Below, in pieces: positions 1-64,000 of a stretch of DNA of 64,000 bases. The position numbers were made by a program, and so were the translations under genes. The stretch's first letter is position 1. Every line of letters starts with the position of its first letter. This stretch comes from Podarcis cretensis (taxonomy: Eukaryota): assembly GCA_951804945.1 (NCBI GenBank), contig OX638160.1, positions 22,630,001 to 22,694,000 on the forward strand, in the 5' to 3' direction. The notes below the pieces were generated by a model, which saw nothing but the letters and a program-made list of their open reading frames with translations, was not told the origin of the DNA and searched no databases.

Positions 1-950
1 GAATATTCTCCCAGATGCCCACTTCAGCAAGGTACAAATTTGTCTTGAAAACCCAGAGTTGAATATTAAGCCCCACTTTGGTTCCAGCCCTTAGCTCCAG
101 CTCCCAGCTTGTCCCTGGCTCCTGCATCCCTCTTAACAGCTGCCTATGGCTTAGCTCTGACAAAGAAGCAGGTTGTGCTTTCATGCCATGTCCTATAACT
201 GCTGAAAAGCAATTGTGTTTAGTCGAGCAAAACTGGTGCCTCAGAACCTGTTAAAATACTTCTGTCACAGCAGGTTGACAAAGGCTCAGATTCAAAGCTC
301 ACAACCAACTCATGGATTGCATCCAACCAGTTTTAATCAGAGCAGACCCACTGAAATGAATGAACCAAAGTAATTAATTTCAATGGGTCTGCTCTAAGCA
401 AAAGTTAGTTGAATATGACCCTATGATTTGGAACCCAAACCCTGTGCTGAGCTTACAAATCGTGAAGCACATCATGTTTTAGAGAAGGGGAAGCCAATAT
501 GATGCCCTTCAGATGTTATGGGCTGCAACTGCAGTCATTCCAGCAAGGCAAATGGTCTGGGATGATGGGAGTTATAGTTTATTATCTGGGGGACACCATG
601 TTAGCTACCCATGGCTTAGAAATACCTTTCTGTTCATCACTCCTTCCTTGAGAAGCAGAGGTGGAGCAACAGCTTTAGAACGATGATTTGTCAGTTCAAG
701 TATCACACATCCCTTCATGGTTTGTAAGGTCACTGTCAACAACATCCAGAGAGCACCACACTGGCTACCCCTGACTCAAGAGAGTCAGATGGTCTGTAAT
801 TTTGTCCTAAAGAATTTCAGCCAGTAGAAAACACACAGTCAGGTGGGTCATGTGTTGGCAGTGGAGCAACTCTTGCTAGACTATACCATTTCAGACTGCA
901 GAAGCGGCAGGACTGAATATTTGGGTGCTTAGTATTTATAAACCCTAAAC

Positions 951-1085
951 CAGGCATAGGCAAACTTGGCCCTCCAGACATTTTTGGGCTACAACTCCCA
1001 TGATCTCTAGCTAGCAGGTCAGTGGTCAGGGTTGGTGGGAATTGTAGTTTCAAAACATCTGGAGGGCCGAGTTTGCCTATGCCTG
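951..1085. mobile_element. hAT-type palindromic MITE
   Basis: TIRs CAGGCATAGGCAAACT...AGTTTGCCTATGCCTG; perfect 8-bp TSD CCCTAAAC (943-950, 1086-1093). Confidence 0.9.
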
Positions 1086-1522
1086 CCCTAAACATTACAA
1101 AAAAGCAAAGAAACAAACCATTTAAACATGTCAGGGAAAAGGCTAGATTAGAATACTTTTCCCTGACAGGTTAAGTTTTCTACGTGCATGGTCCCTCATA
1201 CAAAAAACTTCCTGCAGACAAACTCTCTCCTGCTTTCGCTCTGAAATGGAACTGCACTGTATGATTTTCTAAGACCGAGCAATTCCTGTATTTTACCAGT
1301 CTGATCTGGCAGCCTTTTACATGTACGCAAGCTCCATATCGATTCCTTGCAAGAATAAGGGCTCCCTGACTGGCTTCAGTATCAGCAGGAGCTCCACGAA
1401 TTCGTTCCCATTCAGCAGCAAAGCCCACTTGCACAGGAATTCCATGTGTGAATAAATACCCACAAGGGTTTTAGCATCAGAACCAAAGCCACATATGTAT
1501 ACATTTGCTTTGTCTTCCATAC

Positions 1523-1800
1523 CTGATCTCTCAGTCTTTCTTGGTGGCCCATGATCGCAGTGGCATGGTGAGGATATTTCTGCTTCAGGTGCTCTAGAAA
1601 AGCTTCTCTCTTCTTGTCCATATCTGATGCCTGCATTCCCAGAATTTCTCTGGAACTTCGAGGTCCACCTACGGTGTGTCTGCGAGGAATGTTGCGGCCT
1701 GCCTTTGCAGAAGCCTGGCTGTTTCCAGAAGCAACAAGTTCCTTAGGCCACAGGTATTCTGCATCGTCTAACGAGGTTGCATGCAAATTGCTTTTCTGGT
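1523..1800 (-). CDS. KIAA1217: KIAA1217 (Sickle tail homolog) coding exon 2
   Basis: Translation (D)QKSNLHATSLDDAEYLWPKELVASGNSQASAKAGRNIPRRHTVGGPRSSREILGMQASDMDKKREAFLEHLKQKYPHHATAIMGHQERLRDQ matches the recalled KIAA1217 N-terminus (RNIPRRHTLGG...REAFLEHLKQKYPHH...RLRDQ). Acceptor tttttgatttgcAG at 1802-1801; donor GTATGG at 1522-1517; 278 nt, phase 1 to phase 0. Confidence 0.95.
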
Positions 1801-3109
1801 CTGCAAATCAAAAAGGTGAGATATGATCAAAACAGAATCTCAGCAGTCATGCCTACAGAAGTAGAAGAAGAAAGTTTATTTTTTGGTGTGGATGTGCATG
1901 TTTTTTTTAAAAAAATAGCATAGAAGGATATGGTTCTGCTCTGTTTAATGAGGAGAGATGCTATTAGGCTTAACTAAGAGAACCGCTAAAATAGTAGTTT
2001 GCATAAGCTATACAAAACAATGTGAAATGCTGGATGGAAAACGGATCAATAAGCAAACCATGTCCTTGTTATGCAGTTCTCTATACTGAAATAGCGAGGG
2101 GGAATGAATGGTAGATCTCTTTCTTCCTTAAGCTTTAAAATCTTTTAAGACGTTAAAAAAATCATCGTAACACTCCAGTACTTTTTAATGGGACTGTAAT
2201 GAGGCTTCCTTTGGTGATGGCAAATGATAAAATTATTTTTGTACAGTAGAGTTTGAATACTTAATCTTTTTCCAGTGGGTTTTCAAAATGTTCCGAAACT
2301 TCTGTGAAATAATAAGAAAAAAGCACTTCTCTTTTCTTTGCTCCCTGCCCCCCCGATTTTCAGATCATAGCCATGGTTTTAAATTTCATGGATCTCGCTT
2401 GGATTTTATGCCTCTCCGAGACAGCAGACTGGAAAATATAGTGTCACTTTTTCAATAAACCATTCTTTTGAGAAATGAAATAAAAGCAAGTCTATGCAAT
2501 GGGGGGGGGGAGAGAGAATAACTGGATGCTGGTGGGGGGTCAGATAACTCTTACAACTTTAAAATCTACTTTTGAGACCTGACTGTTACTGGTTGCTTTG
2601 TGGAACGAACACAGGAATAGCATGGATCTTACAGCTAACTTATCTGCAGGTAACCGAATAATACAAACCCCCCCTCAGGGCCCAAAAGAAAAATGCAGGT
2701 TGAAGGTATGTTATCTAATACCTAATAGGGGAGGGGGAGGAAAATAGGCTAGTGGAGAGCAAAATGAGAAACATAACCACTAAAAATGCTTTCCAAGTCT
2801 ATCTGTAACCTTACCTGCTATTAACAGACAGTCATGGCTCTCCCAAAAATTAATAATTATTTTTTGCAGTCTGATCTTGAGCAAGCTGACTCAAGACTTC
2901 GATGGGGAATAAATGTGCATGGGACTGCAGGCATTGGTGTTAAAAAGCAAATCCAAATGAGCTCAATTAGATTTAAGCAAATTAATTGAGCATCCAGCTG
3001 TTGTTTTGCTGCACTATCCTACCCATGAGTTCCCCAACCCCAAAATTAAGTGCCATTGGCTTCAATGGGATATTCTTTCACATAAGTCTGTTCATAGGCT
3101 TCTGTTTGA

Positions 3110-3275
3110 CATTTATTCATTTGAATTTATATCCCACCTTTCCCCCAGAGCTCAAGGTGGTTGTAGATGGTTCTCCCAGCTCCCATGTCATCTTCACGAC
3201 AACCCTGCAAGGGAAGTTAGGCTGAGAGACAGCGACTGGTTCAAGGTAACCCAGCAAGCTTCATGGCTGAGTTAC
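3110..3275 (-). mobile_element. Old tRNA-derived squamate SINE, 3' part
   Basis: Similar (reverse complement) to SINE bodies at 23690-24135 and 53990-54560. Confidence 0.55.
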
Positions 3276-4259
3276 AGAGATGGACACTGCTGGTTGGCTA
3301 ATGTGAAAGCAGGGTGCTGGGCCAGTTAAGCCTTTGGTCTGATCCAAAAGGGCTCTTCTTATGTTCTTGTAAGTATGCTTAGGATGAAAATCATGCAGCC
3401 TGATTCTCCGCATATCTGGAAGCAAGTCTCACTCCCATCTGAATGCACATCAAATAGCTTAATAGCTACATCCACCACCACCACCATACTTAACATTTGC
3501 ATAGTACTTTCAATATGCCACGCAATCTTTACAACAACCCGTTAAGATAAGTTGGTACTCTCATCCCCTAAATTGTAGGTGCAGGGGCTGAAGCTGAGAG
3601 AGAGTGTGTGTCTTGCCTAAAGGCTACCTAATGAGTTCAAGGCAGAGGAGAGATTAGCAACAGAGACCGATTTATCCCCCAGGCTCTTACAGGTGACACC
3701 AGCACTTCTTTCAAATGATTTGCCTGCACATCCTACTATTATAGAAGCTGTTTTCTCTTTATTAACACCACTTCCATAATGTCCCCCTGTGAAATATTTT
3801 CCTTTGCTTTTGCCATATTTGGCAGTTTTAGCACACTCCTTGACTTCTCCAGCCAATATTTACATCAATCGACAAATCTACAGGGCAGCTTCCTGCACTA
3901 ACAGCAGAGAACTTGTAGAGTTCAACTGTGTCAGTTATTCCTTCACATCCCATAATGCTTTTGACCTCAAAGCACATTATTTCACTGAGGGCACCTCCCC
4001 GCCCCCCACGCCAATATCAACCATCTTGGGCTCCACACTCAGCAAGGGAGTCCTTGGTAGTAGAAGAGTCCATGCTGGAGGCTGCCTGGTAGATGCTGAC
4101 CTATGGCATGGTCTTCTTAGTGGCAGATCCCAGGTCTGCAGAATGCCCACCCCAGTGAAATGTGCCTGTCCCCTTCATTAACACTCAGAAAAAATTTAAA
4201 AGCATTCCTGTTCAATCAGAGACTTAGTGGCTGGAAGATACTGGTCCTGCCAACCTGGA

Positions 4260-4299
<40 letters not shown>

Positions 4300-4575
4300 T
4301 ATTATTTATACCCCACCCATCTGGCTGGGTTTCCCAAGCCACTCTGGGCAGCTTTCAACAAAACACTAAAATACAATAACCTATTAAACATTAAAAGCTT
4401 CCCTAAACAGGGCTGCCTTCAAATGTCTTCTAAAAGTTTGGTAGTTATTTTTCTCTTTGAAATCTGGTGGGAGAGCGTTCCACAGGGCAGGTGCCACTAC
4501 CGAGAAGGCCCTCTGCCCTGTAACTTGGCTTCTCGCAGCAAGGGAACCGCCAGAAGGCCCTCGGCGCTGGATCTC
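4260..4575 (-). mobile_element. L2-like LINE 3' fragment with (TTA)n tail
   Basis: (AAT)n followed by TTATTTATACCCCACCCATCTGGCTGGGTTTCCC; near-identical to 25258-25575, 29709-29869 and 47104-47216. Confidence 0.75.
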
Positions 4576-4620
4576 AGGAAATCATTAGCTGTGACGATAT
4601 GTTCCTTTTCATACATTCAC

Positions 4621-4648
4621 AATTAATTAATTAATTAATTAATTAATT
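4621..4648. repeat. (TTAA)n self-complementary microsatellite
   Basis: AATT repeated 7 times. Confidence 0.9.
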
Positions 4649-6259
4649 GTTTTGCTTCTTTGTTGTTTGCTACCTGGGGCTCCTTTGGGAGGAAGGACTC
4701 AACAGAAATATAATAAAGAAATAGACCCATGACAATAACTAAGATGCCAGCTCCCCCTTTGTCCTGCAGGCCTCCATCAACCTTCCACACTGCTCTGGAG
4801 AATTCCCCAATCCACTGGAGCAGAGTTTTAGGAGCCTCAGAAGGCTCCCCTCCTTTTCTGCTAGCAAAGGAGTCCACTGGCTCAAAAGTGCTTCTGGGAA
4901 TAGAGGGGTACCAATGAATTCAACCCTAGGTGTTTTATTTCTCAATCGGCTCAAAGACGAGATTCAAGGGCAGAGAGATTTGGATCTGCTAAACACTTTA
5001 AAAGCCAGTCAGCATTCCTGAGCACTTTATATTAAATTGTTATATAGTTAGGGGGGTTTAGAGTACAGCCGCTGCCACACATGCTGAGGGGCTGTTGGAG
5101 GATGAAATATTTTCCATGTGTAACATAATTACAAAAACATCCAATCTCAATAATTTGAGGACAATCCTGTCTGAAAAGTCAAGGGAGGGGGAGAATTCTA
5201 CCATAGCATGCTGCTAAGATAAGAGTCCCAGGCTGCAGTGCTCCTGGAGACTGCCAAGCTCCATGCTAGATCACCAAAGAAAAAAAGCTTAAAGTTCATT
5301 CTTTCATGTGGTGCATCTTAAATGTGGGGATTTTTTTCTTCTTTGTCTGCTGAGCTTACGGTGACAAATCAAAAGGCTTGTTGGCTCGCTGGCACTGCAG
5401 TCTATCTAGTTCACCTTTCCACATTTGAAGCCAACAGCATGTTATGCCAACAAGTTTATTATGGATACTTCCTAGGGGTCCCATGTAACTACAGCAGGGG
5501 TTGAGAACCTCCAGATTGTGGGCCTAATTGAGCAGCACCCTCTAATTTGGCCCTTGAAGTCATTTCCTCCAAACCACATCCACTTGCCCCGTCCCTGACG
5601 TCAGGTAAAAGCATGGTTGTTACCACTTTGAAGTCTGTTTGCAAGTGGTTTGTGCCGAAAGTGTGCCTGAAATGGACTTAAAAAGTGAGCCCCTTTTAAG
5701 CTGCCGCCTGATGTCACAATTGTGTGTGCCCTGTCTGCCCCTCAACGTTGGCCCACGCAAGATGGGGAAAGGAAGGATCCAGCTGACTAGCTGTATCCAA
5801 TTCTCCACTCCTGATCTAAAGTGTCACATTGAATGCTCACACTGACAGCTAATTCCGTGGCTTTTGTCTGCGCAGCAACTCAGAAACACCTAATCAAAAT
5901 CTACAAAGGCTGCTTCAGACTTGACCTTTCCTCTGCACAGTTAATGTCTCTATACAGGGGAGAAATCCCTTTGGATTTTCCCTTCCTTGGCCTGGTTAGG
6001 CATCTCCTTAATCATCTGACTCAGGTGAAGCTGTGTTAAATCAATGCCTGGTGACATTAATGCACTGGTGGGCCCCTGGGCCTAATGAGTACTGCCATGG
6101 GTCCCAGTGTGGCCTGTTCCCACAAACCATGTCCACCAGCCCCACACCCAATATCATACGCATTGAAATAGACTCGGAGTCCTGTAGTGATTTCATGCTC
6201 TTTATTGCAGCTTGTAAAACAGTGATTGAATTGCTCCCCAAGCCTCAGGCTTTTATATA

Positions 6260-6488
6260 AAGTCATACCTCGGGTTACAGACGCTTCAGGTTGTGTTTTT
6301 TGGGGTTACGGACCACCGAAACCCAGAAGTACCGGAATGGGTTACTTCCGGGTTTCAGCGGTCATGCATGCGCAGAAGCACTGAATCACAACCCGCACGT
6401 GCTCAGGTGCGCAGGTGCAGGTTGTAAACGCTGTGGGTTGCGAACATGCATCCCACATGGATCACATTCGCAACCCGAGCGTCCACTG
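6260..6488. mobile_element. Tc1/mariner-pogo MITE (variant)
   Basis: Degenerate left TIR (..TACCTCGGGTTACAGACG); right end ...CCACTG followed by TA. Confidence 0.7.
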
Positions 6489-6516
6489 TATTTACACAAT
6501 GAGTCCCATCTGATTG

Positions 6517-6680
6517 GCTGATTCTGCTTCCCTCCTGGAGCCTGATTGGTCTTTTCCTGCAGGCCAATCAGTTGTTGCATTCTACAATCCTACCAGCCTA
6601 ATAGGCTGATTAACTTCTTCCTGGAGCCTGATTGGTCTTCTCCTACAAGCCAATCAGTTGTTGCATTCTAGGATCCTACT
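6517..6680. repeat. ~88-bp tandem duplication with inverted CCAAT boxes
   Basis: Two copies of TCCTGGAGCCTGATTGGTCTT...GCCAATCAGTTGTTGCATTCTA..ATCCTAC. Confidence 0.75.
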
Positions 6681-6723
6681 TGCCTATTGTTCTAGGATCC
6701 AAGGTTAGTACATAACATGCATG

Positions 6724-6857
6724 CAGTGCTATTTTTCTAGAAAAAGAGGTGCCGGAACTCACCATGAACACCTCCCTTGTTCTCTTAGAACAGCAACAGC
6801 GTTCACCTGAGAGGTGCTAGAACTGAGTATCCTGCTGTAAAAAAAAAAAAAGCCCTG
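6724..6857. mobile_element. hAT-type MITE
   Basis: Ends CAGTGCTATTTTT / AAAAAGCCCTG; perfect 8-bp TSD CATGCATG; second copy at 58572-58701. Confidence 0.8.
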
Positions 6858-9708
6858 CATGCATGACAGATGGCCACCCAACCTCTGCTTAAAAACCTCC
6901 TAGGAAAAAGAGCCCACTACCTCTCATGGGAGTCTGCTGCACTGTCAAACAGTCAGAACATTATTCCTAATGTTTAGTCGGGCCAGGATCAGTGTTATAT
7001 GCTCAAACCATCTTGCCCTGGTGAACAACCTTGCCACCAAATTCTGCGCCAGCTGAAAAGTTTCTGAACCACCTTCAGAGGCAGCTCCACATATCTCACA
7101 TTGCAGCAATCTAACCTAGAGGTTCTCAGAGGCGGCAGAAGTTGGGCTATCCCTTTCCAGACAGGGGCGCAGCTGGACCACCAGCTGAAGTTGATGGAAG
7201 GCACTTGGTGCCATCAAGTAGGAATTTCATATATAGTACAGCTTCCAAGACTATAGATGCTCCCTGTTATTACACTGCAGCCTATTTGGCATTCCACTGC
7301 ACCAAGTTTAGTTCGTTCCCAGGCTCAGGAATGTTTGGATTTAAGCATATGTTTGTTTACTACACATCCACGAAATGGAGTAGAAGTTGTGAAACTGCCT
7401 TTACGAAGCTTACAATGTGATCTCTTTATTTTGCTTTGAGCAGTTGGAAACTCTTTCCATCCCACACATAAAAATAACAGTTGTTCTCTCAGAAAATGTA
7501 AAAACAACAGTAAGCAATCAATCAAGCTGAATCTACTTGGCTAAGAATGGCAGTGAGAATGCGAGGACTTCCCACAATATGTGCCTAAATATTCCACGGT
7601 TTGAGCTCTGGAAAGTGTTGCATTATATACATGAAACTCCTCGCTTTGTTACTGAAGATATTCAGTGAAGACTCAGCTAAAGATACTGTAAATAAGTCTG
7701 CATAGAACAGAAGGAGAGAACTGGGTCTGGCCCTGTGGGACTGCCCTGCCCACCTACCATAATATCTTTATTTAAACAATTTATTTACCGCTTTACAACA
7801 GTCTCTAAGCAGTTTACAATTCAAAAAGCAAAAGAACTTCTATTAAAATGCCTGCTGGGGTAACAAAATATTCAGTAGGCAGAGGAAATTCAGTAGGGAG
7901 GGGACCTGCCTGAGCTCAACTGGAAAGGAGGTCCATAAAATTGAGAAATATTCTCTTTTATTTGTGTCCCTGCCCTAAGCATGTACTTAGCCTGTCTACT
8001 GGGTAACCCAGCATTGAGCATTTGGATGAAATCAAAGCACTATGGCAAAAGGAACCCAAGTATGCAGGCAACGATGACCAGCAGCACTTCCAAAGCGCTG
8101 TGCCTTTTTGCAAGTGCCGGCAACCTGTTTTTGGTACAGAGCCACGCCTTCACCTGCCCCACGCTTGATGTCATGTATGATGCAAAGGCGTGGGGAAGGT
8201 GGGTGTTGCTTGCTCAAAACAGCCTCCCGGGCCAAATGGCACCCAATGAGGCCCACAGACCAGAGGTTCCCAATTGCTGGCATATAGTCCAAATCAAATA
8301 TGTTAGGCTGACTTGAGGCATTATAAATGATCTGACTTACTACCTCTACTGGAAACACGAGGGAGAAGAGCCAGGTATATAAGGGGCATATTTCGCACTC
8401 ACAGTGGGTCTGCAGAATTGGCAATCACCAGTGTGTGTCACTGTCACCCAGCTTTGCCCAAAGCAGGAAATTGCAAGGAGGCCAGTCACAACAAGGAGAG
8501 CTCTTTACACCAATAGGCAAGAGAAAGTTAATTTATTATATTTATATATCACATCACACAGCCAGAGCATAGTCCAATGTCACCCATTGTAAAGGCACCT
8601 GGGTTAGTCTTGACCACAGCTCTGGTCAACTATTAGAGCAGCCTCCAACCCCCCCCCCTTTTTTTGGACCCAGGACGCACCTTTAACCCAAACATGAATT
8701 TTGGGAGACCATTTCTTATTTGTTTTAGCCATATATTTCCATGGTGGCAGAGTGGCTGTTGCAACCCACCACAGATCTGGCTGTGACCTGGGAGTTAGCC
8801 CCCTGACCCACCACAGTGGAAGACCAACGCGCCAGAGTTTGCTCAGTTTTGCTACTCCTTCAGGAGCCTAGCCCAAATTTCCCTTACTAATTGCATTTTA
8901 TTTTTTTGTATTGATGCTCCATCACTTTTAGGCTATCAGTGACAGAAAGTGGTACACAAAAGCTGTAATATAAATGAATGAATAAACAAACCATTTCTGG
9001 TCTGTCTTCCCTGTCAAGTCATCGGGGCTTAGCTCTGATAATAACAAGTCACAAACACACACACACTTTCTACCAACACTTCAGATTCAAATTAGGAATA
9101 TCTTGCTCCCCAATCCAAAATGTTTGTTCTTATAAAGCATGTAGTTTGCACCACATCCAAGACAAAACAGAGTGAAACTGGTATGCAGGACACCAAATCT
9201 GCCCTGACATGAAAACTGTGTCCATAATTTCTGGCTGCATTCCAAGACACACTCATGTGTTTCCCATGGAATAGCACTAAACTCTGAGCGGTTTGCTGAG
9301 TTTCAAAACTTGAGCTCAGAAATGAAATCCTCACTTGAACTAAATGAGGAGGAAGCTTACTCTTCATGCATTGTTGGAGAACATAATATTAGAAGGGTGG
9401 CCTCCCTTGACTGTGGGGGACAACACCCTCCCTTTTCATAGATTGCTTTGTGTTTCGTAAAATGTTTGCATCAAAACCAAAACCAAAAAGGAAAAAAACC
9501 AACCTCTGAACCCTTATGCTCTTCGCTTTCTTTCTGCTAGAAAAGTATTTCCCAAGAGAAAGTCAGATGTAAGAAACAGACAAAAAACAGTCAGCCGCAG
9601 CATAATATATAAAGTATCTGCTCCATATAATCTGTCATGAAGATATAAAAAGCAGCAATGAGGGACAGGCTGACTGCAACTCCATCTACGCATGATTCTG
9701 TTACTCAC

Positions 9709-9778
9709 CCTTCATCTGTCTGCTGTCTCTCGGACAAGCCAGGAGCGGCTCAGGTTTCTGGCTCTCAGCTTCCTCCAT
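9709..9778 (-). CDS. KIAA1217: KIAA1217 first coding exon (MEEAESQKPEPLLACPRDSRQMK + 1 nt)
   Basis: ATG at 9778 in good Kozak context (ACAATGG). 70 coding nt end at donor GTGAGT (9708-9703). Phase 1 joins exon 2 in frame (G|AC = Asp). Peptide resembles the recalled human N-terminus MEENESQKCEPCLPYSADRRQMQ. Confidence 0.92.
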
Positions 9779-10110
9779 TGTCCCTGCCTACTTTCAAAAC
9801 TGCACAAGCTTTTGATTCAAAAGCCAAAAAACATGCAGCTTAGAAAACTACCAAGGGGGGAAAAAAACCCAGCAGCCTCCCCCCACCCCCAGTAAAGGAA
9901 AATCTATCCTCCTCCTTGACAGTACAAAGTTCCTTTCAAAAGCGAACTACATTCCAGGAGGGCAGGGAGAGCCTGCGTGAAACAGTCAGAAAGTTTTCAG
10001 CAGACAAGTGGGCAGTACTTTCAAAAGCGGCTGTCGGCTTCAGCGGCTGTTGCCGAAATAGCCCCCTGAGCTTCTCTCTCTCTCTCTCTCTCTCTCTGTG
10101 AGGCCCCCAA
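9779..10110 (-). promoter_or_regulatory. Putative 5'UTR/proximal promoter of the main KIAA1217 isoform, with (CT)n/(GA)n tract
   Basis: TE-free sequence directly upstream of the ATG; several CpGs at 10020-10060 and a (CT)n run at ~10072-10097. TSS cannot be fixed from sequence. Confidence 0.5.
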
Positions 10111-10475
10111 CAGGTGATGGGTTTGCCTGAGGGTGAGATTCTAACCTAGTTCTTTTCCACCCAATGCCATGAAGCTGCTCTTCCACCAGGCAGCATTACT
10201 GATAGTGATTACAAGCACTGGGAGGACAGTAATTCTAGCCTACAGAAATCCTGAGTTCTGAGTCAAAGCTCTTTCCGGACAATATCTGTATGCAAATAAG
10301 TAGCTCAGGTTTCTCAGCCACGTTTATTTAATTATTTGATTAAAAGGCTTTTGGACCCTTTTTTTAAAAAGAAAAAAAGGCAAAATCACCTCTCAAAGCT
10401 GTTTACAACCATGCATGAATACAAGCCTTTAAAATCCAACAGTAAAACCAGTAATATAATTAATCAATCAATTAA

Positions 10476-10476
<1 letters not shown>

Positions 10477-10512
<36 letters not shown>
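10477..10512. repeat. (TTA)n microsatellite
   Basis: About 12 units. Confidence 0.9.
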
Positions 10513-10513
<1 letters not shown>

Positions 10514-10579
10514 AATAGCTAAGTCCATCATCCCAGGAACATACAAGATAGCATGCCAGCAAAATAACCCATCTAGAAT

Positions 10580-10930
10580 GGGACGCAGGTGGCGCTGTGG
10601 GTTAAACCACAGAGCCTAGGACTTGCCAATCAGAAGGTCGGCAGTTCGAATCCCCGCGATGGGGTGAGCTTCCATTGCTTGGTCCCTGCTCTTGCCAACC
10701 TAGCAATTTGAAAGCACGTCAAAGTGCAAGTAGATAAACAGGTACTGCTCTGGTGGGAAGGTAAACGGCGTTTCTGTGCACTACTCTGGTTTGCCAGAAG
10801 CGGCTTAGTCATGCTGGCCACATGACCTGGAAGCTGTACACCGGCTCCCTCGGCCAATAAAGTGAGATGAGCGCCACAACCCAAGAGTCAGTCATGACTA
10901 GACCTAATGGTCAGGGGTCCCTTTACCTTT
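10580..10930 (+). mobile_element. Sauria SINE
   Basis: tRNA-like head (A box TGGCGCTGTGGGTT, B box GTTCGAATCC) and (ACCTTT)-type tail. Confidence 0.9.
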
Positions 10931-13168
10931 AGCTCTAAAGAACAGTATCTGGTAACCTGGATTAGCCCCACAAAGGTGACGGTGAAAATATGGGTCTTTA
11001 AAGGCCCATTTAAAGCTGGCAAAGGAAAAAGGCTCACCTGGCTTTACTTGGAATTGGATTGCATAATTGTGGGGCCACCACTGAAAAGGCCCACTGATCA
11101 AATGGCTTTTAAAGGTAGACATTTTAACAGGGTCTCTGAAATGGGTTCAGACAGTTCTTAAGGCAGGGCTGAGAAAACATTGACCCTCAAAATGTCGCTA
11201 GACTACAGCTCTCATCATCCCTACCCACTGGCTGTGCTAGCTGGGGCTCATGGGAATTGGAGTCCAACAACACCTGGAGTCCCATAACACTGGTGGCTTT
11301 AAGTCATAACCAGCATTCTGAATTGCTCCCACTTTGCTCCTCTCTGGCAGAAGAAGCCAGAAAAACTAGGAAGGGGATAAATTAGCATTACAACTGAACT
11401 CAGGATCATTGCTTGTTTCACCTTAACAAACCATGTTCAGCAAGCCAACAGCAAAACATGGTTTAAGGCTAGCTAGCAATTGTGGTTTGCTGGGTAAAAT
11501 AAAGCATGAGCCATTGTTTAGATATAAAGAAAACCTATTCCTTTCCTGGTTTATTCACAGTATCTGTTCTTGCCAGGGGAAGCACAAAGCAGGAGCTATG
11601 GCTTACTGGGTCCTCACAAACGGGTTGATGCCCAGAGATAAGCTCACACTCGCTTTGCTCTTTCCTGGCCTTTTAGCACAGGGCAGCACAGCAGCTAAAT
11701 TTAGCGTGTTGTCAGAAACCAGGATTGTGGTTGAGATCGCTTCTTCTTTCACCGTGATCTGTCTTATGATTTGTCGTATGGTTACAGGTCATGGTTAAGG
11801 AGGACTGGCCTTAACTGCAGTTCCCAGCTGGAATGGCACATTAAGCTAAATCTTGGCTTTGCTGCTGTGCTGTGCACTCCCAGTAATCCATAGTATGGTT
11901 TACTATGACATGAAAATGATGCTAATATGGCTTAGTAAGTCAAGAACTTTGGCAAATGCCACCTTACTTTTAGGGTTGCTTGCCACATGACCAGTTAAGA
12001 AACGCTCTGTCCTTCCCCTAAGCATTTAACAGCAGCTTGCTATACAGAAAATCTACTGGTGAAAATGCCCATTGCATGGAGACAACTAATAAGCATTACT
12101 GTCCACTAATCAGGTCACACTGCAGTAAGAGAGACACAGAAACAGGTGCCGATAAAAATGTTGGCAACTCTACTACAGTTGAGTAAATCAAGCTTGCAGG
12201 ATGAAATGTGTAGATTTGCTGTGAAATGGAAGTTTTGCCCCAAATGTCAAGGAAATCAACAAGAACTGGGTTGACTGGTATGTTGAACCTGGAAGGCCTG
12301 CAAACGCCATCTTGGTACTTAAGGTAACCTCAAGACTAATTGGTGGTTGCTGCAAGGATGAGCTCAATAAGTTTATTCACACTTGCTTTGATGTATGCTA
12401 ATTGGCTTGCTTTAATGTTGTGCTTATCTGTAGGTTTGGGAAACTTGGTTCTTGGCCTAGGCAGGGGAGTTAGCCGGGAGACTTGGATACCTGCCCCCTG
12501 TGCCTTCATCGGCAGGTGGACTAACAGGAGGTTCTTGCCAAACTGACATATGCTGTCTTTTGTATACATAATGAATGAATGCTTTCCTGGCGAAGACGAC
12601 CTCTCATTGCTGCAGTGTCTGACCTGCGTCTGTAACAGCAGTGGAGTTTTTATAGGCTGTGTTGTACATTTGCCCCTTTCTTTAGCAAAGCACTAGGAAC
12701 TGGCCATTCCGGCATTTTTGACATCCTTCTTTGGTATCCATGCATCAAACCACTCGCACAGGCCTACTCAAAGGTACATTGGCACCTGTTGAGCAAAAAG
12801 TATTGCAAAGCTGCTCAGGAGACAGGGGCGGAGGAAACTGAGGGGGGTGACAAAATGCTGGGCAGCACTCACTGCGGGGCGTGCAGCCCGCTTGAGCCAT
12901 GTGTCTCTCCTGGGGGAGACGTGGTGGCTTGGGTGCGCGCAGGCTCTGTGCTGCCCAAACAGTCTGCCCACTGCCTGCCCCCCAGCTGTAGGGCGGCTGA
13001 GTGCGAGGAGGCAGGCAGACTCTGGAGGCCCCGCAATGTGCCCCGCCCCTATGGGAGGCTCACCCACCCTCGCCCCACCCCTGGGTGCGCTGCCCCAGAC
13101 ACCTAAGCAGCTTCCTCCACTGCTATGAGGAGAGAGTTCTTGGTTGTTGTACAGCACTTCTATAAATA

Positions 13169-13513
13169 CAGTGGTGCCTCGCAAGACAAAATTAATCCAT
13201 TCCGCGAGTCTCTTCGTCTAGCGGTTTTTTCGTCTTGCGAAGCAAGCCCATTGACAGCTTAGCGGATTAGCGCTATTAGCGGTTTAGCGGCTTTTAGCGG
13301 CTTTTAGCGGCTTATCAGCTTAGCAGATAAGCGGCTTAGCGGCTTAGAAAAAGGAGGGGGAGGAAAAAAAAGTCGGAAAAACTCGCAAGACATTTCGTCT
13401 TGCAAAGCAAGCCCATAGGGAAATTCGTTTTGCGAAGCGCCTCCAAAACGGAAAACCCTTTCGTCTAGTGGGTTTTCCGTCTTGCGAGGCATTCGTCTTG
13501 CGGGGCACCACTG
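13169..13513. mobile_element. Tc1/mariner-pogo MITE with internal TTAGCGG array
   Basis: TIRs CAGTGGTGCCTCGCAAGAC / GTCTTGCGGGGCACCACTG; TA TSD. Confidence 0.85.
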
Positions 13514-13546
13514 TATTAACATTCCCCAGAATCATGTTCCATTATA

Positions 13547-13773
13547 CAGTGGTACCTCGGGTTACATACGCTTCAGGTTACACACTCCACTTACAGAAAT
13601 AGTACCTCGGGTTAAGAACTTTGCTTCAGGATGAGAACAGAAATCGTGCTCCGGCGGTGCGGCAGCAGCAGCGGGAGGCCCCATTAGCTAAAGTGGTGCT
13701 TCATATTAAGAACAGTTTCAGGTTAAGAATGGACCTCCAGAACAAATTAAATACTTAACCTGAGGTACCACTG
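13547..13773 (+). mobile_element. Tc1/mariner-pogo MITE (CAGTGGTACCTCGG family)
   Basis: TIRs CAGTGGTACCTC / GAGGTACCACTG; TA TSD; multiple copies in window. Confidence 0.9.
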
Positions 13774-16198
13774 TAAAAAAGCCTTACCCAACCAATGACT
13801 CAGTCATGGGAGTTGGAGTCCAAAAACATCTGGAGGGGCATGGGTTGGAAAAGGCTCTTTTATGATGGACACTTTCAAAGTCAAACATATTATGTAACTC
13901 TTTCAAGTGCCCATTTGTCTGTGGAATATTATCACCTGTTCAAACCGCTAAGCAGTAGAAAACATGGGATGCCCATTTCTAAGTTACGTGGGTACATTTT
14001 GCACAGCTGTGCCCCACAAAGACCTTTTACAGGTGCTTCCACCCACCACTTCAAAACGAACGCCAGAAGGAAGAGTATCTCTTGGAACCTCTCCTTGTTT
14101 GTGCATTCTTAAGGAATGGTAGCCTCGTGCAGGAAAAGCATCTGGCAAATCCCAAGCAGAATTAAATTAAGATTCATAATTGCAGCCTTTGTGAAATCTG
14201 TAAAAGAAGACGCTAAAAAGCATGTCAAGCAATAAGCTTGGAGAAAATTAGCTAGGCTGATATAGAATTGGAAACTAAAATAGACAAAAATAGATAAATG
14301 AGTGCACTCCTGCTACAATCTTGGCAGGCTTGCCGGATCATAAACCGGAGAAAGGAAGAGTTTTGGCAACAGAGCGATTCTGTGCATCTCCACTGAGGAG
14401 CTAAGTCGCCTGTCCAGTGGAGCTGACTCCCAGGTAAATGTACATGGAACTGCAATGAGGGGAAGGGGGTCCGGGGCAATCCAGAATTGCAGTGAAAAAA
14501 TATTAACTAAATAATATCTGAGCAACTTGGCACAGTAGTACTGCTGCCCTCCTCTACTTTTCAAGCTTGAAAGGGGTCTTTGACTTCCACCTGTTCTGAA
14601 GCGACAGTGATGGGAAAGTTCTCAGCTCAGCTCAGAAGCGGCTCAGCAATTATGAGTACCATCAGAGAATGTCCATTCAAAAGACTGGCTTTTTCAAAAA
14701 AAAAAAAATTATTTGTTTGTACATTTCAGCACATGCACACTTCCTTTCTGGGATGTGAAACACTTTCTCACATTGCTGCTTGAGAACTCTGGAGTGTGGA
14801 TGGGGGACGGGACACACACCATCAAATGCTCCCTATTCTTCCTGGTATGTTGTGTGTGATGATGCCCCAACCCATGATCAGCTGCTGCTCCATGTTTACT
14901 AAGAATAAAAAGTCCATTTCATCAATCGACCACAGTTTCATCAGGAGTTAAGAGGTTAAAGTAATCAACTTCTGAACACCCGCCAACAGGAACTGCAGGC
15001 TTTGAGCACCTAGGCTGATTAATTTAGACCACACAGGCACAATATTGGCACCTAAACTTGTAATAATCTCAATTTTCATTCCAAACAAGAGGAAGAATTT
15101 CAGGGTTAGGGAGCTCTGCTGAGAATACTCCTGGGCATGATGGGCTGGTAAACTCTTATTCAAAGCTAATGGAAATGCGTGTGGGGGCAAACTGCTATAG
15201 TTCTACGAAAGCAGAGAAGCAGAAGGCACCTGGCAGGAGTCCAGATTGAACAATGGAGAAGTACAGCTGAAAAAGGATGAGCTAAAGCAGCAACAACAAA
15301 AAAACGTTGCAATTGTAGGTAGTTGACTTGAGTTGCCAAATAGTAAAGCTTTGGAATCATCCTTTCCTGCTAAAGGTAGAAGAATTATGGAGGGTCACCA
15401 CACACATTACATAGCAGCAAACCATTTTTTTGTTCTTTGCTACTAAGTGTATGCTCAAGCAGAGCGCTTTAACCAATCCTGAGACAAATTATGCCCGTAT
15501 GGAAGACACACCATGTTTTTGGCCACATTCACACGCAGCACTACTCCAAATTGTGACTTAGCATGAATGTGCGAACCTGCTGGCTCCTGGGGAGAACGCA
15601 GGAAGGTTTGTTCTTGGCTACGGATTATAGCTAAGGAGGAGAGAGCTTAAATATTAAGCCGAGTTTGGGACGACATGCTAAGCCAAACCTTGGCTTTGCT
15701 GTTGTGCCATAATGAGCTAAAAGAACAAGGAGAACAAAGCAAGTGTGAGCTCCTATCGGGGAGCCGGAATGGTTGCATGGTCCTAATAAGTCATACTTTG
15801 GCTTACCATTATATGCAAACCATGCCTATGTTACATTCATATTCCACATTTTAGGTATTCACTTAATGCAGCTAAAATACCTAATATAGGAAGAGAAGCC
15901 CCATGATATCAAAGACAAGGTGCAGGAGCAAGATAAGTTTTGTTGCATAACACGTTAATTTAATTTCCAGAGAAGCAGCCAGGCTAATCTGTTGCAGCAA
16001 AACAAAGGGAGAGTTTTGTGGCACCTTAAAAAACCAGCAAATTTATTATGGTATAAGTCAGTGTTGGTGACCCGGTGACGCTCCAAACGCTGTTGGACTG
16101 CAACTCCCATCATCCCTGATCATTGGCCATGCTTGCTAGGGTGGACTAGGTTTGAGTCCAACAACATCTGGAGGGCCACAGGTTCCCTACCCTTGGTA

Positions 16199-16440
16199 CA
16201 GTGGTACCTCGGGTTACATACGCTTCAGGTTACATACGCTTCAGGTTACAGACTCCGCTAACCCAGAAATATTACCTCAGGTTAAGAACTTTTCTTCAGG
16301 ATGAGAACAGAAATTGAGCGGTGGTGGCGCAGCAACAATGGGAAGCCCCATTAGCTAAAGTGGTGCTTCAGGTTAAGAACAGTTTCAGGTTAAGAACGGA
16401 CCCCCAGAACGAATTAAGTTCTTAACCCGAGGTACCACTG
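16199..16440 (+). mobile_element. Tc1/mariner-pogo MITE (CAGTGGTACCTCGG family)
   Basis: TIRs CAGTGGTACCTCGGGTTA; TA TSD. Confidence 0.9.
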
Positions 16441-18835
16441 TATATGTTTTCAGAATCTACTTCACCAGATGCATGAAATGTTATGCTTGCCTTATGCTAT
16501 AATAAATGTTGTTAGCTTTTAAGGTTCCACAAAACACTCCTGATTCTTTTTAACCTCCATTTAAAGAATCCTGAAGAATCAGTAAAAGATTTGGCCTCTT
16601 TTCCTTTTCTTTTTTCTTTTGCATAGGACACACTCTGAAATCAAAGGTAAATGGAACAAGTCAACAAGAGCAAGAAATACCGGCCCTACTATTAGGCAGA
16701 GTGAAGCAGCCATCTTAGGTGGCAGCTGCTAGGATGATGGGGAGAGCAGTGCCCTATGGCATGCCCTGAGCCGCCTGCTTTCTCCCTCAGGTGTGGTGGG
16801 AGGGCATTATCCTGTTTCCCAGTGTTGAAGTAATATTCAACTGCCAGTCGAGTCAGCCTAAAGGGGCATGTGTGTGTTACCTTGTCCTTTGCCTCATGCA
16901 TGTCTTGGGTTGGTCCTGGCAGCGAAGAGAAAAATCTGCCCCTTCCCCAGATTTGGTGAAGCACCCTGAAGTCTAGTCTGCAGGGCTCCTCTGTGGTGAT
17001 GGTGCATTGACAAGTGCTTTTCATGCTCTTCTGATTTTCTGTGTAAGTGCCAAACTAAGAGAGAGGAGAGCTAGCATCTCAACAGGCAGTCCCTGAACTT
17101 CTGGCAATTTTTCACTTCGAGTTCTACTCCCATTGTCTGAATCCTGTGGTCTTGGACGGACAAAATAATTTGCTCTCTTTCATTGAGCCGGCTTCTCTTG
17201 TTCTCCTTGATGCCAGTAAGAGTCATCTGACTGAGTCATAAGAGATGTAAAATAATCCTATTCTCCTCTCTCGCTTCCACCCCTCCATCTCTGGCCTCTC
17301 TTCAGCTTTCCAGAGATTGTCTCACAAGAAACACCTTCCTCCTTTGTTGCATGATGAGAGGCAGAAAGCACAATTTATTGTTTAAAAAAAAAACTTTGGG
17401 AAAGAGAAAGTAAAAGAAAATATCTAATCATGTAGCTGATCTTTTGGACTAGAAGGGCACTGGGGGGGGGGTGATCCTGCTCCAATTATATTAAAATAAC
17501 AGAATTTGAGATATAATAGTAGCAATTATTTCCTATATTTTAAAAATAATGTCCTGTGGCTTTTTTCCGGGGGTGGAGCAAAGAGATGCACTTCCAGTGC
17601 TCCTATATTTCTCCCATGCATTTTCTCCCCTTCCAAAAGGTGTGTTGTGTCTACCTGTTTTCTTCCAATGAACCCTTGACGCAAATACCTGTTATTTCCC
17701 ATTCTTCATCCTTTCTTGTACGTAGTAAGTCTGGAATCTTTATCATGCAAATGTGTAATAATGACTCATCACATCATCAGGCAGTCCACTGCTGGGCATC
17801 ATGACAACTGAGAACCCAGACAAAGAACCTTACTACACATCCAGGCCGTGCTATCGCCATTGGGTAAGGTGACATAGATGACCAGGCTACTCCTGGCTAC
17901 TTCGGTTTATTTGGGTGCACCATCTGTGTGTGCAAATAAGCACTTTGAGTAGCTGGAACCAGCTGTGGGTAAGATGCTCCAGCAAAACAGAGGTATTTAG
18001 GAGAAGGGATTTGCATCAGCTCCAATTTGCATTAATATAATCACCTGAGGGTCCTTCCATGTTTTACAGATTTGGGCTAATTTGAAATAATATTTTAACA
18101 TCAGAAGGAAGGTACCAGCCATCTTCTAAACAATAATCAGCCAAAGCTCAAAGGCTTTCCCAGAGATTTCGCTATACCTGACTTGGAGCATCTGCTTGCG
18201 TTTTCCTCTTTAACAGCTTCCAGTGTTCCCGTTTGAAATCTGTCTTTCTCCAGTTGTGTAGGGCAAACAGGGCAGTCTAACCCTAGGATGTGCATATATC
18301 AAGTGCATTTTAGATATCATAAAAATCAGCTCCTCGTTTATAGCAAAGACCTGAAAGTATTTTCACAGCCTAGCATCTGAAACTGGGAACAGCTGCATTT
18401 CCACTGGCAGAATGCTACCCGCAGAGCTTTGGTGAAACAAAACAATTCCTAGGCATCACAGGCAAGTCTGCTGATGGGTTGGTTTTCATTTCTGACTCAC
18501 TTCTAACACTTATGAACTCATGACAGCCCCGAGCCAGCAAAGCAATGGATTTCATCGTTATGTCTGATTGCTTAATTTAACCACTTACTTACTCGCTCAC
18601 TCAGTCAGTCTCAAGATCTCATATATACAACCTGTTATGTGTACACATATTATAGATGACAAAATGACTGGCAGAAGTGACAACTGGACCTTTTTAGTTT
18701 TTTTAAAATAGGCTAGTAAGAGAGAGGGTGCTAGAGGTTTATAAAGTAAATAAAGAGAAGCTTCTCTCCTCTCATAACGTGGGGTTATCCAATAAAGTTG
18801 AAAGCTGGGAAAGGCAACATCAATGAAATGAAGGA

Positions 18836-19060
18836 CAGTCGCACCTTGGTTCTCGAATTTAATCTGTTCCAGGAGTCCATTCGATTCTCTAAACGGTTCA
18901 AAAACCAAGGCGTGGCTTCCGGTTGGCTGCAGGCAATCGGAAGCCGCGGAAGACATTCGGCTTCCAAAAAACGTTTGCAAACCGGAACACACACTTCTGA
19001 GTTTGCGACGTTCAAGAGCCGATTTAACAACTAAGGTGTTCGACTACCAAGGTACGACTG
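18836..19060. mobile_element. Tc1/mariner-pogo MITE (family shared with 27516-27741)
   Basis: Ends CAGTCGCACCTTGGT / CCAAGGTACGACTG-TA; body similar to 27516-27741. Confidence 0.8.
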
Positions 19061-19074
19061 TATTTCTTCACACA

Positions 19075-19590
19075 CAGTGCATAGTTGAACTATGGGATCA
19101 CATAGGTGTGGTGAAGGCCAAGACCATGTGCATATCTTTAAAGGGGAAATTAGACAAATAAATTAATTATTATTTTATTTTATTACATTTTATATGCTGC
19201 CTTTCCTCAAGGTGATATGCACAGTTTTCCGTTCCCCATTCCCCTGTGAAGTAAGTCACTGGCCCTAGGTCAGCCAGTGAACTTTGTGACCGAATGGGGA
19301 TTCAAACCCTGGTCTCTCAGCTCAGATTCCAACACTCTATCCTTTACAATACACTGGGTGGTGATGAGTAATGCTATTGATGACGAATAGCCATAATGGC
19401 GACATACGATCTCCAGTATTGAAGGCTGCAGGTCTCTACATACAAGTTGCTGGAGAGCAAATACTGCGGGCGGCTGCTGCCTGTCCTGTTTGAGGACTTC
19501 CCATAGCCATCTGGTTGGCCATTATGGAAAACAGGACGCTGGACTAGACAGGCATTTGGTATTCTCCAATGAGGCTCTTCTTATATTAGC
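19075..19590 (+). mobile_element. Degenerate CR1 3' fragment interrupted by an old SINE (~19165-19360, minus)
   Basis: CR1-like 3' motifs (ttcacacacagtgcatagttgaactatgg; ggactagacaggcatttggt..tccaa). Confidence 0.55.
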
Positions 19591-21042
19591 TGCTGCATTA
19601 GATGCAAATTCTGACGGTCAAAGTGCTCACATGTCATTAGTGTGGCACAGTATTTGTTTCAACAGGAAGTTTTGCTACTACCTGTTTATAAGGAAGGATG
19701 GGTAGATAAAATATTAAACTTTCTGGACTCCATCTCCCATCAACCTCACTCAGCATGGCCACTGGTCAGGGATGATGGGAGTTGTAGTCCAGCAACATCT
19801 GGAGGAGCAGATTCCCCATCTCAGATTTGAAGGATTGTTTACTTTGGTATGAGCATGCCCAGTAATTTAGATCTTCTTTTGACTCAACCCACAGGGTGAT
19901 GATCTTAACAGGCATCATTGCTTCTCAGATGGAAATAACAGCTCGACATCTCATTTAACTACTGGATGGTGCGATATTTGAACGGAGAACTCCTTGATGG
20001 TGACCAGTTGCCAAACCAGAATCAGAAACCGTCGTTTGGTTTGCAAGCTATGGTTCATGCTAACAATGGTTAGGAATGATACCTGCGCTGAGAAATCATA
20101 ATTAGGGTAGTGTTTTCATCCCTGGGTGCTACCGCACCACAGAAACATGTAGAACAAGCAGCTCTGTCTGCATAATAGCTAAGGTTCTGAATGGTGGTTT
20201 GTGCAAATCATGGTTTGGTGTGATATGTGAATTGAAACAGTAAGTAGAAAACACGTCTCAGATATTTTTTTTCTGTTGAAAAAAATAACCTCCTTATTTA
20301 TGTTTGAAATTTGGCACAAGCTTTCCAAAAGGTTAGAGTGAGAGGTGAATGTGAACTTTCTGCCCTCTCTGACATCAAAACAGAAAAATGTCACCAGTGT
20401 ATAAATTCTGGACTTTTGACTAATCAATTTTCAACACACATCATATAGTATTACTTCGTTTCTTCGGTTCCACTCAAAAGAATTGCGTGCAGAATTCCTT
20501 GAGAAAATGAAAGCAGAAAATACACAGGCACTTTGTCAGAAACAGCAGCTGATAAAAGCAATGCGACAGCAACTGTGATCTTGCAGCCAAGACTTGGCCT
20601 GTTTTGACATATCTTGGTATTCCTTTGTCTGATAGCTTAAAATAAATGGACAAGCACTGTGGTTGATCATCAGTCAAGAAGTAAAATAAGCCTAGGATTC
20701 CAGAGCAGAACACTTCATTTCTGGGACCAAAAGAAAAAAAGCAATTCCTTGCGTCATTGTAATTAAATCTGTTATTATCAACATTAAAACCAAATGGGCT
20801 GTTCTAATTAGGTTATTTGCTAGTTTTGTTGTTTTTAAATCACCTTTAATGGTATCTACAATTAATGATCAAGTAGGGCAAGCATTTTGATAGGAACTAT
20901 AAAGGTGGCAATTAATTAATGCAATTTTATTATCAATGGTGGTCGATACCTGATATAAATGAAGACAAATAAAACAAGGAATCTTGGTATTACCACCCAT
21001 GTTAAAAGAGCTTCCACAGTTAACACTAGAAAAATACCTTTA

Positions 21043-21284
21043 CAGTGGTACCTCGGGTTACATACGCTTCAGGTTACAGACGCTTCAGGTTACAGACTCT
21101 GCTAACCCAGAAATAGTACCTCGGGTTAAGAACTTTGCTTCAGGATGAGAACAGAAATTGTGCTCTGGCAGCGCGTCAGCAGCGGGAGGCCCCATTTGCT
21201 AAAGTGGTGCTTCAGGTTAAGAACAGTTTCAGGTTAAGAACAGACCTCCGGAATGAATTAAGTTCTTAACCCGAGGTACCACTG
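21043..21284 (+). mobile_element. Tc1/mariner-pogo MITE (CAGTGGTACCTCGG family)
   Basis: TIRs as above. Confidence 0.9.
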
Positions 21285-21544
21285 AATTAGCACTAACTAA
21301 AATGTTAAAAGCAGTGATGTTTTAGTTGGTCTAATACTTTTTCATTTTCCCCCTAACACATCAGCATAGCTAACTGCAACTTACGTGCATTTTGGAGACT
21401 ACTGCTAAATTGTCTCAGTGTTGTTAACATTGTTGATAAATGTGCCATGATTAGGCCATCCATAGTAAGACAATAGCATAGTTTACACTGTAGTTTTCTG
21501 GACAACCAAGTCCTGGAATTATAAGAGCTAGGCTGTTTGTACAC

Positions 21545-21714
21545 GGCTGTACATCTAAAGCACACTTAAAAGCACATTTCCCCCTCAAAAGAATCCTGGG
21601 AACTGTAATCCACCCCTCACAGAGCTACAATTCCCAGCTCCCTTAATAAACTACAGTTCCCAGGATTCTTTTTTCGGGGTGGGGGGTTGCTTTAAATGTT
21701 TGTTGTATATACAG
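21545..21714. mobile_element. Degenerate palindromic MITE
   Basis: Inverted arms AAGAATCCTGGGAACTGTA / TACAGTTCCCAGGATTCTT. Confidence 0.6.
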
Positions 21715-22759
21715 TTGTACTCTCATTAATTAAGCCCTTTTTCACATTGCAGTTGACACATTTGGAATTAAGCGAAAGCAACTTAAATGCTCTTTAAATT
21801 GTACCAGGTTAATTTGATTGCCCAGCAGCCTTAATATATACTAGAATATATGAACTAGCAAGACATGTTTACATCAAACAGAAGGATAGTTTCTGTGACT
21901 GTGGAACTCCCCGTCATAGGATGTGACAGTGGCCTGGCCTACGCATGCAGCAGCAGAATGAGATGCCAGACTCCTGAGATGTTAGACCGGAATATCCCAT
22001 CCAGACTGCAGGTGGGGTGTGCACAAACATTTTTTCCTTCAAACTCCCAGCATGTAACAAAGCAGCACATTATTCTGTTCATTTAACCAATTTGGTGTGC
22101 TAGATTTCTGCTTGCATTTAGTGCCGATCATGGGCCAGCAGGTGGCTGAGAACGTTTTACAATTACACGGGCCAAAGCTATGCTAAGTTTTGCTTTTGCC
22201 AGACATGAGCTTAATCATTGCACAGTGTAGGGATTTGGTGGGGGTGGGGAGTGTCCTTTTGCTGCATAGCACATCCTTTTACTCTTGGCAACTAAAGAAA
22301 GCAGAAAGCTGAAGCCAATGGAAAAAAGCTCTTCCCAGGTGGGAAACAAGTATGGAGGAGGATGCTCAGGCTAGGACCTCCAGCATTTACCCGTTGCTTC
22401 AACTATCGGCTAAAAAACCTCAGATGCAGGGATGGAAATTCATTTTAAAATCCAACCAGTGGCGCAATTCTTTCCTACGGTATTCACATTTTGAAGCACT
22501 GGGCAGCCAATCTTTCTTCAGAGGACCATGGGCAGATCTGCAAACTAGAGAGAAATTGCTGTGGGCAGAGTGTGTGCAGGCACTGTGATATGTTGGGGGA
22601 GGGAGTACAGGTGTGCGCAAGTGAATGTGGCCACGTCCACTTCTTGGACACGGCCACTGTTGACATGAGACCACCAGAAGGGTTTGCAACAAGACAATGG
22701 AGGCCTTGGGTATGCATTTATGCCATTGATTTAGATCAGGATCTCAGAATGCTCTAGGG

Positions 22760-22889
22760 CAGGCATGGCCAAACTTGGCCCTCCAGATGTTTTGGGACTA
22801 CAACTCCCATCATCCCTAGCTAACAGTGGTCAGGGATAATGGGAATTGTAGTCCCAAAACATCTGGAGGGCCAAGTTTGGCCATGCCTG
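22760..22889. mobile_element. hAT-type palindromic MITE (young copy)
   Basis: Near-perfect inverted arms of ~50 bp; perfect 8-bp TSD CTCTAGGG (22752-22759, 22890-22897). Confidence 0.92.
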
Positions 22890-23709
22890 CTCTAGGGTCA
22901 GCAGTCCCAGGACTTACAGTAGGCAGAAAGGGGATTCTGGAAGGAAGCCCATAAGTCTGCATGTAGGGAACAGCCAAATAAACCTTGTTATCTACTAAGC
23001 ATCGTCTGAGTCCAGGTTCTTCTTTCTAAGAGTTCCAGTCCTCTGAGTACATCAATCACTTGGGTGAAGCAATCCAGAGGACACCATAGTGGAAATAAGT
23101 AACGACTATGAATTTTTAAGAGGAAAACACAGTTGCAGACTATGTCCTTCAAGTTAGTGAAGCAGTCAAATTCCTGTCTGGAAAGTCAAACTGGCTTCTG
23201 TTTGGGAAGCATTGTTTCTCATTCCTCCGCCTGCATGAACTCCACCTACTCAAAGAATACGGCATTGTTGACCTTCCACCCACTTGTAAACACACAGACT
23301 TCATGATTTCTCCCACACGCCATACCTTTTGGTAAACTTCCAAAAGAAAAAAAAGAAAAAAGAATGACTCTTTGATCCTTCCCACACTGTGCTGATGCCA
23401 TAATTAAACTGTCTGATTAGGGAGAAAGCAACCACAGCTTACAATGGATGTACTCATATCCTGTTCAAATTTACATCGCCTCTTGCTTTTCAATCACGGA
23501 CTTGTACCTGTTTTAACCAAACAGTCTTGGCTCTTAGGACAATGCTAGTCCTTGGAATTCACTCTGTTCTGCTCCTATCCAGTACTAACACGCAGACTCT
23601 GTCATCTCTACAGGGCTTTTATTGTGCAGGCTGCGTCACAATCCTTCTATACCCTTCACAGGAACACTGACAGCTAACATGATAAGAAACACGTTGTGGT
23701 GGTTAGTGT

Positions 23710-23948
23710 TAAGGCGATATATCATCAGCTAAACATCACAATATACTGGTATATCACAATGTCTTAAATAAGGATGGAGCTATGTAGAGGCATTGGCTGG
23801 CTTCGCGGTTTTCTCCACATTGTGATTTTCGCATAGCACACTCTCACACACATCATGATTCACAATATATTGCCAGGTCAAAAACAATGCAACTGATATA
23901 GATTTCAAACCGGTTTTGGACGATATATCAATATATCGCCCGGCTCTA
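23710..23948. mobile_element. hAT-type non-autonomous element nested in an old SINE head
   Basis: 8-bp TSD GTTAGTGT (23702-23709, 23949-23956); ends TAAGGCGATATAT / ATATATCGCCCGGCTCTA. Host SINE continues to B box GGTTCAAATCC and on to ~24135. Confidence 0.75.
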
Positions 23949-25256
23949 GTTAGTGTGTCAAGCTGGAACTAGGGAGACACAGGTTCAAATCCCAATTCAG
24001 CTTGGAAACCAAATGGGTCAATCTTGGGTCAGTCACTATATCTCCACCTCACCTCCTTCATAGGACTGTTGAGTGGAATAAAATGGGGCAGGGGGCCTTA
24101 AGCTTCTTGGAAGAAAGGTGGGATACAAATAAAACCAAGAATAGTATTTGTGCTTTGCAGAGCTATAGGTTCCCTAACATAAAAATTATTTAAGGGCTGA
24201 AAGAAAGCCTTCTAGCTGTGTTCCGTGTTACAAAGAAACAGGAATATAAGTCACTTGTCGTTTTGTAGTCTCTCCTTCTGCGTAATACCCAAATCATCTA
24301 TATGGGTTGCCACTGAGCTCCCACGCATGGCCTTTGGAAGGAGTTACAATGCACATCTGCTTCCATCGGATGTAAAGTGTGTGCTCCATTAACAAGCAAG
24401 TGGAAAAGATATATTGAACCCCCAGGCATTACTGTAGGGTGCAGAGGTTTAAACGGAAGTAGAAATGAAATGGTCAAGAAGTTTGAAAAATCAGACTTTG
24501 AAATCATTCCCTACCCTGCTATGGTTTAAATGCATTCAGAAGTGTTCATCTATTATACATGGTATTCTCCCTTTCACCCCATGTGTAACACAGAGAAGTG
24601 CCATAAAACTATTTAAATCCCATCATTCTATAGCACCTGAAGCAGAACATCCCACTGAGCAGGGAAAATGAAAGTATTTTTAGACTCCTCTCTATAAACA
24701 GTGAGGATACCCTGAATATAGATGTATCTATTTAACAGCACCTATTCTGCAAGTGCATGACACTACAGTAGGCACAAGCAATAAAACAGATACACCAATT
24801 TGTCTAGAGAAGATGCCCATTTCCCAGTGAAAAATTATATTATAGCTAAACCAAGATACAGAATGGTAGGTCTTGTTTCTTAATGAATTGTCGTTCATAA
24901 ATTCAATCCTGGATAAATCCCATTCTGTAATGCTAGCAGGAGCCAGCATCAGAAGACCCAAGGAGCTATAAAGTTACAAACCCCTGGCCATTACATACTA
25001 ATTATCTTAGAGGATGCTTTTCAGACACTTCCCGTTCAAAACCCACAAAGTCAGAAGGACAATACAGTCCAGCTTTTTGTGGCCTACTTGCAGGTGTTTG
25101 ATGGGTGCTATACAACTACGGAAATGGAGGTATGATGTGACTCATTAATAGCACTTCTTAATCGTTGCATCGAGGGAAACCCAGATGCAATCCAACTAGA
25201 GAGTTGCAAAATTGTTTAGTAAATTAATGCAGCTAATTGCTGACTTCTCTGTAGAA

Positions 25257-25257
<1 letters not shown>

Positions 25258-25297
<40 letters not shown>

Positions 25298-25575
25298 TTA
25301 TTTATACCCCGCCCATCTGGCTGGGTTTCCCCAGCCACTCTGGGCAGCTTCCAACACAATATTAATAATAATATTAAAATACAGTAATGCCTCAAACATT
25401 AAAAGCTTCCCTAAACAGGGCTGCCTTCAGATGTCATCTAAAAGTTTGGTAGTTGTTGTTCTCTTTGACATCTGGTGGGAGGGCATTCCACAGGGAGGGC
25501 GCCACTACTGAGAAGGCCCTCTGCCTGGTTCCCTGTAACTTGGCTTCTTGAAGTGAGGGAACCACCAGAAGCCCC
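25258..25575 (-). mobile_element. L2-like LINE 3' fragment with (TTA)n tail
   Basis: Same family as 4260-4575. Confidence 0.75.
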
Positions 25576-25610
25576 TCTGTGAATATCTCTGTGGATTGCT
25601 CAGAGCCAAT

Positions 25611-26150
25611 TACATTGGCCCGAATATAAGCCGCACTTTTTCTCCAAATTCTGACAGCGAGAAGTTAAAGTGCGGCTCATATACATGACCTTCCCTTTCC
25701 CCCAACTGCTCTGGGGAGGCTTGGGAGCAGCAGACAGGATGCGTGCCATTGCCCTCAGCTCCCAAGCTGCACCGCTCTGCCGGCGCACCCCCCCCCCAGA
25801 GCAGCCCGAGAACGCGGGGCAACGGTGCACAGCCTGCTTACCACTCCCAAGCCTCCCCAGAGCCTTCGTGGGAAAGGGAAGGCCACTAGCAAAGAAGCGG
25901 CTTCCCCCCCCCTCCCAAGAACAGCTCAGGAGGGTGGGCCAATGGCACGTAGCCCACCCGCTTCTCCCAAGCCTCCCCCAAGCCGCTGGAAAGAAGGTGG
26001 AAGAGGGGAAGGCCGCCAGCAAAGCAGTGCAGCTCCCCCCCCCCCACCAAGGAAGCAGTCTGGGTGTTGCCTTTTTTTTTTTCTTTTCCCTCCTTCAATT
26101 TTAAAGGTGCGGCTTATTTGCGGGTGCGTCTTGTATTCGGACCAATACAG
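25611..26150. mobile_element. Mariner/Tc-like non-autonomous DNA transposon with GC-rich interior
   Basis: TIRs ATTGGCCCGAATATAAGCCGCAC / GTGCGTCTTGTATTCGGACCAATACAG-TA; internal repeats of CCCAAGCCTCCCC. Confidence 0.75.
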
Positions 26151-27515
26151 TATTTTGCACTTGAGTTTAAGGGCTCATTCTGATACATGGTGGTCATATG
26201 AAGTGATTGATCCTACTAGCACATTACAAGGAAATGTTAAAAGGGTAGATTAGACAATTTACTGGGGTACTAAGGTGTGCAGCATCCATTTAAGATCCAG
26301 CTCATGTCAATACAACAGGAAAAGTTATTTGCCACTACCACTTTTTAGAATAGCTTTTCCACATTTATGTGTGAGTGGAACATCTATGACAAGCCAAAGA
26401 TTCATTGGGATGGAGTCAAATATTCCATTGTTGCAAATGAGTGTATTTTCAGTCCCTTTGTAGGCATTGGCAGTGCAAACTTCCCATAGATTTTTACTTA
26501 GGTTCAGACCAATTTCCACTTAATCTCAGAGGTATTGTCAGGAGCGATAAAAATCAGGCTGCTTTGCACATGATGTGATGAGAAAATATGAATTAATTTA
26601 GGAGGAGGTGGCAGCTCAATAAACCAGAGTCATAAATGCAACTTCTTTTATGCAGTTTAAGAATTCTTTGCTCCTAATCTATTCTCTTTAAAGTATGCAG
26701 TACGTGGGGATTGAAATTCAAGGTTTAGAGAGCTTGACATTCATTTTCTTATCTGCTCTCCCGACTCCTTCGCCTGCTAAGCATTATGCTGCTGCTTCAA
26801 CTTAGGATCCAAATTTAAGTATATTTACTCAGAAGAAAGTTCTACTTATTTCAGTGGGAGTTACTTCCTAGTAAGCATTCCCTGGCTTGCAGCTTCTGCT
26901 CAGCTAGTGGCACTTTTAAGTTTTTATTTATGTATCACTGTGTTTAAAACAAACATAACCTCTTCAATTAATTGTTTCAAATTATCATCATGATCATTTT
27001 TATTTGATTTCCTAGGCGCCTTCTAGCAACAATCTCAAGGCAACATGCAATATTAAGGCAAACAATATTGAACATATACACCGATATTAAGAACTGAAAC
27101 ACAGCCAAGTTTAATGAAATCAGAGTAACGAAATGAAAGGCTTTAGAAAATTGCAGATACCACTTACAATAAATTTCTGGTAAAAAGTCATTTACTTTCC
27201 CCTTAATTTCAAGAGCTTTGCCACGGCTTTCAGAAAGTCACAAATTTCCCCGCAAAAGCCCTGGGAGCCACGGCTCCTCCTCCGCCACTTCCAAAGGAGC
27301 TAAAAGTGACATTTAAATAGTGAACCCAGAAAGAAGAATGTCTCTGTTCTCAAAGGGCCATTTGGACACTGCAGGTGAACAGATGCATGTTAGGCCAAAA
27401 TGTCAATATCCCATTTTCATAATATGAGAAGATAGGAGACCTGAGGCAATCCCAGTGGGGAAATCCACATGGGGAGGGAGAGAGGGAGCCCAGCAGCTCT
27501 GTGCTCAGCACATTA

Positions 27516-27741
27516 CAGTGGTACCTTGCTTGTTGAACTTAATCTGTTCTGGGAGTCCATTCGACTCCTGGAACCATTCAAAAACCAAGGTGTGGCTTCC
27601 AATTGGCTGCAGGAGCTTCCTGCAGTCAAGCGGAAGCCGTGTCAGAAGTTCGGCTTCCGAAAAGCGTTCGCAAACCAGAACACTCACTTCCGGGTTTGCG
27701 GCGTTTGGGAGCCAAGCCGTTCGAGAACCAAGGTACCACTG
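27516..27741. mobile_element. Tc1/mariner-pogo MITE
   Basis: TIRs CAGTGGTACCTTG / CAAGGTACCACTG; TA TSD. Confidence 0.85.
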
Positions 27742-29519
27742 TACCTGCTCCGCAGGCAGGCATGCAGGCATGTTTGTTTGTTTAATTAACAGAGTAACCA
27801 AATTTATAGACCACCTTGTCCTTTGTTACAAGGTCCCAAGGTTGCTTACAACATGCTATCTAAAAGCACAGTACAAAGGAAACAAACCCATACCAATAAG
27901 ATAAAATTCAGTGTGAAACCATTGCAAGAGAAATGTCAGCAAGTCAAACAGACTGGCGTAAGGTCTCAAGTTTGAAATACTGCAACTAAATTTCTCCAAG
28001 TGCCAGAGATAACAAGTGTGTTTTAATCAGGCACCACAAGCTTAATAATGGTGTAGCCATTGACATCTCCAGAGGGACTGAATTCCATAGACAGGGTGCT
28101 ACTTCATAGAAGTCCATGTTTTTCATCACTGCACAGCGAGCCATGCCCACCAATGGGTCAGTGCTCCCACCGATCTCAGAGCCCAGACTGATCTATATAG
28201 GAAAAGGTGCCCAAACTAGTACCTGTGTCCCAAAAACCTATCAAATATTTGCAGCGGGTCTCTAGTCTTTGCAAACCTATAGACAAAGCCAAGTAACTAA
28301 GTGAAAGGGTGCTCTGGAAAAGTGTCAAATTGCATGATGGCTTACACTTTCTCTCTGAACCCAGACAAACCCAAGGTATTGTACATGTATCATTTTCAGC
28401 ATGAGCATTTTTTAAAAAGGGGGTTTAAACCTCTCCCAAATTTAATGTTACACATAAGAGTTCCTCCATGCCCAGAATTCCTAACCCACTCCCGGCCTTC
28501 TTTCCCAAATAATCCAGAAAGCTGTTTGTGTACATCTGGAGAGTTTTCAAGGTAACAGAATGAGCCCTTCATTTGACACCCACACACAGTAAAGAGGTTT
28601 CGCCATATTGGAAGAATATTTTGATTGGCTTGATCAAAACAGGCTTACTCAAAATCTTCTTGTCTTTTCAAACAACCAGAGACACCGGTTGCCATGTTAC
28701 TGGGTTTTTAATAAGGAAGCAAGTGGGAAAGAATGCACATAAAACAATGTGTATTGCTTGCCTTGACAAAACCTTTGTCTTGGTACAACGGAAGATTTAA
28801 AAGAAGTAAAAGTTTAAATCTTTTCCACAAAGAGGTGTTATAGGATATGTGAACGGCAAAATCTGTCTTCTAGACAAGAACCCACAGAAATAGGGAAAAC
28901 ACTTTATGTAATCAGGCACCCCTAAAATATACATTTGGTTTTGTTTTTTTAATGATATCAACTTAAGCTAGAGACCCAAGTGTCTTGCAAAATATGGGCT
29001 CACCAACCATTATAGATGGTCTTCTACTACAGGAAAGTGCCTTCAATAATTCATCCCATAGGTCTTGTTTATAAAGCCAGTTATCTCGAGATAACACCTT
29101 AACTTTGTTCAGGCTTTGATTTGTTTTCACACTCAGTGGGTCATCTGAAGGTTGAAGTGAGATGAAAGCCAGGAAAAGTAACTGCAGATAGCTATATATT
29201 GTATCAGGATGAGACTCCACTGGAATCGCAGGACACAATCCCAGCAAAGTTCAGCACTTTACGTCTCACTGATTTAAGCAAGAGGAAGATAAGCACATGA
29301 TCTCCCATTTAATATCAATGTATGCACTTAAGGTCTCTCCCACTGAAATCAAAAGAACTCAGATGGACTGCACTTTGTGTGAGTCACCTCCACAGAAAAA
29401 TCACAAAGAAAGAGGTGCCCTGTGTAGAGAACTGAACTGGGAATAACTGATGCATGGAAGGTAGCGTAGGATCATGCCCCATGGCCCTATCCCTAACTAC
29501 CATGTGTTCATCAAAGAGT

Positions 29520-29827
29520 TACAAGCTTGGTGGATCAGGGGAATGCTGTGGGTGTAGCATATCTTGATTTCAGTGCGGCTTTCCACAAAGTTCCCCATGA
29601 TATCCATGTGGAGAAACTGGTAAAATGTAGGTTAGACTATGTTACTGCTAGGTGGATTTGTAACTGGTTCACTGACCAAACTCAGTGTGCTCACTAACAG
29701 TTTCTTCTGAAAGCAGTCCTGTTTAGGGAAGCTTTTAATGTTTGATGTATTACGGCATTTTAATATTTTGTTGGAAGCCACCCAGAGTGGCTGGGAAAGC
29801 CCAGCCAGATGGGCAGGGTATAAATAA

Positions 29828-29869
<42 letters not shown>

Positions 29870-30020
29870 GTCATCCTGGAAAAAAGTGACAAATGGGGTG
29901 CCACAAGGTTATGTCCTGATTCAACATTTTTATATGTTCAATATGTAACTTGGATGAAGGACTAGAAGGGATGCTTATTAAACCTCCAGATGACATTAAA
30001 CAAGGAGGGGTAGCTAATAC
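29520..30020 (+). mobile_element. Degenerate CR1 reverse transcriptase fragment, interrupted by L2 tail
   Basis: CR1 RT-like DNA (gatttcagtgcggctttccacaaagttccccat; gtgacaaatggggtgccacaagg, V-T-x-G-V-P-Q-G). Confidence 0.7.
29709..29869 (+). mobile_element. L2-like LINE 3' tail nested in CR1
   Basis: Reverse complement of the 4260-4420 family, ending in (TTA)n. Confidence 0.75.
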
Positions 30021-31471
30021 AGGCATACCTTGCTTTATTTCTCTCTGCATATATTGCTCTTTACAAGGAAGCAGCAGCAGGCTACTTTAATGCACTTCTT
30101 TTACAAAAGAAAGTAACCCCCCCCCCCACCATCACCTAGCCTGCATAATCCCAACTTTTTAAACTATTAGTCAACTGCTATCTGCATTAAAACGTCCTCC
30201 AGTGTTCCTAATCACATGCTAATGAAAGTAGGGGAAAATCAGCTGAACACTTCTCTTTTAGCCCATGTAATAACAAACAAACACAACCCACATTTGTTTC
30301 AACAGGAAGGCTTTTTTGTTTTGTTTTGTTATTTTGTTTTGGGAAATACTTTCCCAGAATTCAAAGACGCCAACAGACATTCCAGCTGCAAAGGTAGAAC
30401 TTTACACAACTTAATTACCCTCCATTTTCCTTGCGGGCTACAGAGAAAAATGTGCTCAGAAGTGCATCAACCTGCAATACCCCAGTAATTCAGCGTTATG
30501 TTTAATGAAATGATTTATGAACCTGTCTGCTACTGCCCTCTATTGGACTGATGCCTGTTCTCCTTCAATGTCTGACAGGGACTGGGAGTAGATCCCAACT
30601 TCCCAACCTTCAGAATACATAAGAAATTCCCTTTACTCTCTTTGTTAACCAAGCTGTCTCATGGCATTTTATAAAAGTTAAGTCCCCGCTCCAATCTGTT
30701 GTTTCCCCTGACTGGGTTACTTAGTGTAACAACCAACTCCCAGAATTTCGGTCACATAAGGCTAGATACTCTCTCAAAAGCAGCAAGGAAGAGGGACCAC
30801 TCCAGCTTTAAAGTAGGGAATTTCAGGGACACAGCAAGCAGTGACAGGCAGTATCCCGTGGGCACAACAGTGTCTACCCTTGTAAAAAGGACTCTGCTAG
30901 CTTGCCTCAGTGAGTTGACATTTTATATTGAACATGCAGTCCAAAAAACCCCCAAGGGTGTGGGGGTAGAAGTAATAAAACTGCAAAAGTAATAAAAACA
31001 AAAAAGTAACAAACTGCATCTTCTTCATTCAATTTTATTTTTTAATAAATAAGACCTTTCCCTGCTTGTATATTCAAAAAGTCTTCATGAACTTCCCTCT
31101 AAAGGTCAACAAGCTCTAGTTTCATTTCAGCAGTAAGGACTCACAGATTGCCTGATATCCAGCTCAGCTGCTGCTGTGGAGAACTGGGGGAGAGGAAGGA
31201 GACAATCCCCTCAGGGATTAAGGCTTGACCTAATGCAGGTCTTTCAAAAAAGCTAGCCGCCATCTTGATTTTTGTCAACAGAAACCCAAAGTATGGTCCC
31301 TTAAACCTCAGGCAGGGCCTATACTGGTTATCATTTCATGGTAGCCATCAAGCTCAGCTACTGGCACGGTTCCAAACTCAAACCTAACCAGGCCCAAACC
31401 TGTGCTGGTCCCGGGGGAAAGGTACCGTGATCGTAGTCAGAGTTCACGAGATGGGAGGCGAGGTCCGAAAC

Positions 31472-31676
31472 AGGGAGCCGGGCGGGGAACAGGAACGCTG
31501 GGAGGTCAGAAGCAGAAGGCTGGGCAGGGAACAGGAACGCTGGAAGGTCAGAAGCTGGGAGCCGGGCGGGAACAGGAGTGCTGGAAGATCAGAAGCAGGA
31601 GGCCAGGCAGGGAACAGGAACGCTGGAAGGTCAGGAACAGGAGGCCGAGCAGGGAACAGGAACACTGGAAGGTCTG
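31472..31676. repeat. ~42-bp tandem repeat, 5 copies, inside the LTR
   Basis: Unit GGGAACAGGAACGCTGGAAGGTCAGAAGCAGGAGGCC(G/A)GGCA. Confidence 0.85.
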
Positions 31677-31736
31677 AAGCCAACAACGACGTTGCTCCCG
31701 CAACCTGGGACCGGGCTGACTGACCTTTATCTTCTT

Positions 31737-32087
31737 CTAAGGCCAGGGGCGGTCCCGGCCCCCAGGAGCCCCGCCTCCTCTGGCCTTAAGGCGAGCACTC
31801 CTCCTGGGAGCAACCAGTTCCCTTCGCCTCTCTGCCCTAAGCCTCTGTAGTTCAGGAGAGGCCGAAGGGTTACTGGGCCCCGGAGGAGGCTCACCTGTAG
31901 CCACTGAGTCCTCAAGCACCTCTGGGGCCAGAAGGGTTTCACCTGGTGCCTGCTCTTGAGAATCTGACACAGGTGCAGGCTCCTCAGAATCTAGGCCTTG
32001 CCCCAGTTCAGCCGGCCCTGGAGGCGGGGACTCCTGTGCAGGCCGGGATTCCTCTGGTTCAGCCTCTGAATCGGAATCCCAGGCCAT
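31737..32087 (-). CDS. Putative LTR-encoded 116-aa acidic/Pro-rich protein with basic RRSARL tail
   Basis: ATG at nt 5 of the LTR (GTGATGG), open to TAG just before the TATA-like box; polarised composition. Expression unproven. Confidence 0.4.
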   Translation of the reverse strand: MAWDSDSEAEPEESRPAQESPPPGPAELGQGLDSEEPAPVSDSQEQAPGETLLAPEVLEDSVATGEPPPGPSNPSASPELQRLRAERRRELVAPRRSARLKARGGGAPGGRDRPWP

Positions 32088-34758
32088 CACAAAACCACTG
32101 AGACATGAAAACAACAGCATAAAGTATGCAAACTACTGGCTCTTCCATTGACATGTAAGGAAGGGGTGGAAAGAGGCGAAGAAAAAGCAGGAAGAAATGG
32201 GGGCATCTGGACATGGGTGGCAAGAGGTTTTCAATCATAAGACACAATGGGCTTGACAAGCTATTTGTACGTATGTAGATGTAATAAAAAGTTCCAATAA
32301 CTGGCAAGTACAGGGTTCAAATGGGAAAAATTGTTCATATATGTCATAACAGTCCACCCAACAGCTGCAAAATCCTCAGATTCTGAGTTTCCACTTAATA
32401 CTTTCAAGCAGTGGGTGAGCTTTTCCAGAATAACAATGTGTAATATTTTCTTAAGCCAACTGTCCACTGTGACATTCAAGACATTGTTCCAATTCTTAGC
32501 AGTTTCAAGTTAGGCAGTCACCTACGAGTAAATAGCCAGAGGCTTCAACACAAAAGGTTGGCCCCTTTGAAAATAGACAGCAAACACAAGGCAAGGTCCA
32601 CATGTGCAATCTTACAAAAGAATACTGCAGACCACAAGGGATGAGCTACTGGGAAGGAACCCAAAGATACTCATATGTCCCAATGGGGCCACAATTCTGC
32701 AAGCAAAGCCTGTTGCCTGTTTCCTGAATGTGTGCCATTTTGACTGGACTGTAAAACCACCTGGGGATGGATTTCATAGAATTCTCCCTGATAGTAGCGG
32801 ATGAAGAGGGGGAACTGTTTGAAGCCCAATCCTGTTTGTTCTCACAGTGTCCAACCAGATGCCTAGGGGACATCTGCAAGGAAAACCTGAGTACAACAAC
32901 ATTCATCCTACTGGGGATTCCCAGCAACTGGAATTCAGAGGCCTCTGATAGTGGAAGTTGAACATGACTATTATGGGTAGAAGCCAGTGCTCTGAACCAT
33001 ATCTGGATCCTGCCAAATCATAGGGGACATGGCCATAAAGGGTTAGGCAGGTGCCTACACCAAACTGAGTCACCTTCTCACTACTCAGGCTATTAGAAAG
33101 GGAAGCATTATCACATATCCTTTGTGTGTGTTCTTGCCCTTTAATTGATATTGCACACATATCATTCATTTTAAAGTCCTCTTGGTATATCCTGTTGTCC
33201 AAGCTGCGGAGCTAACCTAAGTGTTTGCATTCAGTGTCTTCCTTTGTTAGTTACTGTGGTTCTGTGCTGGCTGACATTGAAAACATACAACATAAGAGCT
33301 GATAATGCAAGAGCAATTTTGATTGGCAATGAGTTTGTCCTCGTGTAGTTCCTCATTGCTCCATGCTCCTTTCCCATCTTTCTTCATTTGCTTCTGAGAT
33401 ATGTGGCTACATATCCGTCCTAGTGACACACAACAGAAGCTGCCTACAGAATGACAAAAAAGATCCATGGAATGTATGGCTGATATGCAGGAAAGCCTTC
33501 AATCTGGCAAAGTCTTCATACAAATTAGGTAAAAGAATGTAGAAAACAGATGCTCCTCCACAGAAGCAGCCAAGAACTTCTAATATCCTGACAACTTGTT
33601 AATCAACAAACATATGGTACCACTTTAGCAAAACAAACCATCCGGACCACTCTGTTTACATGGTCTTTTCCTATAAAAGTATTTTCCAGACTTAGCCATG
33701 GACGGGGAATAAAATTACAGTTATTTTTCATCCGCATATTAATGTAAACTACTCATTAACTACAAATCAAATAGAGCCCAATACATCAGCAGTTCACAAT
33801 TTTAGGCAGTAACAAGGGGCAAAGGAGAGAGACAGACAAATTTAGCGAAATTACTCCATAATAAATGGTTCATGACGGCGGTCATCTTCTATAAATTCTC
33901 TCTTTAATTGGGATTTCTACAAGGCATAAATGGAACTGACAAAAATAGAATTCTTTCCATCTGGGAAAATCCTATGAATCTTTAAAAACACAAAATAGTT
34001 GTGGCACCTGAAGGCACAAAGGGGAGCTGGTTGTGTCATACCAATTAAGCACTAAGAGCACTAAGTGGCAGGAATCTATTCTTATATGGATGAAAAATCA
34101 GTGAAAACAGACAACAAAGTGGCTTGTCATGTATTTTCAGTGCTATCATCTATTTTCTCCAGCAAAGTTCCACCACATTATAGCCAGAAAAGGTAGATCT
34201 AGCTGGGCAAAATATTTGACATAAGGTACATGATTTGTTAATTTCAAATAGTGATTCCTAAATACCAGTGTCAGTACTAAGGTGTTTGTGATCTCCAGAA
34301 GACCCCAGAAACAGCATCTGGAAAGACCAAGACCAGAAGCAAAGATGTGATTGCAGAAACCAGTCTTCCTCCTTAACTTTTAAACATTTAGTTTCAGCTG
34401 GAAGGGAAGAGAAGTGAAAGCAGTTAAGCTAGGAGACATATGAGCCGCACCAGACCCCAAAATAGGAGGAGTGTCCAAAGATGGGGCAGGAGGCAAAAGT
34501 CACAAGCATGAAGCTACAGGAGAATTATGATGCTGTCCAAGTTAATAGGGGAAGGAAATCATTATGAGAACAAACTCACACTGTGGTTTCAGATCCTAGT
34601 TTGATGCCCCCAAGTAAACTATTGTTGGTTGCCCAAACTGGGTTTGCATATAGAAACCAACTATAGTTAAGCAAAACAAACCATGTGTTTGTGTTCCTTC
34701 TGAACCAATCCAATGAGTCAGATGCAACCAATTATGCCAAGGGCTAAATACTAGGCCA

Positions 34759-35116
34759 GGGACGCAGGTGGTGCTGTGGTCTAAACCACAGAGCCTAGGG
34801 CTTGTCAATTGGAAGGTCAGCAGTTCAAATCCCTGCAAAGGGGCGCGCTCCCGTTGTTCAGTCCCAGCTCCTGCCCACCTAGAAGTTTGAAAGCACGTCA
34901 AGTGCAAGTAGATAAATAGGTACCACTCCGGCGGCAAGGTAAATGACGTTTCCATGCACTGCTCTGGTTTGCCAGAAGCAGCTTAATCCTGCTGGCCACA
35001 TGACCCAGAAGCTGTCTGCAGACAAACGCCGGCTCCCTCGGCCTATAGAGCGAGACGAGCGAGAAACCCCAGAGCCGTCTGTGACTGAACCTAACGGTCA
35101 GGGGTACTTTTACCTT
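34759..35116 (+). mobile_element. Sauria SINE
   Basis: tRNA head and TACCTTT tail; 14-bp TSD TAAATA(C/A)TAGGCCA. Confidence 0.9.
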
Positions 35117-37552
35117 TAAATAATAGGCCAATGACAAGCTTCTAGAACTGGCCACTGGGAAGGATCTCCAGGCCTACTCATGAGGCGGCTCATCTGAAAG
35201 GACAGAGCCTTTGATAGGGTAGAGTTTGAAGGTGACTGTCCTGATAGTATTGGCCAGGGGCACATTTGCATTTTTACGAGCTATGTGGACAAGCCTGAAT
35301 TGAGCTCAGGTAAAGTATTTGTAAAGTATTCTCCCACTCCAATCTCCTTGCGCTGCACAGCTAGGAGGAACAGTTTGGAATAGAACGGTTTAGTTCTCCT
35401 TTTACCGAACGGCAATTTCGTATTACATTCAAACCAAGAATTCTGGTTAAAAACAAACTCTGGTTACTTTACAAACCAACTTCATAATTTAAGTGGCTTG
35501 TTATGAACAGAAATGAAATGATCAGTCTATTTCCAATCCATGTCAGTTTTCACATGGTTTCTTCATTAAGTCCATTCAGCCTCATTTATGCATCAATATG
35601 AAATGCTAAAATGTTATGTTTGCATTATTTCTGAATGTTTGTTCCCCAAATACATAATATCAGTACACATTTCCAAGCACAAGATAATCTCAAACAAAGC
35701 AAAGAGTTCTTGCTGGACAAGGTTATTTATTAAAATAAGGGCACAAAAGGCTATTGATGCATCTTCTAAACATGTACCAGGGCTTATTCTGCATCCCATC
35801 CCAGCTACTTATCATTTTGCCTCCCAAAAACATCTCCCCAGAATGCAAAAGGCTCTTTTGAACAGCCTCCAGTGCATTCTTAATTAAAAGTGTTCTGTCC
35901 TTTCCTGCTTAGAACTCTTAAGGCAGCTCACAACATGTTTAGAGCACACGATGTAATCTTACAAACAAACAAACAAAAAACCCTCAAGACCCGAATGCCC
36001 GAACAGCCAAATTTATATCCATATGGTAGGCAATGCTACCTCATTAGGTTTCAGATTAAAGATCATTCTTGTGAAATTCAGTCAGTGGGGGAAAATAATA
36101 TATAAATTTAGGTCCTAAAACAGCACATATTATGCTCTCAAATGTCCTTGCAATGCTGTCATCTATGTATGCCATCCATCTGTTAGGATTTGCATGGCCT
36201 TGAAAGGTAGCCCCAGCTTCAGTCCAGCTCTGTGGGAGACAGAAAGTAGTTTCTGAGAGAGTTGAAGGAAGTATGGTAGTATTGTGCACAGCGTAGGCCA
36301 AACTTTTTTCTCTGGGCCACACTTTTATAATAAAAATTTGCTCATGCCACACCGAATTTTTTTTACTGATAAGAAATACGTTGGAAAACAAAAAGAAAAA
36401 ACTCCTAGCAGAGCTTGATTTATAACATAGAACACAACTACTCTATAATATGATCATGGAACATCCAGAAAGTATAAATCATTGCAGCTACATAAGAACA
36501 TGAATCATTCCCAAAATAAACGAGCCTTCTCCTGCACTCTGTTTGAATGGCGATTCTGGATCTCAACTAGGATTGTCCTCTGCTTTTGGTCTCATTTTGA
36601 AAAGTATTTATCCGTATTCCGCAAATAAAAAACAGTATTTTGATACTACACTACACTGAAATGTTTAAGTGTTTGTCTTTGAACCTTATTGTAAAGATCA
36701 TTGGCATTATGTCTCTGAATCACTTAGTTTAATTATGATCTGCTAAGATAAACAAAACCTATGCTTCACAAGGCCTTTATCTGAGTTACCACAACCTTGA
36801 GAGTGTGTGCCATTCATGCTCCTGTAACAGACCTGTGAACAGAACCATTTGACTTGCCAAAACACCCAAAAAGAATTCAAAAAAATTGAGACGGTGGTGA
36901 CGATCACAATGTTCAGACTAGCAAGACTGCCAGTTGCCTTTCATCCTGGTTTCTAGATAATGAAACACATTCCAATTGTCTGAGGCAGTTGCATAGTGAG
37001 CCTGGTGTGATATCTGATGTTCTGTGCTAGGGTTAACACACAATAATCTCTCACTGGCAGATCACTGAATGCTGTATTTGCCATTTCCTTTCTTCCATAA
37101 ATACATAAATATATACATAGAGAGAGAATATGGCCTAAAGCTACATACTAAGACCTCGTTTTTATTTAAAAGTATGTTGATACTTTTCAATATACAGAGT
37201 TTTAGACTACTTTATGTCCTATCCCATCCCTGATCTACAATCATTTACTAGAGATTATGTCTGTAAACACTTTACAAGGGAATAGACGACATTAGACACA
37301 GGGGGCTTACTTCTGCATAAACAGGCTTAGAATGCTGTAAGACTGACAATCAAAATATGCTGGCAAATCTGGAACATAAAATATACACACAAGGTTGAGG
37401 TATAACTGGCCCAAAAAAGAAAAAGAAGAAAGAAGAAAATGGAAAAGCAGGAAAGTAGATGTAGAGGCAGGGAAAGTAATTTATGCCAGACTAAGAATAG
37501 CACAAAGATGCAGGAAGGCCACTGAAATTGCTCACCTGTGTAAGACAGTTCT

Positions 37553-37928
37553 AAAGGTAAAGGATTCCCGGATGGTTAAGTCCAGTCAAAGGCAATTATG
37601 GGGTTGCGGAGCTCATCTCGCTTTCAGGCCAAAGGAACCAGCGTTTGTCCACAGACAGCTTTCTAGGCCATGTGGCCAGCATGACTAAACCGCTTCTGGC
37701 CCAACGGAACACCGTGATGGAAACCAGAGCGCATGGAAATGCTGTTTACCTTCCCTGCCACAGCAGTACCTATTTATCTACTTGCACTGGCATGCTTTCA
37801 AACTGCTAGGTTGGCAGGAGCTGGGACAGAGCAGCGGGAGCTCACCCCATCGTGGGGATTCAAACTGCCGACCTTCTGTTCGGCAAGCCCAAGAGGATCA
37901 GTGGTTTAGACCACAGTGCCACCCACAT
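37553..37928 (-). mobile_element. Sauria SINE
   Basis: AAAGGTAAAGG tail and reverse tRNA-like head. Confidence 0.85.
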
Positions 37929-38926
37929 CTAAACAACATCCAACTCACCAAGATCTAAATAAATATGGTGCCTGAGGCAGAACATCCAAATGGTGCCCCC
38001 CATGTGACAAAGCACAATAATGCAGAAGACTTTCCAGACTTACCGGTATGTCTGAACGTTCAAGAAAAGGACATTCATAATTGGCTGGTGGCTTCCTGGT
38101 TTATGTATGCTACACGCTCCTGACTTGAGAAGGTATGTTACTCCTTATACTCCTTTATACTTTACAGGTGATTCTAAAATTCTCCCCTCATCTGAATTCC
38201 TCAGCAGATGTTGTGCGTTCTGAATTACTTGGTCTTCTTTCCAAAGTAAAAACCAATGTATTAGAATTTTTCCATTGTCCTGCTGCTTTAATTCCATGGG
38301 CACCATGCCCATATCATTTGTCAAAACCTTAGCTTAGGGAATTAGATGTGGACCCTGGAATGGGTACAACCATTTTCCATGCAGCTGTTTCTTGAAACCA
38401 GGATTTGGGATGACAGCAGTGTGGGAATGGATCAGTAACTTTTAATTCTAGTTTCGATTTTATGGCTGGTACATCTGAAAAATCAAGCAGAACTTTCTGT
38501 GCATGGAGACCACTGTCTCGGCTGTGCCATAAAGGGCCAGGCACCCATCAATCAGTAATCAATCCAAATGCCTTGCCCTGCAGTTTAAGATTGATCTATT
38601 CCAATAAGTAAGCATAGGGTGGTGACCCTGAAGTACAACTGCAAAGAAACTCTTTTGCATTGTAAGCCATTAGTGTGTAAACACTCATCACACAAATCCC
38701 CCTAAATTCACTACACTGCATTTTCATTACTCAATGCAGCATCTGAGGTCTTTCTCTGCATGTCCCCTCCAAGAGACAATTGGAAGATAGCAATGAGAGA
38801 ACAGGAATTTTCTGTTGCAGCCACACAATTTCACAATGCCCTTCCCTGGGAAGTTCACCTGATACCAACTTTGTAATCCTTCCAGCATCAAACAATTTAT
38901 TTTTTTAAATTCTCCTAGATATTTGG

Positions 38927-39138
38927 CTCCCTGGAAAAGACCCTGATGCTGGGAAAGACTGAGGGCACAAGGAGAAGGGGACGACAGAGGACGAGATGGT
39001 TGGACAGTGTTCTCGAAGCTCCCAACATGAGTTTGACCAAACTGTGGGAGGCAGTGGAAGACAGGGGTGCCTGGCATGCTCTGGTCCATGGGGTCACAAA
39101 GAGTTGGACACGACTAAATGACTAAACAACAACAACAA
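38927..39138 (+). mobile_element. BovB (RTE) LINE 3' end, 5'-truncated
   Basis: SLEKTLMLGK.EG.RRRGRQR.RW RTE C-terminus; (CAA)n tail; 10-bp TSD AGATATTTGG. Confidence 0.9.
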
Positions 39139-40990
39139 AGATATTTGGATATTGCGAATGGTCAGGGTTTGCTCATTTATTTTTGGTGTTTATCCTTACA
39201 TTGCTGGGATGGTTATTTTTATGCCCCTGGGCGAATTTTGTGGATGAATGCTTTTAGGATAGTTGTTTTGTTTTAATGGATTTTGTTGTAAATTTTATGC
39301 AGTCCCTGTAAATTGCTTCAGAACTCCCTTTTGAGAGAAGCAATGCATAAATAGAATAAATCTAATCTAATCTATTGAATCACCAATGCAAACAGCTCTC
39401 TCTATGAATTTTGCAGCGGCAGCAAAAAACACACTCAGGCCTAGTTAGCATCTCCATAATTGGGTGGGCTGGAGAGAGGATGGAAAGGCTTGAGTAAGAC
39501 ACTCAACCATAGTTTAGTATTACTTCTCAAAGAGGCCATATGGAAGGTGGAAAGGGGCTTTAGTTTAGACAAGAGAGAGAGCAGAACAAGGGAATATAAG
39601 GTCCATGGGTCACAGCTCTTATCAGGGTCCCTAGAAACTTGAGAAGCATAGGCAGAGTATAGCTAAGTGCAAACCACATGAAGAAATGGAGAGCTGTAAA
39701 GAAGAAGAAACTTGGAAGCAAATGAAGTACAGGAAACCCCAGAAAGCACAGCTCTGTAATCAGCATGACATTAGAGATATTTTCCACTCCACTGGGAAGG
39801 GCAGGAAGGAATATTGAAAAGACTCTCCCCACTCCCCACCAAATATTTGGCAAAGTAAAATAAGAAAGTCATTAAAAAGCAAGGATATAAAACTGATCTG
39901 CCTTTGGGGAGAAATGGAAGAAAGAGCAGCAACCAGCAGGATAAAAGGTGGCAACCTGCCACATAATTAATAAATACTACCACCAAATGCATGCAATACA
40001 TAAACATTTTATTAACGTATTGAGGTTTTGAGTTCTGATAAGCATGACCGGGTTTTACTATAACAATTACATTTAAAACAACTCACAACGGCTCCCTTTC
40101 TTGATGATTATGATTAAGTCACACACAAAAGCAACTCCTCAAGTTTATTTCTATACTGGGAAGCTGATGTTCCCTTTAACACTATTTAAATGTTGTTGCT
40201 TTTTTTAAAAAAAACGCATTTGGCCTTCTTTACGCTTGAACGTAACATAAAGAAAAGCACAAACATTGTAACTCAACTGGACAGTTTTATTTCAAACAGA
40301 GCTCTTTATCCAATATCTAGACACAATAAAAATTCCCCCCACCGACCCACCAATGCTTCAACCCAACTTTTCCCTCTCCAATGTTCCTCCTGAAATGGAC
40401 TGCCAGGTCTATTTCACAAGGTGAAGAGGACTGCATTAAATGACACAAGCAAAGTCGTTCAACAAACACTTCAAGGGCTGCCACACAGAAAAGAGCAAAG
40501 ACTTGTTCTCTTATGCCTCAGGGGTAGGGATGAGTGAATATGTCCATTTTGGTTTTTCATTTTTCCAATCTTCCGTTTGGTTTGCCACAGCAGTTTTCTT
40601 TTCTTTCTTTTTTTCATTTTAGGAGTCCCCATAAAATCCACCAGTGTTTTAGTGCGAATTTCATGCATTTTATTGCATCTTTGCATTTGACTGAACTCAG
40701 TAGAACTTGATTCGGAGTACGTATACACTGTTAGTCCAATCTAACTTGAAAATTGTTTCTATCAAAACGAGATGCCTACTCACAATATCAAAACCATGGC
40801 ATTCTGAAACGATTCTGAAACACTATGTAGCATGACAGCCTGTATTACGTTCAGAAATAAACAATTTATTCCTAAATCTCTTTCTAGTGGTATCCTCACT
40901 AGATAGTTTCAAATGATAAGAAGATAAAAGTGTAGACTACTTCCAACAGGGTAATGGTACATCCAAAAATCAAACATTTAAGCGTAGCTA

Positions 40991-41312
40991 GGGATGCAGG
41001 TGGCACTGTGGGTTAAACCACAGAGCCTAGGACTTGCCGATCAGAAGGTCGGCGGTTCGAATCCCCACGACGGAGTGAGTTCCCGTTGTTCGGTCCTAGC
41101 TCCTGCCAACCTAGTAGTTTGAAAGCACGTCAAAGTGCAAGTAGATAAATAGGTACCGCTCCAGCAGGAAGGTCAACGGCGTTTCCATGCGCTGCTCTGG
41201 TTCGCCAGAAGCGGCTGTACGCCGGCTCCCTCGGCCAATAAAGCAAGATGAGCGCCGCAACCCCAGAATCGGCCACAACTGGACCTAATGGTCAGGGGAC
41301 CCTTTACCTTTA
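40991..41312 (+). mobile_element. Sauria SINE (short internal deletion)
   Basis: A/B boxes and CCTTTACCTTTA tail; lacks ~30 bp present in other copies. Confidence 0.9.
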
Positions 41313-42351
41313 CTGTAGTATTTTAAAGATACATTCTGATAGATTGTGGATTTACACATGTGTACTTTATCTTTTTCCCTTGTGAAAATGTGCACCCAAC
41401 TGGTAATGTGAATAATTTATCCTGGATATAAACAAAAGGGAAAGACCTTAAAAGGGCAACCAGAAGACAGAAAACGGGGGGCGGGGTAGGAAGCAGAGAA
41501 GAAAAACAGTTAGCAGTGATGGGACAATGCCATTAAGTATCTAAAAATAGAGGGGGCTGTAGGAAGTTCCTTTGGGGGGGGGGAATGGATCTCCCATTGT
41601 CCTAAGATCCTGGTGCGGCCAGTTAAGATGCATAAGGAGTTACAATCTTTAACACACCATTTCCTTCCTACTGTTCCTTAAAGCAAAGAAACTGATTAAA
41701 CATCCTGCCACACACTACAAGCCCTTCCATAGCATTTGTTCCTTTTAAAACTGAGCAAGGTCATTTGTATGTTGAATTGCTGCTCTCTGCATGAATATGC
41801 CAAGATTGCAGCCCTGAATCAATAGCATTGCACGTGGGGATGTTGAAGCCAGCTGTGAAATCATAAAAAAAACTTAACATACATCAGCTACACATTTATA
41901 TTACAAATATTTGCACCTACTGAAAAATGTTTTTATTTCTAATTTTAGGTCATTGCATCCCCATTAGAGTAGCTGCATGCTCATTTAAGACCTAATCATG
42001 TTCTTTTCTGCTTTACAATGAAGTGTGTTGGTTGGATTTTCATCACACACTGAATAGCAGTGATTTACACCAGGGTCTGCTGTTTCTACTCTCAGCCTCT
42101 CCTTTCCCACGTGGTAATTGCCACTACCATCTCCTTGGCAATAACAGGGTTTGGAAGTTCCTGCCCCACTTCATCATGGGACAGTGCTGTGAGGAGGAAA
42201 TATCATTTCATTTTCAACTGACCATGGTTTGTTGTTATGTGTGGACCTGGAATTGTGGCTGATCTTAACTATGGCTTAGGGAAGCAGGCCAACGCCAGAA
42301 CCCACAATCTGAAGTTTGTCCTGGTTTGAACATAATGACAAAAAGCAGCTA

Positions 42352-42566
42352 AAGTGGTACCTCGGGTTAAGTACTTAATTCGTTCTGGAGGTCTGTTCTT
42401 AACCTGAAACTGTTCTTAACCTGAAGCACCACTTTAGCTAATGGGGCCTCCCGCTGCCGGAGCCCGATTTCTGTTCTTATCCTGAAGCAAAGTTCTTAAC
42501 CTGAAGGACTATTTCTGGGTTAGCGGAGTGTGTAACCTGAAACGTATGTAACCCGAGGTACCACTG
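42352..42566 (-). mobile_element. Tc1/mariner-pogo MITE (CAGTGGTACCTCGG family)
   Basis: Reverse orientation relative to the 13547 copy. Confidence 0.85.
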
Positions 42567-42781
42567 TACTTGGAAATGGAAATCAAAACTTCTGCCCTTC
42601 TCCTCACAGCTATACTGGAATTGTAGGGGAGAGGCACAGTTGTGAGCCCAAGGCTTGTTCATGAAATGTTAAACCCCAGTTTAGTGTTACATCTGAACAC
42701 AGACAACATCAGCATGGGGGGGGGGGGAACAGAAGAAACTGCCTTATGCGGAGTCAGATCATTGGTCCCTCTAACTCAGTA

Positions 42782-42985
42782 CAGTGGTACCTCAGGTGAA
42801 GTACTTAATTCGTTCCGGAGGTCCGTTCTTAACATGAAGCACCACTTTAGCTAATGGGGCCTCCTGCTGCTGCCACGGGAGCATGATTTCTGTTCTCATC
42901 CTGAAGCAAAGTTCCTAACCCGAGGTACTATTTCTGGGTTAGCAGAGTCTGTAACCTGAAGCGTATGTAACCCAAGGTACCACTG
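42782..42985 (-). mobile_element. Tc1/mariner-pogo MITE (CAGTGGTACCTCGG family)
   Basis: TIRs and TA TSD. Confidence 0.88.
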
Positions 42986-44646
42986 TACTGTTGACACTGA
43001 CTGGCACTGGCTCTTCAGGTTTTCAGGCAGACCTCTTCCCAGTCATGCCAGGAGATGCCACGGTTTTAACCTGGACTTTCTGCATGCAAAGTATGTACTG
43101 AAGCTACAGCCCCTCCCCACAGCCATGGTCATGAGTTACAGGTGTACAGTACTTATTGTAACCATAATGTATGCTAACTATGAACCAGGTTTTGCAAACC
43201 CTGGCCACAATGAGATATCTGGTGAGCATTAACATCTCAAACTGGACCAAGGAGTGCAATAACCTGTGCCAGAGAACATCAGTCACACTAAATAGAGGCA
43301 CCAAGGCCGCAAGACCGCCATTAGCTTTCTTTTGCATTCTCATCATAATTTGGATCACTAGTCCTGACCTTCAACAGCTTATAAAAAAGAAAGCAAATGG
43401 ACCTTGATCATTTAGGTACTTGCCCCTATTAACATGAAAGGAAAGAATAACTATTTCCCCCCAGCACTTTGAATCCAGTTAAAAATTTGCATTTATTTAC
43501 TTTTTTTTTTACATAAAATCTACGTCAAGGATTTTAACTGAAAAGCTTAAAAATACACTGCAAGATCCAAAGCACTGAAAATGCAACTTCCTGTGAGCAC
43601 CCACTTTACTTTCTGAGCTGACAGTCCTCTAGTCACACCTATTTACGACCAGTTAGGTAACTCACTGGAAGAATGCCATTCATAAGAGTTTGCCAAGGAA
43701 AACGGGCAAAAATGGTTTGAAGCTGGGAATCTTCCAACAGCCACAAGCTATCAGATCAATGGACTTTAGTTTACAAGGTGCTAATGGAGATACATTACTG
43801 GACACTATTGAATTAATAATTAGGATAAATAAGTAACTCAAGAGTTAGCATAATTTATGGAGCTGACTGGCTTGTGCTGGTAGCGTGAATGTCTGTTGTA
43901 AACAAACTGAAGGCACAAATCAAGGTTTCAGGAGCGCAGCCACATGAACCTCCGCAAGGATTCTCAAATCTCTGTTGAGTTTTTAATACTGTACAAAATG
44001 AAGTTACACACCTTCTGGGCTCCACAAATATTCAATTCATAGCTTTATTTGCTCTGGTGTTTGCCTCCTGTCTACCCCGTATAACAAACAATATATCCAT
44101 CTGAATTTCCGGAGGAATGTGATAAGACTAAGAGTCTATATTGGAAAGGGAGTGGGAAATGTGCAGGAACTGTGCTCAGAACTATACCACTAACACCAAA
44201 AGCTGGATATACACAGCATACCCCAATTTTTGTCTCATCAAACCACATAAGCATGGTGTACAGCACCTATACTAATGTATAGTGTGCATATACTTACTAA
44301 ACACAATTATGCTTATAGTTATATATAACACAGCATTTAAGTTGATTCACTCACTAAGTGCAAACATGTCCATTTCATTATGTGACATTACTTGGAGTAG
44401 AGCCTCAGCTTTGGGAAACTGGACTAGAGGAAAAGTAGACTTTGGTCACAATCCAGAAAGGCAGCAATGAACAGCACACCCTGTGGTGAAAGGCCTGTCA
44501 TTAGTGTCACCTGAGGGTTTTCCCTGGATTCTGTGATTTCCAGCTTTGCTTCCCACCAAACTCCAAGTGGTTGAAGCCTGCAGCCTTTTCTCTCTGAAAA
44601 GGATAATCAATTCTGCTTCGGTAATACTGAGGAGTGACTTCAGTGG

Positions 44647-44776
44647 NNNNNNNNNNNNNNNNNNNNNNNNNNNNNNNNNNNNNNNNNNNNNNNNNNNNNN
44701 NNNNNNNNNNNNNNNNNNNNNNNNNNNNNNNNNNNNNNNNNNNNNNNNNNNNNNNNNNNNNNNNNNNNNNNNNNNN
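44647..44776. other. Assembly gap (130 N)
   Basis: Run of N. Confidence 1.
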
Positions 44777-46699
44777 CACAAAGTCACTGCTATGAACTGT
44801 AGTAAAACATGTCTTTCTTGCTGAAAAGGTCAATACATGGCACTGCTCAGGGTAGTCCATGCATGACACAGTTCAGCTAAAATTGATTAGTGTAATTTTA
44901 TGAAAGAAACGTTCAATTATTATTGCACTGTATTTGGAGACTTTGACCCTGATTTATCCCAGAGTTGAAGCCCTGATAATCTATGTGCTAAGTTCATCCT
45001 GGTGGATAATAGAAAATTCTGCTCCATTTCCTCTGGGACTTCATGCTCATTAGTCACAGCATACCAATTAAAAGCTTTGTTAGAAAACCAGAGGAATGCG
45101 ACACAGCACATGTACAGACCAGGAAGCTGCTTTCACATCCAGCACGGATGAGTGGATTTGTATGGGACGCCAAGAATCACATTAGTAGGTCGTGTGCATC
45201 AGTGTGCAAGATCAACAAAAGAAGTGAATGATTTTTTTTTTCAGTCAGCACAACTCTTTTAAATTCTGACCGCTATCAAGTAAAAGATCTTGCATTTCTC
45301 TCCGACAGTAATTTTAAAGTGAAAAAAGAGATAGGGATAATATATACATTCACACATGCAAACAAACTGCAACTTTAAAATGACCTCCCGAGAAACAAAC
45401 ATTTCTGATTGTCCAACAGCTACCCCAGCTGACAAAGGTGAAGTTGGGGTTAATGCCACAACATACTGCTTATGAGCTAAAACAACAACTATTTTGCATT
45501 GGATTATTGGCATTATAAGCCACTGTTAAGTGTTCCTGACAGTAATTCTTAATTAAGAAAATAATAGGATTCCGCGTCTGTGCTCTGATCGTGAAGCCAA
45601 CTGACTCCATCTCAATCCAAAAACACCCAATGCGACTCAACAGACTTGCAATTTATTTAATGCAATGGGTTCTTATTAGAGATAAATTGCCCAGCCGCTA
45701 TCGTAGCATGAATATCCATATATACATATACTGTAGATATATGTTTATGTCCAAGGATTCTCTTAGCATTCTTTCAGCACTTCTCAACTGTTAACCTGTT
45801 GCTTCCAAAAAGATTTCATTACTGCTTCCAATTCCCAGATTGCGCTAGTGCTGCCACAAAACTTAATTGCAAGCAATAATGCCCACCTTTCAACTTAAAT
45901 ATTCATTTCTGCAAATCAAGTGCAGTATAATGGCAATGCTTTGGCACATATTCTGCATTACTGAAATATTATTCTCTAACATATTCCACTTGTGACACAT
46001 ATAATAACAAATCATGAAAATTGTCTTGTGGTGAATGCATGGAGAAATTGTGTGCAGGAGGGTAAACTGTTGCTGCAGGGCTTAAACAGAAGGGAAAGCA
46101 ACAGTTTAATGGGCTAGAGATCAGAAATGTGGGTGGAATTTTTTCCCAGGGCTTTGTTTTTCTGTGGAAAATTATGTTTCATAAGTTCAACTGGTAACAA
46201 TGAATGGATGCCAATCGCAAATCAGTATTAGGCAAGGTTGGCAGTTTAGAAGTTTTAGCTTTGGTGAAAATAAACATGCTAAATTACTCACTCCAAGTTT
46301 ACCAATAAAAATTGAAACTTTTCCAGTTCAATTTAAAAGCAACAACAACCCACATCACTCTTAGAGATGCTGGTGAACTTCAGTGAACTCAGGTTTGGAA
46401 GGAAACTTGAGGGCAAGTGTGTGGAACCTTTGGTGGGAGGCGGCAACATTTCCCCAAATACACAGATTGGCTTGGGAATTTTTGCCAAGTTTTTCTAGGG
46501 GTTTTCTTCTTCTGGGAGCTGCAGGAAATTGACAAGCCAGTCCAAAGAGAACTGAGTCCTAATATTCCGTTGTTGATGGTTAAGCTGCCTGTAGGGTAGG
46601 CCATAGCTGTGGGCAGTTGTACCCAAATCTAGACCTGGAAAATGTGTTCATTGAGAGCCAGAGTGATGTAGTGATTAGTGTCAGACTAGTAGCTGGGAG

Positions 46700-47050
46700 G
46701 GGACGCGGGTGGCGCTGTGGGTTAAACCACAGAGCCTAGGACTTGCCGATCAGAAGGTTGGCAGTTCGAATCCCCACAACCGGGTGAGCTCCCGTTGCTC
46801 GGTCCCTGCTCCTGCCAACCTAGTAGTTCGAAAGCACATCAAAGTGCAAGTAGATAAATAGGTACCACTCCAGCGGGAAGGTAAACAGCGTTTCCGTGCA
46901 CTGCTCTGGTTCACCAGAAGTGGCTTAGTCATGCTGGCCACATGACTCAGAAGCTGTACGCCGGCACCCTTGGCCAATAAAGCGAGATGAACACCGCAAG
47001 CCCAGAGTCGGCCACGACTGGACCTAATGGTCAGGGATCCCTTTACCCTT
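46700..47050 (+). mobile_element. Sauria SINE
   Basis: GGGACGCGGGTGGCGCTGTGGGTT head and CTTTACCCTTT tail. Confidence 0.9.
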
Positions 47051-47103
47051 TGCTGTACACAAGTACAATAAATATCCTAACATATCTCTCTCCGGGGCTT
47101 CAG

Positions 47104-47216
47104 AATAATAATAATAATTTATTTATACCCCACCCATCTGGCTGGGTTTCCCCAGCCACTCTGGGCAGCTTCCAACAAAACACTAAAATACAATAACCTA
47201 TTAAACATTAAAAGCC
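47104..47216 (-). mobile_element. L2-like LINE 3' tail
   Basis: Same family as 4260-4575. Confidence 0.75.
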
Positions 47217-50200
47217 TGAAAATTTGGGCTGGAAGAGTTAAGATAATGGAGCCTCAAAAGCAGTGGGAAATGTTGCTCTGCTGACCAGGCAAGGCCTCCT
47301 TTGCACCCAACCTGGCCACAGTTCAGAAACATTACAGTGTCTGCACACCTCATTCCTGCCTGCACCCAGAGAGGCCTCTGAGACTTCGCCACACAGCCCC
47401 AGCTAACACACTTGCCCAGGAGTAGCTGAAAGTTGTGGCGCCTTCCAGTCGTTGAGAACTACTACTATAATATCCTTGACCACTCACTGGCCACACTGAC
47501 TGGGACCAGGGCTTTGTTTCAGCCAGTTTGTGGCAGTATACTCTACCACCACCTCTTTCTCCTCCCCGCATTGAAGAATCTGCCCTGCATATGCTTTCCT
47601 AGGCAGCAAACAAAGCCTGCGTGCTGAGTTTACTGCCTGGGAAATAGATCCCGCCCACTTGCTGAATTAGCAAATCACGAGTGAGCAAAGGGGCAGGCCT
47701 CCAGGGGGCACGCAATCCATGGCTTTGCTCTGCAGCCACTTTCCATCTGAACTGCTGGATCGTTTTCCCCCCTCGTGGTATATTGCTTCTGGTTTTACAG
47801 GGGCAGCAAGGCGCGTGGCTCCCAGCGCTGTTTCTCTTGCACCATCCCTCCTGAATCCTGCCTAACTTTTGCTGGCTGTTCTGAATTCCAGCTCCAATCA
47901 GTGGCTATGTGGGCTGGTGATGGTGTGCATTGAAGTCCAAAACAACTGGACTGAAGAACACCAGGGTGGGGAAAGCTGTTCTAGCAAGAATGCATAAAAT
48001 AAAAATAGCAGCCAAAGAACAGAAACTTATGTGCAGCTCCTGCATGTGCATGCTACCCAGTTCACTTCAATGCTGGGATGTCTCCACCTGTGCAAGCATG
48101 CTCAGAGATGTCCTGGACACTGAAGTTAATGTAAAAGGCATTCCATGCAAAAGTATGGATTACACATCTTTTAGCTTCTTACCACAATTGGTAAGAAATT
48201 CCTCATTAATATCTCTCAATCCTCCAGTTCATCCTGTGAGTTCAAGCAAACACTGAACAGAGCTTTCCAAAGTTACGTTATTTGCCCTTGGAAAAGGGCC
48301 ATAAGACCCAAAACGCATCAGAGATTTTATAGAAGCAGGAAGAATATCTTCAGGCTTGACTGAACAGTGTGGATTAGTAATAAAGGCTACATTTCCTCAT
48401 ATTTGTGTACCACAGCTGTTTTCTACAGACAGGGCTTATGTGCCTTGGCTCAGCTAAACCTTATCATGGGAGCTATAGCTTCTGCCTGCAAATCAGTGCC
48501 CCCACCAGAACAGAAGGCTGTCTGGCCCAATGTACATCCTTATTATGTGCCATTTCACCTTTCCAATTTTTCAGCTTTTTCAAAGCTTTCTTACTCAAAG
48601 ACTCCTCCTATTCGGTAAGCACAAAGGGCTCAAATCAGTTTTTTCTTATATTGGTCTATAATGCATATGTAAAACCAACATTGGTATGGATGTGTGTTTT
48701 ATCTCAGTTCCCTTTGACATTCTGTCCTTTGTTAACAACAGTCGCAGGTTGCAGAAAGCACATGAGAAAGAAGCTAAAGGGTCTTTGATTATTTTGGCTA
48801 TTTTCCTCGGAAAAGGCTTAAACCAAGGGAAAACCACCACCCAGGAAGTTGCTGGACAACAATTCCTACCAGCCCCAGGCAGAATGTGAAAGGGACCGGG
48901 ATGATGCGAGTTTGAGTCCAGCAACATCTGAAAAACGCCATGTTGGCTACCACTAGCCTAAACATGCCATACAGTGAGCCAATTCCATGCTGAGGTGTTA
49001 AGGAATTTCCCCTGCACTGCAAAGCAAAGTCTGGCTCTTATCAGTATAGTAGGAATGTTGCCTTTGGTTAGCGACATTGGCTGGGGCCAATGGACCCTTC
49101 CCCTTCCAACGCAAAGGGCACTTTCAGGGTGGGGGTGTCCAATGTCTGACAGTACAGGGAGTAATGGGTTAAACTCCACGTACTCCATGGTTTCAGTCCA
49201 GCTGCCCACCTTCAGTTGCTATTGTTAAAGAGGAAACAGATACCTTCCATGCATGAATGAATGAATGTAATATCATGTCTGTTTGGACCATGACAGAAGG
49301 GACAACTGCCCTGGAAATACTAAGGGAGGGATTGTTTTATTGCTTTGGGGGTAGGCTGCCTTCTTTAAAATTAGAGCAGTAGGAAGTGCTCTGCTTGGGG
49401 TTAGGGGGCAATGGTTTGCTACTAGGTTAGTGTCCTTTTCAGGTCTATGCCCTGGCCTTGGCACGAATCTATTCCTGAAGCATTCATATGAAATCATACT
49501 CGGCAACTTCCTTTCATTGCCAAGACATTAAAAAAAAATTAAATCAAGGTAACCATAATTATAAGCTCTAAAAACCACATGCTTTATGTAAGAGTGCATA
49601 TTTTCTTAATTTTCAGTTGTCATCCGTCCAGCTGCCCACCCAAATCACACCTACCCTTCTCGCATACCCTTTTAAGTAGATAGTCTTATTGAAACCACCT
49701 TTCATTATTTCAGTGGCACACCAAGTGCTGAAGTGAATACTTTATTAGATTAAAACAAGCAATGTATGATTTATTTTAGTGTGTTCATCAGAGGCAGTAA
49801 CTTTTTAGTTTTTCAGGATTGTACCCACCCATAGGAAAACTGGATTCCATCATCACTTTCAGGAGACTTTACTGTCTCAAAAATACAGGTGTGAATCAGC
49901 ACTCAACTGGTTCCATGGCTCATTTCAGCCAAAACTTTAAAATCATCAATGCTGGAGCTGGGTGTGTATGCAACAAATACTGTTTTAAAACCTCATTTTT
50001 GTGAGCCCCTTCTTTGAAACTGTATATAAAAGTATGAAAATGGTTTTCTTGAATCATCTTTTTTCTTTTTCTTTACTCTTTCCAGTTCTGAGAAAGAAAC
50101 TACAGGCAAACAAAACAAAACATGGTAACACAAGTACCTTGTTCAATGCATTACGTTCAAAGACTGTGCTTTCTACTGTTTCAAACCATTTGTGGGATAA

Positions 50201-52529
50201 TTGTTTTGACTTATTTCACACATTAAGCAAAATGCCACAAATTGGTTTTTCATTTTTTTCATGACATTTGAACCTGTAGTCTTTAGCACCGCAAAGCAAT
50301 ATGCAACCACCTTAATTATTAAAATGTGACTGTTTGTATACATATTTGTAAGCAGGAAATGGTAATTAAGAATTCAAATATAGTTACGGGTAACAAACCA
50401 AAACTTTAATTATAGTCGTATTGCAGAAAGGGCACAAAATTTTCACAGAGTGCATAAAACACTTTTTCTGCATGCAAAAACCCTAGCCACATAATTTTGT
50501 GCCAAAATAAAAACTGTGTATTTAAAAAACTTACTTACAGTTTTGTTGTTAAAGTAAACCAGATTTTTTTGTTCCCGTTAAAATAAGCCAGAATTAGCAG
50601 AGTAATGTAAAGCATCCAGTAACAGCCTTGCTCTGCTCCTTGGGGATGTAGAGGAATCGTTTCAACATCTTCAAGAGTTTCCTTTTTCAGCATACCAAAA
50701 ATGTAGCCACACTTACTCTTTTTAAAGGGCCCTTGAGTGTTGATTGTTAAGATTTCTTCTTTTCAGTGTTATATGGCTGAATATTCACTCCAGTCGAATC
50801 ACTGTGCTCCTTTTATCGGCAGTGACATTTATCATCACCCTGCTTAGGTTATGTTACTGCTACATGCAGATATTTGAATCAGAATGAGACAGTTCTCTTA
50901 AGTTGTTGTACGTTAAAGGAAAACATGTGGAGGATTTCCTGCTGAGAGTTCCCAGCAGAGGCACAAATTCAAGGGTGTGTGGAAACTACTTGTCAAAGCT
51001 TTCTCTTCATTTGCATCAACAGTATGCATCTGAGCAATGAGAGGATGAATTCATTGCTGCTGCTCTTCAAGATAGCCCTCTAATACATCTCCCATTCCCC
51101 TAAGCAACCCTCAGCTCATAGGAGCAACTCAACAACCCAGCAGAGCAGACAGGGCTCCTTTGCCTTCTGTTACCAAGTAGTGGAACGCTGTTTCTGGAAT
51201 ACCACTGCAGACCAAGAGAAACTAATGCATAGGTGAAGATACAAATGCCAAAACAACTAGTGTCTCAGCTGACCTAGCCTCTTCTCTCTTAATCCACTTC
51301 AGGTCAGTCACACGCATGAAACCAGCATCTGGAAAATTATTTATTGAAATAAGTGTATTATGGGTAAGCGCCACAATACATTTCTGCTTCCTGGCTCTAC
51401 ATTTTTTATTTGGTAAACTAAAGATACCAGTTGCTTTGCCATCAAGGAACATTTTAGAAAATGAAAGTAACTTTCATCCACCAGGACTAGTTTTGCAGAT
51501 GAAATAATGGCGAGATTTTAGTATAAATCACATTTTCTGTGATTTACTTTGTGTTATGTGCATATTCTGCCTATGCTAGATGCTCAAGGCACTTCAGAAT
51601 AAAGCTATCATTATAAACATTGCAAACGGCACAACACTGGCCCAATATTAAAATGCACACAGCAGATACACCCACTCTATCTCTGTCCTCCACAAATTTA
51701 TTTGTAAGGTCTGAACGTTCGGTTGAATATTCATGTTCAGCTGTACACACATAGAAGCCCCCTTCAGATCTTCCTGCTCAACACAGGAAGGCTGGGAATG
51801 GAATGGGCATACCTGGTTTGCCTGTCTCTTTTTCATCCCCAATTTGATATTTACACATTATTTCTGAATGCCTGAAGAGGCCTAGAATGCTCTCCCCTGG
51901 CTCCCGCCATATATCACTTGGTCTGAATCAAGCTTGACTATAAAGTTTCAAGAGTAAAGGACTGCTCTGTGAGAAGGTAAAGATCTTCCAGGTTCCTGCT
52001 GTTGGAAGGAATCACATCTAGAAAGAGGAACGTGCTACCTTAGATCCTGAATGTAACAAACCTTCCATCAAGGATTTCCTTGATACATCTACAGTGCATT
52101 AATAATCTCTTCATTTTATGTCTTGTAACAACCTAATATTTTTCACAGGAGTCCTGAAGCCAAATAATTATGTGAGAAAGTCAGACCACATTTCATTATT
52201 AAACAGTGAGATTGGAGTCCTTGGGATTTGATAAGAGGGGAATGGGGGAGAGCTCAGGCCGCCAAAAGCCCAAGCAACAAACACAAATAAATAGCACCTA
52301 AAATTTATTGCTTCTTACATGTTCAGTTGAAGCAATTTTCAGGGCAAGGGGAAGATGGAGAGGATATCTGTCATATAATCCAAAGGTTTAATATTATGGA
52401 AAATGCTTTCCTTTCTCATGTATCTGAGATAGAGTGGCCAATTTTAAATGTATATATAATAAGGGAGTGAACAGAGGCAGAAGTGGAGGAAAGTACAGAA
52501 TGCATAAGAGAAGGACTCAGAAAAAAAAA

Positions 52530-53175
52530 TCTAGATCCATTTTTAGGAGGAGTGAGAAAGGGGGACCCTGACCCTGTTGATTCTCTTTGATGTCTTAGCA
52601 GCTTTCAACAACATCAACCTTAGTGGTCTTCTGTCTCAGCTGAGTATCTGGGGACACTGTAATGTGGTGGTCCCCCCTCTGCTTCAGTGGTCAACTCCAG
52701 AAAGTGATTATTGAGGAGCACTGCTTAGCTGCATGGGTTCTCCAGCATGGAGACGCGCAAGAGTCAGATCTGCCCCCACATTGCTTAACCTACATATGAA
52801 AATGTTGAGGGGGGGGTCATACAGAGTTTTGGAGTGCATTGTCATCAGTAGGCTGATGACAGGCGGCTCTATTTCTCCTTTTCATTTTCTGCAGGTGAGG
52901 CAGTAGATGTGCTGGATTGTGATCATGGACAGCTTGAAAGGCAAAACAAAAACAAAAAAACCACCTGAGACTTAATCCAGAAAACACTGAGATGCTGCTA
53001 GTGGGTGGTACCTCTGTTGAGCTGAGTGGCGTGAAGCCTGCTCTAGATGGGGTCACACTCCCTCTAAAGGAGCAAGTTCATAGCTTGGGGTTTTTCCTGG
53101 CTCCTTTACTGTCACTTAATGCACAGGTGGCATTGAGGGCAGAGAGTGCCTTGCAGCAGTTTAGCCTGTTGGTCA
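52530..53175 (+). mobile_element. Degenerate L2 reverse transcriptase fragment
   Basis: Relic LLxLxDxSAAF and (Y)ADD-like motifs (taggctgatgac); RLNPEKTE..L...DGVTLPLKEQVHSLG typical of L2 ORF2. Confidence 0.7.
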
Positions 53176-53438
53176 GGGGCAGAATTATTGGCATACACTG
53201 TATTAGGGCCCGGTGCAGCTGAGGGCCCTTCCCACAAGTTATTAGCGTGTATATTGTTAACTGAAAGGATAGCTTTGAAACATGAACATGAACAATTGCT
53301 GCTGTTGAATTCTAGTATTTTAGTTTGTTGTGCTGTTTCCACTAGAAGTGTGCTGAGTCTCCACCTCCGCATCTGTCCCAAGGATCCAATCAGGAGGGCC
53401 CTAGCAGGACGACTGAGAGGCTACCCACCCTGTCTTTA

Positions 53439-53781
53439 AAGGTAAAGGTAAAGGGACCCCTGACCATTAGGTCCAGTCGTGGCTGACTCTGGGGTTGCGG
53501 CGCTCATCTCTCTTTATTGGCTGAGGGAACCGGCATACAGCTTCTGGGTCATGTGGCCAGCATGACTAAGCTGCTTCTGGCGAACCAGAGCAGCGCACGG
53601 AAACGCCGTTTACCTTCCCGCCGGAGCAGTACCTATTTATCTATTTGCACTTTGACGTGCTTTCGAACTGCTAGGTTGGCAGGAGCAGGGACTGAGCAAC
53701 GGGAGCTCACCCCGTCGTGGGGATTCGAACCACCGACCTTCTGATCAGCAAGCCCTAGGCTCTGTGGTTTAACCCACAGCA
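53439..53781 (-). mobile_element. Sauria SINE
   Basis: (AAAGGT)n tail; 14-bp flanking direct repeat CCACCCTGTCTTTA. Confidence 0.92.
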
Positions 53782-54052
53782 CCACCCTGTCTTTATCCAG
53801 TTGCAAATAACTTAAAGGCAGGTCTATTGCTTAATTTGGGTCAAAAACCCTAATTAAAGATACAGCTTCCTCCCCACCCCCTCACTGACGGCAGCGGATC
53901 AAATTCTGCAGGGGCTTCTCTGCACCACACAGGCTCAGTGCCTCTGCTCAACAGGTGTTCAGTGGTATGGCTGCTGCTTTGTAAGAGATCCAGTATGGTG
54001 TAGCAGTTAGAGTGTTTGACTAAGATGTGAGAGACCAAGGTTCAACTCCTTA

Positions 54053-54435
54053 AAGGTAAAGGTAAAGGTACCCCTGCCCGTACGGGCCAGTCTTGACAGA
54101 CTCTGGGGTTGTGCGCCCATCTCACTTAAGAGGCCAGGGGCCAGCGCTGTCCGGAGACACTTCCGGGTCACGTGGCCAGCGTGACATCGCTGCTCTGGCC
54201 AGAGCCAGAGCCGCACACGGAAATGCCGTTTACCTTCCCGCTGGTAAGCGGTCCCTATTTATCTACTTGCACCCGGAGGTGCTTTCGAACTGCTAGGTTG
54301 GCAGGCGCTGGGACCGAGCAGCGGGAGCGCACCCCACCGCAGGGATTCGAACCGCCGACCTTTCGATCGGCAAGCCCTAGGTGCTGAGGCTTTAACCCAC
54401 AGCGCCACCTGCGTCCCTGCGCCACCTGCGTCCCT
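54053..54435 (-). mobile_element. Sauria SINE, distinct young subfamily, nested in older SINE
   Basis: Perfect 13-bp TSD GTTCAACTCCTTA; CpG-rich; duplicated 17-bp 5' end. Confidence 0.9.
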
Positions 54436-54677
54436 GTTCAACTCCTTACACAGACACAAAGCTTGCTGGGTGACTTTGGCCCAGTCACTCACTCTCAGAC
54501 TAATCTACTTCACAGGGTTGTTTTTGAGGATAGGAATGGCTAGAGAGGTAAGTATGCCACCCTGGAACCTCCAATCTTTCCGTAGTGGACCCCAGGTCTC
54601 CTGCTCCTTCCTACCATTCTCATAAACCTAAGAGAGTTTTATTTTTTACTTTTCTTATAGGGGAACTGGGTGCACTC

Positions 54678-54862
54678 AGGGGTGCCAACTTGAATAAAAT
54701 ATTGGGGGGGGGTTAAGCCCTGTGCTGCGCAATCAATCACATGACACAGTGCACACACACCATTTGAAGGGCAATACACTTTAACTTTGGGGGGGGACAG
54801 CCCCCTCAAATATTTCATGGGGAAGGCAAAGGGACCTTGGCCCCTAGGAGTTGGCTCCTATG
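54678..54862. mobile_element. Probable hAT-type MITE
   Basis: Ends CAGGGGTGCCAACT / AGTTGGCTCCTATG; TSD not clear. Confidence 0.5.
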
Positions 54863-56213
54863 AGCGCAATGCTGGTGAAATCACAGCCAACAATCACCTT
54901 AATTTCTTAATTTCTCGGGGGGGGGGCGTGCACACACACACACACACGGATAAGGAAATTTTATGCAACTTTTTTGCCATGGCCCTGCATTCTGAGCCCT
55001 TTAATGACCCAGAAATGTCCCTTATTTAAGCCATTTTATTTAGTGCTCTCACATCTTAGTAGGATTTTAAAAGTAGTTCACAGAAACAAAGACACACACT
55101 CTCGCAGAACCAAAGCGAGAATGCAAAATACTGCCTAGGGTGCAAGCTAGACTGAAAAGTCACTTCTAACAGAACCCTTTCATTCTCATTTCAGCTATGC
55201 ATTGCTGCCATCAAAGTGGGGGGTTGGGGGTTTGCATTATGTAGGATAGCTCTAAATCTAGATGTTGTTTTTCAAATCATGCCATAAAAATAATCAGCCC
55301 AGCTACTCATACCAATCATTTCAAAAAATAAAATAAATAGTACAGGAAGCTATTCTCGTGCTTTCCATTTCCGTTCACTATACTAATAGGACAGCAGTAA
55401 AGTTTATGTGGCCCATAAGTTGCTAGGAAATACATTTTGCTCCACATAGCTACCATAAAAGTAATTACTGTTATAAACATACAGTACAGTAGTCTCGCAT
55501 TTGGCAAGCATCCGGATTTTATGTGAAAATTATCAGAATGCCAGATGCAGTTTGATGGTGAGGGGGAAGGCTTCTGACTGTAAGAGAGGGGGGAAATCAA
55601 AATCTTCATCTGAAGATTTTTGGTCATTATTTCTCCCATAATATTGCTTGCTTTTCCAACTGGCTTTACAAACAATTATGCATCTCAAACTATCTTCACC
55701 AACAGATAGGGACTGGTGAATCTGCCATTTTTGGTTTCTCTCAGTTTCTCTTATTTTCTATCTTAAGTTCCTTTCTTCCCAATTCAACATCAGTTTACAC
55801 TTTTTATATTATATTATATTAAAAGTAAAGTTCCTAATTACACTTTTTGTTTTCAAAACCACAGTCCCTAAAATAATGCATTTTTGTATATATTTTTGGC
55901 CAATATCTGCATTTTATGCACATTTTACACTAACATATGCATTTTTGTACACACTACTGGGGGGGGGACTGCATTGCAAAATTTGGGGAAACACAAATTT
56001 CATAGAGGCCTGTGCTTCGGTTCACGTTTCAGAAAGTGCGAGTTAGGCAGATTTGAGAGTTGAATCATATTCCTACCTCATCCCTACCAGCTGGGAGGGG
56101 CAGGAAGGAGAGAAGAAAGGATTGGTTGGGGTGGGTAATTGTAGCATTTATCTTTATCTTAGCAACGCTCAGAATACACAACTTTTTGCAGGTGTGGTTC
56201 TGAAAGGTAATAA

Positions 56214-56267
56214 GTCATTCTCGACTAGACTTCCAAAAATGTCATTCTTGACTAGACTTCCAAAAAT
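56214..56267. repeat. 27-bp tandem duplication
   Basis: GTCATTCT(C/T)GACTAGACTTCCAAAAAT x2. Confidence 0.9.
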
Positions 56268-57125
56268 GTGAGGTGAAAGTCTGCTTGGTTGATCTTGCAA
56301 GAATGAAGCAAGTTTACAAGCATACAAAAGGGGAAATATAAACCTCTCCAGTGCTCTGACTGAATGAGAAATCTGGAGAGAATAACAATGATACATTTTG
56401 GAATGTCAAGTAGAGCATAGGGACACTTTAACCAGCAGCTTATGTATAATCTAAAACATTCTGCTTTAGTAGCCAAATGCACACTAGCATGAACAAATTC
56501 AAGTTTCTTCTTGCAAGAGGAGGAGGAGGAGGAAGAAGAGGGGAAGGCAAAAGGAGAATAGTCTACAAAGAAACTTGACAGGTTTCAGTCATTGGATGTT
56601 TGCCTGGTTTTCACTCTTGGAACCCATCAGAGCACTTGAGACAGCTGTTAGGAAATGGGACATATTATTCTAAAATGCTTGATTTGGAGCTGCCCTTGAA
56701 GGCAGTCCAGAAATGTCTGCTGGTGCAGAATGCTGAAGCCCAGCTGTTAACAGATACAAATTGAAATATTCACATTCTACCTACTCTTTGTGACACTTGT
56801 TGCTACCAGTCTGCTCCCAAGCTTAACCCAATGTACTGGTTTTGATCTCACACAGTGCAATTCTGTATGTATACTTATAAGTAAGTCCTGCAGAGTTCAA
56901 TGGGGCCTACTCCCAGGTAAGCAGGTATAGGGTTGCATCATGAAGTAGTGGTGCATATCCTGATTAAGGCTAGGTCCAACCATCCCTGAACACTGGCCAT
57001 TCCGGCTGGAAATTAGGGGAACTGCAGTCCAACAACAAGTGGGGAACTAAGGTTGGGGAAGGGTAATGTCTCCTCCCATATGACCTCCACATTTCTGAGA
57101 CCCTACAACAGATGAGCTAAAAACA

Positions 57126-57391
57126 CCTCAGATCGTGAAGCTGAGACTCCAATACTTTGGCCACCTCATGAGAAGAGAAGGCTCCCTGGAAAAGACCCTG
57201 ATGTTGGGAAAGATGGAGGGCACAAGGAGAAGGGGACGACAGAGGACGAGATGGTTGGATAGTGTTCTCGAAGCTACCAGCATGAGTTTGACCAAACTGT
57301 GGGAGGCAGTGGAAGACAGGAGTGCCTGGCATGCTCTGGTCCAGGGGGTCACGAAGAGTCGGACACGACTAAACGACTAAACGACAACAAC
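57126..57391 (+). mobile_element. BovB (RTE) LINE 3' end
   Basis: ORF KLRLQYFGHLMRREGSLEKTLMLGKMEGTRRRGRQRTRWLD...; GACTAAAC repeats and CAA tail. Confidence 0.92.
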
Positions 57392-58571
57392 ATGTGGGGG
57401 CTAATTTATGTGGGCCATTCCTGTTGGAATGCCCTCCTGTAGGATTCCTCTCTGAGGGGTTTCCTCTCTGTCATCCTTTCAGAAGTGGGTTATAATCCAT
57501 ACTTCCTGCTGCCCTTTTTTGCACACTGAGTCTGCTAACATGCCTTTCCTACTTTGATGGTCGGTTATTTCTGTTTTCATTGTTGTTCGGATACCAGTAT
57601 GAAAAGCATACAAAAGATAAAATAAGCACTCAAGGTTGTTTGGCTGCAGCTCAGCCCTACATTCTTTGCAAAAACCTTTTATGTACCAAACTGAGGGTTC
57701 CAGAAGGAGCCCATAGGGTTTCGTGTATTTTATTCCAGCTTCCTCTGTTTCATAATTGGGGTGGCAGTCATCAAACTCCCATGAGTCGTGTCTTCTGATG
57801 GATGCCGTTTGTTTATTTATTTATTACCCACAAGACTCATTGTCATCAAGAGTATTTTAAACTACTACAACCAATGCATCCTGCTTGGCTTAGAGTTGCC
57901 CCTGAAGACAATCCAGAAATATTATACTACTGCGGGTTCTGGAGCTCTGTAAGTAAAAAATCAATGGCACCTACCAACAAATAAGAATGTGATTGCAGTT
58001 TCTGGTCAGTGCATCACACAATCCAGCCTTGTTCATGCCCCACCTCCAGGATACCTCCTAATTTTGTATACTGTGAACAGGGTGAGGGAGCATTCTGATT
58101 CTGCATTACACACTGCAGACGGGCTGGTTTCATAAGGTGCTTTTGATACAACATATTTTTGGGTTGTAGTGTTTTTCTCCCTCATTAGGACATATGGGTA
58201 CAAAGGAACCTGACAATTCCCAGAGGACAGTCTTCTTTAGACTGTGCCATATGTTGAGCTGAGGCAGCAAGTTGGACTTAACTAAAATGCAGGGATCAGC
58301 AGAGTATATATGCAACAGGACCACTTTTTTTACCTAGCACACCAGTTAAAATGAATTGCCCTCATTGTTAATATCAAGGCTGCTTGGTTTCTCTTTGTGC
58401 ATACTTTCATTTTTTATAAAATCATTTTTTTCCTGAAAATTTTTGTGATGGGAAACAGAACAAACCATAGGACACAAACCAGTGTTACAAAACAATGGTA
58501 CAGGAATGATACAGGATAGACAGTAAAACACAGAGGTGGATAATAGGCGAGTGAGATAATTGAAGGAAATC

Positions 58572-58701
58572 TAGTGCTAGTTTTCTGGAAAAAGAGGTGC
58601 CAGAACTACAATGAAAGCCTCCCTCTTTCTCATATAATGGGCACCCACCTGAGAGGTGCCAGAACTGAGTTCCGGTGAGTTGCCTCTGAAAAAAAGGCCC
58701 G
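58572..58701. mobile_element. hAT-type MITE (older copy of 6724-6857)
   Basis: Shared GAAAAAGAGGTGCC..GAACT motifs; 7/8 TSD AGGAAA(T/A)C. Confidence 0.7.
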
Positions 58702-58839
58702 AGGAAAACCACAGGAGTATAAAGCTAAAGGCCAAAAATGCTTTGGAATTATGTCAGACCACAGTGGTCATTGAGACTCTTGAAGAAGAACCCCATCCTG
58801 CTGTCAAATTACACCTACAACAAAAGGGAATCAGGTAAC

Positions 58840-59560
58840 TGTAAAAAAATAATTTACATTTAACTCCTCTAGCCAGTCTAATAGCCTCAATCACTTTCGC
58901 CACCATAACCAAAGTTCAAACTCTATCCCATCAGGCCTGGAACATAAAGTCTATGTGAAGTCTCCCATGTTCCACAATCTCTATATGAGCAGCCATAAGC
59001 AAAAAAAGGGAGGGGCAAGTCCTTGTACACAACATTTTGGACTGTATTAGGAAACATTGACAATAAAGCTAACTTAGGGGCTTTTGGAATACTTTGTTGC
59101 ACAATGGCAGAGAACAATCTCATCCAGAACACTTGTACAACTGGACACTCCCACCACATGTGGAAGGATTTCCCCCCTCCCATCCCCCACTGCTTCTTCA
59201 GTAGACACAGACATGGAGCTAAGTATTTTATACAATATGGAAACCACCCCATTCAGATTACTAGAAGACTTCACACACAGTTGATCAAAAAAGGTAAGAG
59301 ATCTCAATTCCCTCACTTTTCAAAGTTAAGCTTTACAGAACAAATGGATTTGATACAATAGAAACCAAGTGGTTCAAACATAACTCGCTTTTTGCCTGGG
59401 TACATCCAGTTCCTGTGCTCAGCCTTTGTCAAACAGAGCGCAAACATGATAAACACTCTTAGCAGCCCAATGAGCATTTGTCTGGATATTGAATTCTTCA
59501 TAAAAGAGAGGTTGGCATAGGAAAGCTGTTAGTGGGGATTCAGATAGAGCTAAGAAATGT
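58840..59560 (-). mobile_element. Degenerate L1/Tx1 ORF2 3' fragment
   Basis: SFHMWWECPVVQVFW matches the L1-clade C-terminal zinc-knuckle (H..W.C) motif. Confidence 0.65.
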
Positions 59561-60477
59561 GGCCATGTTTTCCACACATTCATCTTGGTCAACAACAAAG
59601 AATTAGTAATATGACCCAATTTTTTTTCATTTTTCAACTTCAAAAAAGGAAGCGCTCTGTTATACTGGGGATTGTCAACTTCATTGTCATTATGCACTAC
59701 AGGAATTAATCGCTTGATTTGAAAGGACGCATAACAGCATGGTAAATTTGGGACCCAGCAGGTTACCCAGATCTGCAATTTAAGCTGATATATTATTATT
59801 GATACTCTTAACATTAAAGGAGAAAGAGAGAGCGAACCTTTAACATTTAAAAAGATTTGTTGATAATTATTTTAACTGTCTGACTGCAGCCATCCAACAA
59901 AATTTTACTAAAATCCTTCTCTGGTCAGCTAGCTACAAAATATTTTAAACTGCCTTATGTTTTAAGTCATAAAATATCAAAGCATGTCCCTTGTGTCCGT
60001 TTTTCTGACATAAACCATAAGCATAACTCTGCAAATGTGTCCCAGGAGTAAAATGTCTCATGTTTAAAGCAGAAATCATGTTTACTTCTAGAATATACAA
60101 GCTTTAACCTGTCCATGGCTTTATAAGAAAAATAAATTACAACACCCTGTATCATAAAGTTTCAGTAACAAAATTTAGGACAAGAATATATTAATAAAAT
60201 CGAACACAGTAGCAATAAAAGTGGATTAGGTTTGAATACTGTTGCATGATGGTTTTGCTCGTTACAGGATTATTTTTACATAATGCCCTAGAAGCAAAAG
60301 CACTACTTGGTAAACCAAAATACTCTTTTATACAAACATTGGGGCATGATCCAGAATTCCAGCCAAACTTATAGCACTATCCTGTGTGTGTCTCAAATCC
60401 TATTTCAAGCCCCAGTCGCAATAGAGTGTAACAACTATTTCCTGGTCACAAATCCTTTCTGGGGAAGGAGATTGAGA

Positions 60478-60848
60478 GTACATAAGAATAGACTGCTGGA
60501 TCAGGCCAATGGCCCATCTAGTCCAGTATCCTGTTCTCACAGCGGCCAACCAGATGCCAGTGAGAAACTTGCAAGCAGGGCCTCAGCACAAGAGCACGCT
60601 CCTCTTTTACAATTTCCAGCAACTAGTATTCAGAAACATTATTGCTTCCAACTGTGGAGACAGAGCACAGCCATGATGGCTAGTAGCCACTGAGAGCCTT
60701 CTCCTGGAATTTTTCTAGTCCTCCATTAAGGCATCTAGGTTGGTAGCCATCACTGCCTCCTGTGGGAGTAAGTTTAACTATGGGCTGCATGAAGAAGCAC
60801 TTTCTTTTATCTGTCCTGAATTGTCCAACATTCAGCTTCATTGATGCC
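60478..60848 (-). mobile_element. CR1 LINE 3' end
   Basis: CATAAGAA...GGATCAGGCCAATGGCCCATCTAGTCCAG typical of the squamate CR1 3'UTR (reverse strand). Confidence 0.75.
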
Positions 60849-63800
60849 TGGGCCCGTCAATATTCCACGGCAACATGCGCATGCAGCGTGTACACACCGT
60901 ATGCCGTACTTGTGTCTTGTGGCATGCGCGTGATGCATGGGCATGTCGTTTGTGTGACGTGTGCACATTGGCATGGCGCTGGCCCCCTCAATCGTAGAGG
61001 CAAGCCAGCACACCTGTGTGGGTGTGTACCACATCCTACTTCCTTTCTGCCCCTCGGGACCATCACTTTGCTTCTGCCTCTTCGTTCACCTCCACCTTAA
61101 ACTTAGCTTCTGCTTCACCAGCAGTGGGCTACTGGTGGGCTACTGGTGGGGCTGGGCACGACCCAATGAGCTCACTGTTTTGTGAAAGTCTGGTGTAATG
61201 GGAAACTTGCATCCCCAAAATAAAAAAATGGCACAGGTAAACAAAAACCTGTGCACGTGCTCCCAGTGGGGCACGGAAACACTAACTGAGGTAAGTGAGC
61301 TAAGAACATGGATGTGTACTACCTGCAAAGTATACAGCCACCCATAGATGTGGATACCAGCAACATAGCTGCTGCTTCAACTATTGGTGTAGCATGCAGG
61401 TATGGAAAGTGAAAAGTGATGTGTACCGAAGTGTTGGGCAGGGGGAAGCCCTGTGCATTTCAAACACTTATCATGTATCTAATCTTGGATTTATTTGTTT
61501 TTAAAGTAGCTTTCTAAGTTCCTATATCTCTTTCCTCCTCTCCCCTAACTGCCCATTCCTTCCTCCAGTGTCCTGCTCCTGGGAAATCTGGATCCAATCC
61601 ATGATGCTGGCTTCCAAAACTCCACCTGTGTTTATTAAGGCCTCCAACAGAAACACATCTTATTTGATACAATTTACAACATGCCTTTTTGTAAAAAGAT
61701 CGCACGAGTCATGTTTGTTACTAAATGCATACATACATAGGGCCAAATTATAAGATAGGTTAAATGTGTGAAAGCATCAAACCTATCTGGTGGTGTTTAA
61801 TAGAAGCTACCAGGCATGCATATGTCACAACTGGAACTGTGTTATACAAGGAAGAGAGAGTTCAGTCCTTCCTACTCATACTGTTATGGACATGATAAAA
61901 AACTGGTCTCTAAAAGCTGTTATTTGATTCTGAAGAAAAGGTGCCACTGCAGTCAGTAGCATGTTTAATCACACATTTAATGGGACATATAATTTGGCCC
62001 TTATTAAGCTGGGCAATGGTATCTCCTTGCACAGCAAAGCAACTTCTTTTGCTTCACATACAATTATTTCAACAAATTGGTGGCAATCCTGTACTATAAG
62101 CAGCAGTAGACAAACTAGCATCCCTACACGCATGCCTGACTTTTCAGCACTTAATTGCTGCATGCTCAGCTCAGAAAACCAGAGCCAAAAACAAAAGCAT
62201 GAGGGTGTCTACGTGTGTGTGCATTCACATGTGTTCCAGAGAGACACTTGACTTTCAGCACACTTACCAAAACCATGGGCAGTCTAGGACCTGTTCATAC
62301 CCTCAGCTTAGTTTCCATCTGATGTATTTAGCAAATATAGAACACACACATCTGTGTTGGAATGTACAAGTAATTCCATTACAGAGTAATGGAACCTTTG
62401 CTATAAAATCTTTAAATCACACCATCTTGAATCTACTTCCTATGCATTATTCCAGTTCACTTCCACTTATCAGGCACACTTCATAGATACCGAAACCAGC
62501 ATTCGAAACTCCCATTGTTCTAGGCGCATTAGAACTGCACACTTCTCCCTGTTCTGAAGCTTTAATCCATGCTCCTTGCCCAACATGTGCTTCTGTGTCA
62601 CAACTATATTTTGAAATACATGGACATGAGCAATAATCCTTACCAGTTATCAAATAGAAGAGGCAGCTTCTAGGACTTCTCGAACTTCTAGGGCTTGGTG
62701 TTTTTTTAATGCTACAGTGTTGTACTGGGATCACAGGAAGTTTTATGCAGATGTGCCCCAAATTGTGCAAAAGCTTCAGCCCCAGTTGTGGACATCCAGA
62801 GAACATTTAAGGGTTGAACAAAACACAGTGTTAAAACTCTGCTCCAGTGTACACAGAGGTGGAATCAGAAATTCTATGCCAGGGTTGCCTAGAAACAAAC
62901 AAACACCATGCCAGTTTTACTACTCTTAAGCTTTTAAGAGTTTTCTCCATCTTGAAGCCTCCAGCCCAACAAGAAACAGCTGTCTATGTGCTTCTAATGC
63001 ATGTGGGGACTCTTAATGGCAACAGGTTCAGCAGGAAAGCATTGGGTGGGTAGAAGGCAATTGTTTCAGGTCAGCATTAAACCTACGATCTGAGGCCATT
63101 TTGCATTTAGCTCCATGATACTGTCACTTACATCCAGGTGAGACCAGCATCTCAACCCATTTTGCATGCAAACCACCATCTTTAAAACTCCAGCACAGCC
63201 ACTGATCACTTATCCTTCTAGGAAGAACACTCTGACATCGCTATCAGAGACTGGGGACTCAGCTATGCAGAGATTTTCACAGTGTTTGTGTGTAGATTTC
63301 ACCTGAGTGTCCACTCATAACTATGGACATGCAAAACCTGCTACATTCACATGTGCCCTTGGTGCTCAGTGCATAGTGGTATGTCACTGACCTCCTCAAC
63401 ACGGCTCTCCAACTCCCAGGTCACTGTAACCAAGAACCATATCACAATCCTCTGCATGTTTATTTAGAAATATCCCCCCCCCCTCATATATTTCATATAT
63501 GGCTCCTGACACTAAGCACAACAGGCATTTTCCAACTTCCTTCCCCAAAGTAATTTTCTTAAATGCTTTGCCTTATGTGTACACACATGTGCAATGTTAT
63601 GCAATGCATAAGAGGAATCAATTCATGCTCTAAAAAACAAACACAGTACTCTGAATGCCAAAAGCGTACACACACACAAACACACCATTTGACTTTTAGC
63701 CACTGGGTGTGTGTTTTTTTCTTCTTTCTTTCTGCAGGAGCTTTAAGAGCAAATTTAAAACACCAGTCTGTACTAGCCATCACTGTTCATCATAGAATAT

Positions 63801-64000
63801 TATGCAGCACTAAAAACACTTGAGCTGCAACAGGTAGAAGCATGCCTCAGGAGCTTCATAAAAGTCAGGTTCCCTAAAAGCATCACTTAATATTCTGTAA
63901 AACTCAGCACTGGGGAAAGGCCTGCAACTTTCTAATCATAAGGCAACATTTCAGGAGCTGCAAGAGGAGGCAATTTTTTAAGGCACTGTCTGAGTAGCTT

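Follow-up and report, generated by a model that had tools for sequence, protein, structure and literature searches.

We found that the 116-codon open frame in a solo LTR of the lizard Podarcis cretensis encodes the C-terminal tail that the integrase of a Tf1/sushi-type chromovirus takes from the 3' LTR. Between subfamilies this tail is under purifying selection, which is strongest in the putative helix before an RRSARL motif. Our main reading, to which we give a probability of roughly 0.5, is that the tail is a selected integrase C-terminus in the 3' LTR and that the RRSARL at its end likely fastens the integration complex to the nucleosome's acidic patch.

The solo LTR and its open frame

In the window, by which we mean the whole stretch of 64,000 nucleotides that was analysed, the element is present as a solo LTR alone and the rest of it is absent. 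The features of this insertion are as follows.

31401..32091, minus strand: solo LTR of 691 bp with TG..CA ends, Tf1/sushi-type chromovirus, young subfamily A
32092..32096, no strand: target-site duplication on the element's 5' side, identical to the 5 bases at 31396-31400
31396..31400, no strand: target-site duplication on the element's 3' side, 5 bases
31737..32087, minus strand: the part of the integrase C-terminal tail that the LTR encodes, 116 codons and a stop, in frame with pol
31860..32087, minus strand: acidic Pro/Ser-rich linker, residues 1-76, likely disordered going by its composition
31815..31859, minus strand: conserved charged stretch SPELQRLRAERRREL, likely a helix going by its sequence
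31788..31805, minus strand: RRSARL, HMGN-like motif, residues 95-100, with copy counts for subfamilies A, B and D below
31724..31731, minus strand: TATA-like box GATAAA, LTR base 361, 8 bases past the stop of the frame
31691..31701, minus strand: self-primer, LTR bases 391-401, pairing with the primer-binding site in the folded RNA
31461..31680, no strand: 42-bp tandem repeat in R/U5, 5.3 copies, with a copy number that differs among LTRs

The solo LTR, its duplication, the 116-aa frame and RRSARL are all real, as confirmed here. The original prediction had described an LTR with TG..CA ends and a 5-bp duplication, holding an ORF that begins with an acid-rich stretch at LTR nt 5 and ends just before a TATA-like box, and each of these points was borne out. 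On the minus strand (32091-31401) the LTR starts with TGTG and finishes with CACA, with the duplication on both sides. The frame is open from the LTR edge (32090), its ATG is at LTR base 5 and its stop at LTR base 353, ahead of GATAAA at base 361, and the first 79 residues include 19 D/E and 1 basic residue. The TATA-like box is 30 bases from the self-primer, a spacing that is identical in the sister subfamilies, and we infer that the self-primer marks the 5' end of the element's RNA. Neither of the polyadenylation signals AATAAA and ATTAAA occurs anywhere across the whole LTR. Elsewhere in the window, the minus strand has an exon-like frame at 1415-1807 with no Pfam match, whose resemblance we take to be to vertebrate KIAA1217. 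If it is an exon of that gene, the LTR may lie in a same-strand intron.

Copies of the LTR in the genome

All 40 of the full-length LTR matches that were scored in the animal's own genome, out of 1735 candidates, are 95-100% identical. Thirty LTR copies were fetched, of which 24 have a 5-bp duplication and 27 have an intact ATG-started 116-codon frame. The integrity of the ORF, which the original prediction had proposed as a check, is thus seen in most close copies, but it reflects their youth because these copies are 98-99% alike. Between the 5' and 3' LTRs of the same element the divergence is 0.5-1.3% for five A copies and 5.5% for one B copy. Nearly identical tail proteins (82-91%) are found in Podarcis muralis and P. 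lilfordi, and the listed copies of the element are spread over many contigs. Some LTR copies have multiplied together with their flank, as in the segmental duplication of one motif-less insertion (one contig, 2.0-3.8 Mb). A separate motif-less lineage was considered and rejected: the four motif-less LTRs on this contig have a common flank and are therefore duplicates of one insertion. A second pair of LTR copies is likewise one insertion duplicated with its flank.

Link to pol and class of the element

Copies that carry pol have a 3' LTR to which the window LTR is 98% identical. A polypurine tract precedes 2 of the 30 LTR copies and the element's leader follows 2, and in both copies with the tract the integrase and chromodomain run in frame across it into the LTR frame. 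This is what the original prediction had offered as its alternative, namely that the frame could be the C-terminal tail of pol or integrase entering the 3' LTR, and the search it had suggested for full-length elements with pol crossing the tract was successful. Among pol-linked copies 17/36 are in frame with the tail, more than in any other single state (16 of them have one and the same offset), while in 19/36 a shift of 1-2 bases in the G run of the polypurine tract cuts the tail off. The shifted copies of subfamily A have no common branch but are dispersed over a star-like tree, which is what per-copy slippage or assembly error would produce, but in one weakly supported older branch the G run is shifted in 5/5 members. 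Slippage in replication, change after insertion and assembly error are indistinguishable as sources of this length variation. Open frames of more than 1,200 codons hold stop-free matches in 3 of the 150 matches listed, and the same tail, 91% identical, ends an automatically made UniRef model of 1240 aa from Podarcis muralis.

The Pfam order in the element is gag, zinc knuckle, protease, RT, RNase H, integrase core, Tf2-type SH3 and chromodomain. The chromodomain (PF00385, E 3e-14) lies behind SH3_Tf2-1, and the zf-CCHC match in gag has an E-value of 6e-4, which is just under the cut-off. The aromatic cage Y-W-Y of the chromodomain is intact (EYEV...IDWKGY), and it is by such a cage of Y, W and Y that group I chromodomains are defined in PMC3605345. 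The end of gag overlaps the start of pol, which is in another frame, and a G-GGA-AAC heptamer stands ahead of the gag stop, a pattern that suggests -1 gag-pol frameshifting. In the fold of one copy, the primer-binding site forms an 11-base duplex with the RNA's own 5' end, the arrangement of self-priming, and the genome holds 46 LTR-PBS junctions as compared to 0 for the reversed control. The element fits the Tf1/sushi group, judged on the features that bioRxiv 10.1101/2022.12.06.519325 describes for it (chromodomain, self-priming, CCHC gag and a -1 gag-pol frameshift). The LTR frame itself matched 0 Pfam families at E up to 1, gave no usable match in the ESM Atlas and no match to the HMGN family profile, and its last 42 residues have no relative among solved structures; it is part of pol, not a host gene.

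Selection on the tail

We compared real copies pairwise (30 A, 17 B and 30 older D) and subtracted the within-group diversity. The net dN/dS of the flagged frame is 0.31 for A-B, which was aligned as DNA (95% bootstrap 0.12-0.78), 0.23 for A-D, where the blocks come from a protein alignment and may favour this frame (0.10-0.38), and 0.31 for B-D. In the two other same-strand frames it is 1.07-3.36. The antisense frame that has third codon positions in common with the flagged one gives 0.30-0.43, which we read as a shadow of the latter. By part, residues 72-103 have a dN/dS of 0.08-0.16 and the linker 0.40-0.62, and when pol-linked copies are compared (18 from A, 14 from B), the value is 0.07 for the SH3 region, 0.15 for the chromodomain and 0.31 for the tail. 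Within the charged stretch, 8 of the 12 codons of PELQRLRAERRR differ silently between A and D and 1 differs by replacement, and silent variants of this stretch are also found in contigs from four other organisms.

In length, the linker differs among subfamilies by whole codons. The distance from the LTR edge to the motif falls into classes of 286, 316, 349 and 352 bases, every one of which is in frame, and the motif is in frame with the LTR edge in 99/108 LTRs, with 5 in a class one base short. The non-coding length control is uninformative, as the 42-bp repeat is a multiple of three. Given the dN/dS values and the in-frame length classes, the tail is a translated and constrained part of pol. 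The checks on dN/dS and frame-preserving indels that accompanied the original prediction therefore came out in support of a coding frame between subfamilies.

Conservation of RRSARL

RRSARL is kept in 28/30 A, 14/17 B and 13/30 older D copies, and most of the D copies that have lost it show CpG decay at the last arginine. The motif is constant while its neighbours vary (VAP to STR, K to R). When compared to the HMGN consensus RRSARLSA, the core matches and the next residues are K-A instead of S-A. Its six codons have 0 silent changes between A and D, against 13/25 in the other conserved codons, a contrast (Fisher p 0.028) for which the test was picked after seeing the data and which rests on 6 codons. 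In the contigs of four other organisms no silent variant of RRSARL exceeds 15%. The motif rarely arises at random: when the LTR was dinucleotide-shuffled 20,000 times, RRSxRL appeared in 220 of the shuffles and RRSARL in 13.

The original prediction had looked to conservation of RRSxRL in related LTRs. This holds for the three subfamilies and Podarcis, and fails in more distant lizard and snake chromoviruses. Other chromovirus families in the genome have chromodomains that are 32-56% identical, acidic linkers and basic ends, and judged by eye they also pass the purine tract into the presumed LTR; the tails of the more distant ones lack RRSARL. The proteins examined from Rhineura, Salvator, Crotalus, Vipera, Naja and Anolis have a chromodomain and an acidic stretch, with a basic end in four, and again lack RRSARL. 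It is absent too from 80/80 chromovirus loci, which are mostly fungal and many of which come from one sample series. Among the best 150 profile-search matches there were three motif carriers, two of lacertid type and one metagenome protein. The latter is an unrelated chromodomain protein (ENA contig, 2506 bases) that has an acidic linker and ends in PLRRSARLAAAH (PLRRSARL), possibly an independent case of the same design. A scan of viral contigs for relatives found none, and the metagenome contigs scanned with this single protein held no relatives.

In one large and young set of lizard chromoviruses the chromodomain is without the first and third cage residues, which makes it group II-like; chromodomains of group II are seen only in plants according to PMC3605345. 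The tails of this set end in a conserved motif of the RRRLGVKELLCWKKFRKRPLTDS type that apparently lies within the LTR and has a dN/dS of 0.05-0.14, and RRSARL is absent from them despite the conserved end motif. Degraded copies of further families have SPRSRR in the presumed LTR tail.

Discussion

Our findings suggest how the integrase tail would be made and what it might do. The pol frame crosses the polypurine tract without a break and ends 8 bases before the TATA-like box. The pol polyprotein would be made by a -1 frameshift from gag and would carry the tail. With U3 at the 3' end of the full-length RNA, the tail would be translated only as part of pol. The solo LTR of the window is a left-over copy of this pol coding stretch. 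The chromodomain with its Y-W-Y cage would recognise a histone tail that is methylated, and a flexible acidic stretch of about 100 residues would space the charged helix and RRSARL from it. As HMGN, Dsup and Dot5 do, the helix and RRSARL could then dock on the H2A-H2B acidic patch, and such a two-point grip on chromatin may help nuclear retention or target choice. By analogy with those proteins, we see an even chance that the RRSARL end tethers to the acidic patch.

The cryo-EM results reported in PMC12487698 have the R-R-x-x-R arginines of HMGN2 (RRSAR) and Dsup (PPRRSSRLT) binding the acidic patch, and the same paper reports AlphaFold 3 to misplace even HMGN2 on the nucleosome. Dot5 (RRSARIAT) requires R6, R7 and R10, according to PMC13347269. 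The tail has in common with these proteins the RRSARL core, or its three arginines, in a disordered setting. However, HMGN, Dsup and Dot5 are free chromosomal proteins, whereas the lizard motif is part of a retrotransposon integrase and is followed by K-A.

The readings that dispense with a pol tail fare poorly. The original prediction itself cautioned that an open frame may arise by chance in GC-rich LTR DNA, and for length this caution was justified, as an open stretch of at least 116 codons occurs in 14,935/20,000 dinucleotide shuffles of the LTR and an ATG-started one in 2,974/20,000. Because three in four shuffles hold such a stretch, the length of the frame is weak evidence and the case therefore rests on selection and the link to pol. 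A chance frame is refuted by the frame-specific dN/dS, and the in-frame pol link and whole-codon length changes also speak against it, so that we give it practically no credence. The stand-alone 'inverted HMGN' or transactivator, which the original prediction had the solo LTR making from its own ATG, is not upheld and we consider it very unlikely. The frame lies wholly in U3, its ATG being some 385 bases upstream of where transcription is inferred to start, and as it is upstream of both the TATA-like box and the self-primer, it would stay outside any RNA made from the promoter of a solo LTR. The ATG belongs to the LTR terminal sequence and is ATT or GTG in several copies. These points, together with a dN/dS of about 0.6-0.7 inside subfamilies, have to be set against the frame being intact in 27/30 close copies, against four gene models from Podarcis with their start at the ATG of the LTR and against the LTR reads in RNA runs of a relative. 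The gene models are possibly products of exonisation or annotation artefacts. The Podarcis model XP_077791897.1 starts at the LTR ATG and has a D-type tail with RRSARL followed by non-LTR sequence. The reads come from four raw runs of a related organism, with 38-128 reads per run of 10.5-12.8 million that are 90-99% alike, and show low transcription of relatives, not translation. In the two bulk RNA runs nearly all coverage of the internal region has the direction expected for sense RNA, and across the four raw runs there is no pile-up of RNA start sites near the frame. The RNA-seq check suggested at the outset thus turned up transcription of relatives but no starts near the ATG; among the runs listed as holders of the sequence, none is on record as RNA.

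Other readings accept a translated tail and differ on what the motif does. The basic end of the tail could be an NLS or a general DNA/RNA-binding patch, with the HMGN match being one of many arginine-rich solutions, which we regard as a serious though rather unlikely explanation. It would fit the distant squamate families examined, where an acidic linker and basic end come with differing motifs, and the one family pair whose end motif has a dN/dS of 0.05-0.14 yet is without RRSARL. Additionally, the strongest silent-change evidence is for the helix and not the hexamer, and PMC3605345 mentions the C-terminal NLS of Ty1 integrase and NLS-like motifs in beet chromovirus integrases. An NLS though has no need of the exact RRSAR spacing, which is kept amid changing flanks, and RRSARL arises in just 13/20,000 shuffles. 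The two roles do not exclude each other. Alternatively, the tail is translated and the helix matters, and the 18 bases of RRSARL are a U3 promoter or RNA element about 60 bases before the TATA-like box. A constraint on the DNA may apply because these bases show no silent change: the six codons are free of it across subfamilies with a dS near 1, and silent variants in the motif are also missing in the four other organisms. We nevertheless find this improbable, given that the test was picked with the data already in view and concerns 6 codons, that no stable hairpin forms over the motif and that the reading matches a known functional motif.

The preferred reading, an integrase tail that ends in an acidic-patch anchor, can be compared to several known systems. 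The Tf1/sushi chromoviruses (sushi-ichi, MAGGY; PEG10 relatives) likewise have a C-terminal integrase chromodomain, self-priming, a CCHC gag and overlapping gag and pol, but here pol runs about 117 codons into U3 past the chromodomain and has an HMGN-like end. In viruses, a short arginine anchor holds the complex on nucleosomes in KSHV LANA, foamy-virus Gag and CMV IE1. These tethers are on Gag or nuclear antigens, whereas the lizard motif is on the integrase, next to a chromodomain.

Plants offer another parallel. According to PMC3059260, pol of CRM group A extends into the 3' LTR and the LTR encodes the targeting domain, and according to PMC3605345 pol of the beet Bingo elements also extends into the 3' LTR. 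In this the lizard element resembles both. In CRM group A, however, the LTR-encoded CR motif replaces the chromodomain and priming is by tRNA-Met, while the lizard element has a self-priming site and a canonical chromodomain upstream of the polypurine tract, to which the LTR adds a second module. Chromodomain-guided integration is noted in PMC5053271. The extension of pol into the 3' LTR is already known in plant chromoviruses, and the HMGN-like ending behind a chromodomain would be the new part. Our literature search, made without most subscription papers and without repeat databases, found no published description of a chromodomain combined with an LTR-encoded HMGN-like motif.

More broadly, and with somewhat less than even confidence, we propose that the integrase of lacertid chromoviruses is a two-part chromatin reader, composed of a methyl-lysine chromodomain and an LTR-encoded arginine anchor of HMGN type, with U3 serving as a swappable cassette for targeting tails across squamates and slippage in the polypurine G run yielding a tail-less integrase. 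If true, no earlier integrase of a retrotransposon would have had an acidic-patch motif like that of HMGN, and the U3 cassette would be a vertebrate parallel to the plant CR motif. To our knowledge, the choice of insertion sites by vertebrate LTR retrotransposons is little studied, and the tail provides a testable candidate: a 45-residue peptide with a nucleosome-binding motif of known type, on an integrase with an intact chromodomain. The finding also serves as a warning that open frames in solo LTRs can be remnants of integrase tails and not new genes. That the U3 of squamate chromoviruses is protein-coding and under selection bears on the dating of insertions by their LTRs, as well as on gene models that start at the LTR ATG.
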